Source: Anaerolineae bacterium (GTDB taxonomy: Bacteria; Chloroflexota; Anaerolineae; CG2-30-64-16). From it: a stretch of 64,000 bases of DNA. The stretch is taken from positions 24,284-88,283 of the forward strand of contig DAOTZV010000129.1 of assembly GCA_034434235.1 (NCBI GenBank), read 5' to 3'. The notes beneath the pieces are model-generated. The model saw only the letters and a list, made by a program, of their open reading frames with translations. It ran no database searches and was not told the origin of the DNA. The position numbers were made by a program, and so were the translations under genes. The first letter of the stretch is position 1. Each line of letters begins with the position of its first letter. Positions 1 to 64,000 of this stretch are shown here, in pieces.

Positions 1-648
1 GGCATCTTCGGTCGGGACGGTGCGTTCGCCGAGTATCTGACCCTGCCGTTGCCCAACCTCTACCGCGTGCCGCCGGCCGTGCCGGACGAGCGCGCGGTGT
101 TCACCGAACCGCTCGCCGCGGCGTGCGAGATCCTGGAACAGGTCGCCATCCGGCCGACCGACCGCGTGATCGTGGTGGGGGATGGCCGGCTCGGCTTGCT
201 GGCGGCCGCGGTGCTGCGCCTGACCGGCGCCGACCTGCACCTGGTGGGCCGCCACCCCGAGAAGCTGGCCATCGCGCGCGGGTGGGGGATCGCGACGCAC
301 GAGGGGGCCGACGGCCTCCCCGAGCGCCGGGCCGATGTGGTGGTGGAGTGCACCGGTCGGCCGGCCGGCTTCGAGCTGGCGCGACGGCTGGTGCGGCCGG
401 CCGGCGTGCTGGTGTTGAAGAGCACCTATCACGGCGACGTGACGATCAATCTGGCAAGCCTGGTGGTGGACGAGATCACGCTCGTCGGCTCGCGCTGCGG
501 GCCGTTTGCGGCCGCGCTGCGGCTGCTCGAGGCGGGCCTGGTGGACCCGACCCCGCTGATCGCGGCGCGCTATGGATTGGCGGACGGCGAGGCGGCCTTC
601 GACCTGGCCTTCCATCGAGGGGCGCTGAAGGTTCTGCTGGAGCTTTGA
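1..648 (+). CDS. Zn-dependent alcohol dehydrogenase (MDR superfamily), C-terminal part; 5'-truncated by window edge
   Basis: Reading frame is open from nt 1; the Rossmann segment VIVVGDGRLGLLAAAVLRLTGA and a C-terminal GALKVLLEL are typical of zinc ADH/MDR enzymes. Track ORF 49..648 is the in-window M-start. Confidence 0.8.
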   Translation, partial: GIFGRDGAFAEYLTLPLPNLYRVPPAVPDERAVFTEPLAAACEILEQVAIRPTDRVIVVGDGRLGLLAAAVLRLTGADLHLVGRHPEKLAIARGWGIATHEGADGLPERRADVVVECTGRPAGFELARRLVRPAGVLVLKSTYHGDVTINLASLVVDEITLVGSRCGPFAAALRLLEAGLVDPTPLIAARYGLADGEAAFDLAFHRGALKVLLEL

Positions 649-656
649 GAGGAAAA

Positions 657-692
657 ACACGTGCCAGGCGCCTTTTCAGCGCCTGGCACATG
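657..692. repeat. Palindromic hairpin (family A: ACGTGCCAGGCGC-N7-GCGCCTGGCACAT) immediately after the ADH stop
   Basis: Inverted repeat read directly; the GTGCCWGGCAC core is shared with elements at 23455, 24372 and 45264. Confidence 0.5.
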
Positions 693-739
693 TGGAGCGG
701 AATCGTATGGCAGGGGCGCACGGCCGTGCGCCCTTGCCA

Positions 740-982
740 TCAGTGGCCGCAGGTCGAGCAGCTTCCGCCGGCGCACGACCCGCAGGATGATCCGCTGCCC
801 GCCACCAGCCGGCTGTTCCCGCTGGCGTCCTTGCCGACGGCCGCGAAGAGCGAGATCAGGCGCCGGCCGGTCAGCTCCGCGCAGTAGGGACAGGCCACGG
901 GCTCGTCCGCCTGGCTCATCGGACGGAGCACCTCGAAGCGCGTTTCGCAATTGGCGCAACGATATTCGTACAGTGGCATCAT
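740..982 (-). CDS. FmdB-family zinc-ribbon protein
   Basis: N-terminus MMPLYEYRCANCETRFEV and a second CxxC pair (CPYC), with a C-terminal Gly/Ser/Cys-rich tail; typical FmdB putative regulatory zinc ribbon. Confidence 0.8.
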   Translation of the reverse strand: MMPLYEYRCANCETRFEVLRPMSQADEPVACPYCAELTGRRLISLFAAVGKDASGNSRLVAGSGSSCGSCAGGSCSTCGH

Positions 983-2156
983 CTCACCTCGACGAAGGAT
1001 TGGTTTGAATTGTAGCCCGGATTCGACAGGACGTCAAGCTGGCGCGAGGTCTTGCACGATTGCGACGTTCCTCCTGGTGTGCCTCGCCGGCCTGGCCGCC
1101 GCGGGGTTCGGCCCGCCCGTGATCACCGATGGCCGACCGGGTGGATTGCGCCTGTATCCCGAGCACATCCGCGCGGCCCATGCCCTGGCCCGGCCGCCCG
1201 AGGTGACCGCGGCCGCGGCGCTCGTCGTGGACCTCGACGCCGGCCAGGCGCTCTACAGCCGCCGGCCCGCCGAGCCGTGGCCGCCCGCCAGCACGGCCAA
1301 GCTGATGACCGCCCTGGTGGTGGTGCGCCATGCCGATATCCGTCGCCAGGTCGTCGTGTCGGCCCGGGCGGCCGGAACGCCGGGCAGCCGGATGGGATTG
1401 ACGGCCGGCGAAACGTTGACTGTGCGCGACCTGCTCTACGGCCTCTTGTTGCCTTCGGGCAACGATGCGGCCGTCGCCCTGGCCGAGCACGTGGCCGGCA
1501 GCGAAGCGGCCTTCGTCGGCCTGATGAACGAGACCGCGGCCGGCCTGGGATTGCAGGGCACGCGCTTCGCCAACGCGCACGGCAGCGACGTGCCGGGCCA
1601 GGTCACCACCGCGGCCGATCTGGTGATCCTGGCGCAGGCCGTCCTGGCCGATCCGTTGCTCAGCCAGATCGTCGCGACGCCGTCGGCCCAGGTCGGGGGC
1701 CGCACGCTCGCGAACACCAACGAGCTGCTCGGCGCCTATCCGCGCGTGGATGGCGTCAAGACCGGCACGACGGACGCCGCCGGCGAATGCCTTGTCGTTT
1801 CGGTCACGCGCGAGGGCCATCGCCTGGTTGCCGTCGTGCTCGGCAGCCGGGATCGCTATGCCGACGCGCGGCGCCTGCTCGACTTTGCGTTGGTTGGCTG
1901 GCAGTGGCACAATACCGGATTGCCGGACAACGCGCTTGCGTGGACGATCGGGCCGGACGGGGTGGCCTACCGGTTGCGGAGCGTTGCGGCGTCCGACCTG
2001 TTTCTGCCGCGCTGGCAGTGGACGCTGGTGCAGCCGGTGCGCAGCCTGGACGCGGCCGCGGTGCTCACCGGCACGTTGCCGGTGGGCACCCTGACGTGGA
2101 CTTTCGCCGGCCAACCGTTGGCCGCGACGCCCCTGACCGTATGGCCGGGGCCCTGA
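951..2156 (+). CDS. dacB: D-alanyl-D-alanine carboxypeptidase (peptidase S11, PBP5/6-like); start uncertain (a TTG near 1003 is possible)
   Basis: Serine-peptidase motifs STAK (SxxK), SGN and KTGT; hydrophobic signal-like segment TFLLVCLAGLAAAG. Confidence 0.8.
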   Translation: MAQRYSYSGIISPRRRIGLNCSPDSTGRQAGARSCTIATFLLVCLAGLAAAGFGPPVITDGRPGGLRLYPEHIRAAHALARPPEVTAAAALVVDLDAGQALYSRRPAEPWPPASTAKLMTALVVVRHADIRRQVVVSARAAGTPGSRMGLTAGETLTVRDLLYGLLLPSGNDAAVALAEHVAGSEAAFVGLMNETAAGLGLQGTRFANAHGSDVPGQVTTAADLVILAQAVLADPLLSQIVATPSAQVGGRTLANTNELLGAYPRVDGVKTGTTDAAGECLVVSVTREGHRLVAVVLGSRDRYADARRLLDFALVGWQWHNTGLPDNALAWTIGPDGVAYRLRSVAASDLFLPRWQWTLVQPVRSLDAAAVLTGTLPVGTLTWTFAGQPLAATPLTVWPGP

Positions 2157-2177
2157 TGATGGCGGTTCATTTGACCT

Positions 2178-3725
2178 ATGGCTGTTGAACGACTTCAGAA
2201 GATCCTGGCGCAGGCCGGCCTGGGCTCTCGCCGCGCGTGCGAAGAGCTGATCACGGCCGGCCGCGTGAAGGTGGATGGCCGCGTGGTGGCCGAGCTGGGC
2301 GCGAAGGTGGACGCCGCCGTGGCCGAGATCACGGTGGACGACCGGCCCGTCCGACGGCAAGCCCTGCGCTACGTCATGTTGCACAAGCCGGCGGGCTACC
2401 TGTCCACGACGGACCCCCGCGCGGCCTATCCCTCTTGGGAAGAGCTGGTGCACACGCCCGAGCGCCTCTTTCCGGTCGGCCGGCTCGATCACGACAGCGA
2501 AGGGTTGCTGCTGCTGACGAACGACGGCGAGCTGGCCCAGCGCCTGTTGCATCCGAAGTACGAGCACCCCAAGACGTACCTGGTGCAGGTGGCCGGCGTG
2601 CCCACCCCGCGCAAGATCCGGCGCCTGCAACACGGCGTGATGCTGGACGACGGCCCGACCGCGCCGGCCGACGTCGAGCTGTTGCGCGAGCCGCCCCCCG
2701 GGTTTCGCTCCGCTGCTTCCGACGTCGGCCGGGGAGGAGCCGAGGCGCGGCCCACCCGCTGGCTCCAGGTGACCCTTTACGAGGGGCGCAAGCGCCAGTT
2801 GCGGCGCATGGTCGCGCTGCTCGGCCATCCGGCGTTGCGGGTCATCCGCATCGGCCTGGGACCGTTGCTCCTGGGCGATCTGCCGCCCGGCCACTGGCGC
2901 GATCTCACGCCGGACGAAGTGCGCGCCCTCCAGGAGGCGGCCCGTCGCGCCCGGCCGGAGGCGCCGGCCACATCACCCAAGAGCGAAAGGAAGAAACAGT
3001 CATTGTTGCCTGCAACGATTGCCATAGACGGCCCGGCCGCCTCGGGCAAGAGCACCATCGGCGGCCGGCTGGCCAGAAAGTACGGCTATCTCTATCTCGA
3101 CACGGGCGTGATGTATCGCGCGGTGGCGGCCGCGGCCCTGGCCCGCGGCATCCCCATCGCCGATGAAGCGGCCGTCACCGCGCTGGCGCGACGGATCGCC
3201 ATCCAGGTTTTGTCGCCCACCGTGGCCGATGGCCGCGATGTGACCGTGCTGGTGGACGGCGAGGACTTCAGTTGGGAGATCCGCAAGCCCGAAGTCGAGC
3301 GCGTGGTGTCGCCCGTGTCGGCCTATGAGGGCGTGCGCGAAGCCATGGTGCAACAACAGCGGCGCATCGCGCGGCAGGGCCCCGTGGTCATGGTGGGCCG
3401 CGATATCGGCACGGTCGTCCTGCCCGACGCCGACCTCAAGATCTATCTCGACGCGACCTTGCGCGAGCGCGCGAACCGGCGCTATCGCGAGCGGCTGGCG
3501 CGCGGGGAGCAGGCCGATTTCGAGCAGATCCTGGCCGACCTGCGCCGTCGCGACGAGATAGATTCGGGCCGCAAGCATTCGCCGCTGATGCCGGCGCCGG
3601 ATGCGATCATGATAGATAGCACGAACCTGTCCATTGACGAGGTCATGGAGCGGGTCGAGGCCCTGGTGGCGCGTTGGGTTGCCGCCCACGCCGATGGAGC
3701 AGAGCAGCACCATGGCAAAGCGTAG
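2178..3725 (+). CDS. Fusion protein: N-terminal RsuA/RluB-type pseudouridine synthase (S4 domain) plus C-terminal cytidylate kinase
   Basis: One uninterrupted 515-aa ORF. The N-terminus has S4-like LGSRRACEELITAGRVKVDGRVV and the RluB core HDSEGLLLLTNDGELAQRL. After residue ~280 come IAIDGPAASGKST (P-loop), LYLDTGVMYRAVA and the Cmk lid. Confidence 0.8.
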   Translation: MAVERLQKILAQAGLGSRRACEELITAGRVKVDGRVVAELGAKVDAAVAEITVDDRPVRRQALRYVMLHKPAGYLSTTDPRAAYPSWEELVHTPERLFPVGRLDHDSEGLLLLTNDGELAQRLLHPKYEHPKTYLVQVAGVPTPRKIRRLQHGVMLDDGPTAPADVELLREPPPGFRSAASDVGRGGAEARPTRWLQVTLYEGRKRQLRRMVALLGHPALRVIRIGLGPLLLGDLPPGHWRDLTPDEVRALQEAARRARPEAPATSPKSERKKQSLLPATIAIDGPAASGKSTIGGRLARKYGYLYLDTGVMYRAVAAAALARGIPIADEAAVTALARRIAIQVLSPTVADGRDVTVLVDGEDFSWEIRKPEVERVVSPVSAYEGVREAMVQQQRRIARQGPVVMVGRDIGTVVLPDADLKIYLDATLRERANRRYRERLARGEQADFEQILADLRRRDEIDSGRKHSPLMPAPDAIMIDSTNLSIDEVMERVEALVARWVAAHADGAEQHHGKA

Positions 3726-4413
3726 ACGTCGGATCCCGCCCGGGCGCTATTTCTGGGGCCTGGTCCTGCGCTTCTTGATCTGGCTTTTCGTCAGGGTCGA
3801 GATGCGGGGGCTGGAGAACCTCCCGCGGCGCGGTCCCGGCATCATCTATTATAACCACATCCATTGGCTCGACCCGGTCTTGATCAGCGGCAAGCTATCG
3901 CGCTACAACGTCCCTCTCACCAAGATCGAGGCCGCCTCCTGGCCGGTGGTCGGCTTTCTGTTGAAGGGCTATCACGTCATCTTCATCCGCCGCGGCACGG
4001 TGGATCGCCGCGCGTTGACCGCCACCTGGCAGGTGTTGGCCGACGGCGACATCTCCGTCATCTCGCCCGAGGGGACGCGCAGCCCCGACGGGACGCTGAA
4101 GCTGGCCAAAGAGGGGTTGGCCTTTGTCGGCCGCCGCGCGGCCGACGCCTGGTGGATTCCCTGCGCTGTCACCGGCACGCCGAAGTTCCGCTTCTCCATC
4201 CCGCTCATCAAGCGCACGCCGGTGACCCTGACCTTCGGCCGGCCGTTCCGGGTGCGCTGGCCCGAAGCTCAGCCCGAAAGCGCGAGTCGCGAGATGATGC
4301 GCGCGGTCACCGACGAGGCGATGGCCCAGCTTGCCGCGCTCCTGCCGGCCCACATGCGCGGGGACTATGCCGACGCCGATCCATCCCGGCAGCAGTGGAT
4401 CGAGTTTCTGTAA
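3712..4413 (+). CDS. plsC: 1-acyl-sn-glycerol-3-phosphate acyltransferase (PlsC family)
   Basis: HX4D motif NHIHWLDP and PEGTRS motif; N-terminal TM segment; ATG at 3712 overlaps the cmk stop by 14 nt. Confidence 0.8.
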   Translation: MAKRRRRIPPGRYFWGLVLRFLIWLFVRVEMRGLENLPRRGPGIIYYNHIHWLDPVLISGKLSRYNVPLTKIEAASWPVVGFLLKGYHVIFIRRGTVDRRALTATWQVLADGDISVISPEGTRSPDGTLKLAKEGLAFVGRRAADAWWIPCAVTGTPKFRFSIPLIKRTPVTLTFGRPFRVRWPEAQPESASREMMRAVTDEAMAQLAALLPAHMRGDYADADPSRQQWIEFL

Positions 4414-4432
4414 CGTCCGAACAGGGGGTCTC

Positions 4433-6280
4433 ATGTGTGGCATCGTAGGGTATATCGGCCCGCGCAATGCGGCGCAGATCATCATGGACGGCCTGCGCCG
4501 GCTGGAGTATCGGGGCTATGACTCGGCCGGCATCGCCGTGATCCAGGATGGGCGGATTGCCATCCGCCGGGATGTGGGCAAGTTGGGCAACCTGGCCGCC
4601 AGGCTGGAGCAGGCGCCGGTCGCCGGCAACATCGGCATCGGCCATACCCGGTGGGCCACCCACGGCAAGCCCAGCGAACGCAACGCCCACCCCCATGCCG
4701 ACTTCTCGGGCCGGCTGGTGGTGGTGCAGAACGGGATCGTCGAGAACTTTCGCGAGCTGCGCGCCGAACTGGAAGCCGAGGGGATCGAGTTCAAGTCGGA
4801 CACCGACACCGAGGTCATCGCGCACCTGATCGGCCTGTATTGCCGGGAGGGGGCGTCGTTGCCCGCAGCGGTGCGCCGGGCGCTGGCGCATCTGCGCGGG
4901 CCCAGCGCGATCGTCGTCCTCTCGCTCGATCAGCCCGACACGCTGGTCGCGGCCCGGCTGGGCAACGCCGGCGGCGTGACGATCGGCTTCGGCGACGGCG
5001 AGATGTTCATCGCCTCGGACATGCCCGCCATCCTGGAGCACACCCGGCGCATGGCCTTCCTGGAGAACCGCCAGATGGCCGTGGTGACCCGAGAAGGAGC
5101 CACCTTCAGCACCTTCGACGGCCAGCCGTTGCAGCCGGTCGTGCACACCATCCCGTGGGATCCGATCTCGGCGGCCAGGGGCGCGTACAAGCACTTCATG
5201 CAGAAGGAGATCTACGAGCAGGCCAATTCGCTGACCGATACGATTCGCGGCCGGGTAGACCTGGGCGCGGGCGAGGTGTATCTGGAGCAGCTCACCCTGT
5301 CGGCCGAGCAGGCGCGGCGCCTGACCCAGGTGGTCGGCGTGGCGTGCGGCACCTCGTACCATTCGGAGCTGGTGGGCGCGTTCATGTTCGAGCAACTGGC
5401 CCGGCTGCCGGTGCGGGTGGAGTACGCGTCGGAGTTTCGCTATCGCGATCCGGTCATTGACCAAAACACGCTGCTGTTGGCGATCACCCAGTCGGGCGAG
5501 ACGGTGGACACGTTGGCCGCGATGGAGGAGGGGCGCAACAAGGGCGCGCATCTGGCCACGATCGTGAACGTGATCGGCAGCCAGGCGGCGCGCGTCAGCG
5601 ACAGCGTGATCTACATGCACACCGGCCCGGAGATCGGCGTGGCGTCCACCAAGGCGTTCACGGCTTCGCTGGTGGATCAATATCTGCTGGCGGTGCACCT
5701 GGCCGGCCTGCGCGGCACCTTGCCCCCCGAACGGCGCCGCGCGTTGCTCGACGATCTGGCCGCGTTGCCGGCGCTCGTCGGCCGCGTGCTCGAGCCCGAG
5801 ACGCACAAGATCTACGAAGAGCTGGCGCAGCGCTTCTTCCAGTACACCAACTTCCTCTACCTGGGCCGCGGCATCAATTATCCCATCGCGCTGGAAGGCG
5901 CGCTCAAGCTGAAGGAGATCAGCTACATTCACGCGGAGGGGTATCCGGCCGGCGAGATGAAGCACGGGCCGATCGCTCTGATAGACGAGCACATGCCCGT
6001 GGTGGCCATCTGTCCCCAGGACGGCGTCTACGACAAAATGATCAGCCAGATCGAGCAGGTCAAGGCGCGCGGAGGGATCGTCATCGCGGTGGCGACGGAG
6101 GGGGACGATTTCATCCGCACCAAGGCCGATCACGTTTTGACCGTGCCGGCGGCTTCGCCGCTCCTGACGCCGGTGCTGACGGTGATCCCGCTCCAGTTGC
6201 TGGCGTACTACATTGCCGTCCGTCGCGGGGCCGACGTGGATCAGCCGCGCAACCTGGCGAAGAGCGTGACGGTGGAGTAG
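4433..6280 (+). CDS. glmS: Glutamine--fructose-6-phosphate aminotransferase (isomerising)
   Basis: N-terminal MCGIVGYIG with catalytic Cys2 (Ntn amidotransferase), two SIS domains, C-terminal KSVTVE. Confidence 0.95.
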   Translation: MCGIVGYIGPRNAAQIIMDGLRRLEYRGYDSAGIAVIQDGRIAIRRDVGKLGNLAARLEQAPVAGNIGIGHTRWATHGKPSERNAHPHADFSGRLVVVQNGIVENFRELRAELEAEGIEFKSDTDTEVIAHLIGLYCREGASLPAAVRRALAHLRGPSAIVVLSLDQPDTLVAARLGNAGGVTIGFGDGEMFIASDMPAILEHTRRMAFLENRQMAVVTREGATFSTFDGQPLQPVVHTIPWDPISAARGAYKHFMQKEIYEQANSLTDTIRGRVDLGAGEVYLEQLTLSAEQARRLTQVVGVACGTSYHSELVGAFMFEQLARLPVRVEYASEFRYRDPVIDQNTLLLAITQSGETVDTLAAMEEGRNKGAHLATIVNVIGSQAARVSDSVIYMHTGPEIGVASTKAFTASLVDQYLLAVHLAGLRGTLPPERRRALLDDLAALPALVGRVLEPETHKIYEELAQRFFQYTNFLYLGRGINYPIALEGALKLKEISYIHAEGYPAGEMKHGPIALIDEHMPVVAICPQDGVYDKMISQIEQVKARGGIVIAVATEGDDFIRTKADHVLTVPAASPLLTPVLTVIPLQLLAYYIAVRRGADVDQPRNLAKSVTVE

Positions 6281-6316
6281 GCGCACAGGATCCGGTTGAC
6301 GTATCCTCTATAAGCT

Positions 6317-6342
6317 GGGGGACGCCGGTCGCAGACCGGCTG
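6317..6342. repeat. Conserved hairpin element family B (GGGGGACGCCGGTCGCAGACCGGCTG) downstream of glmS
   Basis: A 26-nt identical copy lies at 28209-28234 and a related inverted copy at 59361-59396; the core is a 7-bp stem GCCGGTC/GACCGGC with a 3-nt loop. Confidence 0.55.
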
Positions 6343-6364
6343 GAAGCGGTTCCAATCCTCATAT

Positions 6365-6418
6365 GAACAAGGCCGTCCTGAGCGCTATCGTTGCTCAGGA
6401 CGGCCTTGTTTGTCTTCC
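6365..6418. terminator. Bidirectional intrinsic-terminator-like hairpin between convergent glmS and oppF
   Basis: Perfect 18-bp inverted repeat AACAAGGCCGTCCTGAGC/GCTCAGGACGGCCTTGTT followed by TGTCTTCC. Confidence 0.7.
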
Positions 6419-6434
6419 CCGCCGGCGGCCGGGC

Positions 6435-7445
6435 CTATGTCGGCAGCACGCTCGACAACTGTTCGGACGGCACGGACGGATGGTCTTCGTACCTGTAGCA
6501 CGCCACTGCGTGGTGATCGGCCAGGCGGAAGATCGGCGGCGGGTTCTGGCAAGGGGAAAAGGCGAACGGGCAGCGGGCGAAGAATTTGCAGCCGGTGCCC
6601 TGGTCGTTCAATTCGGATTCCTTCACCTTGATCGCGGTTTCGCCCCAGCGCCGATTGATGTCTGGCCAGGGGATCGAATCGATCAGCAGGCGCGTGTAGG
6701 GGTGTTGCGGGTTCTTGATGATCGTGTCCACATCGCCGGCCTCCATCACCGTGCCGCGATAGAGCACCACGATGGATTTGGCGATGTGGTAGGCCGTGGT
6801 CAGGTCATGGGTGATGTAGATGATGGAGACGCCGTAATCGCGTTGCAGGCCGCGCAACGTCTCCAGAATGGAGGCCCGCAACGAGGCGTCCACCATGGAG
6901 ACCGGCTCGTCGGCCACCAGCAGCTTCGGCCTGAGCACCAGGGCGCGCGCCACGTTGATGCGTTGGCGTTGCCCGCCCGAAAGCTGATGGGGAAACTTGC
7001 CGAGCACATCATCGGGGTGCAGGCCCACCGCCTTCAACGTCTCGTACATCATGCTGCGCACTTCTTTCTTGGATTGCGCCAGCTTGAAGCGGCGGATGGG
7101 CACGGTCAGCAGATGATCCACCGTGTAGAAGGGATTGAACACGGCGAAGGGATCTTGAAAGACCGCCTGCACCTCGCGGCGGAAGGTCATGCGGTCGGCT
7201 CCGCGTAGCTGGCTGATGTCCTGGCCTTTATACAGGATCTGGCCGGATGTCGGCTTGATGAACCCCAGCACCAGCATCGCCAGCGTCGTCTTGCCGCTGC
7301 CGCTTTCTCCTGCCACCGTCAAGATCGTGGGCTTCTCGTCGTCCAGCGTCAGCGAAATATTCGCCAGCGCCGTCGTCGAGATCTTGGAGAGCAGCCCGCG
7401 CGAGTAGACCTTGGTCACATGTCTGAGTTCCAATAATGGCGCCAT
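6435..7445 (-). CDS. oppF: Oligopeptide/dipeptide ABC transporter ATP-binding protein (OppF/DppF-like)
   Basis: Walker A GESGSGKTT, signature LSGGQRQR, Walker B LLVADEP, C-terminal oligopeptide-ABC extension; start MAPLLELRHV. Confidence 0.85.
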   Translation of the reverse strand: MAPLLELRHVTKVYSRGLLSKISTTALANISLTLDDEKPTILTVAGESGSGKTTLAMLVLGFIKPTSGQILYKGQDISQLRGADRMTFRREVQAVFQDPFAVFNPFYTVDHLLTVPIRRFKLAQSKKEVRSMMYETLKAVGLHPDDVLGKFPHQLSGGQRQRINVARALVLRPKLLVADEPVSMVDASLRASILETLRGLQRDYGVSIIYITHDLTTAYHIAKSIVVLYRGTVMEAGDVDTIIKNPQHPYTRLLIDSIPWPDINRRWGETAIKVKESELNDQGTGCKFFARCPFAFSPCQNPPPIFRLADHHAVACYRYEDHPSVPSEQLSSVLPT

Positions 7446-7447
7446 GG

Positions 7448-8413
7448 CTAGACCTTTGTCGAGAAGAGATGGCAGGCGACCGTGCGTTCGCCGGGCAGGG
7501 TGACCAGCGACGGAACGGTGGTGCGGCAGACCTCCATCGCGTGCATGCAACGGGGATGGAATGCGCAGCCGGGGGGCAGCCGCAACAGGGAGGGCGCCAG
7601 GCCCGGAATGCCCTGGAACACGCCTTTGTTATCCAGGCGGGGCAGGCTGTTGATCAACGCCTGCGCGTACGGGTGCTTGGGGTCGGTGAACATATCGCGC
7701 ACCGTGCTCACCTCCATCAGCCGGCCGGCGTACATCACCGCCACCTTGTCCACGAACTGGGCCATCAGCCCCATGTCGTGGCCGATCAGGATCACCGCCG
7801 CGCCGATCTGATTCTTCACCCGGTCGATCGTCTCCATCACCTGGCGCTGCGTCACCACGTCGAGGGCGCTGGTCGGCTCATCGCAGATGATCACCTTGGG
7901 CTTGAGCAGGATGCTGATGGCGATGCACACCCGCTGCTTCATGCCGCCGCTCAGCTCGTGGGCGTACATCTTGAGGACGCTGGGCTTGAGGTCCACCGAC
8001 TCGAGCGCCTGGCGGCAGCGTTCTTCGATCTCCTGCTTGGAGGCCGCGCGATCGTGCGCCCGAATGGCGTCGGCCATCTGCGCGCCGATGCGCGTCACCG
8101 GATTCAGCGAGTTCATGGCGCCCTGCGGGATATAGGCGATCTTGCTCAAGCGCGCCTGCAACATCTCCTGTTCGGAGAGATCCCGCAGATTGATCCCGTC
8201 TACGATCACCTGGCCGCCCTCGATGCGGCCAGGTGGCTTGATCATGCGCATCATGGCCAGCGCCATCGTGCTCTTGCCGGAGCCGGATTCGCCCACCAGG
8301 CCCAACTTCTCGCCCGGATTCAACGAAAACGACACGCCCGCCAGCGCCATGGCCCGGCCGGCGTCGGTGTAGTACGAAACCTGCAGGTCGCGAACTTCGA
8401 GAATCGGTTGCAT
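7448..8413 (-). CDS. oppD: Oligopeptide/dipeptide ABC transporter ATP-binding protein (OppD/DppD-like)
   Basis: GESGSGKST, LSGGMKQRV, VIICDEPTSALD; C-terminal Cys-containing extension (CAFHPRC) typical of OppD; start MQPILEVRDL. Confidence 0.85.
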   Translation of the reverse strand: MQPILEVRDLQVSYYTDAGRAMALAGVSFSLNPGEKLGLVGESGSGKSTMALAMMRMIKPPGRIEGGQVIVDGINLRDLSEQEMLQARLSKIAYIPQGAMNSLNPVTRIGAQMADAIRAHDRAASKQEIEERCRQALESVDLKPSVLKMYAHELSGGMKQRVCIAISILLKPKVIICDEPTSALDVVTQRQVMETIDRVKNQIGAAVILIGHDMGLMAQFVDKVAVMYAGRLMEVSTVRDMFTDPKHPYAQALINSLPRLDNKGVFQGIPGLAPSLLRLPPGCAFHPRCMHAMEVCRTTVPSLVTLPGERTVACHLFSTKV

Positions 8414-8420
8414 GGGGTAG

Positions 8421-9320
8421 CTACTCCGTCCGGCGGATGCGTGGGTTGGCCAGCTCATCGAGGCCCATGTTGATCAGGGCCAGCGAACCGAGGATGAGCA
8501 CCATCGCGATGGCGGGCTCAAGCGGCCACCACCACCAGCCGTTGAAGAAGGCGCCCTGCGATTGCGCCGCCCAGATCGTGTTGCCCAGCAGCGGCTCGCG
8601 CAGCGGCCCCAGGCCGAGCACCGCCAGATAAAACGAGGCGAACATGGATGAGAAGACCTGCCCCACGAATGCGGCGGCGATGAAAGGCAACAGATTGGGC
8701 AGGATCTCCTGAAAGATGATGCCCAGGTCGCCCATGCCCGACAGCTTCGCCACCGAAACGAACTGACGCTCCTTCATCGAAAGCACCTGCGCCCGAATCA
8801 CCAGGGTCGGATTCATCCAGGCCAGCAACACGACGATGAACGCCATGGTGTAGATCGTCACCTCCCGCTTATCAATCGAGCCGGCGATGACGACCTGGAT
8901 CAAGAAGGCCGGGATGGGCGTCAGGATCTGGCAGACGCCTTTGATGGCGGCGTCGATCGCGCCGCCGAAGTAGGCCGAAGTGAAGCCCAGGAACACGCCG
9001 ATCAGCGTGCCGATGGCGCCGGCGATGATGCCGATGAGCGCCGTCTGCCACAGCCCCACCACCATCGCCGCGTACAGATCGCGGCCGAAGAAGTCGGTGC
9101 CGAAGGGATACTTCGCGCTGGGGGGGAGCTTGGGGGGCGCCGCCAGCGGATAGGCGTTCTTCGGGTCAATGGTCAACATGCCGTGGATGGTGAAGACCGC
9201 CAGGGCCAGCACGACAAGCAAGCCGACGACCAGGCTTTGATTGCGGCGCAAATAGCGCAACACCAGCACCAGGCGGCTTGGTCGCAACACATCGGGTTGA
9301 GAAATCGCCACTGTAGTCAT
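8421..9320 (-). CDS. oppC: ABC transporter permease (OppC/DppC-like)
   Basis: Six predicted TM segments, N-terminal periplasmic segment, in-operon position. Confidence 0.8.
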   Translation of the reverse strand: MTTVAISQPDVLRPSRLVLVLRYLRRNQSLVVGLLVVLALAVFTIHGMLTIDPKNAYPLAAPPKLPPSAKYPFGTDFFGRDLYAAMVVGLWQTALIGIIAGAIGTLIGVFLGFTSAYFGGAIDAAIKGVCQILTPIPAFLIQVVIAGSIDKREVTIYTMAFIVVLLAWMNPTLVIRAQVLSMKERQFVSVAKLSGMGDLGIIFQEILPNLLPFIAAAFVGQVFSSMFASFYLAVLGLGPLREPLLGNTIWAAQSQGAFFNGWWWWPLEPAIAMVLILGSLALINMGLDELANPRIRRTE

Positions 9321-9333
9321 TGCGCCTCGCTTC

Positions 9334-10335
9334 TCAATCCTGTCGAATGCGTGGATCCAACAAGGGATACAGCAATTCCACCACCACCATCAGGGTCGCC
9401 ACCGCGATCGTGATAAACAAGACGATCCCGTAGATCACCAGAAAGTCGTTGGCCTGGATCGCCTGGGACAGCACGCGGCCCAGCCCGGGCAGCCCAAACA
9501 GGCTCTCCACCACGATGTTGGAGGTGACGACCGTGCCGAGCGCCAACGCCAGCCCGGTCACCTGGGGCAACAGGGCATTTCGCAGGTAGTAATCCTTGAA
9601 GATCACATAGCCGCTCAGCCCTTTGTGTTCGGCGAAGAGGACATAGTCCTCGCCCTGGATGGTGACCCCCATGCCGCGCATCGAGAGCACCCAGCCGCCG
9701 ACCGAGCCGAGGATGAGCGCCAGGGCCGGCATGATCTGGTGCTTGATCACATCCCAGATGAAGGCCGGCGAGCTCCAATCGGGCACCAGGCCGGTGGAAT
9801 AGGCGCTGCCCAGCGGCAGCAGCTTCAGGCGGAAGCCGATGAAGAAGAGCAGCAAAACGCCCATCAGCACCGGCGGCACGCCCATCAGGAGCACGAACGG
9901 CGTGGCGAGGCTGCGCAGCCAGCCGGGCGCGCGCGGCCAGGCCGCCACCGCGCCGAGCAGGTTGCCGATGACGAAGGACAGGATCGTGGTCACCAACAAG
10001 AGGGTGATCGTCCAGGGCAACGACTCCATGATCAGGTCGATCACGGTCTTGGGGTATTTGTTCAAAGAAACGCCCAAATCGAAGCGGGCAATGCTGGCGA
10101 TATAGTCGAAATACTGTTGGATCAGCGGTTTATCCAGGCCGAACTTGGTATTGTAAGAAGCGACGATGGTCTCCAGATCTTGGGGCGAGAAGCCGCCGAT
10201 CCGCGCCAATTCGGCAAAACGCTCGCGAATCGGGTTCCTGGGTGACAGGCGAGGAATAAAAAAGGTAATGGTGGACGCGGCCCAAATCACCAGGATGAGG
10301 AAGAGCAAGCGGCCCAGGATTTTTTTCAGGCTCAC
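9334..10335 (-). CDS. oppB: ABC transporter permease (OppB/DppB-like); GTG start after GGAGAA
   Basis: N-terminal SLKKILGRLLFLILVIW is typical of DppB/OppB; multi-TM protein. Confidence 0.8.
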   Translation of the reverse strand: MSLKKILGRLLFLILVIWAASTITFFIPRLSPRNPIRERFAELARIGGFSPQDLETIVASYNTKFGLDKPLIQQYFDYIASIARFDLGVSLNKYPKTVIDLIMESLPWTITLLLVTTILSFVIGNLLGAVAAWPRAPGWLRSLATPFVLLMGVPPVLMGVLLLFFIGFRLKLLPLGSAYSTGLVPDWSSPAFIWDVIKHQIMPALALILGSVGGWVLSMRGMGVTIQGEDYVLFAEHKGLSGYVIFKDYYLRNALLPQVTGLALALGTVVTSNIVVESLFGLPGLGRVLSQAIQANDFLVIYGIVLFITIAVATLMVVVELLYPLLDPRIRQD

Positions 10336-10404
10336 GGTGCTTCTCCTTGTAGATAAACAACAGCGTGGCACGTTGGCCGTGCCACGCTGTTGTGCGCCGC
10401 AGGT

Positions 10405-12276
10405 TTACTTCTGAACGCTCTTGAGACTGGTAACGACCAACATGCCGGTATGGTGCCAGAAGGCGCCGTTGCAGCCGACGCCCAGATTGGACTCAGTCGG
10501 CCAGTTGGTCCAGTAGGTCTGGTTGTAGGGGATGCGGTGCAGCCACTGAATCACCGGGATATCAATGACGTCCCGCCAGTAGATCTCCATCGCCTTGACG
10601 GCCAGCTCCGTGAACTTCGGATCGTCCGACCCCAAAGGCGCCATCGCATCTACGATCTGGTCGTACTCCGGGTTCTTGTAGCGCGAGAAGCGGTTGCTGC
10701 CCGCCGTCGTGCCGATCGCAGCGCTGTATTTGCCGTTGTACAGATCCAGGGTTGCCGCCGGATCGATCAGGCTGGCGCCATGGCCGAACATGTACAGGCC
10801 CGGCTTGCCATCGGCCATGTTGTTGTAGGCATCGGTGCCGAAGTTGACGCTGGAATCGAAGCCGCCCTGGCGCAACATCTCGGACAGGATCGGGACGATA
10901 TCGCTGTGGATGCCCTCGAAGCCATGGATGGTGGCGTTGACGGTTTGCCCCTGCTTGTCCACCCACAGACCGGCCGCATTCTTGGTGAAGCCGGCCTCTT
11001 GCATCAATCTGGCGCTCTCCTTCGGGTCGTAGGCGCCCGGATTGTACTTCTTGACCAGGGCCTGCATCTCCGGCAGTTGGGTGAACTTGACCAGGTTCGG
11101 ATAGAGCGGGAAGGGATAGATGGTCGTGACGTGGGCGCCCTCGTACACCATCTGGTCGATCTTGTCGCGATCGATCACCAGGCTCATGGCGCGGCGCACG
11201 CGCACGTCGTTATAGGGCGGAAGCTGGGTGTTGACCCACAGCGAGTTGGGCCACCAATCCAGGTAGCCGTAAGGGGGCTTGTTGCCGGTATGCGTCGTGA
11301 TCTTGGGGTTCTGCTTCAGGATGTTGCCGATGACGGCGCTGCGCATGTCGAGCGTGGCGTCATACTCGTTGTTCACGACGCGCTGGGCCACCGTGTCCAT
11401 GTTCTGGCCCACCTGGCCGCCGATGTTGGTCATCACGATCCGCTTGACATCGGGCATCGGGACGAGGCCGGCCTTGACCGCCCACCAGTCCTCGCGCAGG
11501 TCGAGGATCTTCTGGTTCTGATCCCACACCACCGTGTTGTACGGCCCGGAGTGCGGCATGTCCAACCCGCCCTGGAAGGCGTTGACGTCTTCCTGTTTGC
11601 TCAGGATGTGCGCCGGGACGATGGGAATGCCGGTGTCGAACTTCAAGGTCAGCACCTCGAACTTGAAGCGCGGGGCGGGCATCTTGAACACGACCACCAC
11701 CGTGTAATCGTCCACCAGCTTGACTTCTTTCACGAAGGTCTGGAACTGCGCGTGATAGGGCAGCTTCTCGTTCTTCATCTGCCCTTCGAACGTGAAGACC
11801 ACGTCCTTGGCCGTCAAGGGCGTGCCGTCGCTCCATTGGGCTTCCTTACGCACCTTGATGGTCAATTCGGTGAAGTCCGGCTTGGTATAGGTCATGCTTT
11901 CGGCCAACCAGGGCAATTCCTTGTTGGCATAGATCAGATAGTAGGAGAGCCCTTCCCACATCATGGCGTTGGCTTCCTGATGGGTGTAACCAGGGGAAGC
12001 CCACGGGTTCGTCACGCCGATCGGCGAGCTGATGCTCCAGGCCAGGTGCAAGGTCTGGTTGCGCGGCACGTTCTTCAGGGGGCCGACCGAAAGCGAAGGC
12101 GCCTTGGTTGGCTCTGGAGCCTTGGTGGCCGCCGGGGCCTTGGTTGGCTCCGGGGCCTTGGTGGCCTCTGCGGCTTTGGGCGCCGCCGGGGCCGCGGGGG
12201 GCTGAGCGGGCTGCGCGCACGCCGTGACAACCAGCGCGACGACAGCCAGGATCCAAAGTAACCTGAACTTCGACAT
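10405..12276 (-). CDS. oppA: ABC transporter substrate-binding lipoprotein, family 5 (OppA/DppA-like)
   Basis: Lipoprotein signal with lipobox VTAC, then a low-complexity linker with a repeated KAPEPTKAP, then a ~560-aa SBP family-5 body; first gene of the opp operon. Confidence 0.85.
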   Translation of the reverse strand: MSKFRLLWILAVVALVVTACAQPAQPPAAPAAPKAAEATKAPEPTKAPAATKAPEPTKAPSLSVGPLKNVPRNQTLHLAWSISSPIGVTNPWASPGYTHQEANAMMWEGLSYYLIYANKELPWLAESMTYTKPDFTELTIKVRKEAQWSDGTPLTAKDVVFTFEGQMKNEKLPYHAQFQTFVKEVKLVDDYTVVVVFKMPAPRFKFEVLTLKFDTGIPIVPAHILSKQEDVNAFQGGLDMPHSGPYNTVVWDQNQKILDLREDWWAVKAGLVPMPDVKRIVMTNIGGQVGQNMDTVAQRVVNNEYDATLDMRSAVIGNILKQNPKITTHTGNKPPYGYLDWWPNSLWVNTQLPPYNDVRVRRAMSLVIDRDKIDQMVYEGAHVTTIYPFPLYPNLVKFTQLPEMQALVKKYNPGAYDPKESARLMQEAGFTKNAAGLWVDKQGQTVNATIHGFEGIHSDIVPILSEMLRQGGFDSSVNFGTDAYNNMADGKPGLYMFGHGASLIDPAATLDLYNGKYSAAIGTTAGSNRFSRYKNPEYDQIVDAMAPLGSDDPKFTELAVKAMEIYWRDVIDIPVIQWLHRIPYNQTYWTNWPTESNLGVGCNGAFWHHTGMLVVTSLKSVQK

Positions 12277-12428
12277 AGTGACACCCTCCTTGTAGTGGAA
12301 TATGGATGAGTTGATCTGGAAAGCAGACTCAAGCCGCGGCTTTGGGTTGTCTGGATTTGAAGGCTATATTATAATCTTAGTATCATTCGCGAAAAAAGTC
12401 AACCGCGTCGTCTCGGGAAAGAGAGAAC

Positions 12429-12743
12429 ATGACCAAAGCATCTGGAACGATCTTATCCGCGCTGGTCGGCTGGATTGCCGCAGTCGTGACCTTGTTGGGC
12501 TGGAGTTTCCTCTGGCCGCAGATCGTCCCGCTCACCGAGCGCGCCAGCGCCCTGCCGGGCCATTGGAAGATCCTCTTGGTTGTGCTGGTGTTCATCACGC
12601 CGTTCGGTCTGACCGGCGGCATCATCGGCGGCCGGTTGCCCTATGAAGGCGGTCGCCGCGAGCAGCTCCTCTATGCCGCACTGGGCGGCGCGGCGGCGAC
12701 GTTGGTCTTCGGCTCCTGCGCGTTCTGGTATGGCGGCTGGTAA
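12429..12743 (+). CDS. Small hypothetical membrane protein (3 predicted TM helices)
   Basis: Hydrophobic segments, high-GC third positions, and an upstream AT-rich promoter-like stretch (TTGTCT-N17-TATAAT). Confidence 0.4.
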   Translation: MTKASGTILSALVGWIAAVVTLLGWSFLWPQIVPLTERASALPGHWKILLVVLVFITPFGLTGGIIGGRLPYEGGRREQLLYAALGGAAATLVFGSCAFWYGGW

Positions 12744-12753
12744 GCCGAACCGA

Positions 12754-13854
12754 TCAATAGCTGACCTTGAACGGGGTGCGCACCTCCGCAATCGTGGCCC
12801 CCACCACTTTGATCTCGTCGAGCACGTTCGTCCCCAACCCCAATTGACGCGCCATGTTCAGATGATTGTAGGCATGGACGAAGGGTGGGGCGGGATATTC
12901 CGCCTGCGGGTCGAAGCCCATGACCGCGGTGGCGACGGCGTCGGCGGCAACCGGATCCTTGCCCGCGATCAATACGCCCGGCTTGAGTTGATTCAACCCC
13001 TTGACCCACGGACCTTCTCCCCCTTCGACCGTCAGCACGCCGTCGATCACCGCCAGGTTGACCGGCCGCGCCCGATTGAGATCCATGATCACAGCCGGCA
13101 GCCGCCTGGGCGTTTCCGCCGCCTGCCCGTGAAAGCCCGAACGGTATTCATCCTTTTCGTTCATCCGATAGAAACGGAAGGGGACCAGGCCGACCAGGTT
13201 TTTGATCGAATGGGTGACGCCGCAGGTGTTGTGACATTTCATCTTGGCAATCGAGACGAACGCATCGATGTCGTTGAGGACGGGGTGAAATGTGAATTTG
13301 TCGTAGATGTGCGGCGTAGGCGGCACCGGCGTCACGGCGAAGTCGTGATACGGCGCCGGATCGTTCAGATCTATCAGCGTCGCGCCGAGCGCCCGAGCGA
13401 CCTCGTCCCAGCCGTAATCGTGCCAGTGCGCCTTGGCATAGACCGCTTCCACGATGTACAGTTTGGTGACGCCGGTATCGCGCAGGAGTTGCCCCACGGC
13501 CCGCACGACCTCGGGATGCGTATGGTAGGTCTCGATCTCGGGCAATCCATTGACGCGCTGCATCTCTTTGCTGCCGGTGATGTTGACCTTGATGGCGGCC
13601 CGGTTGCCGTGCTTGAGCACATCGGCAATCCCGCCGATCTGGTCGAGGGCCGCCTGGACTTGCTGGCGGATCAGCCGGGGATCGTAACCGGCAGCGCGCG
13701 CGATGGCAACGGTGGATTTCGCGGCCGTGCCCGGCCTGGACAGGCAACCGGCGGTCAGCGCGCCGGCAGCCGCCACGCCCAGCGTCTTCAGGAAGGCGCG
13801 CCGGGACAAGGCGTGATCGGTTGGGGAATGCACGGAGTGAAACGGACCGGACAT
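12754..13854 (-). CDS. DUF362 domain protein with twin-arginine (TAT) signal peptide
   Basis: N-terminal SRRAFLKTLGVAAAGAL is a TAT motif; overall resemblance to the DUF362 family. Confidence 0.65.
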   Translation of the reverse strand: MSGPFHSVHSPTDHALSRRAFLKTLGVAAAGALTAGCLSRPGTAAKSTVAIARAAGYDPRLIRQQVQAALDQIGGIADVLKHGNRAAIKVNITGSKEMQRVNGLPEIETYHTHPEVVRAVGQLLRDTGVTKLYIVEAVYAKAHWHDYGWDEVARALGATLIDLNDPAPYHDFAVTPVPPTPHIYDKFTFHPVLNDIDAFVSIAKMKCHNTCGVTHSIKNLVGLVPFRFYRMNEKDEYRSGFHGQAAETPRRLPAVIMDLNRARPVNLAVIDGVLTVEGGEGPWVKGLNQLKPGVLIAGKDPVAADAVATAVMGFDPQAEYPAPPFVHAYNHLNMARQLGLGTNVLDEIKVVGATIAEVRTPFKVSY

Positions 13855-14242
13855 GACGATCTACTCCCTGGCAGAGGTTTCGCGCAAGCGGTCGGCTGTT
13901 ATTATACTCATTCATGCCATCCGGTCAACTTGTCAAGGGGTAGCATCAAGCTAAGGGACTTGCCCGCCGATCAAGTCGGCGGGCTACCGAACGACGCCCC
14001 GTGAACGGAGCTATAACGGCTGGCGGCAGAAGCCCGCGGCCGCCAGCCTGCTTCAGCGGGCGTAGCCTGGGTAGCACGGGTACTTGATGCCCGTGCGGCT
14101 GGGGGACGTGGTCCACGATCCCGCCGAGCGATGCGCAGGGAGCGGTGCGGGTCCGGTCTTGTTTTCTCCGCTATGTAATGTGATTCGTAACATTAAAATC
14201 GTATACTCGCAGTGGCGATTATGATCTGAAAGGAAGGGGAAG

Positions 14243-17200
14243 ATGGGAATTTCAGTGCGCGCTTTGGCAATTGCGGTCATTTCCGCTGTGCTCGTTGTGG
14301 CCGGCGCGGGCGCCCTGGTGTGGGCGACGGGCACACAGGATGGCACCGGCGCAATTGCTGGCGTCGTCTTCTTTGACAAAGATGCCGACGCTGCGCGCGG
14401 ACCGGCCGAAGGCGGACTTGCCGGAGTGACGGTGGAACTGCGCGATGGCGTGACCGGCGGCCAGGCCGTGCATCGCTTTGTGCAAACCGCCTCTGACGGC
14501 TCCTTCAGCTTCGCGGAGCTGAGCGCTGGCGCCTACACGGTCGCCGTCCTCCCGGCCGATCCCTTCACGGCCACGACGACCAGCCCCGTAGCGGTGGTGG
14601 TCGACTCTGCGCCTGTCGTCGGCGTGGATTTCGGCGCCACGCTTCTCCAGACTCTCACCGGCACCGAATTCAACGATCTGAACGGCGATGGCGCCAAGGG
14701 ACCACGCGAGCCGGGCATCGCCGGCTGGCTGATCCAGGTCTTCGACGATGTCAACGGCAACGGCCTGGTCGACATGGGTGAGGCGTTGTTGGGCTCGGCC
14801 GTTAGCGACCACCAGGGAAACTGGAAGGTGTCCGGGCTGTTGCCGGGCCGCCGCGTGGTCGTGCGTCGGCCTCCGGCCGGCGCAGAAGCGATGGCCGATC
14901 CGCTCTCGCTGACGGCCGAGGAGGCCGGCGGCGCCGGCCATCTGTGGAACGGCCGGCCCGAGGCGCGGACGGCGCCTGCCTCTGTCAATGCCGATGCCGC
15001 GGCCTATGTGCCGGGCGAGCTGTTGGTGGGCGTTCAGCCGGGCCTCTCGCTGGCGCGCGTCGCCGAGATCTTCCGGGATCTCGGTCTCGCGATCAGAGAG
15101 CCGTTGGGCGGAGATGCCTATCGGGTGGCGACGACCGAGGACGCGGCCGATGCCGCGCTGGATGCGTTGAAACGCCTGCCCGAGGTGCGTTACGCTGAGC
15201 GCAACGGCCTCGTCAGCGCGCTGCTCACGCCGACCGAGCCGCTCTTCAACGATCCGTTTTACATCTTTGCGCCGCAGACGATCAACGCGCCGACGGCCTG
15301 GGACATCTCCACCGGTTCGCCGGAGGTGATCGTTGCCATCGTGGATTCGGGCATCTCGCTTTCGCATCCTGAGTTTGCCGGTCGTCTGGTTGCCGGCTGG
15401 GACTACGTCAACGGCGACAGCGATCCGTCCGATGACAACGGCCATGGCACACACGTGGCCGGCATCGTGGCCGCAGCCATGAACGGCGAGGGTGTGGTCG
15501 GCATCGCGCCGAACGTCAGGCTGATGCCCGTCAAGATCCTCAACGCATCGAAGACCGCCACCTGGGCCAACACGGCCTTGGGGATCCGCTATGCGGCCGA
15601 CCACGGCGCGAAGGTGATCAACCTGAGCATGGGAGGCACTTCCTACTCGGCCGCGCTTCAGGATGCCATCCGTTACGCCGCCGGCAAGGGGGTCGTCATA
15701 GTCGCTGCTGCGGGCAATCAGGGGAGCAGCGGGCCGTTCTATCCGGCCTATTTCGAGGAGACGATCGCCGTCGGCGCGACGGACGAACACGACGAATATT
15801 GGACGATCTCCAACTATGGCAACTGGGTGGACGTAACGGCGCCCGGCGCCAGCATCTACAGCACCTGGTGGACGGCGGACAACCCCAATACCTATGGCTT
15901 CATGAGCGGGACTTCGATGGCGGCCCCGCACGTCAGCGGCCTGGCCGCCCTTCTGCTTTCGTATCGGCCCCAGCTTTCGGCGGCCGATGTGCGCGCCATC
16001 ATCCAGCAGACCGCGGTGGACAAGGGCGCGGCCGGCTTCGATATTTACTACGGTTGGGGCCGCATTGACGCAGGCGCGGCCATGACACTGGCGACGACCT
16101 GGATCCCCTACACTCCCACGCCGACGGCCACGGCGACGGCCACGCCGTCGGCCACGCCGACAGCGACGCCAACGAATACACCGACACCGACGTCGACGAA
16201 TACGCCGACAGCGACGCCAACGAATACACCGACACCGACGGCAACGAATACGCCGACGCCCACGCCGACCGCCACGCCGACGGCAGTGCCGTATCTGAAG
16301 CGGGTCAACGCGGGCGGGGCGAGCTTCACCGACAGCCTGGGCCAGGTGTGGGATCCGGATCAGGCGTATGCGACCGGTGGCTGGGGCTATGTGAGCGGCA
16401 CGGCCAAATCCTCGACCACTGCGGTGAACGGCACGGTGGACGACCTGCTCTACCAGAAGTACCGCGAGGGGATGACCGCATATCAATTCACGGTGCCGAA
16501 CGGTCAGTACCAGGTGACGCTCAAATTCGCCGAGTTCGCCGCCAGCAGTTCGAAGCAGCGCATCATGAAGATCACGATCGAGGGCGTGGTGGTGGAAAGC
16601 GCGCTCAACGTGCTGGCGTTGGCCGGCAAGGCCACGGCTTTCGATCGCACCTACACGACGACGGTGGCCGACGGCATACTGAACATCGCCTTTGCGCAGA
16701 ACGGCGGCAGCTACAAGCCGATGGTGTCGGCCATCGAAGTGAAAAGCGCCGAGGCCGGGCCGACCGGCACGGGCACCGAGCCGACGCCGATAGCAACAAA
16801 TGTGCCGATCGCAACGGCAACGAATACGCCGACCCCGACGCCGACGCCAACCCGGCCGGCCTACAGCGTGCGCGTGGACGCGGGTGGCCCGACCTTTACC
16901 GATGGCCAGGGGCTCACCTGGCAGGCCGACCAGGCCTTCAGCGCGGGGTCGTGGGGCTACATCGGTGGGTCGCCCGGCTCCTCGACGGTCGCAGTGGCCG
17001 GCACGAAGGACGACCTGCTGTTCCAGAAGTACCGACAGGGGATGTCGGAGTTCAGGTTCACGGTGCCGAACGGCAGCTATCAGGTGCAGTTGCGGTTCGC
17101 CGAGTTCGCGGCCACCGGGCCGGGCCAGCGGGTGATGGAGATCACCCTGGAAGGGACGCCGGTGGAGAGCGCGTTGGACGTGTATGCGGCGGCCGGCGGC

Positions 17201-17320
17201 GCGGCCAGGGCGCTGGACAGGACTTACCAGGTGACGGTGAACGACGGCATCCTGAACATCGGCTTTGCTCAGGTCGGGGGCGCCCTGCCGCCAATGGTGT
17301 CGGCTATCGAAATTAAATAG
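14243..17320 (+). CDS. Secreted S8 (subtilisin-like) serine peptidase with N-terminal carboxypeptidase-regulatory-like domains, a Pro/Thr linker and two C-terminal malectin-like carbohydrate-binding domains
   Basis: Signal peptide; catalytic triad motifs AIVDSGI (Asp), HGTHVAGI (His) and [11 protein letters not shown] (Ser). PT-rich linker [27 protein letters not shown]. Two copies of a ~150-aa module (YQKYREGM...FAEF...ILNI.FAQ.GG...PMVSAIE[VI]K) resembling malectin/di-glucose-binding domains. Confidence 0.85.
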
Positions 17321-17429
17321 ATAAACTGGTGCAAAACCAGGACTTGATTTGGTGCGAATTTGTGATATGATGAATATAGTGTATCCGGTTCATCCGTCCC
17401 ATTGTCACAGCGCAGGAGAGGATTTTGCC

Positions 17430-19334
17430 ATGAAGCAGATGCGGAGGATGCAGAGCGCGCGACCGGCATGGGGGTTGGTGCTGGTGACGTTGGCCTTGCT
17501 GCTCAGCATGATGCCGGGTGCAGCGGCCGCCAGCAGCCCGGCGGGCAGCGGTTCGGTAGCCGGGGTGGTCTTTTTCGACGCCTACGGAGTTGGCTCGGCC
17601 GCCGGTCGGCCGGGCGTGGCCGGAGCGACGGTGCGGCTTGCCGGGTCGGGCGTGGCTCTGACCGCGGCGACCGATGCGGCCGGCGCCTACCTCTTCGCCG
17701 GGTTGGCGGCCGGCAGCTACACGGTGACGGTCGAGCCGCCGACGGGCTATGTGACGACCACCGCCAGCACTCGCGCGGTCTCGGTGACGGGCAGCCCGTT
17801 GACCGGCGTGGACTTCGGCCTGGCATATCCCATCTCGCTGTGGGGCGTCCTGTGTCAGGACCTCAACGGGGACGGCATGTGCGGTCCGGCCACGGCCGAG
17901 CCGCGCATCGCCGACGCCCTGGTGCAGGTGTTCGACGACGCCAATCGCAACGGATTGATTGACCTGGGCGAAGGCGTCGTGGCCAGCACCACTTCCAGCA
18001 GCAAGGGGCTATATCTCCTGTCCGATCTGCGTCCCGGCAGCCGCAACCTGGTCGTCCGCCTGCCGGGCGGCGCGGAGAGCAACAGCGAACCGCTGGTGTT
18101 GGAAAGCGACGAAGCGGGCGCCACGAGCTTCGAGTACAATATGGCCATCGGCCGGGCCACCCTTCAGGGGGTTGTCTTCAACGATGTGAACGGCGACGAA
18201 TTCCCGGATGCAACTGAGCCGCGCATCCGCGGCGCGGTCGTCCAGCTCCTGGCCGCCGCGTCGGGCCAGGTGGTGACGCCCATCACCGTGGTTGCCACGG
18301 CCACCACCGGCGCGGATGGCCGGTACGTGTTCGCCGATGTGCTGGCCGCCACCTATCAGGTGCGGGTCTATTCGGCGCCCGTGCCGCCCGCCTGGTGGCA
18401 AAGCTCCGATCCCTCGGCGCTCCTCCGCACCTTGCCGGCCGGCGTGACCACCACGCTGGACATCGGCTTCTTCGACCCCGCGGCGGCGCCGCCGATGAGC
18501 GTGGCCGATTGGAAGCGCGAGCTGCGCCAGGCCGATCAGTGGGCCTATACCGCGAGCGAAGTCGCGACCTTCAGCGCGGCGGCCGAAGAGATCTCGCGCG
18601 TGTTCTCCGAGACCGTGGCCTTGCGCAATGCGCTCCTGTTGGGCGGCGCGACGGGGATCTCGGGAGCCCAATGGCGGGCTTTGAAGGAGCATGCGGCGCT
18701 CTCGTTGAACATCGCCAGCGGCCGGCTGCGACCCGAGACGATCGTCAACCTGGGTACGCTCTCCACCGCCACCACGGTGCGTCAGGCGCGCGATCAGATC
18801 GAGGCGCTTTTGTTGGCGCCATCGTCGTCTGACGACGACTTCGGGTTGGCGTTTGCCATCGCCCGGTCGCTCAACACGGCCCAGGGGGTGGGGGCGGGAC
18901 GCATGGGCCTGTCGGCCGTCATTGACGCCGTCTATCGCGGCGCGCAGGTGGCGAGCAAGCTCAGGCCCGGCGGCGACATCGTGGATCTGAGGGCCGATGG
19001 GCTGTTGACCCTGCGCAAGTGGAGTGCCGGCTCTTACGGCGCCACGACGAACACGTTGATGCCCAGGATCCGCCTGCGGGTGAAATCGTTCAACGAGGGG
19101 GGCGTCCTCGACGTCGTCCAGGTCTTCCCCGATGGCCGGCGCCTGAAGCTCGGCACCCTGCAGTCGGCGGTGCAGAACCGGGACGTGAACAAGGTCTATC
19201 AGCTCGATCTTGCCCGTGTGACGACGGTCGCCGAGATGGTCAATGCGACCATCGTCTTGACGGTGCGCGATGTGAACGGCGGCAAGCCCGCCTCGGTCAA
19301 GCTGGATAGCGCGGAGATCATTTTCGGCTATTAG
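17430..19334 (+). CDS. Secreted hypothetical protein; N-terminal carboxypeptidase-regulatory-like repeats and an uncharacterised C-terminal domain
   Basis: Signal peptide MKQMRRMQSARPAWGLVLVTLALLLSMMPGAAAA; repeated modules (GVVFFDAYG..., GVVFNDVNGDEFPD...) paralogous to the N-terminus of the S8 peptidase; no catalytic motifs recognised. Confidence 0.6.
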   Translation: MKQMRRMQSARPAWGLVLVTLALLLSMMPGAAAASSPAGSGSVAGVVFFDAYGVGSAAGRPGVAGATVRLAGSGVALTAATDAAGAYLFAGLAAGSYTVTVEPPTGYVTTTASTRAVSVTGSPLTGVDFGLAYPISLWGVLCQDLNGDGMCGPATAEPRIADALVQVFDDANRNGLIDLGEGVVASTTSSSKGLYLLSDLRPGSRNLVVRLPGGAESNSEPLVLESDEAGATSFEYNMAIGRATLQGVVFNDVNGDEFPDATEPRIRGAVVQLLAAASGQVVTPITVVATATTGADGRYVFADVLAATYQVRVYSAPVPPAWWQSSDPSALLRTLPAGVTTTLDIGFFDPAAAPPMSVADWKRELRQADQWAYTASEVATFSAAAEEISRVFSETVALRNALLLGGATGISGAQWRALKEHAALSLNIASGRLRPETIVNLGTLSTATTVRQARDQIEALLLAPSSSDDDFGLAFAIARSLNTAQGVGAGRMGLSAVIDAVYRGAQVASKLRPGGDIVDLRADGLLTLRKWSAGSYGATTNTLMPRIRLRVKSFNEGGVLDVVQVFPDGRRLKLGTLQSAVQNRDVNKVYQLDLARVTTVAEMVNATIVLTVRDVNGGKPASVKLDSAEIIFGY

Positions 19335-19339
19335 GCGGT

Positions 19340-19500
19340 GTGGGGGCGAGATGAATCTCGCCTTACGTAGCGTAGGGCGAGATTGATCTCGCCCTGGATT
19401 CAATCGGGGTGTGGGGGCGAGATGAATCTCGCCCTACATTCTCGCTGGGACCGGATCGGGACGCCCACATCCTCGGTCGAACAGGATGTGGGCGTCCGTT
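19340..19500. repeat. Array of four hairpins: three copies of GGGCGAGAT-NN-ATCTCGCCC (two preceded by GTGTGG) plus a 15-bp perfect stem
   Basis: Read directly at 19345-19362, 19376-19395 and 19414-19433; the long stem GGACGCCCACATCCT/AGGATGTGGGCGTCC is at 19459-19497. It lies between two same-strand genes. Confidence 0.6.
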
Positions 19501-19529
19501 TAAGCAAACACCGGCAGAGGCGAAGCACC

Positions 19530-21746
19530 ATGATGAGATGGTTGCAGTTCTTGCGGCAGCGCGCCGTGTCGAGTTGGCTTGCCGGGGCCGTGCTGGCGTG
19601 GGCATGCGTGGGCATGGCAGGAGCCAGTCCGTGGCGCGCCGCCGTCGCAGATTCCTGGACGATCGCGTGTGTAGAGTGCCCACGGAGCTTCGATGCCCTG
19701 ACCGATCGCAGCCTGCGCCTGTTGCCCGATGGCCGGCCGGCCGTCGCTTACGGGGGAGATCATCTCTATTATGCCTGGCGCGTCGATGTCGGCTGGCAGG
19801 TTCAGGTGGTAGATGAGGCGCCGGCCGTCGGCGGGTCGGCGTCGCTGGCGGTGTCGGCCGCCGGCCGGCCGCACATCGCGTATTACGACGCGCTCAACCG
19901 CGACCTGAAGTACGCGCGGATGGAGGCTGACGGCTGGGCCCGCGAGACCGTGGATGCGACGGGAGATGCGGCCGCGGTGGCGGCGTTGGCGTTGGACCGA
20001 TTCGACCGGCCGCACATCGTCTATTACCGGGACAATGGCGACGGAGCATCGCCGCGGCTGGCGTATGCCCGACGGGGCGATTCGGGGTGGGAGTTCGCCG
20101 TGATCGCCGTATTGACTTCCACGGCGCGCTACATTTCGCTGGCGCTGGACGGCGCCGATCGGCCGCACGTGGCCTATTACGACGAGGGGACGCATCACCT
20201 GCGCTATGCCCGGCTGACCGAGGGCGGCTGGGACGTGCAGGCGGTGGACGGCGACGGCGACGTCGGTTCGGGGTGTTCCCTTGCGCTCGACGCGGCCGGC
20301 CACCCGCACATCAGCTATTACGATTACGACACCGTGCGCGGCGCGCTGCGCTATGCCGCGTGGGACGGCGACGCGACGCATCCCTGGCAGATCGCGGTGG
20401 TGGACGACGCGGACGACGTCGGCGGCTACACCTCGCTGGCGCTGGATCGCCTGGGCCGGCCGGTGATCAGCTATCACGATTACACGCACGGCGCGCTCAA
20501 GCTGGCGCGCGGCGCTGCGGCGCTATCGGCCGGCGCATCCGCCTTCTCCTGGCAGATCGAGACCGTCGAGGACGAGGGGGACGTGGGGCTCTACACGTCT
20601 CTGGCGCTCGACGCTGAGGACCGGCCGCATATCCTGCACTTCGATCTGACCCGCCGGGCGATCCGCTACGCGGGGTGGGAAGGAGATCGCTGGCAGTTCG
20701 CGGAGGTGGATCGCGCCGGCCGCGTCGGCGAGTACACCTCTCTGGCGCGGGATGCGGCCGGCATCCTTCACGTCAGTTACTACGACGTGGATGGCGGACA
20801 TCTGAAGCATGCCCATCGGGCCGGCGCGGGCTGGTCGAGCGAAACGGTGGACGATGCGCCGGGCGCGGGCCTTTACACGAGCCTGGCGCTGGATGGAAAC
20901 GGCGCCGGGCACATCAGCTATCAGGACGGCTACGCGTTGGCCCTGAAGTATGCGTTCCAGACGCCGACCGGCTGGCAGACCGTTACGGTGGACGCCGACG
21001 GCGAGGTGGGCGCGCACACGTCCATCGCCGTGGACGCCGCGGGCCGGCCCCACATCAGCTACTACGACGCGACCGCCCAGGCGGTCAAGCACGCGGCCCG
21101 CGGCGAGACCGGCTGGACGGTCGAGACCGTCGAGCGGGTCGGCCCTCCGACCGCTACGGCCCTGGCGGTGGATGCGACCGGTGCGGTACACGTCGCCTAT
21201 TGTGCGGGCGAAACGGCCGGCGTGCTGCACTATGCCGTGCGCAGCGGAGGCGGATGGCAGATCGAGCCGGTCGACGCGGCGGGCGACATGGGCGGCCGCA
21301 TCGCGTTGGCCCTCGATGCCCAGGCCGCGGCCTATATCAGCTACTACGACTTCGCCGGCCGGCGCGTGCTGCTTGCCCATCGCGGGCCGACCGGCTGGGC
21401 GACGGAGGTCGTGGCCGTCGGGGTCGGCGAGAGCCACACGGCGTTGGCCCTGGATCGCGACGCCGCGCCGGCCGTGGCGTTTTACGACAGCGCGGAGGGC
21501 GCTTTGAAGTTCGGCCGCCGGTCGGCTTCGCGCGCGCGGGGCGTGGCCGGCGTTGCCGCGGGGTGGGACGTCGTGACCGTCTACCGCCAGGGGGATGCCG
21601 GCGCATATCCTTCGCTGCAGTTCGACGCCGCCGGCCGGCCCTGGATCAGCTTCTATGACGCGACGAACGGCGACCTCCTGATCGCCCAGGGCCCCGCCAT
21701 CGCGAGGGCGACCTTCCTCCCGCTCTTGTTGCGCAACGCCCGTTGA
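19530..21746 (+). CDS. Secreted repeat protein: about 13 tandem ~48-aa repeats (consensus ...SLALD..GRPHISYYD.....LKYA...GW....VD..GDVG...), probable beta-propeller
   Basis: Signal-peptide-like N-terminus (MMRWLQFLRQRAVSSWLAGAVLAWACVGMAGA); the repeat periodicity is visible in the translation; no family recognised. Confidence 0.6.
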   Translation: MMRWLQFLRQRAVSSWLAGAVLAWACVGMAGASPWRAAVADSWTIACVECPRSFDALTDRSLRLLPDGRPAVAYGGDHLYYAWRVDVGWQVQVVDEAPAVGGSASLAVSAAGRPHIAYYDALNRDLKYARMEADGWARETVDATGDAAAVAALALDRFDRPHIVYYRDNGDGASPRLAYARRGDSGWEFAVIAVLTSTARYISLALDGADRPHVAYYDEGTHHLRYARLTEGGWDVQAVDGDGDVGSGCSLALDAAGHPHISYYDYDTVRGALRYAAWDGDATHPWQIAVVDDADDVGGYTSLALDRLGRPVISYHDYTHGALKLARGAAALSAGASAFSWQIETVEDEGDVGLYTSLALDAEDRPHILHFDLTRRAIRYAGWEGDRWQFAEVDRAGRVGEYTSLARDAAGILHVSYYDVDGGHLKHAHRAGAGWSSETVDDAPGAGLYTSLALDGNGAGHISYQDGYALALKYAFQTPTGWQTVTVDADGEVGAHTSIAVDAAGRPHISYYDATAQAVKHAARGETGWTVETVERVGPPTATALAVDATGAVHVAYCAGETAGVLHYAVRSGGGWQIEPVDAAGDMGGRIALALDAQAAAYISYYDFAGRRVLLAHRGPTGWATEVVAVGVGESHTALALDRDAAPAVAFYDSAEGALKFGRRSASRARGVAGVAAGWDVVTVYRQGDAGAYPSLQFDAAGRPWISFYDATNGDLLIAQGPAIARATFLPLLLRNAR

Positions 21747-21768
21747 TGATGAAAACGCACAGGATAGC

Positions 21769-22959
21769 TTGTCCCACAAGGATGGCGCCATGTTTCGCAC
21801 CGGCCTCGACGTCCTTTTGCACGAGAATCTGGCGCGCGTGGCCGGCCGCCGCGTCGGCCTGATCAGCCACCCGGCGGCCGTCACGGCCGATCTCACTCCG
21901 GCGGTGGATGCGCTTCACGCGGCCGGGGCGAAGCTGGCCGCGCTGTTCGGCATGGAACACGGCTTCGGCGGCGCGATTGCCGACGGCGCGGCCGTGGCCG
22001 ATGCGCTGGACGGCCGGCTGGCGGCGCCGATCTACAGCCTCTATGGCGCGACGCGCGAGCCGACCGCCGCCATGCTCGCCGGATTGGATCTCCTGTTGTT
22101 CGACGTGCAGGATGTCGGCGCGCGTTTTTACACGTTCATCAGCACCCTGTACTACGTGTTGCGCGCGGCCGGCCGCCACGGCATCCCGCTCGTCGTGCTC
22201 GACCGGCCCAACCCCATCGGCGGCGACGCCATCGAGGGGCCGCCGGTCGCGTCGGGGCTGGAGTCGTTCGTCGGCATCGCGTCGATCCCCATCCGCCACG
22301 GGATGACGATGGGCGAGCTGGCGCGCTATTTCAACGCCGCCTTCGGCTTCGGCGCCGACCTGACGGTTGTCTCGATGAGCGGCTGGCGCCGGGCCATGTG
22401 GTTCGACGACACGGGCCGGCCGTGGGTGCCGACCTCGCCGGCCATGCCGCACCTTTCGACCGCGACCGTTTATCCCGGCACGTGCCTGGCCGAGGGCACG
22501 AACCTGTCGGAAGGCCGCGGCACCGCGCTGCCGTTTGAGGTGATCGGCGCGCCGTGGCTCGACGGCCACGCGCTGGCGGCCGCGCTCAATCGGCTCGATC
22601 TGCCGGGAGTGCGCTTCCGGCCGGCCGAATTCGCGCCGTCGGCCGGCAAATACGCCGGCGAGCTGTGTCGCGGGGTCCAGGTGCACGTGACGGACCGTCG
22701 CGCCTTCCGGCCGGTTGCGGCCGGCCTCCACCTGATCGCCGCGTGTCGCCATCAAGCCCCCGACCGTTTCACATTCCTCCCCTCCAGTTGGGAAGGGAAA
22801 CCACCCCACTTCGATCTGTTGATCGGCGATCCCCGCATCCGGCCGGCTCTGCTGTCCGGCACGCCGGTGGAAGCACTGGTCGCATCCTGGGATGTCGACG
22901 CGGCTTTTTGGGCCGAACAACGTCGGCCTTACCTGCTGTACGATATGACGACGGACTGA
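21769..22959 (+). CDS. DUF1343 domain protein (NamZ-like exo-beta-N-acetylmuramidase family)
   Basis: The conserved LLFDVQDVGARFYTFISTLYYVL block and overall ~390-aa architecture match DUF1343. Confidence 0.8.
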   Translation: MSHKDGAMFRTGLDVLLHENLARVAGRRVGLISHPAAVTADLTPAVDALHAAGAKLAALFGMEHGFGGAIADGAAVADALDGRLAAPIYSLYGATREPTAAMLAGLDLLLFDVQDVGARFYTFISTLYYVLRAAGRHGIPLVVLDRPNPIGGDAIEGPPVASGLESFVGIASIPIRHGMTMGELARYFNAAFGFGADLTVVSMSGWRRAMWFDDTGRPWVPTSPAMPHLSTATVYPGTCLAEGTNLSEGRGTALPFEVIGAPWLDGHALAAALNRLDLPGVRFRPAEFAPSAGKYAGELCRGVQVHVTDRRAFRPVAAGLHLIAACRHQAPDRFTFLPSSWEGKPPHFDLLIGDPRIRPALLSGTPVEALVASWDVDAAFWAEQRRPYLLYDMTTD

Positions 22960-23070
22960 TCCGCGTCATACCCTCCAGGCCGAATCTGGCGTAGCATGCT
23001 CTATGCATGAATGCGCATAGAGCAAGAAGTAGCGCATCGGATGGACCTCGCATAGCCAGGAGGTGGCCGG

Positions 23071-23448
23071 ATGTGGCGTCCGCGTGCATGGACTTATCAG
23101 GGTTTATTGGCGGATAACATCGTCCCGCTCGTTCTGCTCGGCAGCAACCTGTTTTTCAACATCCTCGCCAACGCCGGCTTCAAGCTGTCGGCGGCCAGCT
23201 CCGGTTGGCGCGGCTTCCTGGCGTGGCAGGTCGTCGGCAACCTGGCCGGCTTTATCACCGTGTTGACCCTGACCGGCCTGCTGCGCTACCTGCCGCTGCA
23301 CGTCGCCTATCCGATCACCGCCGGGTTGGCCGTGATCGGCGTCCAGGTGGTGGCGGCGCGCTGGCTGTTCGGCGAGGCGATTTCGTCCGGCCAGTGGCTG
23401 GGCACGTTGCTCGTCGCCATCGGGATCGTGCTGGTATCCAGGGGATAA
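23071..23448 (+). CDS. Small DMT-superfamily membrane protein (EamA/ArnE-like, 4 TM)
   Basis: 125 aa with four hydrophobic helices; upstream inverted repeat GCTCTATGC-ATGAAT-GCATAGAGC (22995-23020) may be an operator. Confidence 0.5.
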   Translation: MWRPRAWTYQGLLADNIVPLVLLGSNLFFNILANAGFKLSAASSGWRGFLAWQVVGNLAGFITVLTLTGLLRYLPLHVAYPITAGLAVIGVQVVAARWLFGEAISSGQWLGTLLVAIGIVLVSRG

Positions 23449-23454
23449 AAGACG

Positions 23455-23505
23455 CACGTGCTTTTACGTGCCTGGCACTTCCAAAGCGCCAGGCACGTAA
23501 AAGCC
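23455..23505. repeat. Palindromic element family A (CTTTTACGTGCCTGGCAC-loop-GCCAGGCACGTAAAAG)
   Basis: 16-17-bp perfect stem; near-identical to the element at 45264-45309. Confidence 0.6.
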
Positions 23506-23525
23506 TCTCAAGGATAAACACAGCC

Positions 23526-24380
23526 ATGAAACCCGCGCCTCGAACGAGCCACATCATCGTGACCGCCGACGATTTCGGCCGCTCGCCGGCCATCAACGCG
23601 GCGATCATGCGGGCGCACCGTGAGGGGATCCTCACCGCCGCCAGCCTGATGGTGGCCGGCGACGCCTGGGCCGAGGCGGTCGAGCTGGCGCGCGCCATGC
23701 CCACCCTGGCGGTCGGGCTTCACCTGGTGGTGTCCGGCGGCCGCGCCGTGTTGAGTCCCGGCGAGATCCCCCACCTGGTAGGCCCCGACGGCCTCTTTCC
23801 CGATGATCCGTTGCGCCTGGGCCTGCGCTACACTTTCGACCGCGCCGCACAGAGGGAGCTGGCGGCCGAGATCGCGGCGCAGTTCGCACGCTATGCCGCC
23901 ACGGGCCTGCCGCTTTCGCACGTGGACGGTCACCAGCACCTGCACGTGCATCCGGTCGTGTTCAACCTGTTGTTGTCCCTGGCCAAACAGTATGGCGCGC
24001 ACGGCGTGCGCGTGCCGGCCGACGACCTGATGTTCGCGCTGCGCTACGATCGCCGCGGGGCCGGCGCAAAGATCGGCTGGGCGCTGGGCCTGGGATTGGT
24101 GCTCGGCTGGTGTCGCCGCCGGGCGCGCGCCGGCGGCCTGGCCGTGGCCGATCGGGTGTACGGCGTCTTCCAGAGCGGCCGGATGACGGAGGGGTACGTG
24201 ATGGGTGTGTTGCGTGCGCTCAAGGCCCCTGTGGCCGAGTTCTACTTCCACCCGTCGCTGGAGAGCCTGGGCGAGGCGCTCGGCCCCAACCCCGGCGACC
24301 TGGCGACCCTGCTCAGCCCGGCGGTGCGCCAGGTGATCGAGGCGCGCGGGTTGCGCCTGGCGACATATGCGACCGCGTAA
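23526..24380 (+). CDS. ChbG/YdjC/HpnK-family carbohydrate deacetylase
   Basis: N-terminal IIVTADDFGRSPAINAAI is the hallmark of YdjC-like proteins; catalytic D/H residues (HVDGHQHLH). Confidence 0.75.
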   Translation: MKPAPRTSHIIVTADDFGRSPAINAAIMRAHREGILTAASLMVAGDAWAEAVELARAMPTLAVGLHLVVSGGRAVLSPGEIPHLVGPDGLFPDDPLRLGLRYTFDRAAQRELAAEIAAQFARYAATGLPLSHVDGHQHLHVHPVVFNLLLSLAKQYGAHGVRVPADDLMFALRYDRRGAGAKIGWALGLGLVLGWCRRRARAGGLAVADRVYGVFQSGRMTEGYVMGVLRALKAPVAEFYFHPSLESLGEALGPNPGDLATLLSPAVRQVIEARGLRLATYATA

Positions 24381-24440
24381 CGTGCCTGACGCTCTGGCAT
24401 ACCGCCGATTGACTTCACGTGCCTGGCACGTAACGCCAGA
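24372..24440. repeat. Palindromic element family A variant (CGTAACGTGCCTG...CACGTGCCTGGCACGTAACGCC)
   Basis: Central palindrome ACGTGCCTGGCACGT plus flanking inverted CGTAACGTGCC/GGCACGTAACG; lies between ydjC-like and modE-like genes. Confidence 0.5.
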
Positions 24441-24455
24441 ACTGCGACCGATGCC

Positions 24456-24821
24456 ATGGAACCATCCGATAACCTGTCTGGGGCACCCCTCACCGCCCAC
24501 GCCAATCTCTGGCTGGAAGCCAACGGCCAGGTCGCGCTGAGCCGCTGGCGCGTGCAACTGTTAGAAGCGATCGCCGCGACCGGCTCGATTCGCGCCGCGG
24601 CCGCGCAGATGAAGATCACCTACAACCTGGCGTGGCACCGCCTGGACGAGATGGAGCAGGCGCTGGGCGTCCAGTTGGTGCATCGGCAGCGCGGCGGCCC
24701 CGGGGGCGGCGCGGCGCAGCTCACCGAACAAGGCCGGGCCTATGTAGCGCGCTTCAACCGCTTTGCCGCAGAGGTGGACGCGGTCATGGCGCGGGCCTTC
24801 GAGGCCCATTTCGGCAGCTGA
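24456..24821 (+). CDS. ModE-N-terminal-like (LysR-type HTH) transcriptional regulator lacking molybdate-binding domains
   Basis: LSRWRVQLLEAIAATGSIRAAAAQMKITYNLAWHRLDEMEQALGVQLV resembles the ModE N-terminal HTH; located directly upstream of a tungstoenzyme gene. Confidence 0.65.
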   Translation: MEPSDNLSGAPLTAHANLWLEANGQVALSRWRVQLLEAIAATGSIRAAAAQMKITYNLAWHRLDEMEQALGVQLVHRQRGGPGGGAAQLTEQGRAYVARFNRFAAEVDAVMARAFEAHFGS

Positions 24822-24850
24822 GGCGCAGGAGATTTGGGGCTGCCGCAAAC

Positions 24851-24880
24851 TTGCATAATCGGCCGAAATGCGTACAATGA
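24851..24880 (+). promoter_or_regulatory. Sigma-70-like promoter TTGCAT-N17-TACAAT
   Basis: Near-consensus -35/-10 read directly in an AT-richer intergenic segment upstream of the AOR gene. Confidence 0.5.
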
Positions 24881-25116
24881 TTTTGTAAGCCTGCTCCCTA
24901 TCTTGCTTGTAGTCCACCGACAGGGTAATGACAGCGCAGTATTTGCCCGGCAACACTTCGCAGCGGTCCGGAACATCTCTGATCAAGCTGTTTCGGAAGG
25001 GTGAGGAAGCGAAAGGGCGTTATATCTGGCCGATATAACGCCCTTTTTGTTTCACATGAGGATGGCCAGCCACATCATTCCCATAAAATGTCCGCAGAAT
25101 GCATAAGGAGGTGCAC
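24881..25116 (+). promoter_or_regulatory. About 230-nt structured 5' leader of the AOR gene ending in an intrinsic terminator; candidate riboswitch/attenuator (Moco/Tuco-type suspected but not confirmed)
   Basis: Long leader between the predicted promoter and the SD-ATG (GGAGG 6 nt upstream of ATG 25117). Terminator 25014-25053 lies inside the leader, with a purine-rich segment GGAAGGGTGAGGAAGCGAAAGGGCG capable of alternative pairing. Confidence 0.35.
25014..25053 (+). terminator. Rho-independent terminator (AAGGGCGTTATAT-CTGGCCG-ATATAACGCCCTT + TTTTGTTT)
   Basis: 13-bp perfect stem followed by a T-run, 65 nt upstream of the AOR start codon. Confidence 0.7.
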
Positions 25117-26934
25117 ATGAATCTGGGCGGATATGCCAATCGGGTGGCCTGGATCGACCTGACCAAAGGGACGGTCGAGTACAAGCCGATCGCGGAGGAG
25201 GACGCGCTGAAGTACATCGGCGCGCGCGGCCTGGGGGTGAAGTACGTCTTCGACAACGGCCCCAAGGTGGATCCGCTGTCGCCGGAAAACATCCTGTGCT
25301 TCATGAACGGCCCGTTGACCGGCACCGACGCCAACATGAGCGGTCGCATGGCCATCGTGACCAAGTCGCCGCTCACCGGCACCGTGACCGACTCGCATCA
25401 CGGCGGCTGGTCGGCGGCCCGGCTCAAGTGGGCGGGCTTCGACGGCCTGGTCTTCAAGGGCAAGGCCGAAAAGCCGGTCTATGCCTATGTGGAGAACGGC
25501 CAGGTGACGTTGCACGACGCCAGCGACCTGTGGGGCAAGGGGGTCCACGAGACGATCAAGATCCTGCAAGAGCGCTACGGCAACGAAAAGGAGCTGAGCA
25601 TCATCGCGATCGGCCCGGCCGGCGAGAACCTGGTGAAGTTCGCCTGCTGGGTGAACGAGAACGATCGCGCCTCGGGTCGCGGCGGCACCGGCTGCGTGGG
25701 CGGCAGCAAGCACCTGAAGGCCATCGTGATCCGCGGCAAGCACGCCGATCGGCCCCGGCCGGTGGACCGGGACGGCTGGAAGACGGCCCACCAGCGCGCG
25801 CTGGCTACCATCATGGACGAGGCCAACGTCACCTCCCCGCGCAAGGGCGGCCTGTCGGTCTACGGCACCAACGTGCTGATGAACATCACCAGCAACATGG
25901 GCGCGCTGCCCAGCTACAACAGCAAGGTGACCAGCTTCGGCGAGAACGGCGAGCTGATCAGCGGCGAGTGGGTCAAGGCGAACATCCTGGTGAATGACCC
26001 CACTTGCCACGCCTGCCCGGTGGCCTGCAAGAAGGAGGTCGAGGTCAAGGAAGGGCCGTTCAAGATCCACATGGAGAGCCTGGAGTACGAGCCGGCCTGG
26101 TCGCTGGGCGCCAACTGCGGCAACAACGACGCCGGCGCGATTGCCTACATGATTGACCGGGCCAACGACTACGGCTACGACGCCATCGAGATCGGCGATG
26201 TCCTCTCCCTGTACATGGAGTACAGCGAGCGGGGCTACGCCAACGGCGACGGCCTGGCCTGGGGCGACCGCCACGGCATGGTCGAGCTCATGCGCAAGAT
26301 CGCCTACCGCGAGGGGATCGGCGACATCCTGGCCGAGGGCACCGGCAAGGCGGCCGCGAAGCTGGGCCATCCCGAGCTGGGCATGCACGTCAAGGGCCAG
26401 GGCATCCCGGCCTACGATCCGCGCGGCCTCAAGGGCATGGGCATCGCCTACGCCACCTCGAACCGCGGCGCGTGCCACCTGCGCGGCTACACCCCGGCCA
26501 GCGAGCTGGGCCTGATCCCGCTCAAGACCGACCCGCTGGCCTGGAAGGGCAAGGGCGAGCTGCTCAAGCTGCTCCAGGACTTGCATGCGTTCTCCGACAG
26601 CCTGGATCTGTGCAAGTTCTCGGCCTTCGCCGAGGGCGCGGAGGAGTACGCCCTCCAGTACAGCGCCATGACCGGCCGGGCCATCACGGCCGATGAGGTG
26701 CTCAAGACCGGCGAGCGCATCTACAACCTGGAGCGCTACTACAACAACCTCTGCGGCTTCGACGGCAAGGACGACACCCTGCCGGAGCGCTTCCTGAAGG
26801 AGCCTTCCACCATGCCCGGCTCCCAGGGCCATGTCTGCGAGCTGGACCTGATGAAGGAGGAGTACTATCGGGTGCGCGGCTGGGATAACGGCGTGGTCAC
26901 CGAGGCCAAGCTGAAGGAGCTGGGGATCGCTTAA
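25117..26934 (+). CDS. aor: Tungsten-containing aldehyde:ferredoxin oxidoreductase (AOR family)
   Basis: N-terminal domain (GYANRVAWIDLTKGTVEY...GARGLGVKYV), AOR motifs including GRMAIVTKSPLTG, Cys ligands for the [4Fe-4S] cluster (CHACPVAC), about 605 aa. Confidence 0.9.
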   Translation: MNLGGYANRVAWIDLTKGTVEYKPIAEEDALKYIGARGLGVKYVFDNGPKVDPLSPENILCFMNGPLTGTDANMSGRMAIVTKSPLTGTVTDSHHGGWSAARLKWAGFDGLVFKGKAEKPVYAYVENGQVTLHDASDLWGKGVHETIKILQERYGNEKELSIIAIGPAGENLVKFACWVNENDRASGRGGTGCVGGSKHLKAIVIRGKHADRPRPVDRDGWKTAHQRALATIMDEANVTSPRKGGLSVYGTNVLMNITSNMGALPSYNSKVTSFGENGELISGEWVKANILVNDPTCHACPVACKKEVEVKEGPFKIHMESLEYEPAWSLGANCGNNDAGAIAYMIDRANDYGYDAIEIGDVLSLYMEYSERGYANGDGLAWGDRHGMVELMRKIAYREGIGDILAEGTGKAAAKLGHPELGMHVKGQGIPAYDPRGLKGMGIAYATSNRGACHLRGYTPASELGLIPLKTDPLAWKGKGELLKLLQDLHAFSDSLDLCKFSAFAEGAEEYALQYSAMTGRAITADEVLKTGERIYNLERYYNNLCGFDGKDDTLPERFLKEPSTMPGSQGHVCELDLMKEEYYRVRGWDNGVVTEAKLKELGIA

Positions 26935-26974
26935 AAAAGCTCACACAAAGACACAAAGAGCACAAATTGGACAA

Positions 26975-27016
26975 GATAGCAACCGGCACACTCCGCGCCG
27001 GTTGCTATCTTTTTAT
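26975..27016. terminator. Bidirectional intrinsic terminator (GATAGCAACCGGC-loop-GCCGGTTGCTATC-TTTTTA)
   Basis: 13-bp perfect stem plus T-run between the convergent AOR gene and the 27013-27921 gene. Confidence 0.7.
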
Positions 27017-27921
27017 CTTCCCGGCGGGAAGATGCTCAGCCGGTCGCCGGGCACCAGCGCGGCCTGCAACCCGCCCGCGTATTCCACGTTGCGGCCGTTG
27101 AGGCGGATGTTCCAATCGCGCCGCGGCCGATAGGCCGGCCGCACCCGCATCCAGGGGGTGCCCTCCTCGTCCGGCCGATATTCGTCCAGCCACACGGGAT
27201 CGAACACCTCGCGGCGCAGTTCGGGGAAGTAGTTGAAGAACTTGCGCAGGGCATGTTCGACGCGGCTGCCCGCCCCCAGCTTCACGCTCACCTCTTCGGC
27301 CTCGATCAGCGTGCGCAGCCGGCCGTAGACTTCGACCGGCAGGGCGAAGTCGCCCGCGTCCAGCTCGCGCGCGGCATGATAGCCGGCCGACATCAGGTGC
27401 CCGTGCATGGTGAGCAGCTTGTGCCAGCCGCTCAACGCGCGCGCCACCAGCGCCGCATCGCGCAGCTCGGCCGCGATGTAGCCGGCGAAGTTGGCCTGCG
27501 CCAGGCTGATCGCGCCGGACACGTAGACCTCGGGCACGTGGATGTGCCGCGGGCCGTGGCCGGCATGGTACTTGCCGGCGCGGTACAGGTAGCGGGCCAG
27601 GTCGTCGCTCAGGTCCAGGCCGATGGTGCGCGCCAGCCAGATGGTGAAGAAGCGCCGGCGTTCGGCCAGGTGCTCGGGGTCGGGGCCCTGCTCCCAGCCC
27701 AGGATCTCGGCCGTCTCCTTGAAGTTCAGCAGATAATCATACGCGCCGACGACGAATTCCGTGCCGTGGCGCATCAGGATCTCGACCGTCTCGGCCATGG
27801 CCGCCAGGTCCTGCCGGTTGAGATCCAGGAAGCTGCGCAGGCGCCGCCACTCTTCTTCCGGCGCCGGCGCCAGATCGGTCAACAACATGGCATCGGCATG
27901 TACACCCTCTCCGCCGTCCAT
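27013..27921 (-). CDS. Hypothetical protein (all-alpha N-terminal domain; the C-terminal tail ...GDRLSIFPPGR weakly resembles the end of ThiS/MoaD-like beta-grasp proteins)
   Basis: Codon usage supports a real gene; no confident family assignment. Confidence 0.45.
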   Translation of the reverse strand: MDGGEGVHADAMLLTDLAPAPEEEWRRLRSFLDLNRQDLAAMAETVEILMRHGTEFVVGAYDYLLNFKETAEILGWEQGPDPEHLAERRRFFTIWLARTIGLDLSDDLARYLYRAGKYHAGHGPRHIHVPEVYVSGAISLAQANFAGYIAAELRDAALVARALSGWHKLLTMHGHLMSAGYHAARELDAGDFALPVEVYGRLRTLIEAEEVSVKLGAGSRVEHALRKFFNYFPELRREVFDPVWLDEYRPDEEGTPWMRVRPAYRPRRDWNIRLNGRNVEYAGGLQAALVPGDRLSIFPPGR

Positions 27922-27936
27922 ACTTCCCTCCGTCGG

Positions 27937-28185
27937 CTATCCGCCCGCGCGGATGGCTTTCTTCTGCAACGCCGCAATGACCTGCTCAACGGCGGCTGGC
28001 TCGCCGCTGAACGCCACCTCGGTGACCCCCAGCCGCAGCGCGTGGAGGCGGACCGGCTCGCCGGCCCATACCCGCGCCTGCCACCCCGGCCCCGCGATCA
28101 GGCCTGGCGCCGTCTCCGCGCCGCCCAGCTCGGTCAGGTAGAGGATCACGATGGGCACGCCGATCCCGCGCAGTGTCAGTTGCAT
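27937..28185 (-). CDS. Small hypothetical protein (82 aa) ending in Gly-Gly
   Basis: Fills the gap between two minus-strand genes with coding-like GC3; the C-terminal ...AIRAGG could indicate a ubiquitin-like/sulfur-carrier protein but the body is not typical. Confidence 0.35.
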   Translation of the reverse strand: MQLTLRGIGVPIVILYLTELGGAETAPGLIAGPGWQARVWAGEPVRLHALRLGVTEVAFSGEPAAVEQVIAALQKKAIRAGG

Positions 28186-28198
28186 CGGCTTGTTTCTC

Positions 28199-29074
28199 TC
28201 AATAAGCCGGGGGACGCCGGTCGCAGACCGGCTGCAAGCTCGCTTGCAAGAACTTCAAGCCGGCGCGCACGAACTCCTCGCCGTTCGGGCAAACGTTGTG
28301 GAACATGCCGCGGCGATAGGCGAAGTCGCCCCGGCCGGAGTTGTAGCTCTCCATCAGCACGTAGCCGTCGAAGGCCAGCTCGCGCAGGGCCGCGAAAACG
28401 GCTTCCCACGGCACCAGGCCGCCGCCGGGCGCGCCCCGGTCGTTCTCGCACGCGTGCAATCCCCACAGCCGCCGGCCCACCGTCCGGATCGCCTGGCCAT
28501 AGTCACGCACTTCGGTGATCAGGTGATAGGTGTCCAGCAGGACGCTCAGGTTGGGATGGCCGGCCAGATCAAGCAGGCGCATGGCCTGGGCCGGCGTGTT
28601 GACCACGTGCGTGCGAAAGTGGCTCATCGGCTCGATCACGATCGCCACCCCACGGCGGTCGGCGTATTCGGCCAGGCGCGCCAGGCCCTCGGCCGTGCGC
28701 GGGTATTCGTCGGCCGGGGGGATGCGCCGCTTGACGGTGCCGGGATGGCCGTAGAGCGCGCCGGTATAGGCTACGGCGCCGATCTCGGCCGCGCGATCCA
28801 CCTGGCGCATGTGCCACGCCAGGCCCGCGGCCCGCTCGGCCGGATCGTCGGCCGAAAGGTCGCACGCGGCGGGCCACTCGCCGCCCGGGCTCACGATCAA
28901 CGTCAGGCCGAGCGCCTCGGCCCGCCGCCGGGTCAACGCAGACGTGAACTCTACGTCGTCGCCGACGGCGATCTCGAAGCAATCCAGGCCCAGCCCGGCG
29001 GCCACGTCCAGGATGCCGATCTGGTCGTCGGCCCACCGCTCGGTGAAGATGAAGCTGTGCGCGCCGAACTTCAT
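28199..29074 (-). CDS. Sugar phosphate isomerase/epimerase (xylose-isomerase-like TIM barrel)
   Basis: Family-typical blocks: DCFEIAV, a metal-binding E in VIEPMSH, and LLDTYHL. Confidence 0.7.
   Translation of the reverse strand: MKFGAHSFIFTERWADDQIGILDVAAGLGLDCFEIAVGDDVEFTSALTRRRAEALGLTLIVSPGGEWPAACDLSADDPAERAAGLAWHMRQVDRAAEIGAVAYTGALYGHPGTVKRRIPPADEYPRTAEGLARLAEYADRRGVAIVIEPMSHFRTHVVNTPAQAMRLLDLAGHPNLSVLLDTYHLITEVRDYGQAIRTVGRRLWGLHACENDRGAPGGGLVPWEAVFAALRELAFDGYVLMESYNSGRGDFAYRRGMFHNVCPNGEEFVRAGLKFLQASLQPVCDRRPPAY
28209..28234. repeat. Family B hairpin element (identical 26-mer to 6317-6342) immediately after the isomerase stop
   Basis: GGGGGACGCCGGTCGCAGACCGGCTG read directly. Confidence 0.55.
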
Positions 29075-30168
29075 GGCCCGGCCGCCGGTTCGACGCCGGT
29101 CACCGCGCCGAAGGTGTTGATCTTCAGCTTCCAGCGCGTGCCGGGCTGAAAGCGGCTGAACTCCGCGGCGTCGGCCGGACTAAACGTGTAAGTCTTGTCG
29201 TTCGCCAGGAAGTTGACCTGATAGCTTTCCTGCCGCGCGCCGGCGCGCTGGCCCTCGGCCAGCCGCACTTCGGGCCAGATGGGGTTGGGATCGGCGCCCT
29301 GGGCCACCACCGTGTTGATCACGCGCCATTCGAGCGCCTGATAGTCGCACCAGTCGGCATACACCTCGTACCAGCATTGTTGCACGACCTTGCCGTAGCC
29401 GCTGCCCTGATCTACGGTGTAGGGCGTGCCGCACACCTCTTTGGCATCCGGCGCGGGGTTCGGCTGGGTGTGGTGCACCTTGCGCGTGCACTGGCCCACC
29501 GTCGCACCGGCGGGGATCTCGTCTCGCCACGCCTGCCGCGTGACCGGCGCCAGCGCCTCGACGGCGATGGCGCGCCGCCAGCTCACCCCGTTTACCTGGC
29601 CGATTGTGTCGGTGGTGCGCGTCGAGAGCGCGAAGAGGAGGCCCCCCAGCAGACAGAGGCCCAGGAGCACTGCAACGAGGATGCCGGTCGGGAATTTCGC
29701 TTTGGCCGGCGCGGGCGCCGCGGCCGGGGCCACAGGTTGCGCCAGGGCCGCGCCGCACGCCGCGCACTTCAGCGCGGTGGCCGGGTTCTCTTTGCCGCAC
29801 GCCGGACACTTCAGCGGCGCCGCGGGCTCAGCGCGAAACGCGCCGAGGACCTGTCCCGCCTGGCGCGCCTTGCCTTCGGCCAGGTCCGCGCCGCACTGCT
29901 TGCACGTCTTGGCCGTGGCCGGGTTGGCCGTGCCGCAATAAGCGCACTGGATGTCGGGGCCGGCCCTGGCCTGGGCAAGCCTGGCCTCGTCGGTGATCAG
30001 TTCTTCCTGGGGCGCCTGCTCGAACCGGATCTCCTCGGTGAGCGCCGCGCCGCATTGCCGGCATTTCTTCGCGCTGCCGGGGTTGCGCGTGCCGCAGCTC
30101 GGACACCGCCACTCCAGCTCGACATAGCCTAATTCTCTCTCGGTCATCTTGCCCCTTTGCGAGCTCAA
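29071..30168 (-). CDS. Membrane protein with four N-terminal zinc-ribbon repeats, one TM helix and an uncharacterised extracytoplasmic domain
   Basis: Repeats CPSCGTRNPGSAKKCRQCGA / CAYCGTANPATAKTCKQCGA / CPACGKENPATALKCAACGA, followed by TGILVAVLLGLCLLGGLLFAL. Confidence 0.6.
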   Translation of the reverse strand: MSSQRGKMTERELGYVELEWRCPSCGTRNPGSAKKCRQCGAALTEEIRFEQAPQEELITDEARLAQARAGPDIQCAYCGTANPATAKTCKQCGADLAEGKARQAGQVLGAFRAEPAAPLKCPACGKENPATALKCAACGAALAQPVAPAAAPAPAKAKFPTGILVAVLLGLCLLGGLLFALSTRTTDTIGQVNGVSWRRAIAVEALAPVTRQAWRDEIPAGATVGQCTRKVHHTQPNPAPDAKEVCGTPYTVDQGSGYGKVVQQCWYEVYADWCDYQALEWRVINTVVAQGADPNPIWPEVRLAEGQRAGARQESYQVNFLANDKTYTFSPADAAEFSRFQPGTRWKLKINTFGAVTGVEPAAGP

Positions 30169-30175
30169 GCTCGCC

Positions 30176-31195
30176 CTACGAAATGAGCTCTCCTGCGTAG
30201 GCGAAGAGCGCCGGACTGCCGCCGGTGTGCCAGAAGATGATCGTGTGCGCGTCGGCGATGCCGAAACGCGCCAGGGCGCCGGGCCGACGCAACAGCTCGA
30301 GCAGGCCGCCGAATGCCCGGCCGGTGTACACCGGATCGAGCAGGATGCCTTCAGTGCGGGCCATCAGGCGAATGGCTTCGCGTTCCAGGTCGCCCATGAC
30401 GCCGTAGCCGCCGCCCAGGAACGCGTCGCTCACCAGGATGTCGGCCGCGGCGAAGGTGTGGGGCTTGCCCAGGCGCCCGGCGGTGCGGGTGGCCAGTTCG
30501 GCGACCGCAGCTTGCAGTTTCGCCTCCGGCTCGTCTATGCTGATGCCCAGGATCGGCACATCCCAGCCGAGCGCGTATGCGCCGGCCACCAATCCCGCCT
30601 GGGTGCCGCCCGAGCTAGAGGGGACCACGATCAGGTCGGGTGTGATGTCCAGCGCATGCACCTGCTCGTGCAGTTCCTCCAGCGCCAGCGCGTAGCCGCA
30701 AGCGCCGACCGGATCGGACCCGCCGTAGGTGATGAGATAGGGGCGTCGTCCGGCCGCGCGCAGTTCTGCGGCCAGCTCGTTCAGCCGGTTCAGCCGGTTT
30801 GCGCGCGTTGTCCAGTGGCATCTGGCGCCGAAGAGCAGGTCGAGCAGGTAGTTGCCGGTCGGCGGATCGGTCGGCTGGCCGGCGAGCACCAGCTCGCACG
30901 CGAGGCCGGCGAGGGCCGCCGCGGCCGCCGTCTGCCGACAGTGGTTCGATTGCACGGCGCCGGTCGTGATCAACGTGTCGCACCCCTGCGCCAGCGCGTC
31001 GGCCACCAGGAACTCCAGCTTGCGCGTCTTGTTGCCGCCGGTCGCCAGGCCGGTCTGGTCATCGCGCTTGAGCCAGAGCTGGATGGGCGCCCGGCCGACG
31101 TCGTTCGTCAGCCGGGCGCTCAATCGCGACGCCGGGTGGAGCGGCGTGGGCAGAAAGGCGATGGGATGACGAGGGAGATGGGAAGTGATAGACAT
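30176..31195 (-). CDS. PLP-dependent 1-aminocyclopropane-1-carboxylate deaminase / D-cysteine desulfhydrase family protein
   Basis: The PLP-Lys block LWLKRDDQTGLATGGNKTRKLEF defines the ACCD/DcyD family. Confidence 0.75.
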   Translation of the reverse strand: MSITSHLPRHPIAFLPTPLHPASRLSARLTNDVGRAPIQLWLKRDDQTGLATGGNKTRKLEFLVADALAQGCDTLITTGAVQSNHCRQTAAAAALAGLACELVLAGQPTDPPTGNYLLDLLFGARCHWTTRANRLNRLNELAAELRAAGRRPYLITYGGSDPVGACGYALALEELHEQVHALDITPDLIVVPSSSGGTQAGLVAGAYALGWDVPILGISIDEPEAKLQAAVAELATRTAGRLGKPHTFAAADILVSDAFLGGGYGVMGDLEREAIRLMARTEGILLDPVYTGRAFGGLLELLRRPGALARFGIADAHTIIFWHTGGSPALFAYAGELIS

Positions 31196-31214
31196 GAGTT
31201 TTTCCGCTCGCTGC

Positions 31215-32531
31215 TTACAGGATCCGCCGCGCTTCCATGTAGAAGCGCTTTTCGCGCGCCTCGCCCATCGAAAAGGTCTTGCGCGGCAACACGCCGTCCA
31301 CGATCACGGTCTTGAAAAAGCTGCTCTTGGCGATGGCCGGCAGATAGAAGCCGATGTTCCCCTGTTGTGTCCCCAGCCGTTCAACCACATCGCGTCCGTG
31401 GACATAATCTATGCGTTGATAGCCGCCGGCCTTGCCCCAGGCATCCAGGAAGTTTTGCAGCGTGCCCACCGGCAGGTTGGAGGGCGGATCGGCCACATAG
31501 GCCACGGTGAAGCCGTCGGCCGTAATGACGCCGAAGGTGTGCTCGGGACGCTCCTCGTGCTCGACCAGGTCTATCATGGCCTGAGCGTTGGCGCACGGCA
31601 CCAGGTGACAGCGATCCGGGTAGAAGTCGCACAGTGCGGCCAGGGCATCGGAGCGGGCGCCGAAGAGCACGCGATGGATCGGCTCGAACACCAGGCCGGG
31701 GTCGTGGATGTTCTCCACTTCCACCAGGGCGTAGCGCGCCGGATGGTCCATGCCCACCTGCGGCCTGATCTCCTCCCAGATGGCCCTGGCGGTCGCCAGG
31801 GAATGGTTGCCGTCGCCCACCGCGAAGAGCAGGGGCGGACTGCCGGCCGGCAGGCCGTATCTGGCCGCGCAGGTTTCGGCGTCGGCCAGCCGGTTGAGCG
31901 CGGCCACGACCTGCTGCTCCAGGTGCGGATCGTCCACCGAGTAGCCGGTCAGGTGGCCGCTGCCGAGCATCAGCTCGAAGTCGTAGAGCCGCGGCAAAGC
32001 TGCGCGCGCCCGCACCAGCGGCCCGATGACCGTGTGCTCGGGGTCGTCAATCAGCACCAGGATGTGCGGCAGCTCCAGGATGGCCCCGCGGCGGATGCGC
32101 ACGCGCGGGGGGATGCGCTCCTGGATGACGCCTTCCGAGGCGCGGATCAGGCCGGTGGCGCCCGGCTTGTAGTCGTAGTGCTCCAGGTCGAGCGCGAGCA
32201 TGATGCCGTGTCGCGTGCGGCCGGCGGCCGTCCGTTCGACCAGGATCAACCTTTCGTGCTCGACGAAGAGCCCTTGGTCCAGATAGGCCCGCATGGCCTC
32301 CTGGATCTGGCGGCCGCGACGCTCCTCTTCGGCGGTCCCCAGGAAGATCTCCGGCAGGGTCAGGTGGTAGGTGGAAGGCGCGTCGCCGACCAGCGCCTCC
32401 ACGGCTTGCCAGTATTCCGGCTCGGAGGTGAACTGATCGCAGGCGATGACCGCCCATTTGTGCAGGTCAATGCCCGGGCCCGGCAGGAGGACCGTGGGGA
32501 TCTGAAAGCCGACCGGTTGCGACATGGCCAT
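31215..32531 (-). CDS. DUF1015-like hypothetical protein
   Basis: About 438 aa with the block AVGDGNHSLATA and an architecture reminiscent of DUF1015; the assignment is from memory. Confidence 0.4.
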   Translation of the reverse strand: MAMSQPVGFQIPTVLLPGPGIDLHKWAVIACDQFTSEPEYWQAVEALVGDAPSTYHLTLPEIFLGTAEEERRGRQIQEAMRAYLDQGLFVEHERLILVERTAAGRTRHGIMLALDLEHYDYKPGATGLIRASEGVIQERIPPRVRIRRGAILELPHILVLIDDPEHTVIGPLVRARAALPRLYDFELMLGSGHLTGYSVDDPHLEQQVVAALNRLADAETCAARYGLPAGSPPLLFAVGDGNHSLATARAIWEEIRPQVGMDHPARYALVEVENIHDPGLVFEPIHRVLFGARSDALAALCDFYPDRCHLVPCANAQAMIDLVEHEERPEHTFGVITADGFTVAYVADPPSNLPVGTLQNFLDAWGKAGGYQRIDYVHGRDVVERLGTQQGNIGFYLPAIAKSSFFKTVIVDGVLPRKTFSMGEAREKRFYMEARRIL

Positions 32532-32610
32532 GAAAGCACCTCACAGGACATGGTTTGTTGCGCGCCGGGTGCTCGCGGCGAGGCGCCCGGCGCGGCATCT
32601 GGCAGGCGCG

Positions 32611-33519
32611 TCAACACCCGTCCCGGTTGAGGCCGATCAGGATGTCGGCCACTTCGTCGCCGATGCGGGCGGTGGCTTCGTGCGTGCTCGCGCCGATGTG
32701 CGGCGAGCCGATCACCTGCGGCAGCTCGAACAGCTTGCGGTCGGTCAGCGGCTCATTCTCGAACACGTCCAGCGCGGCGCCGGCCACCTTGCCGGCGCGG
32801 ATCGCGTCGTAGAGCGCGCCTTCATCTATCACGCCGCCGCGCGCACAGTCCACGATGCGGACGCCCGTCTTCATCTTGGCGATGGTCTCGGCGTTGATCA
32901 TATGATGCGATTCCGGGGTGAGCGGCAGGTGCAGCGTGATGAAGTCGGACTTCGCCAGCAGCTCGTCGAGGGTCACCATCTGCATGAAGGGCGCCGGGCC
33001 GATCGAGCGGCTGTCGTAGCCGAGCACGATCATGCCCAGGGCTGCGGCGCGCGTGGCGACCGCCGTGCCGATCCGCCCCATGCCGATGATGCCCAGGACC
33101 TTGCCTTGCAGCTCGATCCCCTCGAATTTGGACTTTTCCCACAGCCCTTCGCGCATGGAGATCGTGGCCTGGACGATGGGCCGGGCCAGGGCGAACAGAT
33201 AGGCTAATGTCAGCTCGGCCACCGAGGCGGTGCTGGCGCCCGGGGTGTTCATGATCCTGATCCCCTTTGCCTGGGCGTAATCCACGTCAATGTTGTCCAC
33301 GCCCACGCCGCCCCGCACGATGACCTTTAGCTTTTTGGCCGCGTCGATGACCGGCTTGCGCACCTTCGTTCGGCTGCGCACCACGATCGCATCGTACTCG
33401 CCGACGACCTGCAACAGCTCGTCGGCCGTGATCTTGTCCTGGACATCTACCTCGATGCACGCCTTGCGCATCCGTTCGATGGCGTGCGGGGAGATGGAAT
33501 CGCAAACGAGAACTTTCAT
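32611..33519 (-). CDS. D-isomer-specific 2-hydroxyacid dehydrogenase (short SerA/D-3-phosphoglycerate dehydrogenase-like)
   Basis: NAD-binding GIIGMGRIGTAVA and the catalytic R/E/H pattern. Confidence 0.8.
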   Translation of the reverse strand: MKVLVCDSISPHAIERMRKACIEVDVQDKITADELLQVVGEYDAIVVRSRTKVRKPVIDAAKKLKVIVRGGVGVDNIDVDYAQAKGIRIMNTPGASTASVAELTLAYLFALARPIVQATISMREGLWEKSKFEGIELQGKVLGIIGMGRIGTAVATRAAALGMIVLGYDSRSIGPAPFMQMVTLDELLAKSDFITLHLPLTPESHHMINAETIAKMKTGVRIVDCARGGVIDEGALYDAIRAGKVAGAALDVFENEPLTDRKLFELPQVIGSPHIGASTHEATARIGDEVADILIGLNRDGC

Positions 33520-33536
33520 GATGGATTTGCTCCCGC

Positions 33537-34607
33537 CTATTGCAGGCCAAGTATATCATCTATCTGCGCAGTGAGCCACTGCACGTCGGCCAGCGTCAAA
33601 TCGCCCATGTGGCCGATGCGGAAGGTCTTGCCCTTGAAGGGGCCGTAGCCGTCCGAGATCTGGGCGCCGCGCCGGCCCAGCTCCTTGTTCAGCGCGCTGA
33701 AGTCGAAGCCGATGGTGTTGGTGATATGCGTGACGGTCGGCGAGGCGTAGCGCTCGTCTCCGTAAAGCGCGAAGTGCTTCTTGGCCCACGCCCGGCAGTG
33801 TTCGGCCATGGCCCGGTGGCGGGCATAGCGGTTCTCCAGCCCCTCGGCGAACATGCGATCCATCTGTTTGTCCAGGGCGAAGAGGTGGCTGATGCTCGGA
33901 GTGGCGGGGGTGTTGTTCTTGACGGCGAACTTTTCCATCTCGAGGAAATCGAAGTAGTAGCCGCGGTAGGGGATCGTCCTGGCGCGTTCCAGCGCGCGGG
34001 CGCTCACGGTGGCCACGGCCAGGCCGGGCGGCAGGCCGAAGCATTTCTGCACGCCGGCCAGACATACGTCGAGCCCCCATTCGTCGTTCTTGATTTCGAC
34101 CCCGGCCATGCACGAGACGGCATCCACCAGGATCAGCACGTCGGGGTATTTGGCGCGCACCAGCCTGGCGATCTCGGGCACGGGGCTCAGGATGCCGGTC
34201 GAGGTTTCGTTGTAGGTGAGACAGACCGCGTCGAAGCCGCCCTTCGCCAGCGCTGCATCTACGATCTCCGGGGTGATGGCCTGGCCGGGCGCCACCTCGA
34301 CCGTTTCGGCTGCCACGCCGCACGCTTTGGCGATCTCGTGCCAGCGGCGGGAGAATTCTCCGTTCAGGGTGTTCAGCACCTTTTTGCCGACGCAGTTGCG
34401 GATCGCGCCTTCCATGACGCCGGTGGACGAGGAGGTGAAGAGCATCACCCGTCCTTCGGTGTTCAGCAGCTTTTTGAGCTTGGCCTCGCACGAGGCGTGC
34501 AGCTCGGCATAGGCCGAGGAGCGATGGCCGATCATGGGCGTGGCCATGGCCTGCAGTATTTCGTCTACGACTTCGGTCGGTCCGGGGATGAAGAGCTTTT
34601 TGTGCAT
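33537..34607 (-). CDS. Class V aminotransferase (serine--pyruvate / alanine--glyoxylate / archaeal-type phosphoserine aminotransferase family)
   Basis: N-terminal LFIPGPTEV is typical of this family, with a PLP-Lys region (GVQKCFGLPPGLA); it sits next to the SerA-like gene. Confidence 0.8.
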   Translation of the reverse strand: MHKKLFIPGPTEVVDEILQAMATPMIGHRSSAYAELHASCEAKLKKLLNTEGRVMLFTSSSTGVMEGAIRNCVGKKVLNTLNGEFSRRWHEIAKACGVAAETVEVAPGQAITPEIVDAALAKGGFDAVCLTYNETSTGILSPVPEIARLVRAKYPDVLILVDAVSCMAGVEIKNDEWGLDVCLAGVQKCFGLPPGLAVATVSARALERARTIPYRGYYFDFLEMEKFAVKNNTPATPSISHLFALDKQMDRMFAEGLENRYARHRAMAEHCRAWAKKHFALYGDERYASPTVTHITNTIGFDFSALNKELGRRGAQISDGYGPFKGKTFRIGHMGDLTLADVQWLTAQIDDILGLQ

Positions 34608-34675
34608 GAAGGTGACCCTCCTTATGGGATGGTGATATTTTACACCAAGATCGCCAGCGATTGAAATCCCGTCTC

Positions 34676-34836
34676 GTAGCCGCGCGGCGGCGCGTGAAGC
34701 GCAAGCCGGAGGCTTGCGTTACGGGGCCGATGCCGCGCGGCTCGGCTTGTAGCGGGATACCCGTAGCATAAGCCTCCGGCTTGTAGCCGCGCGGCGGCGC
34801 GTGAAGCGCAAGCCGGAGGCTTGCGTTACGGGGCCG
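34676..34836. repeat. Two copies of a 54-bp direct repeat separated by a 53-bp spacer that contains an inverted copy of the core
   Basis: The repeat GTAGCCGCGCGGCGGCGCGTGAAGCGCAAGCCGGAGGCTTGCGTTACGGGGCCG occurs at 34676-34729 and 34783-34836; each copy carries the hairpin CAAGCC-GGA-GGCTTG; the spacer holds AAGCCTCCGGCTT. Confidence 0.6.
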
Positions 34837-34846
34837 GCGATGCGCG

Positions 34847-37800
34847 TTACTGCGACAGCGTCAGCCGTACGGTCTTGATCTCAAACGGCCGGAAGTCGAG
34901 CGCGATCTGGCCATCGTCGCACGCCAGGTCGGCCACATGCGCCTCCAGCATGTCGGTCAGCGCGGCGCGGCCGACCGGCAGGGTGGTGGACAGGACCGCG
35001 CGCGTCGCCGTGTGCTTCGCCTCATAGAGCCGCACCACCACATCGGCCGAGCCGTCTTCGGCCGGCTTGACCGTCTCGATGATGATATTCGGCGCATCCA
35101 CGCTGAAGAGAGAGCGCTCCCCGCCGTCGCCGGCCGCGGTCGTGGCCGGCACGTTCAGCTCGTAGGCCTCGCGCACGACATCGCTCTCGGCCAGGGGACC
35201 GTTCCAGGCGTAGAAGCTGTAGGTGAAGGTCTGGATCCCTTTGTCGGCCGTCATGTCGGGCGCCAGGGCCGATTTGAGCAGGGTCAGGTTGATCGAGTTG
35301 CCCAGGACGTTGACGCCGTACTTGCTGTCGTTGAGCACCGCGCAACCCCGCGCCTCTTCGGCCAGCGCGGTCCACTTGTGGTTGCACACCTCGAAGCGGT
35401 TGGCGTCGAACGGCCGCGAGTAGTGGTTGGGCCGCCGGATGTGGCCGAACTGGATCTCGTGAATTGCTTCGTTGGCGTGCACGGTGACCGGGAAGGCCAC
35501 CTTGAGGAGCTTGTGGCTTTCGCGCCAGTCCACGGTCGTGGCGAAATCCACCCGTCGGCTGTTGCGGCGCAGGCTGATCACCTGCGTCATGGTCGAGTGG
35601 TGCAGTTGCCGGGTGACGCGCAGCCGCGCTTCGAGCGGCCCCGCGGCCTCCACGACGATCGTCGCCGGCTCGGTCAGTTCCACCGGTGTCTCCGTGTACA
35701 TGCTGTCGATGTCCCAGGCGTCCCACGCGCCCGGCACGTCCTTGTACATCTTGAAGCTGTTGCACGGCCCGGCGGCCAGCTCGCGCTGCGCCTCCTTGTC
35801 GAAGAGGCTGACGATCTCGCCCAGGTCGTTGAACTCGATCCGCAGGCACTCGTTCTCCAGCATGCGCGGGGTCGCCTGCAGGGCATTCGATGTCGCTGCC
35901 GCCCCTGCCCCCCCAAAGTTGGGGGGAACGGAGGGCCACCAGATCGTCGTCCAGCCGCACGACGGCACGGTTACCTCGGCCCAGGCGGCATCGGCTTCGA
36001 CCTGCACCGGCAGCGGCCGGCCCGCGCGGTCGGCCGCCGTCTGCGCGCCGGCCGGCAGGCGCACCAGCGCCCGTCGTGGCCACGAGAGGGAGTTGAACAC
36101 GGTGACGGCCTCGGCCGGCCGCACCAGGGCCGCCTGCGCCTGGCCGGCCGCCCGGCGGGCCGCGGCGATCGCCTCGGCGTGGCTGGCCTCGGCTTCCTCG
36201 TAGACGCGATGGATCGAGGAGCCGGGCAGGATGTCGTGGAACTGGTTCAGCAGGACGGTGCGCCACGCCTCTTCCAGGTCGGCCGCCGGATAGGCGTAGC
36301 CGGGTCCGGCAAGAGCGCGCGCGGCCGCGCCCCACATCTCGGCTTCGCGCAACGCCAGCTCGGCGCGACGGTTGTTCTGCTTGGTCCTGGCCTGCGATGT
36401 GTACGTGCCGCGGTGCGCCTGGAAGTAGAGCTCGCCCACGTAGCGCTCGCGCGGCAGGCCGCGGCGCTCCAGGTCCTTGAAGAATTCGATCGGGGAAGCC
36501 ATCTTCACCCGCGGGAGGCCCTCCAGGTCTTTGGTCCGGCGCAGGAACTCCAGATGGTTGCGGGTGGGGCCGCCGCCGCCGTCGCCGTGGCCGAACGCCA
36601 GCAGGATCGTGCTGATGCCGTCCTTCTGGACGCGCTGGCGCCAGCGTTGCATCAGCGCGTTGGGATCGGTGTAGCTGTTGTAGTCGTTGAAGATGTGGGC
36701 CAGGACGGCGGTGCCGTCGATCCCTTCCCACATGAACGTGTTGTAGGGGAACGGATCGCCGCCGTTGTAGGTCCAAAAGATCTTCTGCGTGGCGAAATAC
36801 TTGATGCCGCAGCCGGCCATGATCTGCGGCAGCGCGCCGGAATAGCCGAACACGTCGGGCAACCAGAGCAGTTCGTTTTCCGCGCCGAACTCCTGTTTGA
36901 AGAAGCGCTTGCCGTGGATGAACTGGCGGATCAGCGCCTCGCCGCCGCTGATGTTGGTGTCGGCCTCGATCCACATGCCGCCTTCGGGGATGATCTTGCC
37001 GGCCTTGACCGCGGCCTTGACCTCCTCGTACTTGGCCGGATAGCGGCGTCGGAGCATCCAGTAGAGGTGCGGCTGGCTCTGGATGAACTTGAACTCGGGG
37101 TATTCCTGCATCAGCGCCAGTTGGGTGCTGATGGTGCGCGCCATCTTGCGCTCGGTCTCCTGGAGCGGCCAGAGCCACGCCACGTCTATGTGCGAATGGC
37201 CGATGGCGAAGAGGGTCGGCGCGGTGCTGCCGTTGACGCATTCGAGGAGCGGCTTGAGCCGCGCCCGCGCCCGGCGCACGGTGGCCAGGAACTCGTCGGG
37301 CGGCAGCTCGGGATCGGCGATCAGCGTGAAGTCCTTCAGGCCGGCGTCTATCTCGGCCACGCGGAGCGAATCGGGGTCGAGCAGGTTGCGGGTCTGGAAC
37401 AGCGTTTCGACGTCGAGCCAGAGCTGATAGACCTCTTCGTTCCAGATGCCGAAGGTGGTTTCGCCGACGGCGGTTTGCGTGGGGGGCGGCTCGGGCACGC
37501 TTTCGCGGCCGTAGCCCACCGGCCCCTTGCCGGCGGTGCGCAGGCCGTGGCCGGCGTAGGCTTCGATCAGAAGCTCGTAGCGGGCGCCCGGCGCGCCGCT
37601 CATGGCCAGGGTGATCTCGGTGTGCTCGCGGTCAATTGCGCCGGCCAGCCGGCCGTTGATCCACACCGCGCTTTCGCCGCCCGGGTTGGCCCGCAATACG
37701 ATGCGTTGGCCGGCCGCGGAAGGCGGCAGGACGATCTCGCCCTTGAACCAGCCGTATTCCCACTTGGCGCCCCAGCGGGTGCCGACCGGCATCGGCGCGA

Positions 37801-37948
37801 AGGGGCCGGCCAGGGCCTGGTCGGCCGTCAGTTGCTCTTTGGTGACGAAGCCGCTCAGCTCGACGGCGCCGAGCGGGCGGTAGAAGTGGTTCGTCAGCTC
37901 ATCGCGCCAGTTGGTGACGCGACGCAGCCACTCGGGATTGAGGGACAT
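34847..37948 (-). CDS. Alpha-mannosidase, glycoside hydrolase family 38
   Basis: 1033 aa; the N-terminal region and the GH38 catalytic block FAIGHSHIDVAWLWP are recognised. Confidence 0.85.
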   Translation of the reverse strand: MSLNPEWLRRVTNWRDELTNHFYRPLGAVELSGFVTKEQLTADQALAGPFAPMPVGTRWGAKWEYGWFKGEIVLPPSAAGQRIVLRANPGGESAVWINGRLAGAIDREHTEITLAMSGAPGARYELLIEAYAGHGLRTAGKGPVGYGRESVPEPPPTQTAVGETTFGIWNEEVYQLWLDVETLFQTRNLLDPDSLRVAEIDAGLKDFTLIADPELPPDEFLATVRRARARLKPLLECVNGSTAPTLFAIGHSHIDVAWLWPLQETERKMARTISTQLALMQEYPEFKFIQSQPHLYWMLRRRYPAKYEEVKAAVKAGKIIPEGGMWIEADTNISGGEALIRQFIHGKRFFKQEFGAENELLWLPDVFGYSGALPQIMAGCGIKYFATQKIFWTYNGGDPFPYNTFMWEGIDGTAVLAHIFNDYNSYTDPNALMQRWRQRVQKDGISTILLAFGHGDGGGGPTRNHLEFLRRTKDLEGLPRVKMASPIEFFKDLERRGLPRERYVGELYFQAHRGTYTSQARTKQNNRRAELALREAEMWGAAARALAGPGYAYPAADLEEAWRTVLLNQFHDILPGSSIHRVYEEAEASHAEAIAAARRAAGQAQAALVRPAEAVTVFNSLSWPRRALVRLPAGAQTAADRAGRPLPVQVEADAAWAEVTVPSCGWTTIWWPSVPPNFGGAGAAATSNALQATPRMLENECLRIEFNDLGEIVSLFDKEAQRELAAGPCNSFKMYKDVPGAWDAWDIDSMYTETPVELTEPATIVVEAAGPLEARLRVTRQLHHSTMTQVISLRRNSRRVDFATTVDWRESHKLLKVAFPVTVHANEAIHEIQFGHIRRPNHYSRPFDANRFEVCNHKWTALAEEARGCAVLNDSKYGVNVLGNSINLTLLKSALAPDMTADKGIQTFTYSFYAWNGPLAESDVVREAYELNVPATTAAGDGGERSLFSVDAPNIIIETVKPAEDGSADVVVRLYEAKHTATRAVLSTTLPVGRAALTDMLEAHVADLACDDGQIALDFRPFEIKTVRLTLSQ
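35905..35937. repeat. Palindromic G/C-run element (CCCCTGCCCCCCC-AAAGTT-GGGGGG) embedded in frame in the mannosidase gene
   Basis: Read directly; the translated insert is ...SVPPNFGGAGAAA...; same family as the three copies at 42596-42716. Confidence 0.6.
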
Positions 37949-38135
37949 GAAGTGACTCCTTGCTGTAACGACTGAATGCGGTACTGCGGTTCATATCTAC
38001 CATGCGGCAGAGATTTCGTCAAGAATGCCATCGTAACGATGCAAGGAGTAGCCCGGACATGGCGGCATGATGAGCGCCTATGTCGGTTTGGCTCTGCCCC
38101 TCGGACGTGCTATACTCTGACGGTTAGGGAGATGA

Positions 38136-39995
38136 ATGCCCGGCACCCCATTGGCCGATAAGGTATTTGATCGAATGTCTGTACCCCTGATTCTGACCCT
38201 GTTGATTTTGGTAGCGGCGATCGCTTTGTTGTTGACCGATCGGTTGCGCGCCGACCTGGTGGCCCTCTTGGTGGTAGTGGCGCTGGGCCTTACAGGAGTG
38301 CTTACCCCGCGCGAGGCATTTTCTGGCCTGGCCAGCTCGGCTGTGATCACGATTATCGCCATTTTCGTGCTCGCCGAAGCTTTGCGCGTGACCGGCGTTA
38401 GCGATCGTGTCGGTAGCCTGTTGTTACGGGTGGCCGGCATGGGCGAGGGCCGGCTGGTGGCAGTGATCATGTTGGCCGGCGCGACATTATCTCTGTTTAT
38501 GAACAACATCGCGGCCGCGGCCGTGTTGCTGCCGGCAATCTCCGGCATCGCGCGCAAGAGCAAGGTCAGCACCGGGCGCCTGCTGATGCCGCTGGCCTTC
38601 GCTACCATTCTCGGTGGCATGGCGACTTTGTTTACTACAACCAATATTGTGGTTAGCGGAATTCTCCGCACACAAGATCTGCCTGGCTTTGGCGTGTTGG
38701 ATTTCGCGCCGGTGGGCGTGCCGATCGTAGCGGCGGGGGTGCTTTACATGGCATTGTGGGGCCGTCGGCTGCTGCCGGGCCATTCCGGCATGGAGATTGA
38801 CCTGCCGACCGATCTCGCCGCCAACGGCCTGGCCGATGTTTATCGTTTGAGCGAACGGTTGTTTCGGGCGCGTCTGCCGGAGGGTTCCTGTCTGGTCGGT
38901 CTGCCGCTGGCGCGCAGTGGCCTGCGCGAAGCCCACCGGGCCAACGTGATCGCCATCGAGCGGAATGGCCGGCTGTGGACCGCGCCATCGGCCGATATGG
39001 TTCTGGCTGCCGGCGACATCCTGCTGCTGTTGGGCCGGGTGGATGAGGTGCGGGCCCGCGACCGGGAAGGGTGTCTGGAGATCCTGCCGCTTCAGCCAGA
39101 GCATCTGGACGGACTGACGGCAGGCGACCAGGTGCTGGTGGAGGCCGTGTTGGCCCCGCGCTCGGCTCTCCTCGGCCAGACGTTGCGAACGGCGCGCTTC
39201 CGCGAAAAGTACGGCATGGCTGTTTTGGGCATCTGGCGGGCGGGCCGACCGATCCGTACCGGCCTGGGCGACCTGCCGCTGGAATTCGGCGATGCGTTGT
39301 TGCTTCAGGGGCCGGCCGAACGGGTGGCCGTGTTGCGCAGCGAACCCGATCTGGTGATCCTGGATCGTCAGATCATGCGGCCTGTGAGCACCATGCGCCG
39401 CCAGGGTTGGCTGGCAGTGGCGATTCTGGCCGGCGCGTTAGTGGCGGCCTCTTTGAATACGGCGCTGGTAGGTGAGATCATGCTGGGCGCCGCGTTGCTC
39501 ACCGTCCTGTCCGGTATTTTGACAATGGATCAGGTCTACGGCGCCATCGAGTGGCGCACAGTGTTCCTGGTGGCCGGGACGCTGCCGCTCGGTCTTGCGT
39601 TGAGCAAGAGCGGCGCGGCGGTGTTATTGGCCAATCTGTTGATCGGCGCTCTGGTCCCTTATGGGCCGTTGGTCATCCTGGCCGGGCTATTTATCCTGAC
39701 GGTTTTGTTGACACAAGCCATAGCCGGGCCGGCGGTGGCGGGCATCATTGCGCCGATCGCTGTTCAGGCGGCCATCCAGACCGGCATGAATCCGCGGGCT
39801 CTGGGAATGGCTGTGGCGTTGGCTACTTCGATGGCTTTCATCACCCCCCTGGGACACCCGGTCAACATCCTCGTGATGGGGCCGGGAGGCTATCGCTTCC
39901 GGGATTATCTGCGCGTGGGCCTGCCCCTTACCTTGCTCCTCTTTGGCGTTGTCATGGTGTGCCTGCCGATCTTCTGGCCGTTGGCCGGCCGCTGA
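38136..39995 (+). CDS. SLC13/DASS-family permease with two central TrkA-C (RCK C-terminal) domains
   Basis: N- and C-terminal multi-TM halves flank two soluble ~80-aa modules (ARLPEGSCLVGLPLARSGLRE...; ...LLGQTLRTARFREKYGMAVLGIWR), the typical TrkA-C-containing DASS architecture. Confidence 0.75.
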   Translation: MPGTPLADKVFDRMSVPLILTLLILVAAIALLLTDRLRADLVALLVVVALGLTGVLTPREAFSGLASSAVITIIAIFVLAEALRVTGVSDRVGSLLLRVAGMGEGRLVAVIMLAGATLSLFMNNIAAAAVLLPAISGIARKSKVSTGRLLMPLAFATILGGMATLFTTTNIVVSGILRTQDLPGFGVLDFAPVGVPIVAAGVLYMALWGRRLLPGHSGMEIDLPTDLAANGLADVYRLSERLFRARLPEGSCLVGLPLARSGLREAHRANVIAIERNGRLWTAPSADMVLAAGDILLLLGRVDEVRARDREGCLEILPLQPEHLDGLTAGDQVLVEAVLAPRSALLGQTLRTARFREKYGMAVLGIWRAGRPIRTGLGDLPLEFGDALLLQGPAERVAVLRSEPDLVILDRQIMRPVSTMRRQGWLAVAILAGALVAASLNTALVGEIMLGAALLTVLSGILTMDQVYGAIEWRTVFLVAGTLPLGLALSKSGAAVLLANLLIGALVPYGPLVILAGLFILTVLLTQAIAGPAVAGIIAPIAVQAAIQTGMNPRALGMAVALATSMAFITPLGHPVNILVMGPGGYRFRDYLRVGLPLTLLLFGVVMVCLPIFWPLAGR

Positions 39996-40035
39996 GCGAT
40001 CTCCGCGCCGCCAGAGCCGACATCGCCGACGAAGT

Positions 40036-41094
40036 TCACACCTGGCCGATGGCCGGATCGTCCAGCCGCACGCGGCGCCCCTCGCGCGTCGAGACATAGG
40101 TGGCGAGCACCATGCGGAGCACGGCGCGGCCTTCTTCGGCGGTTGCAATGGGAGGCCGCCGGCCGGCGAAGAAGTCGGCCAGGGGACCGGCCAGGCCGGC
40201 GATGCGCGCGCTGTGGTTGGCGGGGCTGGGGATGGCGCTCGGCGTCCAGTCCTTCTTGTCGAGCGTGTACCACTTCTGCCCGACCGCGCCGGCCGGCCGG
40301 GGCACGTTGCAGCTCGGCACGTCGCCGTAGTTCTGGATCAGGGTGCCCTTCTCGCCGATCACCTCTACCGTGTTTTCGGCCGCCACGCAGGTGAAGGAGC
40401 AGACGACCTCGGCCAACATGCCGTCGGCGTAGCGGTAGATGGCGACGCCGTTGTCGTTGGGCGCCCGCGGATTCAAGAGCGAGGCGATCTCGGCCGTCAC
40501 GGTCTCCGGCTCGCCCAGCAGCCAGTAGATGAAGTCCACCGGGTGCGCGGCGTCGTCGGCCCAGATGTCGCGGTTGAGCTGCGGGTCGAAGTGCCACATG
40601 CCGGCGACATCCCAGAGCTGGGTGGGCAATCCGTGCCGTCGGCGCACCATGAAGATCTTGCCGAGCGCGCCGCTCTCGATGATCTGCTTGATCTCGATGT
40701 TTTGTGGGTCCACGCGCATCTGCCAGGCCATGGTGAAGGGCACGCGATGCCGCTCGACCGCGGCGACGATGCGGTCGGCCTGGGCCATGGTGAGCGCGAT
40801 CGGCTTTTGCAGCGCGATCATCTTGCCCGCGGCGGCCGCCTTCTCGACCACATCGGCATGCATGGAGGTTTCGACGCCGATGACGACCGCCGGCATGTCG
40901 GGCCGGGCCAGGAACGCGTCCAGGTCGGCGTAGCCGGCGACGCCGAACTGGTCGCAGTTCTTCTGCAGCCGGGCTGCGTCGTGATCCCACCCCGCGACCA
41001 GGTTGATCTCCAGGCCGGGGTTCTGTTTCCACTGATGGCAATACATCCCGACATGCCCGTGGGCGAAGCCGAGGACGCCGAGGTTGATGGTCAT
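40036..41094 (-). CDS. Gfo/Idh/MocA-family NAD(P)-dependent oxidoreductase
   Basis: N-terminal Rossmann fold MTINLGVLGFAHGHVGMY..., about 350 aa; start at the ATG after GGAG. The track ORF extends upstream through the heptamer array in an out-of-context frame. Confidence 0.8.
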   Translation of the reverse strand: MTINLGVLGFAHGHVGMYCHQWKQNPGLEINLVAGWDHDAARLQKNCDQFGVAGYADLDAFLARPDMPAVVIGVETSMHADVVEKAAAAGKMIALQKPIALTMAQADRIVAAVERHRVPFTMAWQMRVDPQNIEIKQIIESGALGKIFMVRRRHGLPTQLWDVAGMWHFDPQLNRDIWADDAAHPVDFIYWLLGEPETVTAEIASLLNPRAPNDNGVAIYRYADGMLAEVVCSFTCVAAENTVEVIGEKGTLIQNYGDVPSCNVPRPAGAVGQKWYTLDKKDWTPSAIPSPANHSARIAGLAGPLADFFAGRRPPIATAEEGRAVLRMVLATYVSTREGRRVRLDDPAIGQV

Positions 41095-41106
41095 GGTGGA
41101 TGCTCC

Positions 41107-41160
41107 GTGAAACGTAAAACGTAAAACGTAAAACGTAAAACGTGAAGCGTGAAATGTGAG
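41107..41160. repeat. Tandem heptamer array (R)AAACGT x7 (mRNA-sense ACGTTTY) filling the intergenic 5' leader of the Gfo/Idh/MocA gene
   Basis: Read directly: GAAACGT AAAACGT AAAACGT AAAACGT AAAACGT GAAGCGT GAAATGT; it ends 13 nt before the start codon. Confidence 0.7.
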
Positions 41161-41168
41161 CAGTTTGG

Positions 41169-43175
41169 TTACTGGATCTCGACCTCCCCACACCGGATCT
41201 GGCCCGGCGCGCCGGGCGCTTCGAGGATGAGCCGATAGGTTCCGCGCGGGGTCACGGGGTTCAGGTTGACGTCGTGATGGCTGCGCACGATCTCGCCGGC
41301 CACCCAGCGGTCGGCCGGCCAGAGGCCGAACGCGTCGTTCGGCCGGGCCATGCTCTCGCCCCACACCTGGCCCTGCGCGTCCACCAGCCGGAAGCGCGGG
41401 CGGAGCTCGCCGGCGGCCGGCCGGTCGCCGGGCCGCCAGTAGCTCGTTACGTGGATCCATGCGCTCGGCGGATGGAACAGGTCGTCGCGCGGGCGCAAGG
41501 CGGCCGGATCATACAGACAGGCCAACGGCTGCACGCCGTCCAGGGCCGGCCAATCGCTGCGAGACGGCACGTTCGACGGCAGGTCGGCCAGCCGATAGCG
41601 CTGGTCGTAGACGTGGATGGCGATCCCCGGCGGGAATACCTCGGTGATCAGCGGATAGCGCGCGGCGAACCAGCCCAACACCACGTTGTTCGGGTCCAGC
41701 TCCTGATGGTGCGACTGTACCACCCACACCGCGTCGAAGGGGGCCAGCCCCGCCAGCGGCCCCTCCACCTGGTCCGCATCGCGGATCCGGTCGGTGAACG
41801 GGACGAAGATGTCCTGCGGGCCGCGGAAGTAGCGCCGGAACGCGATCTGGACGTAGTCGGGCTGGATCAGGATGGCGTCATGGGGGCCGGCGTGCGCCTG
41901 CACGAACGCCGCGGCCTCGCGCCATGCCTCGCGGCGATTCTGCGGCGCCCAATCGTAGGGCAGCGCGGCCGCCGTCGTCGCGAAGATCAGGCCGGCCGCC
42001 GCCAACCCGACCGGCCGGCGCCAGGCCCACAGCCGGTCGAGCGCCCGGCCCAGCGCCACGCAGAGCGCCGGCGCCAGGGCGATCTGGTAGCGCGTTTCGG
42101 CGAAGGTGCGGCTGTCGCGGCTCAGCAGGGCGCCGCCGATCAGGATCACGACGAGCGGCCAGATGAGGATGTAGAGTCCGCCACTTCGCCGGTTGCCGCG
42201 ATCGGCCGGCAGGAAGCAGCCGAGGAGGGCCAGCGCTCCCATCCCCGCGGCCAGGATCGTCGTCAGGCGGGCGTCCCATGCGGGCCAGCCGAGCGTGTAG
42301 GCCCTCAGCATCGTCGCGAGGGGCGCCCACATTCCCTCGAACGGCCGACCCGGTACGGCCTCGGCACCGCTCACCCGCCACGCCGACCAGGCCAGCGGCA
42401 GGAAGAGCACTGCGGCGATGCCCAGGCCCAGGACGCCCAGCCAGAAATCGCGATCCGCGTCCCGTTCGCCCCGCCGCGTCCAGCGCGCCATCAGCAGCCA
42501 GAGCCCGGCCACCGGCAGCAGGAAGGCACTGTAGAGATAGCTGTAGAGCGCGGCCGCGAAGCCGCCGCTGAGCAACAGCAGGGCGAGCGAGGACGGCCCC
42601 CCCCTCCCCCCAACTTTGGGGGGCGCCCCCCCTTCCCCCCAATCTTGGGGGGCCAGGGGGGCGGCCCCCCCCTCCCCCCCAATGTTGGGGGGCCAGGGGC
42701 GCGGGGGCGTGCGCCATGCGCCATGCGCCGCCCGCAGGAGGCCGTAAAGCCCCACCAGCGCGAAGGCCGTCGCCGGCATGAACATGCGCGCTTCCTGGCT
42801 ATACCACACCAGGAACGGGTTGATCGCCAGCAGGAGCGCGGCGAACGCGGCCCCGCGTGGCCCGCTCAGCCGCCGGCCGATTCCGTAGAGCGGCAACACG
42901 GCCAGCGCGCCGATCAGCGCGCCGAGGGAACGCACGGCCAGATCGCTCCCGCCGACCAGCGCCGTCCAGCCGTGCAGCAGGAGGTAATAGAGCGGCGGGT
43001 GCTTGTCCTGGACGAGCGCCATGCCCACGCGCCAGATCTCGCCGGCCGGCCGACCGGCCCAGTACGTACTGACGACCTCGTCGAACCACAGGCTATGGTA
43101 CGTGAGATGGTAGAAGCGCACGCCGAGCGCCAGGACCAGGATCCAGCTCAGCGGATGGCACAGTAATCGCCTCAT
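41169..43175 (-). CDS. Membrane glycosyltransferase, family 39 / PMT-ArnT-like (dolichyl-phosphate-mannose-protein mannosyltransferase superfamily)
   Basis: N-terminal multi-TM region with the family-typical WFDEVVSTYWAG...DKHPPLYYLL, and a large C-terminal soluble domain. It contains a low-complexity Pro/Gly insertion encoded by the repeat at 42596-42716. Confidence 0.7.
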   Translation of the reverse strand: MRRLLCHPLSWILVLALGVRFYHLTYHSLWFDEVVSTYWAGRPAGEIWRVGMALVQDKHPPLYYLLLHGWTALVGGSDLAVRSLGALIGALAVLPLYGIGRRLSGPRGAAFAALLLAINPFLVWYSQEARMFMPATAFALVGLYGLLRAAHGAWRTPPRPWPPNIGGEGGAAPLAPQDWGEGGAPPKVGGRGGPSSLALLLLSGGFAAALYSYLYSAFLLPVAGLWLLMARWTRRGERDADRDFWLGVLGLGIAAVLFLPLAWSAWRVSGAEAVPGRPFEGMWAPLATMLRAYTLGWPAWDARLTTILAAGMGALALLGCFLPADRGNRRSGGLYILIWPLVVILIGGALLSRDSRTFAETRYQIALAPALCVALGRALDRLWAWRRPVGLAAAGLIFATTAAALPYDWAPQNRREAWREAAAFVQAHAGPHDAILIQPDYVQIAFRRYFRGPQDIFVPFTDRIRDADQVEGPLAGLAPFDAVWVVQSHHQELDPNNVVLGWFAARYPLITEVFPPGIAIHVYDQRYRLADLPSNVPSRSDWPALDGVQPLACLYDPAALRPRDDLFHPPSAWIHVTSYWRPGDRPAAGELRPRFRLVDAQGQVWGESMARPNDAFGLWPADRWVAGEIVRSHHDVNLNPVTPRGTYRLILEAPGAPGQIRCGEVEIQ
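42596..42716. repeat. Three tandem copies of a palindromic G/C-run element (C7-8 T C6-7 / AAYNTT / G6) inside the GT39 coding sequence
   Basis: Read directly: CCCCCCCCTCCCCCC-AACTTT-GGGGGG, CCCCCCCTTCCCCCC-AATCTT-GGGGGG, CCCCCCCCTCCCCCCC-AATGTT-GGGGGG. Translated on the gene strand as ...PPNIGGEGGAAPLAPQDWGEGGAPPKVGGRGG.... Confidence 0.7.
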
Positions 43176-45204
43176 TGCACGATCACCTTGCCCAACAGGA
43201 TGGCGTCTTCTCCGCGCGGCCGTTGGCTGATGGCGCGCGCATTGCCGGCCGTCGGGTCATAGAGGCCGACCTCGATCTCGTATTCGCCGGCCGGCATGTC
43301 GGCCGGGAGCCGGATCTGATGCTCGTCCAGGACCAGATCGCCGGCCCGCCAGCTCGTGGTAGCCGCGCTGCCCTGGCCGGGGCGACTGTCGTGGCCGGCC
43401 CACACGATGCTCCCATCTTCCCGTGGCGGGCCGAGCACGTGCGTGAAGACGGTCCAGTCGGTCGTCGGGGTCTCGGCGGCCCGCCACCACAGTTGCAGGT
43501 AGATGATCTCGCCGGGGTGATAGATCGGCTCGTTCAGGTCGTAGCCCCATAGTGCGATGCCCGGCCAGCGGGTGCGGGTCACTGCAGTGGGCCACCGGCT
43601 GAGCGGAGCGCCGGCCGGTACCCGAAATGCCCGCGCGTAGACCCTGCCGCTGCGATCCAGAAAGACCTTGATCTCCTGCGCGTCCCTGTAGAGCTGCTGC
43701 AACAGGCCGCTGCCGCGGAAATCTTCGTGCTCGATCACGATGTAAGTCGCCTCCTGTGTCGCCTGTCCGAGCGCCACCTGGGTGATCCAGGCCGAACGGC
43801 CATCGAAGTGGCGCACGGTCGGCCCGTTGCGCCAGGCGAAGGCCAGGGTGGCATCGCTGGCCGGCCGCGGACTGATGTAGATGGCTTCGTCGGCCGACAG
43901 CGTCTGCACGTATTGCCCGATCTGCCACAATCCCTCATCGTAGGCGTAGAACAGATCGAGGCTGCGCCCCCAGACGACGAAATAGTCGCGGATGTTCCAG
44001 GCGGCGCTGCCCACCAGCAGGAGCGCCGCGATGGCCGGGCCGGCGATCGGCCGCAGCCGCCGGTCGGGCGCATAGCCGGGAGCCGCTCCGTCCTGAACTG
44101 CGCAATGGTGGCCAGGCCCAGGCCGCTCCACAGCGCGATCACCGGCGTGATGCCGAGCGCCCGCCGGAAGTGGGGCGCGTACTCGCTGAGCATGGTCGTC
44201 AACAGCATCGTGCCCGCGGCCAGGAAGAGCACGCCGGACCCCGGCTGTCTCCACCGTCGCAGCGCCGCCAGCAGCCCCAGGTAAAACGGGATGGCAATCA
44301 GGGCGTCGAGCGCCGGCCGGCCGGGGATGTTGCTGCGCGGATCGGCGTCTCCCGCCACGCTGAACATGCCCAGGGCCTTAAGCAGGTTGCCGGCGAGCAC
44401 ACCGACCGTCTCCTGCAGCGGTTGGCCGGGCCGGATGACGATCACCTGACCGCTGCGAAGGGTCGCCAGTTCCGGGTGTTGCAGGAAGAAGACGGCCAGC
44501 GGCGCGGCCAAAGCCGCCGCCAGCAGCGCGGCCAGGATCAGGCCGCGACCGCGACCGGCCAGTCGCTGCGGCGCGACGAGCCGCAAATAGACCAGGATGC
44601 CGCCCATCATGGGCCAAAGCAGCCAGGCGGCCGGATAGGTGTAAACGCTCAAGCCCAACGCCGCGGCCAACCCCACCCAGGCGACCGGCCGATCGGTACG
44701 CAACCCCGCCAACAGCGTCCACAGGATCACCGTCAGGAACAGCGGCACCAGGATCGGCTCGATTGCCACCCGGCTGAAGGTGATGTGCCAGCGCAGGACG
44801 GCCAACACGGTCGCGGCCAGCAACGGCAACTGTCGCGGCAAGCGTTCATCCGCCCGCACCATCTCCCGGCCGAGCGCATAGACCGCCGGCACCGTCAAGG
44901 TGCCGATCAGCGCGGTCACCGCGCGACTGACGGCCGGCCCGGCCGGGAACAGCCGAAACGCGCAGCTCTCCAGATAGATGAGCATGGCCGGCAGGCCGAA
45001 ATCGCCCGGAAAGAAGACCGGATGGTAATCGGGCCGGGTGATCACCCGCCAGGCTTCGAGCGCCTCCAACGCTTCATCGTAGTGGAAGCCGGGCGGAATC
45101 TGTTCCAGGTTTACCAGGCGCAGCGCTGCCGCCCACAACGTGACCAGGACCAGGCCGGGCCAGGGCGACCGACGCCAGGCGACAATGAACGAATGGACGG
45201 ACAT
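43172..45204 (-). pseudogene. Frameshifted GT39/PMT-like membrane glycosyltransferase, tandem paralog of 41169-43175
   Basis: Track ORF 43735-45204 carries the TM N-terminal half and ORF 43172-44254 the C-terminal domain in a +1 frame; homology to the neighbour is continuous across about 44050-44090, implying a frameshift or sequencing error. The C-termini are alike (...GEYEIEVGLYD... versus ...GTYRLILEAPG...). Confidence 0.55.
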
Positions 45205-45263
45205 GAGCGACCCTCTCGTGCATTGATCTCAGCTCAGCAGGCCGACATCTCCGGTCATGGCCG

Positions 45264-45309
45264 CGTTTTATGTGCCAGGCAACCTCCAAGGTGCCTGGCA
45301 CATAAAACG
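45264..45309. repeat. Palindromic element family A (CGTTTTATGTGCCAGGCA-loop-TGCCTGGCACATAAAACG)
   Basis: 18-bp perfect stem; same core as 23455-23505. Confidence 0.6.
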
Positions 45310-45369
45310 AGCTGTTTTCAAGGTAGTATAGGCGCTGTTTCTGAGAAATGTCTGAGAAGCGTCGCGTGT

Positions 45370-45624
45370 TCAGGCTTCGAACTCCTGTTCGTTGGGGTGG
45401 AGCGCCCACTTCAGGTTGACCCGCGCGCCGGCCGGCTTCGGCACAGGGCCGGCCAACAGCGGATCGGCGGTGGCGCGCATCCAGCGTTCCAGGCGCTCCG
45501 CCAGCTCAGTACGGACCGGCGCGCCCTCCCGCGCCAGCGCCATCAGGTTCGGCGTCGGGACGGCGTGGCCGTAGGGCTGGATGAAACGGCCGGTGTCGTG
45601 GGTGTGGATGTAGAGGATGTTCAT
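45370..45624 (-). pseudogene. Remnant of a sulfatase-like (alkaline-phosphatase superfamily) gene: N-terminal ~35 aa fused to C-terminal ~45 aa
   Basis: MNILYIHTHDTGRFIQPYGHAVPTPNLMALAREG resembles a sulfatase N-terminus, but the ORF is only 84 aa; suggests an internal deletion. Confidence 0.4.
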
Positions 45625-45872
45625 TCTTCTGGAGCGGACACCGCCTGACTGTGGGCATAGAGAAACTCCGGATCAAGGTCCAGGCCGTTCTTCCACGCCA
45701 CGGTGTCAAACGAGATGCCGATCTGCTTGAAGACATTGATGTCTCTGAGTTCGGCGAATCGTCCAAGACCCAGGTAGGGCTTGAGGTCGAAGAGACGATA
45801 TTCGTTGTTGTCGAACTTCAGAATCAGTCGGTAGTCATCTATGGCTCGAACTTCGGTAACTCCCCTGTACAT
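45621..45872 (-). CDS. DUF2442 domain protein
   Basis: Small protein with ...FDLKPYL...WKNGLDLDPEFLY typical of DUF2442; lower-GC region; forms a pair with DUF4160. Confidence 0.6.
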   Translation of the reverse strand: MYRGVTEVRAIDDYRLILKFDNNEYRLFDLKPYLGLGRFAELRDINVFKQIGISFDTVAWKNGLDLDPEFLYAHSQAVSAPEE

Positions 45873-45887
45873 GGCTAAGGCTCCTTG

Positions 45888-46175
45888 TCATTCCAAAGGT
45901 GCGATCTTATACGGCGTCTCACCGTTCATAACCAGTATCCAGTTAGCTCGCAACTCATCGGCGTGCAATTCGGCCCAAGCCTGCACAAGGCGTAATTGCT
46001 TTCTGGGCAAACTGCCTTCCAGAATCTCCAAGGTGTCCATTGCAACCGTGGCCTTATATTCATTGTAGTAGGCATGAAAGTGCGGAGGATTATGCTCACC
46101 AGGAGCATAATACATGCGAATAATGATGCCATAGAACATCGAGATGGTTGGCATGGCATCCTCCGGAGCAAACAC
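45888..46175 (-). CDS. DUF4160 domain protein
   Basis: PTISMFYGIIIRMYYAPGEHNPPHFHAYY is the conserved DUF4160 N-terminus. Confidence 0.65.
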   Translation of the reverse strand: MFAPEDAMPTISMFYGIIIRMYYAPGEHNPPHFHAYYNEYKATVAMDTLEILEGSLPRKQLRLVQAWAELHADELRANWILVMNGETPYKIAPLE

Positions 46176-46209
46176 CGGACCGCCGGCTTGAACAATCGGA
46201 CCCGTGCTT

Positions 46210-48135
46210 TTATAATATCGGAAACTCCGTAATTCGCAAGTTGGTGCATCCGTACGGGATCAGCGTTAGTTCTTCCGGCGGCCCGGAGACAGCGATCGGG
46301 CCGGCCGGCACGTCGGCGGCCGAGCCGTTTTCCATGCCCCAGTCGGGCACCCGCAAGCCCCGCACCGTCGCCGAGACCGGCGCGCCGTCGGGCGAGAAGG
46401 GCCGGTCGCCGAGCGGGTGCTCGTGGAAGGTCACATCTTGCGCCAGCGTCGCGGCCGAGACGGCCAGCGCGTAGTTCCACGGCGTCGTCGGATAGACCTC
46501 CCAATCCGCGTGCGGCAGCTCGCGATGCGGCAGGTCCTGGTTCACCTGTCGCCATTCCTCGCCGATCTTCAGCGCGTAGACCAGCGGCCCGCGCGCGATC
46601 GCTGCCGCGCCGTTGTACCCGGGCAACAACGTCGGCCGCATCGGCAGGGTCAGGATGATCTCCGTCGTCCCGGTCCACTCGCGTTCCAGCCGATGGAACG
46701 TCCCGGCCGTCGGCGCGATGGGTTCTTCCCCCTCGATCTGCAACCGACTCTCCTCCGCCCATGCCGGGATGCGCAGGAGCAGCGGGAAGCGCACAGGGCG
46801 GTCAACCGTCACCGTGAAGCGCAGCGTCTCGCGGAACGGATAGCCGGTGTCGAGCGCCACGTTCACGGCCGCGCCGCCGATCTGGGCAGCGACCGTCGAG
46901 GGCGCGTAAGCCACAGCCGCCAGTCCGCCGTCGGCCGTGCGCATCCACAAATGCGCGGCGAACTTGGGCCATCCCTGGCTCAGGTTGGCGGTGCAACAGC
47001 CGTAGTTTGGCTCCAGCCCGAAGATGTTGGCTTCCGGGCCGTTGCTGTTCCACGGCCGGCCGGCGCGGATAGAGCATTCGACCTGGTTGACCTGCTGGTC
47101 GTACTGGTGCGCCCACATATCGGGCGAGAAGGTGGCCGGCAGCGCGTTGAACGTCACCTGCTCCAGCCGATCGCCGAAGGCCGGGTCGCCCAGGATGCTC
47201 AGGAGGACTTCGAGCGAGTACATGAACTCCACCACCGCGCACAGCTCGGTTCCCTGCGTGGGACGCTTGCCCGCCAGGCATTCGTCGCCGGTAAACATGC
47301 CCGTGACCATGCCGTGATGCCGGTCCAGCCTGGCGATCATGTCGTAGGCCGCGAGCCGGTCGGCCTCTTCGCCCGTCAGCCGCCACCAGAGCGCCGGCGC
47401 CTTGACCGCCATGGCGTTGTTGACGACATGGCCCATGTAGGTCCACTGTCGGGGCGGGGTCGGTTTCGTCAGCGGCCAGCGTCGGAAGAAGTCGCGCCAG
47501 TTGAATCCCTGCGCGTGGAGCTTGATCGCCAGCTCGGCCAACCACTGCTTTGCGTTGTCCCCATCGGCTTTCTGCTCGGGCTCGCTGCGCTCCCACACCC
47601 AGTAGATGCTGATCAACGCCTCGAACCAGCGAAACATGGCCCAGTTGAAGAGCGGCGCCCGGTCAATGTGGCGTTCGATGCGGCGCAGGCACTTTTCGAC
47701 GGCCGGCGCGACGCGGCCATCGCCGGTCGCATCGGCGTACTGCGTGAGCGCCTTCAGGATCAAGAAGAGCGCCCAGAGGTCGTAGTGCTGAAGCGGGGTC
47801 GGGCTTTGGCCGGCCGTCCACACCATCTGGCCCGGCCCCAGCCAGCCGTCCTCGGCCTGGTGCTCCAGGATATAGCCGACGTAACGATGGACCTTCGCCT
47901 TCAGTGTCTCGTCGTCCAGCAGGAAGGCCAGCGGGATCACGCCGTCCAGCCAGTAAGGCGCACGTTCCCAGCCCTCGCGGTCGCCGCCGAACCAGCGGCT
48001 CTCCTGGATGTCGGGCCAGAACTCGTCGAGGTGGCCGCTCAGGCCGTCGGCCTGGATGCGCAGCTGGCGGGCCAACCAGCCCTGCGGCCGGACGCTGCCG
48101 AGGGGCAACGCTCGGAATACCGGAGGGAAAAGCAT
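46210..48135 (-). CDS. Six-hairpin glycoside hydrolase-like protein (GH127 / DUF1680 beta-L-arabinofuranosidase-like)
   Basis: N-terminal LPLGSVRPQGWLARQLRIQADGLSGHLDEFWPDI...GWERAPYWLDG block recalled from GH127/DUF1680-annotated proteins; 641 aa. Confidence 0.5.
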   Translation of the reverse strand: MLFPPVFRALPLGSVRPQGWLARQLRIQADGLSGHLDEFWPDIQESRWFGGDREGWERAPYWLDGVIPLAFLLDDETLKAKVHRYVGYILEHQAEDGWLGPGQMVWTAGQSPTPLQHYDLWALFLILKALTQYADATGDGRVAPAVEKCLRRIERHIDRAPLFNWAMFRWFEALISIYWVWERSEPEQKADGDNAKQWLAELAIKLHAQGFNWRDFFRRWPLTKPTPPRQWTYMGHVVNNAMAVKAPALWWRLTGEEADRLAAYDMIARLDRHHGMVTGMFTGDECLAGKRPTQGTELCAVVEFMYSLEVLLSILGDPAFGDRLEQVTFNALPATFSPDMWAHQYDQQVNQVECSIRAGRPWNSNGPEANIFGLEPNYGCCTANLSQGWPKFAAHLWMRTADGGLAAVAYAPSTVAAQIGGAAVNVALDTGYPFRETLRFTVTVDRPVRFPLLLRIPAWAEESRLQIEGEEPIAPTAGTFHRLEREWTGTTEIILTLPMRPTLLPGYNGAAAIARGPLVYALKIGEEWRQVNQDLPHRELPHADWEVYPTTPWNYALAVSAATLAQDVTFHEHPLGDRPFSPDGAPVSATVRGLRVPDWGMENGSAADVPAGPIAVSGPPEELTLIPYGCTNLRITEFPIL

Positions 48136-48138
48136 GTC

Positions 48139-48339
48139 TCAGTCCCAGATCGTTTGAATCTGACTGTCTCGAATCTTGCCGTCTCGGCTGACCAACGGAA
48201 CACCCAGGTTGACGGCGGTCGCTGCCTGCTGTCCCTGGGTCGTAGCTGCATCAATCTGTCGGTGTGCAGTCGGCGATAGCCGGGCGTCGGCGTGCAACAA
48301 CCAGATTATCGAGTGGGTGTCAAGCACCAACGCGATCAT
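48139..48339 (-). pseudogene. vapC: Truncated VapC-like PIN-domain toxin (66 aa; the N-terminal and C-terminal ends of a ~130-aa VapC)
   Basis: MIALVLDTHSIIWLL (PIN N-terminus with catalytic Asp) joined to ...LVSRDGKIRDSQIQTIW (PIN C-terminus); the middle is missing. Confidence 0.45.
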
Positions 48340-48599
48340 GACGCGTCCTCACGATCCCATGTCGCCCACAACTCGCGCCGCGTTTCATCCAGCTCGGCTG
48401 TAGACGCCACTGAGCCGCCGAGGTGACATAAGACGCCGTATAGCGACCCGGCCGAGGCCTGCGACCGCACGCTGTCTCGACGAATGGGGCGTTTTTGCAG
48501 TCTGAGCAGAGCGTGGTATTCCTCAATAGGCAAGATGACGCCGATCTGTTTGCCTGATGCATCCCTGATGTATTGTCTCGCCAGCCCAACATTGGACAT
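48336..48599 (-). CDS. vapB: Type II antitoxin (VapB/Phd-like)
   Basis: LARQYIRDASGKQIGVILPIEEYHALL is a typical antitoxin N-terminal fold; overlaps vapC by 4 nt; lower-GC region. Confidence 0.5.
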   Translation of the reverse strand: MSNVGLARQYIRDASGKQIGVILPIEEYHALLRLQKRPIRRDSVRSQASAGSLYGVLCHLGGSVASTAELDETRRELWATWDREDAS

Positions 48600-48729
48600 G
48601 ATAGCCTATCCTCCCGGTGTAAACATGCGTCTCTTTGGCTGATATTTACATCGGGGAAATTATACCTTTGGCCGACCCCGAAGTCAATGAAACGCTTGGA
48701 GACAGCGTACACGGGTGTTGTTTCATCGT

Positions 48730-49524
48730 TCACCCACCGAGCTGTTTGAGCACGCGCAGCGCGGCCGCCGCGTCCTCCCGAAAGTTCTCGGTGCGGGCCT
48801 CCACGCTCACCCGCGCCTGATAGCCGATGGCCTTGAGGTTGGCGAAGAACGACAGGAAGCCCGGTTCGACCGTCACGGGATAGGTGCGGGCCGGCGCGCT
48901 CGCGATGTGGATGTGCCGGATCGCATCCCGTGCTTCCAGCACGATGTCGGCCGATTCGCCCTCGAGCACCATGTGGTAGTAGTCAATCAGCAGTTGCACG
49001 GCCGGCCGGTCAACCTCACGCGCCAGCTTCAGTCCCTCGGCACCGGTGAGCACGATATTGGCCTCTTTCCGGTTCAGCGGCTCGATCACGATGGTGATCC
49101 CGTGCTCCTCGGCGATGGGCGCGGCGATGCGCATCGCCTGGACGATCTGCGCCCACGCCCGCTCATACGGAAAGCCCTCCGGCACGTTCTTGGCGCCGGC
49201 GCTGCCGAAGACGATCACCTGTGCGCCCAGCCGGGCCGCGCGGCCGATCGCGCGGCGATCGTAATCCTCTACCTGCGCCCAATCCACGTCCGGACCGGTC
49301 AGGCGCACGGTGCGCGGGTAGAAGACGCAACACGCCTCGCACGGGATGCCGGCCCGATCCAGGCGATCCACGACCGCCTGGAATTCCTCCTCCGGCAGAG
49401 CCGTCAGCGCGGCCAGGTAAAGCTCGACATAATCATAGCCGATCTCCGCGAGCTGCTCGATGTTCGGCGCGCGCGCGCCGTCCGGCGTGCGCGCCAGCGC
49501 GTCTACGCAACAACCGTATTTCAT
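48730..49524 (-). CDS. Sugar phosphate isomerase/epimerase (xylose-isomerase-like TIM barrel)
   Basis: Family-typical blocks DYVELYL, VIEPLNR and LIDYYHM; the start at MKYGCC overlaps the upstream stop (ATGA). Confidence 0.7.
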   Translation of the reverse strand: MKYGCCVDALARTPDGARAPNIEQLAEIGYDYVELYLAALTALPEEEFQAVVDRLDRAGIPCEACCVFYPRTVRLTGPDVDWAQVEDYDRRAIGRAARLGAQVIVFGSAGAKNVPEGFPYERAWAQIVQAMRIAAPIAEEHGITIVIEPLNRKEANIVLTGAEGLKLAREVDRPAVQLLIDYYHMVLEGESADIVLEARDAIRHIHIASAPARTYPVTVEPGFLSFFANLKAIGYQARVSVEARTENFREDAAAALRVLKQLGG

Positions 49525-50420
49525 GATCTTGTCCTCGCTTCCACTCCGGCCAGCTTCTCCAGCACGGTGATGACTGCCGTGTGATCCAGGTCGCCGCCGC
49601 CGGCCGCCAGGAGCGCCGCGAACAGCTCGTGCACCAGGCTCGTCACCGGCAGGGGCACGCCGTAATCGTTGCCCGTCTTCAGGATGATATTCAGGTCCTT
49701 GAAATGAAAGCGCGCCTTGAAGCCGGGCTGAAAGTCGCCCTGGATCACCTTTGGCCCGCGCACGTCGGCCACGCGCGACTGGGCGTAGCCGCCGCTCAGT
49801 ACCTTGTGGATGATCGCCGGATCTACGCCCGCCTTCGCGCCGAGCACCAACGCCTCGGCCATGCCGAGGATGTTCAGCGCCACCTGGATCTGGTTGCACG
49901 CCTTGACGATCTGACCCGCGCCGTTCGGCCCGCAGAGCGTGATCGTCTTGCCGAGCTTCTCGAAGATCGGTCGCATGGCCGCGAAGTCGTCCTCCGCGCC
50001 GCCGACCATGATCGAGAGGGTGGCGTTGATCGCGCCGACCTCGCCGCCGCTGACGGGCGCATCGAGACAGCGCACCCCCTTCGCCGCGAGTGCGTGCGCC
50101 ACCTTGACCGCGGCCGTCGGCGCGATGGTGCTCATATCGGCGTAAAGGACGCCGGGCCGCACGCCTTCGATCAGGCCGTCTGGGCCGAGCGCGACCGCCT
50201 CCACGTCGGGCGAGTCGGGCAACATGGTGATGATCACGTCGCTGCGCGCCGCGACTTCCCGCGGCGAAAAAGCCTCGGCCGCGCCCGCGGCAACCAGCGT
50301 CGCGACCGCCTGGCGGTTCAGGTCATGCACGACCAACGGATAGCCGGCCTTCAGCAGATGGCCGGCCATCGGCCGGCCCATGATCCCCAGTCCGATAAAG
50401 CCGATGGTAAGTGGTGTCAT
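49521..50420 (-). CDS. garR: NAD-dependent 2-hydroxy-3-oxopropionate (tartronate semialdehyde) reductase / 3-hydroxyisobutyrate dehydrogenase family
   Basis: IGFIGLGIMGRPMAGHLLKAG dinucleotide fold, catalytic Lys region (ADMSTIAP...KL), about 299 aa. Confidence 0.8.
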   Translation of the reverse strand: MTPLTIGFIGLGIMGRPMAGHLLKAGYPLVVHDLNRQAVATLVAAGAAEAFSPREVAARSDVIITMLPDSPDVEAVALGPDGLIEGVRPGVLYADMSTIAPTAAVKVAHALAAKGVRCLDAPVSGGEVGAINATLSIMVGGAEDDFAAMRPIFEKLGKTITLCGPNGAGQIVKACNQIQVALNILGMAEALVLGAKAGVDPAIIHKVLSGGYAQSRVADVRGPKVIQGDFQPGFKARFHFKDLNIILKTGNDYGVPLPVTSLVHELFAALLAAGGGDLDHTAVITVLEKLAGVEARTRS

Positions 50421-50444
50421 GGTGAACTCCCTTATGACAAGGTC

Positions 50445-51251
50445 TTACGCACTTTTTGCTCGCCGGCGGTCTGCGACCTCTGTCTGGCCGTCCAAGACGG
50501 CGCTTGCCTCTCGCCACATGATGATCTGCCGCGCAACTTCGACCACCGGCGCCGTCCAGATCTCGTTTCGGCGGCGGGCCAGGTGGCGGCACAGGGCGCG
50601 AAACGCGACCTCCGACAGGGGCAAGCTGCCGTCCCCCACATCGTGAATGGTGAAGATGACCCAGCGGCCCAGCTCGGCCGCCTGTTCCGCCAGGCCGACG
50701 AGGGTCGGCCCGGTCATGTGTTCGACGTTCCACGAGAAGAGGTAGGCCAGGTCGCACGTGGCGGGGTCGTTGTGGCCGAACTCGCCGCGGCCGCGGCCGG
50801 CGATGAAGAGCCGCGCGATCAACGGCACGTAGCTCTGTCGGGTTGGCCCCGCGCCGACATGCTCCTGGTAGCACGGATAGCAGAAGGTGAAGTCGGCCTG
50901 CTCCGGGATCGCCGCGCGCAGGCGACGGGACGCTTCTTGAATGTCCGCTTCCAGCTCGGCGAGGGTCAGCTCTTCCAGGCACGGCCGGCAGTTCGGCAAC
51001 ACCGAGCGCGTGCACGGATGCGCCAGCGTGTGGTTGCCGATCTCGTGGCCGGCGGCCGCCGCCTCGCGCCACGGCGCCAGGTCGGCGAGCCAGTTGTCTC
51101 CGCGCGGGTTCAGGTAGAAGGTGCCGGTCAGGCCGTGCTCGGCCAGGATCGGGATGGCCCGGCCGAGCTGCGACGGCCGGCCGTCGTCGAAGGTGAGCGA
51201 GACGGCACCCCGGCAGCCGCCGGGCCAGGGGGAAGATGCGGCCTCGGACAT
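50445..51251 (-). CDS. Polysaccharide deacetylase (NodB homology domain, carbohydrate esterase family 4-like)
   Basis: LTFDDG and HTLAHP motifs; start at MSEAASS after GAGGTG. The 565-aa track ORF upstream is an out-of-frame overlap with the transaldolase gene. Confidence 0.7.
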   Translation of the reverse strand: MSEAASSPWPGGCRGAVSLTFDDGRPSQLGRAIPILAEHGLTGTFYLNPRGDNWLADLAPWREAAAAGHEIGNHTLAHPCTRSVLPNCRPCLEELTLAELEADIQEASRRLRAAIPEQADFTFCYPCYQEHVGAGPTRQSYVPLIARLFIAGRGRGEFGHNDPATCDLAYLFSWNVEHMTGPTLVGLAEQAAELGRWVIFTIHDVGDGSLPLSEVAFRALCRHLARRRNEIWTAPVVEVARQIIMWREASAVLDGQTEVADRRRAKSA

Positions 51252-51274
51252 GAGCACCTCCGCTGGTGGCTGGA

Positions 51275-52309
51275 TCAGGGTCGGAACGCTTCCATCGGTC
51301 GCCAGCCGGCTTCGAGGAACTGCGTAAGGGTGCGCTGGGTGAGGCCGAAGGCGATGAACTCCTCCGGCCTCATGCCGTCCGGCTCGTAGGAGCGCACGAA
51401 CTCGGGCAGGCGACGCAAGCGCGCGATCACATCGGCGCCGATCGGCTCGTCTATTCCGCGGGCGCGGGGCACGCCATCCTGGAGCAACGTCGCCTGAACC
51501 GACGGGTGGATGGAGAGGATCAGGTCGGCGCCGACCAGGCCGAGCACGTGGTGGTTGCCGCGCAGCGCCGCGATCAGCAGCGTGGCCTCGTAACCGCGGG
51601 CCTTGTAAAGGTGATACGCGCGGCGGGCGGTCGCCAGGCCGGCGAGGCGCAGGTCGGCTTCCTCCACTCCGGCGCGCTGATCGAGCGCCATGTCGCGCAG
51701 GTAGTCGTCCAGCCGGCCGATCATCATGACCGCGAAGCAGCGGCCGGGCCGCACTCCGCCGGCGCGGGCGCGCGCCAGCCCGCGGCGGTAGCGCTCGGCG
51801 ACCGCGATGACCTGCGGCACGGTGAAGCTCACGGTCATGGTGACGGTGATCCCGTTGGCCGCGCATTCCTCCAGCACATCGAGTCCGGCCGCCGTGGCCG
51901 GCAGCTTGACCGCGATGTTGGGCGACCACTGCGCGAAGCGCTGCGCCATGGCGAACATGGCCTCGCGTTGGCCGGCCCATGCCGGGTTCACCTGCGCGCA
52001 GACATAGCCCTGGCGACCGGCCGTCTCCTCGTAGATCGGCAGCAGTTCGGCCGCCGCGTGGCCGACCACGACGCGCATCCACGCCTCGGCGCGGGCCTCC
52101 GGCGAGAGATCGGCCGGCAGGGGGCCGGCCGCCTGCGTCCACCGCTCGGCGCGGCTGCGCAGCGCCAGGCCGGCGAGCACGGGGTTGGTCGTCGCGCCGA
52201 CCGCGCCGTGCGCCAGGCCGCGCGCCAGCTCATCGGGATCGGCCGAGTCGTGCCACCAGGCGGTCGGCGTTTCCTGGGCCAACCATTGCAGATAGCTTGT
52301 TGGGCTCAA
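51275..52309 (-). CDS. tal: Transaldolase-family protein
   Basis: ATTNPVL motif near the N-terminus, Schiff-base Lys region (NIAVKLPAT), about 344 aa. Confidence 0.7.
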   Translation of the reverse strand: MSPTSYLQWLAQETPTAWWHDSADPDELARGLAHGAVGATTNPVLAGLALRSRAERWTQAAGPLPADLSPEARAEAWMRVVVGHAAAELLPIYEETAGRQGYVCAQVNPAWAGQREAMFAMAQRFAQWSPNIAVKLPATAAGLDVLEECAANGITVTMTVSFTVPQVIAVAERYRRGLARARAGGVRPGRCFAVMMIGRLDDYLRDMALDQRAGVEEADLRLAGLATARRAYHLYKARGYEATLLIAALRGNHHVLGLVGADLILSIHPSVQATLLQDGVPRARGIDEPIGADVIARLRRLPEFVRSYEPDGMRPEEFIAFGLTQRTLTQFLEAGWRPMEAFRP

Positions 52310-52316
52310 GGTGTCC

Positions 52317-53513
52317 TCACCCGCCGAACGTCTTGCGCATCTTGTCGCAGTAGTATTGCACGTTTTCCCATTTGGCGTCGGGCGCCAGGCGATGGTCGGG
52401 ACAGGGGATGTAGCCGCCCAGCTCGACCAGCGGCTTCAGGCGCTCGATCTCGGCGTCTATCGCCGCGTAGTCATAGGCGAACACCCGCTTGTCCATCCCG
52501 CCAACCCCTCGCAGCTCGGGGCCGTATTTCGCCCGCCAGGGCGCGATGCTGGCGCCCCAGGTGCCCACTTCGATGGGGAACATGGTGTTGACGCCGTTCT
52601 CGAACCAGGTAGGGATCAGCGCATCTATCTTGCCGTCGCAGTCGAGCGACACGATATGGATGCCGTGCCTGTTCAGCAGGTCGGTGATGCGCCGATAGTG
52701 CGGCCCCACCTTCTGCTTGAACACCTTCGGGCTGACGAGCGGGCCGCTCTTGAAAGCAATGTCCTCCCAGAAGTGGCCGAAGTCCCAGTTGTCGCCGTAG
52801 ACTTCCAGCGCTTTCTCGGTGGCCCAGTAACACAGATCGGCGAAGGTCACGATCATCTCATCGAAGAGCGCCGGGTCATCGGCCTGGAGGTAGGAGAGGT
52901 TGATCATGCCGACGATGTCGCGGATGCGGCCGTAGAGGCTGCCGCACATCAGGCCGAGGGGCCGCTCCCGGTCGGTGCGTTGCACCTCGTCTATGAGATC
53001 GCGGACATGGGTGCGGAAGCGGCGCCGGGGGTCATCATCCTCGCGGCCGACCTGCAGATCGCCGATCACCGGCTCGGGCCTGTAGATGCGCCGCTCGTCG
53101 GGTTGCAGCCGCGGCTTGAAGAGCTCCTCCCATTCCTTGCGGCCCTTGAACAGGTGGTCTATCTCGGTAGGGATGCCGGTCGCATCGTCCTTCTGGAGGA
53201 TGATCACGCCGTCGGCGTTGATCTCCTTGCGGGTGCCATCGGGCAAGACTTCGAGCACCTTCTGCTCGAACGGCGGCAGCAGATTGGTGTAGACGCCGAA
53301 GACGTGATACCAGTTGAAGTCGAAGCCGAGCTTTGCGCCGATGGACAGGTCGGCGGCGTTGCCGTCGGCCCAGGCGGCCGCCTCTTCCCTGGTGATGTGC
53401 CCTTCGCGGGCCCATTTGTCGAGCGTCTCGTTCCAGAAGCCGAAATGGACGACGGGCATGCGGTCGTAAGGCTGATAGTTGAGGATGGCCAGTGCACGTT
53501 CTCGATTGTTCAT
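52317..53513 (-). CDS. Uroporphyrinogen-decarboxylase (URO-D) family protein (MtaA/CmuA-like, non-heme role likely)
   Basis: C-terminal ...GGYIPCPDHRLAPD and the overall ~400-aa architecture of URO-D-like enzymes. Confidence 0.55.
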   Translation of the reverse strand: MNNRERALAILNYQPYDRMPVVHFGFWNETLDKWAREGHITREEAAAWADGNAADLSIGAKLGFDFNWYHVFGVYTNLLPPFEQKVLEVLPDGTRKEINADGVIILQKDDATGIPTEIDHLFKGRKEWEELFKPRLQPDERRIYRPEPVIGDLQVGREDDDPRRRFRTHVRDLIDEVQRTDRERPLGLMCGSLYGRIRDIVGMINLSYLQADDPALFDEMIVTFADLCYWATEKALEVYGDNWDFGHFWEDIAFKSGPLVSPKVFKQKVGPHYRRITDLLNRHGIHIVSLDCDGKIDALIPTWFENGVNTMFPIEVGTWGASIAPWRAKYGPELRGVGGMDKRVFAYDYAAIDAEIERLKPLVELGGYIPCPDHRLAPDAKWENVQYYCDKMRKTFGG

Positions 53514-53528
53514 GGGACTCCTCTCTGA

Positions 53529-56396
53529 TTATGCGCTGCTCCCGCGCAGAGTAAGCAGTCGCGGCAGGCGACGGATGAGCGCAACGGCGATGACCACCAG
53601 CTCCAGGCCGATCATGATGCCTGCAAACGTGATCGCCATTTGCGCGATCAGGTCGTCGGGCACGACCGGCAACAGGGGCGGCAAGGGCGCGTTCTTGACG
53701 CCGGCGATGCGGAAGAAGGGCGCGAACAGATAGGATGCAAAGGTGCCGATGAGCGCGCCGCCGGCCGCGCCGTAGGCCGTGATGGCGATGTATTCCAGCA
53801 GCACCTGGCCCAAGATCTGGCGGCGCTGCAGGCCGATGGCGTGGAGCACGGCAAAGCTGTGCAGGCGTTCGTTGAGGGATGCATAGGTGTTGATCAGCAG
53901 CCCGGCCAACGCCATGGCGGCCGCGGCCAGGAAGCCGACGGTCAGCGTGCCGAACACGCCGACCCGCTCGGTCTTGGCTTGCTCTTCGCGGATGGCGGCG
54001 TTGGCGTCGCGCAACCTGGCGGCTTCGACGCCCATGCCCCGCATGGCCTTCAACACATCCGATCCACTCGCGCCCGGCTTCAGGCGCAACCAGATCTGGT
54101 GTTCGACCGGCCCGCCCGTGAGCGAAAACAGGTAGTCCAGGTTGGTGATGCCGACCGGTTGATCCTCGTAGACCGTCGGAAAGTACTTATAGGTGCCGAC
54201 GATCGTAAAACGGACCTGGTAGGAACCGGCGCTGCCCAGGCTCACTTCGGCCTGGAGCGGATCGCCGATCCGCAACTGGCTGTTGGCCAGCACGGTTTCG
54301 GGGACCAGGATGCCATCGGGCCGCTGCGCGAGCAGGTTCATCAGTCCCCCGAGCGGTTCCTGGGCGAAATCGCGGCGAAACCAGGCCACAGCCGGAAAGA
54401 CCACCCGATCAATGCCGAGCAGCCGGCCGGCCGTGACCCGGCTGCCGCTGCTCAATCTGACGCGCATGGCATAGTTGCCGACGCGCGTGCCGTTGGCAAC
54501 GCCCGGCAGTTGCAGGAAATCTTCCAGGGGCAGGATCCAGGTCGCGTCGGTCGCCAGGCTGCCCTCGGCGCTGGCCGGCACCGGCACGAAGCTCAGGTCG
54601 GCGCCGGCTTCGTAATACATGCGATCCACCAGCCATTGATCGAGGCTGGCGGCCAGGGAGAAGGTATAGATCCCCAGGCCCAGCGAGATCATGATGAGCA
54701 AAAGCGGATTGACATAACTTTGGACCTGTCGGCCCAGTTGGCGGAGCGCCAGGTGCGGCGCGATCCACGGCAGCAGCGCGGCGATCCAATCCAGCGCGCG
54801 CATGATCAGCGGAAAGATGCGCATGACCAGGAGCGCGGCGGTCAGGATGAAGAGGGCCGGCACCAGCACGAGCAGCGGATCGCGAAAGAGGTCGGTGGGC
54901 CGGTCGGTGACGAGCATGGCCAGCGAGCCGTGGCGCTGGAGCTGGTCGTAGGCGTAGGCGGTGGGAAGGAGCAGGAGCAGGTCGAGATAATAGCGATACC
55001 AGAAGGGCGCGCGCACGGGGCGGGCGTGCTCGCGCTCGGCCTCGACCACGCTCTGTTGGCCGGCGCTCCAGGCCGGCACGAGGCGGGCGATCAACGACAC
55101 GAGCAGGGCCGCGATCACCAGCCGGAAGTCGAGTCCCTGCAACGAGATCGGCATCGGCGGCCGCGCGGTGAACTCCAGGAAGCTGACCGTCTGGCCCATC
55201 AGCAACGCGATGCCCGCCCCCATCGCCACGCCCAGCGGCACGGCGACGACGAAGATCAGCAGTTGCTCCACCAGGGTCAGGCCGAGCACCGAGAGCAAGC
55301 TGACCCCGCGGCTCACCAGGATCGCGGTTTCCCGGCGCTGCCAGCGGGCGACGATGGCCGAAGTGAGCACCAGGAAATAGAGCAGAAAGCCGAAGGCCGG
55401 CAGGTTGAAGCCGAGGAGGAGGATCGTCAGGGTCTGGTTGCGGTTGACGAAGTTCTCCAGCGGCTTGATCGGCGAGACGTCCAGCCGGGCGCCGGGCGCG
55501 AACTGCTCGATGACGTTCATGGCGCGCTGAAAGCCCTTCAGATAGGCCGACGAACGGGACGGATTCAGCGCGGTTTCGTCCAGGATGAGCTGCCAGGCGA
55601 CGAAGCGCGAGCCGCCGATCACCACCGGCTGGATGTGCGCCACGTAGTCTTCCTTGCGCACCAGGAAGGTATCGTTCAGTGCCAGCGACGGGTCGGTGAA
55701 CCAGAAGGGGTCTTTGGGGTTGATCGGCTTCCAAAAGCCGCGCACCCGAACGGGGATGATCTGCGACGCCATCGTGACGCCGAGGGAGTAGCGGTCGCCC
55801 ACGTTCATGCCGGCTTTGGCCGCCAGCTCGTGCGGCACCCACGCCTCCAGGATATCGCCGGCCGGCGGGGCATCCATCGGATCGCCGATGATCTCGATGT
55901 GGTCTTCCACTCCTTCGATATAGCCGACGTTGGCATTGCCCAGGTAGCGCGCCTCGCCGGTGCTGCCGCTGTCGCCGGGTTGCGCCTGGAGCATCAGGCC
56001 GCCGCTTTCGATCTCGAAGTGGGCGGCCTTCAGCGGTAGGCCGATCTCGGCCGCCAGCGTTCCTGCCACATGTGCGGTGAGCCGTTCGGCCGTCTGGAGG
56101 GTGACCGGCACGTCGGCGTTGGGCATCATGTAGACGCGCATCGAGAAGGGCGGCCGGCCGGTGGATCTGGTCAGTTCCGCCAGCTCTTGCAGGAGCACGA
56201 CGCGATCTACGGCCTGGGCGAAGAAGCCCGCGCTGGTGACCAGGCCGATCGCGAACGCGACGGCGAGCAGGGCCAGGAAGGACAGCTCGAGGCGATAGAA
56301 GAGGCGCTTGCGCGCCAGATGGATGAGTGCCCACACCATCAGCAGCGGTTGGGCGATCGTAACGAACTCGTGTTTTCGTTCAGGCATTGGAGTCAT
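53529..56396 (-). CDS. Large ABC transporter permease with two FtsX-like domains (MacB/LolE-type, 955 aa)
   Basis: Two sets of four TM helices with large extracytoplasmic loops; no cognate ATPase gene adjacent in the window. Confidence 0.75.
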   Translation of the reverse strand: MTPMPERKHEFVTIAQPLLMVWALIHLARKRLFYRLELSFLALLAVAFAIGLVTSAGFFAQAVDRVVLLQELAELTRSTGRPPFSMRVYMMPNADVPVTLQTAERLTAHVAGTLAAEIGLPLKAAHFEIESGGLMLQAQPGDSGSTGEARYLGNANVGYIEGVEDHIEIIGDPMDAPPAGDILEAWVPHELAAKAGMNVGDRYSLGVTMASQIIPVRVRGFWKPINPKDPFWFTDPSLALNDTFLVRKEDYVAHIQPVVIGGSRFVAWQLILDETALNPSRSSAYLKGFQRAMNVIEQFAPGARLDVSPIKPLENFVNRNQTLTILLLGFNLPAFGFLLYFLVLTSAIVARWQRRETAILVSRGVSLLSVLGLTLVEQLLIFVVAVPLGVAMGAGIALLMGQTVSFLEFTARPPMPISLQGLDFRLVIAALLVSLIARLVPAWSAGQQSVVEAEREHARPVRAPFWYRYYLDLLLLLPTAYAYDQLQRHGSLAMLVTDRPTDLFRDPLLVLVPALFILTAALLVMRIFPLIMRALDWIAALLPWIAPHLALRQLGRQVQSYVNPLLLIMISLGLGIYTFSLAASLDQWLVDRMYYEAGADLSFVPVPASAEGSLATDATWILPLEDFLQLPGVANGTRVGNYAMRVRLSSGSRVTAGRLLGIDRVVFPAVAWFRRDFAQEPLGGLMNLLAQRPDGILVPETVLANSQLRIGDPLQAEVSLGSAGSYQVRFTIVGTYKYFPTVYEDQPVGITNLDYLFSLTGGPVEHQIWLRLKPGASGSDVLKAMRGMGVEAARLRDANAAIREEQAKTERVGVFGTLTVGFLAAAAMALAGLLINTYASLNERLHSFAVLHAIGLQRRQILGQVLLEYIAITAYGAAGGALIGTFASYLFAPFFRIAGVKNAPLPPLLPVVPDDLIAQMAITFAGIMIGLELVVIAVALIRRLPRLLTLRGSSA

Positions 56397-56494
56397 TCAT
56401 CGGATTGCCGTACAGGCGACCGATCGTGAACATGGAATCAAGCTGCTTCATGTCTTACTATAGCAGCATGTAGCTGAATCAGCAAGCTGTGTAT

Positions 56495-56932
56495 TTATGC
56501 GTCATTCATCGGTCGGGCTGATCGGTTGCACAATCCCCGCGCTCGATACACCTCGGCCGCCTCGCGCACGAACGCGGCCGTCTCGTGCGCCTGGAACTCG
56601 TCGGCCAGGCGGGCCGCCAGCGCCAGCATCTCTTCGTATGTGGCACGGCCCGGCCGCAGCGTCTCGTACATGCGCAGCAGCTCGGCGTTGGGGACGGCGG
56701 TCAGCTCGGCCGCGCGGCGCAGGTTGGCCGCCAGCTGCGGAAAGCCGGCCCGCGCGGCGATGGCGGCCTGCGCGCGCAACGCCTCGGCCGTGATGCGCAG
56801 GTCATCGTCGGTCAGTTCGCCCGCGGCCAACCGCTCCAGCGTGATCTCGTCCAGCGGCCGGCCGCTCGCCGCCCGCAACTCTTCACCTGCGTTCTCCGTC
56901 AACGGATAAACACTCTCCATGCTGATCTCCAA
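56495..56932 (-). CDS. pduE: Coenzyme B12-dependent diol/glycerol dehydratase small (gamma) subunit (PduE/DhaB3-like)
   Basis: ...LRMYETLRPGRATYEEMLALAARLADEFQAHETAAFVREAAEVYRARGL aligns with the PduE C-terminus (IYNALRPFRS...AAFVRESAEVYQQR). Confidence 0.75.
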   Translation of the reverse strand: MEISMESVYPLTENAGEELRAASGRPLDEITLERLAAGELTDDDLRITAEALRAQAAIAARAGFPQLAANLRRAAELTAVPNAELLRMYETLRPGRATYEEMLALAARLADEFQAHETAAFVREAAEVYRARGLCNRSARPMNDA

Positions 56933-56968
56933 CCCCCAACCCCCAATCCCTAACCCCTATCCCCCGCC

Positions 56969-59287
56969 TCACTCCGGCTCCCAATCGAACCACAGCTCCT
57001 GCGGCGGCCTGTCGGCGACCTCGTCGGTCTCGCGGCGGTGCAGGAGCGCGGTCTTGACGATCAGGCGCAATCGCGCCCAGTTATCAATCTTCACCCCCAC
57101 CGGCGCCGGCGGGACGCCTTTGGCGTAGCGCGCCGCGTTTCGGCCGATCGCCCGGTACGTCTCCAGCGTCAGGCTCGGCGATTGCGGAAAGAGCTCCAGG
57201 TTGTTGAGCCGGGCCAACCCGCGCTTGTGGATGACGGCCGTGCCGCGCGATTGCAGGCCGATGGCGATGCCCGATCCGCTGAGCTCTGCGCCCGCGTAGC
57301 CGATGGCCGCCAGGTCGGAGCTGCGGTACACCTTCACCACGCGGGCGGTCAACCCTTCGTCGGCCACGCCCGCCAGGATGGCCGCCAACACCGCCTCGTG
57401 CTCCAGCCCCCCGATGGTGCGGGTGAGCGCCGCGTTGAACGCCGGGCCGACCGCGACGATCACTTCGGGTCGGGTGCCCGGCCGGGCCGGACCCAGCTCC
57501 ACCAGCTTCGGCGAGGCCGGGCCGACGTGCGGCGCGACGAATTGGCGCGGGGACTGCGCCTGGCGGATGGCCTGGAGCCGGGCCCAGCGTTCCCCTGCCA
57601 GCCGATAGCCGGTGCCCGGGCCGGTGTAGTCGTTCGGATCGTTGATCGCGCTGAGGACACGGAAGCGACCGGCCCCTCCGGCCGTCTCTGCTGCACGGGG
57701 AGAGGAAGTCCGGCTCTCCCCTCTCCTTGCAGGAGAGGGGGCGGGGGAGAGGTCGAAGATCGCGGCCGGCTGCAGATAGTCCCCCGCCACGCGCTGGCGG
57801 CCCATCTCCAGGATGTTGGCGGCCACATCTGCAAATCCGCGACGGCGCAGCGCGTCGGCCACGGCCAACATGCCCAGATCGCTCGCCAGGAAGCGGTCGG
57901 CCGCGGCCAGGTCGGCCACGGCGTCGCGGTCGGGCATGTCGTCGCTGCTGTGCGCCGTCGTGGCCGCGGCCACCTCGTCGTCGCTGATCGGCGGCAGGCC
58001 CAGCTCCGCGTAGACCGCCTGGATCGCCCGGCCGGCCCGCTCGCGCACCGCCAGGGCCGCCTTTTCGGTGATGGGGACAATCCCGCCGTCCACCTGCATG
58101 TCGCGCTGGAGCACGTTCCAGTCGTCGAAGTCCTCGGCGTCGAAGTTGCCGCCGCCGAACAGATTGTCGCGCTTGGGCACCGCGCTGTAGCCGGAGCAGA
58201 TGAAGTCGGTGCCGGGGATGAACTGGAGCATGAGCTTGGCCGATTTGCGCATGGTCGAGTGCGACGCGAGCGCGTCGTTGCCCGAGGCGCATTCCAGGCC
58301 GAGCATGGAGGCGAGCAGGTTCTCGGCGAGCACCGCGCGCACGCCGGCCGGCAGCGCTTCGGGCAAGGCGATGCATGAGATCGAGCCGTTCTGCACCCCC
58401 TGGCTGCCGGCGCCCTTCGTCACCAGCAGGCAACGCGCCTCCAGGTAGAGCATCGAGCAGCGTTCGGCGTGGCCCATCAGCGCCTCAGAGCCGGTGCCCG
58501 AGGTGAAGCGCACCTTGATTCCGCGCGATGCGTAGGCCGCGGCCAGGAACGCCTTCGACCAGGGGGTGTCGTCGCCGTCCACGAAGGCCCGTTCGGTGCC
58601 GTAGACCGAGAGGGTCTCGGCGTAGGTGGTCAACCCCTTCAGCGCGATCCGCAGGCCCAACGCCTCCTCGACCGCGCATTGGGTGAGGACGCCGCCGCGG
58701 CCCGTTTGCGTGCCGACGAGGACGGCCAGCGCGTTGAGCGGCGCGTTACGGGCCACGCGCACGGTCGTTTCGACCTCCGCGAAGCCGCGCAGGGCCGCCT
58801 CGGCCGCGTCGGCCGCGAGGAGCGCGGGATGCTCCTTCCAGTTGGTCACGTGCGCCTGGTTGGCGGGCGTCCGCCGGACGCGCATCTTGGCGAGGCCGAT
58901 CATCATCTCGAGCACGTTCATGTGGCGGATGATCTCGACCAGCTTGGCCGGGGTGCAACCGGCCGCCAGCCGGCGCACGGCCGCCTGCGGCACGTTGATG
59001 TCGGCCAACATGCGCGCGATCTGGAGGGACGGCGTCGCCATGGCCTCTTCGGCCACGGCCAGATCGAGCGCGTGGTCGGCGATGAAGATATCCAGGCTAT
59101 CGAACTCGGCCCGCGGCTTGCCGTCCATCTCGACCACGCGGCCGGCCTCCAGGCGCAGGGACGGCTGCGGGTCGTAGGGGCTATCGGCGACGATCAGCCC
59201 GGCCTCGGGCCATGGCTCGACGAACGTCTCTTTGTTGATGTCGCGTTCGGCCAGGATGGCGAAACGACGGGATGGGTTGGGTGTCAT
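56969..59287 (-). CDS. pduCD: Fused large (alpha) plus medium (beta) subunits of coenzyme B12-dependent diol/glycerol dehydratase (PduC-PduD fusion), with a ~30-aa low-complexity insertion
   Basis: Residues 1-~560 match PduC/DhaB1 closely, including QAHVTNWKEHP, DGDDTPWSKAFLA, GSQGVQNGSISC and FDDWNVLQRD. Residues ~580-772 match PduD (EVIVAVGPAFNA..., GLTARVVKVYRSSDLAAIGYAGAELSGSGIAIGLQSRGTAVIHKRGL...LELFPQSPSLTLETYRAIGRNAARYAKG). Confidence 0.85.
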   Translation of the reverse strand: MTPNPSRRFAILAERDINKETFVEPWPEAGLIVADSPYDPQPSLRLEAGRVVEMDGKPRAEFDSLDIFIADHALDLAVAEEAMATPSLQIARMLADINVPQAAVRRLAAGCTPAKLVEIIRHMNVLEMMIGLAKMRVRRTPANQAHVTNWKEHPALLAADAAEAALRGFAEVETTVRVARNAPLNALAVLVGTQTGRGGVLTQCAVEEALGLRIALKGLTTYAETLSVYGTERAFVDGDDTPWSKAFLAAAYASRGIKVRFTSGTGSEALMGHAERCSMLYLEARCLLVTKGAGSQGVQNGSISCIALPEALPAGVRAVLAENLLASMLGLECASGNDALASHSTMRKSAKLMLQFIPGTDFICSGYSAVPKRDNLFGGGNFDAEDFDDWNVLQRDMQVDGGIVPITEKAALAVRERAGRAIQAVYAELGLPPISDDEVAAATTAHSSDDMPDRDAVADLAAADRFLASDLGMLAVADALRRRGFADVAANILEMGRQRVAGDYLQPAAIFDLSPAPSPARRGESRTSSPRAAETAGGAGRFRVLSAINDPNDYTGPGTGYRLAGERWARLQAIRQAQSPRQFVAPHVGPASPKLVELGPARPGTRPEVIVAVGPAFNAALTRTIGGLEHEAVLAAILAGVADEGLTARVVKVYRSSDLAAIGYAGAELSGSGIAIGLQSRGTAVIHKRGLARLNNLELFPQSPSLTLETYRAIGRNAARYAKGVPPAPVGVKIDNWARLRLIVKTALLHRRETDEVADRPPQELWFDWEPE
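57670..57752. repeat. In-frame palindromic insertion inside the dehydratase gene (…CTCCCCTCTCC-TTGCA-GGAGAGGGGG…)
   Basis: Inverted repeat read directly; encodes DLSPAPSPARRGESRTSSPRAAETAGGAGR, which is absent from canonical PduC at this position. Confidence 0.55.
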
Positions 59288-59352
59288 GGGTAGTCGAGTA
59301 GTCGAGTAGTCAGATAGTCAAGTAGTCAGATAGTCGGGTAATCGGACAGTCA
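59288..59352. repeat. Tandem octamer array (GAGTAGTC-like x8; mRNA-sense GACTACTC) directly abutting the dehydratase start codon
   Basis: Read directly: GGTAGTC GAGTAGTC GAGTAGTC AGATAGTC AAGTAGTC AGATAGTC GGGTAATC GGACAGTC; no canonical SD between the array and the ATG. Confidence 0.7.
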
Positions 59353-59360
59353 GCGATGCT

Positions 59361-59396
59361 CCAAGCCGGTCTGTGACCGGCGGTCGGGGGTCACCC
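59361..59396. repeat. Family B hairpin element (inverted orientation: GCCGGTC-TGT-GACCGGC + GGTCGGGGG)
   Basis: Its reverse complement closely matches the 26-mer at 6317 and 28209; it lies downstream of the isomerase gene end. Confidence 0.5.
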
Positions 59397-59524
59397 TCTG
59401 AGCCTGAATGCGTGGTCTACTGAGTCTTGTGTGCTTTGGCGGCCCGGACTGCGTTGAGATAGGTCTCTTCGGTCTTGAGCACGTGTTCGAGCACCTGCAT
59501 CGTATCAAGCCTCGGGATTGCTTT

Positions 59525-60277
59525 CTACGCCTTCCCCATCCTGCGCAGGTTGTCCAGGCATCGCGCCACCACTTCCAGCGGCGGGTACTTGTAGCTTTCC
59601 TGCTCGACGATGTACCACTCGGTGCCGCCCTGCGTCTCGCACAGCTCGAAGACGCGTTGCCACGGCACATCCCCTTCGCCCAGGATCGCCAGCGGATCGG
59701 TCGCCGAGTACTCCTTGAGGTGCACGGTGATCGCCCGGCCGGGGTAGCGCGCCAGGTAGGGGATCGGGTCGCCGCCGCCGTGCAGCGCGTTGCCGATGTC
59801 CACCTGCATGATCACCTCTTTGCGGGTGTTGCTGAAGAAGGTATCCCACGGCAGCTCGCCTTCCAGCGGCTGGAATTCGATGGCGTGATTGTGATAGCCG
59901 ACGAGCATGCCGTAGGGCCGGAGCCGCTCGGCGATCTCGTTGAAGATGCCGGCCGTGCGCAGCCACGCGGCGCGCGAGCTGCGATATTCCTCGGCCAGCG
60001 CCGGCACCACCAGGTACTTGTTGCCGAGGATCTGGTTGAACTCGACGGTGCGGAGCAGCTCATCGCCCAAGAGGGTGTCGAGCCGGATGTGCGTGCCGCA
60101 GCACTTCAAGCCCAGGTCGTCGAGCATGGCGCGCAGTTCCCTGGCCGTGCGATCGTAGTAGCCGGCGAACTCAACGCCGACGTAGCCCATCTTCGCCACC
60201 GCGGCCAACGTGCCGGGCAGATCCGCCGCGCACTCGTGGCGAACGGAATAGAGTTGGAGTCCGATTGGGATGGTCAT
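59525..60277 (-). CDS. Sugar phosphate isomerase/epimerase (xylose-isomerase-like TIM barrel)
   Basis: Family-typical blocks IGLQLYSV, GYHNHAIEF and the metal-ligand pattern; SD GGAGG before the ATG. Confidence 0.7.
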   Translation of the reverse strand: MTIPIGLQLYSVRHECAADLPGTLAAVAKMGYVGVEFAGYYDRTARELRAMLDDLGLKCCGTHIRLDTLLGDELLRTVEFNQILGNKYLVVPALAEEYRSSRAAWLRTAGIFNEIAERLRPYGMLVGYHNHAIEFQPLEGELPWDTFFSNTRKEVIMQVDIGNALHGGGDPIPYLARYPGRAITVHLKEYSATDPLAILGEGDVPWQRVFELCETQGGTEWYIVEQESYKYPPLEVVARCLDNLRRMGKA

Positions 60278-60294
60278 GGGATGTCCTCCGATAG

Positions 60295-60365
60295 TCAAAC
60301 GTCAAACGTAAAACGTCAAACGTAAAACGTCAAACGTGAAACGTGAGACGTTTTACGTTTTACTT
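60295..60365. repeat. Tandem heptamer array (C/A)AAACGT x8 followed by two inverted copies (ACGTTTT), occupying the whole intergenic leader of the isomerase gene
   Basis: Read directly: CAAACGT CAAACGT AAAACGT CAAACGT AAAACGT CAAACGT GAAACGT GAGACGT TTTACGT TTTAC; same unit as the array at 41107-41160. Confidence 0.7.
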
Positions 60366-61466
60366 TTCACGATACTCTATCCCCGCCGCCTCGATCTCCG
60401 CAGCCGTCACTTCGCGGCCGAGGTGGCTGGAGAGATAGATGCCCTCGGTGATCAGGGCGGTCTTGAGCGCCAGGCCGGCCGTGTCGAGCAGCGGCACGCG
60501 GCCGAGCTGCGCCCAAACCCAGTGGCGCTGCGAATGGTCGAAGCCGGCCTCGAGCGGGTTGCACTGATGCCAGCGCCAGTCGGCCTGTTTGATGTCGAAC
60601 GTGGCGTTCATCTCCATGTCCGACAGGGTGGTGAAGTAGCCGAACGGCTCGACCCGCAACCCGGCGTGCGAGCCGAACACGCGGTCGCCGTCCGAGCTGT
60701 CGGCGTGGATCGCCCATGCTTCTTCGATGAAGTAGGTGATCCCGCCGGCCAGGCGCACCAGGCCCATGCCGAGCTCCTCGACGTTGTAATTGCCCGAGGC
60801 CCGGCGGTCGGGGTACATGTTGTCGAGCATCTGATAGGTGCGGCCCGAGACGGTCTCGACGGCCGGATTGCCGAGCAACCACATCATGCGCGCGATGTGA
60901 TAGACCGCCATGTCCACCAGCGCGCCGCCGCCGGCCATCTCTTTCTGGACGAAGGCCGGCGTGCCGTAGCCGTCCACCCACGGCCGGCCGCGGCGGCGGT
61001 AATGCGACGACTTGGCGTAGTAGATCTGGCCGAGCTGGCCTTCGTCAATCATCCGTTTGGCCGCGCGCGCCTCCGGCGTGTAGAGCGTGTTGAGCTGGAT
61101 GTGGAGCATCCGGCCGGTGCGCCGGGCGGTGTCGTACATCGCCTTTGCCTCTGAGTATACCCAAGACATCGGCTTTTCGCAATAGACGTTCTTGCCCGCC
61201 TCCAGCGCGGCGATGGTCACCGCCGCGTGCAATCGGTTGTGCAACGCCACGTCTACCGACTGGATGTCGTCTCGTCGGAGCAGCTCCCGGTAGTCGCTGT
61301 AAACCGCCACCTCCGGGCCAATGGCCTGGGCCACCCGCCGCGCTTCGTCCTCGCGCAGGTCGCACACGGCCACGATCTCGGCTTCGGGGACCTCTTTGTA
61401 GCGCTCGACGTGGACCTTGCCGATCTGGCCCACGCCGATGATGCCGATGCGGACTTTGTCGGTCAT
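60360..61466 (-). CDS. Gfo/Idh/MocA-family NAD(P)-dependent oxidoreductase
   Basis: N-terminal Rossmann fold MTDKVRIGIIGVGQIGKVHVERY, EKP motif (YCEKPMS), 368 aa. Confidence 0.8.
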   Translation of the reverse strand: MTDKVRIGIIGVGQIGKVHVERYKEVPEAEIVAVCDLREDEARRVAQAIGPEVAVYSDYRELLRRDDIQSVDVALHNRLHAAVTIAALEAGKNVYCEKPMSWVYSEAKAMYDTARRTGRMLHIQLNTLYTPEARAAKRMIDEGQLGQIYYAKSSHYRRRGRPWVDGYGTPAFVQKEMAGGGALVDMAVYHIARMMWLLGNPAVETVSGRTYQMLDNMYPDRRASGNYNVEELGMGLVRLAGGITYFIEEAWAIHADSSDGDRVFGSHAGLRVEPFGYFTTLSDMEMNATFDIKQADWRWHQCNPLEAGFDHSQRHWVWAQLGRVPLLDTAGLALKTALITEGIYLSSHLGREVTAAEIEAAGIEYREK

Positions 61467-63337
61467 GGTGCACTCCTTGGGGAGTAGATATTGGGGTATT
61501 GGATCTTGGACGCGGTCGGTTCCGCGAAACCCATCGTGTACAGGTGGTAATATGCCCCGCGGCGCGCCAGCAGCTCCTGATGCGTCCCCTGCTCGATGAT
61601 CCGACCATGGGCGAGCACCACGATCTGGTCGGCGCGGACGATGGTGCTGAGGCGGTGCGCGATGACGAACGCGGTGCGCCCCTCCAGCAGGCGATCCATC
61701 GCCTCCTGAATGACCTTCTCGGTCTGCGTGTCAATGCTCGACGTGGCCTCGTCGAGCACGAGGATGCGCGGGTCGGCCAGGAGCGCGCGGGCGAACGCCA
61801 GCAGTTGTCGCTGGCCCACCGACAGGCTGGCGCCCCCCTCCTCCACCATCGTCTGGTAGCCGAAGGGCAGCGCCTCGATGAACTCGTGCGCGCCGATCGC
61901 CCGCGCGGCCGCGACGATCTCATCGTCGCTCGCGTCGAGCCGGCCGTAGCGAATGTTGTCGGCTACGGTGCCGCGGAAGAGGAACGTCTCCTGGAGCACG
62001 ATCCCCATCTGCCGGCGCAAAGAGGAGAGCTCCACGTCGCGCACGTCATAGCCGTCAATGCGCACGCTGCCGGCCTTCACGTCATACGAACGGTTCAGCA
62101 GCTTGACCAGCGTGCTCTTGCCCGAACCGGTCGCGCCGACCAGGGCGATGAGCTGGCCGGGCCGCACGTGCAGATTGATGTCGTGCAGAACGGGAAGATC
62201 GGGTTCGTAGTGGAAATACACGTGATCGTAGATCACCTCGCCCCGGATCGGCGGCATCTCCGGCGCGCCGGGCTTGCTCTCGATCTCGATCGGCCGATCG
62301 AGCAGGCCGAAGATGCGCTCGCCGGCCGTCATCGCCTGTTGCAGCGTGTTGTAGCGCTCGGCCAGATCGCGAATCGGGTCGAAGAAGCGACCGATGTACA
62401 TCACGAACGCCACGAGCACGCCGGGGGTGAAGACGCTACCGCCCACGGCCAGCGCGCCGCCGAAGCCGATCACCAGCGCCACCGCCAGCGTGCCGAGGAA
62501 ATCCACGGCCGGGAAAAACATGGCCGAGAGCCGCGCCGCGCGCTGTTGCGCCCGGTTGAAGCGATAGTTGATCTGGTTGACGAACTTCTCCAGGTTCAGC
62601 TTCTCCCGCGTGAACGCCTGCACCACGCGCACGCCCTGGATGTTCTCCTCGATGTAGCCCAGCATCCGTCCGTTGTAATAGCGCACGCGACGCCAGTTGT
62701 CGCGTGCCCGCGCCCGCCACATGGCCGTCAACAGCGCCATGATCGGCAGCACCGCGAAGGTGATGAGCGACAGCCGCCAGTCCAGCGCCAGCATCACGAT
62801 CACGATCCCGATCAACGTGAAGAGGTCGGACGCAGTGCCGACGATGGCCCAGGTGACCAGCTCCTGCAGCGCGTTGATGTCGGAGGTCATGCGCGACATC
62901 AGGATGCCGACGTCGGCCTTGTCGAAGAAGCTCATGGACTGGCGCTGGAACTTCTCGAACAGGTCGCGGCGCACGCCGTAGATGCTGGACTGTCCGGCCT
63001 CGGCCACGGCCGCCACCTGGGCCGCACGCGCGATCCAGCCGACCAGTTGTGCCAGGAGGAAGACGGCGATCAGCCCGCGGAGCAGTCCCATGTCGCCGGC
63101 CGGGATGGCGTTGTCGAGGGTCAGCTTGATGATGTAGGGGCCGGCGAGAGATGTGGCCGTGATGACGCCCATCAGCAGCAGCGCGATGAGCATCTGCCGG
63201 CCGTAGGGCCGCACGTAGCGGAACAGCCGGCCGACGATGCGGCGGTCGTAGCCCCGAAACTGGAGGTCTTCGGGGAGGTCGAATTCGACCTGGCCTTCCT
63301 TGAAGAGGCTGCGGAAACGTTGGATGAGCGCGGCCAT
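61463..63337 (-). CDS. ABC exporter, fused permease plus ATP-binding domains (type I exporter; second subunit of a likely heterodimer)
   Basis: Six-TM domain, then Walker A GATGSGKST, signature LSVGQRQLLAFARAL and Walker B ILVLDEATSSID; start at MAALIQRF. Confidence 0.85.
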   Translation of the reverse strand: MAALIQRFRSLFKEGQVEFDLPEDLQFRGYDRRIVGRLFRYVRPYGRQMLIALLLMGVITATSLAGPYIIKLTLDNAIPAGDMGLLRGLIAVFLLAQLVGWIARAAQVAAVAEAGQSSIYGVRRDLFEKFQRQSMSFFDKADVGILMSRMTSDINALQELVTWAIVGTASDLFTLIGIVIVMLALDWRLSLITFAVLPIMALLTAMWRARARDNWRRVRYYNGRMLGYIEENIQGVRVVQAFTREKLNLEKFVNQINYRFNRAQQRAARLSAMFFPAVDFLGTLAVALVIGFGGALAVGGSVFTPGVLVAFVMYIGRFFDPIRDLAERYNTLQQAMTAGERIFGLLDRPIEIESKPGAPEMPPIRGEVIYDHVYFHYEPDLPVLHDINLHVRPGQLIALVGATGSGKSTLVKLLNRSYDVKAGSVRIDGYDVRDVELSSLRRQMGIVLQETFLFRGTVADNIRYGRLDASDDEIVAAARAIGAHEFIEALPFGYQTMVEEGGASLSVGQRQLLAFARALLADPRILVLDEATSSIDTQTEKVIQEAMDRLLEGRTAFVIAHRLSTIVRADQIVVLAHGRIIEQGTHQELLARRGAYYHLYTMGFAEPTASKIQYPNIYSPRSAP

Positions 63338-63338
63338 G

Positions 63339-64000
<662 letters not shown>

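Follow-up and report, generated by a model that had tools for sequence, protein, structure and literature searches.

Heptamers are known to be over-represented among bacterial simple sequence repeats (SSRs), and several kinds of tandem heptamers have been published, namely the STRR of cyanobacteria, the TAACTGA repeats, the G-rich heptamers and the (GATAGRA)n satellites. The TAACTGA repeats of marine Beggiatoaceae, Cyanobacteria and Bacteroidetes lie just upstream of start codons, and an S1, Csp or CsrA factor has been proposed for them (MacGregor 2015, PMC4679880), much as a binding factor has been speculated about for the heptamers of Nostoc. The present work deals with an array of ACGTTTY heptamers at positions 60,295-60,365 of a 64,000-nt stretch of an Anaerolineae bacterium contig (the whole stretch analysed is called “the window” below), and with further arrays of the same kind. 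Like the TAACTGA repeats, these consist of 7-nt units in tandem, from 2 to several tens per set; most sets are intergenic, read in the forward orientation and lie a few nucleotides from a start codon, where they often replace or abut the Shine-Dalgarno sequence (SD). The two kinds also have in common unrelated downstream genes, indels between strains in 7-nt steps and a patchy phylogenetic distribution. The differences lie in the unit (ACGTTTY), the phylum (Chloroflexota) and the SD, which is kept after the array here; inverted copies and a stop-overlapping antisense mode are also prominent here, and the arrays have neither a candidate binding protein nor an alternate RpoC linked to them.

The STRR of cyanobacteria, cited in PMC4692102, are alike in that several heptamer units are dispersed intergenically, operon spacers included, in filamentous bacteria. 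Their units, however, are different, and, these being units of 7 nt, no homology is to be expected. Mazel et al. reportedly described the STRR heptanucleotide repeats of Calothrix/Nostoc in 1990, and STRR are not known to have been described in Chloroflexota. For the GGGAATC heptamers of Xanthomonas and the GGGGAYT heptamers of Nostoc, the purine-rich strand is found on the coding strand 0-50 bp after stop codons, overlap with the stop included, and the complementary strand on the coding strand just before start codons (Rehm et al. 2015, PMC4692102). The arrays treated here follow this rule too, and they likewise show inverted arrangements capable of forming stem-loops and extensive length variation between close relatives; those heptamers, however, are G4-forming, whereas ACGTTTY is A/T-rich and unable to form a G-quadruplex, which leaves a GGGGTTR array of the window (56929..56965) as the closer analogue.

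Among heptamer arrays located 5' of a start codon, the one with the best-studied mechanism is the (ATCTTTC)n repeat in the 5'-UTR of Haemophilus influenzae hmw1A, where RNase III cleaves the hairpin that the repeat forms with a purine-rich arm (PMC12721329). Here, too, a pyrimidine-rich heptamer array in a transcribed leader and a complementary purine-rich arm would yield a hairpin; in hmw1A, however, at least 11 phase-variable units face a non-repeat G-rich arm, whereas the present array has 8 interrupted units that are invariant in the sampled populations and a predicted stem of 14-16 bp. Heptamer-derived repeats are also known to be abundant in a Chloroflexota genome, that of Chloroflexus aurantiacus with its (GATAGRA)n satellites (Subirana and Messeguer 2019, PMC6749651), the unit of which is different and the survey of which did not include position or orientation. 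The ACGTTTY array belongs to the known class of intergenic heptameric SSRs, with the unit itself being new; a search of the searchable literature for the literal ACGTTTC/ACGTTTT repeat strings found no paper.

Anatomy of the Heptamer Array and Its Sister Array

The array occupies the minus strand, which is the gene strand of the locus, and fills the 82-nt spacer between the stop codon of a Gfo/Idh/MocA oxidoreductase gene (60360..61466, minus strand; Pfam GFO_IDH_MocA and C-terminal domains) and the ATG of a xylose-isomerase-like TIM barrel gene (sugar phosphate isomerase/epimerase; 59525..60277, minus strand; Pfam AP_endonuc_2, PF01261), the start codon of which (60277-60275) was called here in agreement with metagenome gene calls. 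Its direct part has seven perfect ACGTTTY units and a degenerate one, and its inverted part two AAAACGT units. In gene sense, the upstream coding sequence ends in CGT GAA AAG TAA (stop TAA at 60362-60360), and the TAA arises at a unit boundary of the inverted part (60348..60368, minus strand; sequence and predicted hairpin), in which a degenerate GAAAAGT (60368..60362) overlapping the coding sequence end is followed by the two AAAACGT units (60361..60348), so that the read runs GAAAAG, TAA, AACGT, AAAACGT, CTC and on into the direct units. The final ACGT of the inverted copies doubles as the start of the first direct unit, the degenerate ACGTCTC (60351..60345), after which come the perfect units ACGTTTC, ACGTTTG, ACGTTTT, ACGTTTG, ACGTTTT, ACGTTTG and ACGTTTG (60344..60296; direct heptamers together 60296..60351, minus strand, by sequence, Tandem Repeats Finder (TRF) and pattern scan). 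The palindromic junction AAACGT-CTC-ACGTTT (60339..60353, minus strand) forms the tip of the predicted stem-loop, as taken from sequence and fold. A non-repeat tail, ACTATC-GGAGG-ACATCCC-ATG (60275..60295, minus strand), places the GGAGG ribosome-binding site (60289..60285) 6 nt after the last unit and the isomerase start codon 18 nt after it.

The sister array (41109..41157, minus strand; sequence, pattern scan and TRF) reads ACATTTC, ACGCTTC, four times ACGTTTT and ACGTTTC, and is followed by ACGGAGC (which contains the SD), ATCCACC and the ATG (41094) of a second Gfo/Idh/MocA gene (40036..41094, minus strand; Pfam); it is without inverted copies, and the gene upstream of it in the window encodes a glycosyltransferase. 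Allowing at most 1 mismatch, ACGTTTNACGTTT has 14 matches in the window versus 0.08 expected, a number reached in 0 of 100 shuffles, and all 14 are confined to these two arrays, for both of which TRF returned a period of 7 (7.3-7.9 copies in the case of the isomerase array). The isomerase array has the at least 3 head-to-tail 7-nt copies typical of the class, it is non-coding, and same-unit arrays are dispersed both in the window and beyond it (at least 117 genome stretches, see below). The original prediction had described eight direct and two inverted heptamers, a palindromic junction between them, an 82-bp intergenic region and a location of both arrays 5' of sugar-type genes on the same strand, all of which holds, with one of the eight direct copies being degenerate.

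Two further arrays belong to the operon of the isomerase array and lie directly 5' of its next two start codons. An octamer array, (YTGACTAY) in 6-7 copies (59290..59351, minus strand; TRF and sequence), leaves only CC (2 nt) before the ATG (59287) of a diol-dehydratase large-subunit gene, with no recognisable SD. A G-rich heptamer array, (GGGGTTR) in 5 copies (56929..56965, minus strand; TRF and sequence), lies after the stop codon for the large/medium subunit of the dehydratase and before the ATG (56920) for its small subunit, some 3.3 kb downstream of the isomerase array.

Stability within the Population and Turnover among Relatives

The exact xylose-isomerase-like protein was found on 18 metagenome contigs. 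Six contigs from different metagenomes carry the array with the same 8 units and 1 SNP only, and the sister array is unchanged in 3 contigs, so both can be regarded as stable at the population scale; copy-number variation of the kind seen in phase-variable SSRs (hmw1A type) was observed in neither. The octamer array is identical in the same 6 contigs save for 1 SNP. The G-rich array is polymorphic in copy number, with 5, 8 or 10 units across metagenomes.

Relatives of the host present a very different picture, as gain, loss and resizing of arrays, as expected of intergenic heptameric SSRs, are all seen between them, whereas no such variation was seen within the species-level population. In the closest named genome, that of “Anaerolineae bacterium Prado095” (GCA_025454565.1; hereafter Prado095), the xylose-isomerase-like orthologue (88% identity) has another upstream gene and a 39-nt spacer with no array; locus L211, which falls within the same 90% cluster and keeps the order Gfo, isomerase, dehydratase, has a 210-nt spacer with no array; and the spacer upstream of a third isomerase orthologue (L126, 78% identity) has none either, which makes the array a recent, lineage-specific feature. 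A Thermoflexus locus (L073) considered as its orthologue was rejected, as it sits between pstA and pstB. The spacer preceding the dehydratase large-subunit gene holds three unrelated units in three relatives, namely YTGACTAY in the window, ACGTGARA in L211, where the units supply the stop codon of the upstream gene, and ATCCGTG in Prado095, where inverted partners of the heptamers are present.

For the gene downstream of the sister array, 80 relatives were taken from metagenomes. Orthologues with 80-87% identity have 0, 3, 5, 6, 7 or 8 mixed CACG-type units (a mix of ACGTTTC, ACGCATC and ACGGATC) directly 5' of a conserved CACGGAGCA-N7-ATG, and the units are kept even where the upstream gene encodes a sugar ABC permease, not a glycosyltransferase; among the 80 relatives fetched, none of those at or below 76% identity has units. 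This pattern is that of rapidly evolving, microsatellite-like DNA that tends to some degree to stay beside a given start codon.

Distribution and Unit Diversity

With each GTDB species represented by one genome, a scan for runs of four ACGTTTN units found at least 117 genome stretches with such arrays, 65 of 117 (at least 56%) among the matches listed being labelled Chloroflexota. The Chloroflexota carriers among the matches listed belong to Anaerolineae, Thermoflexales, Caldilineae, Ardenticatenaceae and Chloroflexia, and the remaining carriers among them to Bacteroidota, Verrucomicrobiota, Acidobacteriota, one Desulfococcaceae genome and others; several loci may come from a single metagenome-assembled genome (MAG), e.g., six from CAZOAL01 among the matches listed. 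ACGTTTN arrays are often mixed with, or located beside, the related units ACGCATC, ACGTATC and ACGGATC, and unrelated units (AGATTTC, GGATGTT and others) are mixed in or adjoin as well.

TRF was also run over 818 kb of the carrier loci listed, with seed units of the ACGTTT type left out and at least 3 copies required. Period 7 is over-represented, with 122 arrays, compared to 33 of period 8, 14 each of periods 9 and 14, and 9 of period 6, in loci that had been selected by the repeat itself, so that these counts describe the carrier loci and cannot stand for whole genomes without bias. Among the period-7 arrays there are 102 distinct heptamer units, which means that the property common to the arrays is their period, not their sequence.

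Strand and Position Rule

The positional statistics given below come from loci selected by the repeat itself and rest on a rough, purpose-made gene caller seeded on amino-acid composition, which was applied to all loci and reproduces the Pfam-verified genes of the window; a greedy longest-ORF caller and a purely self-trained codon model both picked shadow ORFs in this 67% GC DNA and were set aside. In co-directional spacers, 38 arrays read ACGTTTN on the mRNA, at a median of 29 nt to the start codon and 68 nt to the stop codon, whereas 37 read NAAACGT, at a median of 7 nt to the stop and 84 nt to the next start, and the difference in position between sense and antisense arrays is significant (Fisher p = 0.0009). 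As with the TAACTGA repeats, the sense arrays are forward and near the start of unrelated genes, 24/38 of them being at most 40 nt from it; 20/37 of the NAAACGT arrays overlap the stop or lie within 10 nt of it. Between convergent genes, 15/20 arrays lie closer to the stop codon of whichever gene has NAAACGT on its sense strand, and divergent spacers hold only 4 arrays. Inverted partners in the order 5'-(NAAACGT)n-spacer-(ACGTTTN)m-3' accompany 20/123 arrays, and partners in the reverse order 3/123. The isomerase array is a compact form of this general layout of stop, inverted units, direct units and SD.

The rule that pyrimidine-rich units are found before starts and purine-rich ones after stops goes beyond ACGTTT units: in 75 other 7-/8-mer arrays of co-directional spacers, the purine fraction of the mRNA strand is 0.42 when start-proximal versus 0.60 when stop-proximal (p = 6.5e-5). 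The coding content of the two strands offers a possible reason. The ACGUUUY strand has no ATG/GTG (the G variant contains TTG), and its C/T units are without stop codons; being open in all frames and free of start codons, such pyrimidine-rich C/T units would be tolerated before a ribosome-binding site (RBS) and not at the end of a gene. The RAAACGU strand carries TGA or TAA, owing to which purine-rich units may abut or even replace a stop codon, and they would presumably be harmful before a start because of the GTG and SD-like strings inside them.

Two further ideas about start-proximal arrays were dropped. The orthologues of the second Gfo/Idh/MocA gene suggested that the SD (ACGGAGC) and its 7-nt spacer might be in phase with the repeat; the distance to the ATG modulo 7, however, is flat over 29 arrays, which shows no heptamer-phase register. 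The idea that arrays keep the leader unstructured was rejected as a thermodynamic explanation, since the array leaves the computed opening energy unchanged: for the -18..+6 region of 30 start-proximal arrays it averages 7.18 kcal/mol for native sequences versus 7.22 for random sequences of genomic GC content, 7.07 for shuffled arrays and 6.99 for deleted ones (Wilcoxon p 0.45-0.90).

Downstream Genes

[quoted passage not shown] Given this diversity, and with the isomerase spacers of Prado095 and L211 having no array, the suggestion in the original prediction that the two arrays are a shared signal of a sugar regulon is not supported. It had named as one refuting outcome a ubiquitous REP-like element with no positional bias, of which the ubiquity was indeed found and the absence of bias was not, as the arrays are biased in both position and strand. 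LacI/Cra-type sugar operators are CG-centred TGAAAC/GTTTCA palindromes of 14-16 bp at the promoters of sugar genes and belong to a conserved regulon. The junction of the isomerase array has a 3-nt insert and no central CG dyad, there is no promoter-like site, and the downstream genes are diverse.

Predicted RNA Structure

The 126-nt region of the isomerase array folds in silico at -39 kcal/mol (z -2.68) and its 71-nt leader at -27.2 kcal/mol (z -4.06), a fold in which direct units 5-6 are the partners of the inverted units; the local 42-nt hairpin has -11.1 kcal/mol. Folding of the RNA, which had been proposed as a check on pairing between inverted and direct copies, thus predicts such pairing, and alternative pairing registers are present in the predicted folds. 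The hairpin half of the earlier suggestion of a hairpin terminator for the upstream gene is thereby supported in silico (z -2.7 to -4.1); the terminator half is not, as the predicted stem is A/U-rich (4 G-C pairs of 13), the tail on the gene strand (ACGUUUGACGUUUU) has at most 4 U in 8 nt and no run of 5 or more U, and a terminator scan flagged the site on the plus (antisense) strand only, so that nothing like a canonical Rho-independent terminator is predicted on the gene strand. For the sister array, neither a structure (z -0.55) nor a promoter-like or terminator-like site was predicted. A promoter inside the arrays was considered and rejected, with no sigma-70-like site being found in either of the two. 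Rfam 15 gave no match at gathering thresholds over the whole window, and a permissive Rfam scan returned eukaryotic miRNA-hairpin matches only, far below threshold.

Discussion

The array is probably best explained as a heptanucleotide SSR, of the type known as STRR in cyanobacteria and as intergenic heptamer direct repeats in Beggiatoaceae, Xanthomonas and Nostoc, that fills the intercistronic spacer of a Chloroflexota (Anaerolineae/Thermoflexales-like) operon and is one of a very large, rapidly changing population of period-7 arrays with many different units, being neither a sequence-specific regulon operator nor a canonical terminator. Such arrays would arise and be resized by replication slippage in 7-nt steps, would grow as far as the stop codon and the SD, and would have their orientation and extent filtered by selection that acts on reading frames and on accidental start codons or SD-like strings. 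The isomerase array would be co-transcribed with its operon, and its two inverted units would pair with direct units into a 14-16-bp A/U-rich stem right after the upstream stop. If functional at all, this stem would, by analogy with hmw1A, most likely serve between the two cistrons as a site of RNA processing or stabilisation, through RNase III or 3'-end protection.

It is unlikely, though consistent with part of the data, that the array is a sequence-specific cis-regulatory site at which a factor reading the 7-nt register 5' of the SD (on RNA, a HutP-like oligomer or an OB-fold protein of the cold-shock-domain or S1 type, or else a DNA-binding regulator) tunes the translation of a gene set. 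The strong preference for one strand and for the place right before ribosome-binding sites, the retention of arrays beside the downstream Gfo-like gene despite a different upstream gene, and the CACG core common to the neighbouring units ACGTTTC, ACGCATC, ACGTATC, ACGGATC and ACGGAGC all point in this direction, as do similar proposals for the TAACTGA repeats (PMC4679880) and for the heptamers of Nostoc, and the binding of heptamer units by Bacillus subtilis CspB with one protein per heptamer, for which PMC4679880 cites earlier work. The downstream genes are functionally unrelated, however, the nearest orthologues are without the array, a single spacer position is taken by three unrelated units in three relatives, and the same loci hold 102 heptamer units; moreover, unrelated units obey the same polarity, which argues for a sequence-independent cause. 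A sequence-specific binding factor is disfavoured by this unit diversity and turnover. Still less probable is an intrinsic terminator or attenuator, in which the inverted copies would pair with alternative direct copies and the stem with the U-rich units after it would stop or modulate read-through from the Gfo to the isomerase gene: the hairpin is stronger than that of shuffles for both the 126-nt and the 71-nt sequences, alternative registers exist, and across loci the purine arm lies 5' and the U-rich arm 3' (20 versus 3), but the stem composition, the missing U-run and the antisense-only scan result do not fit, the sister array has neither partner nor structure, 84% of the arrays have no partner, and the 18 nt between array and ATG leave no room for a promoter, such that efficient termination would silence the isomerase and dehydratase genes.

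Comparably improbable is a phase- or rheostat-variable contingency locus, the copy number of which would change the length of the 5'-UTR or the hairpin and thereby grade expression. A transcribed leader that combines a heptamer SSR and an arm complementary to it, orthologues ranging from 0 to 8 units and the variable G-rich array 3.3 kb downstream (5, 8 or 10 units) are what such a locus might look like. Interruptions of a repeat are known to lower its slippage rate. The units here are interrupted, with C, G and T variants alternating, and no copy-number change was seen in the 6 contigs covering the isomerase array or the 3 covering its sister, which speaks against variability. The least probable of the readings considered is a dispersed mobile or copied module, either REP- or MITE-like or a portable cassette of array and RBS moved by recombination between arrays. 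Although the arrays lie outside genes, are in part palindromic and are found widely dispersed, and the ACGTTTG-ACTATCGGAGGACATCCC-ATG of the window matches at 16/21 positions the ACGTTTG-ACTATCACGGAACATCCT-ATG of the pstA-pstB spacer in Thermoflexus sp. RSWP15, no second junction of this kind was seen among 212 loci, terminal repeats, target duplications and a fixed length are all missing, the junction of the sister array differs, and unit diversity is extreme; nor do the arrays resemble REP/BIME-like elements, i.e., imperfect palindromes of a fixed length of ~20-40 nt dispersed as a unit and linked to a RAYT transposase, as length and unit number vary, units are diverse and only 20/123 arrays have an inverted partner. 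Two observations, nevertheless, are left unexplained by a purely neutral view and hint at a selected or copied function: the near-identical junction in the pstA-pstB spacer of the Thermoflexus MAG, and the persistence of CACG-type arrays before one gene across orthologues of 80-87% identity.

Read as a fast-turnover SSR, the array removes a tempting false lead, as the two arrays of the window are no evidence of co-regulated sugar-type genes. The loci also show Chloroflexota to be rich in period-7 arrays, and the strand rule described for the G-rich heptamers of Xanthomonas and Nostoc to extend to unrelated units and another phylum. A phylum with thousands of arrays and with cultured thermophiles would be a good place to test slippage against protein binding, the cause of heptamer over-representation in bacteria having been a question since 2007. 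More speculatively, and with little probability attached, Chloroflexota might share with heterocystous cyanobacteria, Beggiatoaceae and other mostly filamentous lineages a dedicated 7-nt-register process or factor that provides a genome-wide, tunable layer of post-transcriptional control. This could be either a generator of repeats in 7-nt steps or an abundant Csp/S1-like OB-fold protein covering heptad leaders, with pyrimidine-rich heptads before the RBS, purine-rich ones at stops and (ACGUUUY)n, with its CACG core, as the commonest “word” in Anaerolineae and Thermoflexales. On the practical side, the arrays break short-read assemblies and, since ACGTTTY is open in all three frames, mislead ORF callers.

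Repeat Arrays within the Dehydratase Operon

The xylose-isomerase-like gene is followed, on the minus strand, by a single 772-aa protein (window 56969..59287) in which the large (PF02286) and medium (PF02288) subunits of a diol/glycerol dehydratase are fused, after which the small subunit is encoded by a gene of its own (56495..56920, minus strand). In the classical Pdu/Dha systems, the large, medium and small dehydratase subunits are three separate polypeptides, and the window differs from these in having the first two joined and only the third apart.

Both dehydratase genes are preceded by short arrays on the same strand. The one before the large subunit (59290..59351) is made of six to seven octamer copies (units CTGACTAT, CTGACTAC, TTGACTAT and TCGACTAC) and is separated from the ATG by a mere two nucleotides, CC, with no recognisable Shine-Dalgarno sequence in between; one copy of this octamer also forms the tail TTGACTATC after the ACGTTTG array. 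Between the stop of the fused gene and the small-subunit ATG lies a G-rich heptamer array, GGGGTTR (56929..56965), whose copy number is 5, 8 or 10 in contigs from different metagenomes (L118-L122, around 6290-6380), whereas the operon's octamer and ACGTTTY arrays are invariant. By comparison with the GGGGAYT repeats of Nostoc, the GGGGTTR array could form a G-quadruplex.

Arrays and Junctions in Other Loci

In the spacers upstream of orthologues of the second Gfo/Idh/MocA gene, the one downstream of the sister ACGTTTY array (41109..41157), the stop-proximal half contains other, A-rich heptamers (GCAAATG, GCGAATC and GCAAATC; L128-L134 and L110) right behind a sugar ABC permease's stop codon, and the entire spacers are therefore composed of two arrays, first a purine-rich and then a pyrimidine-rich one. 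Relatives (L124 3256..3335 and 3770..3900; L211 2760..2804) have further CACG-type arrays that are accompanied by inverted copies, namely (CACGGAG)n...(CTCCGTG)n, (ATCCGTG)n and (ACGTGARA)n. In L211, a DinB_2 gene takes its TGA stop from the array, whose end lies 6 nt upstream of the dehydratase ATG. A near-identical array-to-start junction (16/21 positions) links window 60275..60302 (ACGTTTG ACTATCGGAGGACATCCC ATG) to L073 3129..3154, minus strand (ACGTTTG ACTATCACGGAACATCCT ATG), in the unrelated context of a pstA-pstB spacer of Thermoflexus sp. RSWP15, this being the sole match among 212 loci.

ORF Calling and Assembly

As ACGTTTY arrays whose variable base is C or T leave all three sense frames open, mechanical ORF lists over-extend the second Gfo/Idh/MocA gene by 122 codons upstream, straight through its array (40036..41460). 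Antisense shadow ORFs, moreover, outlength some of the real genes in the 67% GC DNA of the window, e.g., a plus-strand one at 59408..60325 with 305 aa versus 250 aa for the real gene. Other repeats inside window ORFs are a 29-40-nt G/C-run repeat (GGGGGGCGGCCCCCCCTCCCCCC...) in a PMT_2 glycosyltransferase gene (42596..42704) and a 12/48-nt repeat (16116..16284) within a 1025-aa ORF (14243..17320).

Short-read assemblies seem to break at ACGTTTN arrays, within which several contigs or scaffolds terminate or have gaps: such arrays lie at the locus ends of L017, L033, L091 and L103, in L082 a run of N follows the array, and the L210 contig begins 35 nt upstream of the gene. The start of one metagenome contig (L212 1..41, ...GATCTACACTCTTTCCCTACACGACGCTCTTCCGATCT), which we take to be Illumina TruSeq adapter sequence, looks like an assembly contaminant rather than biology.
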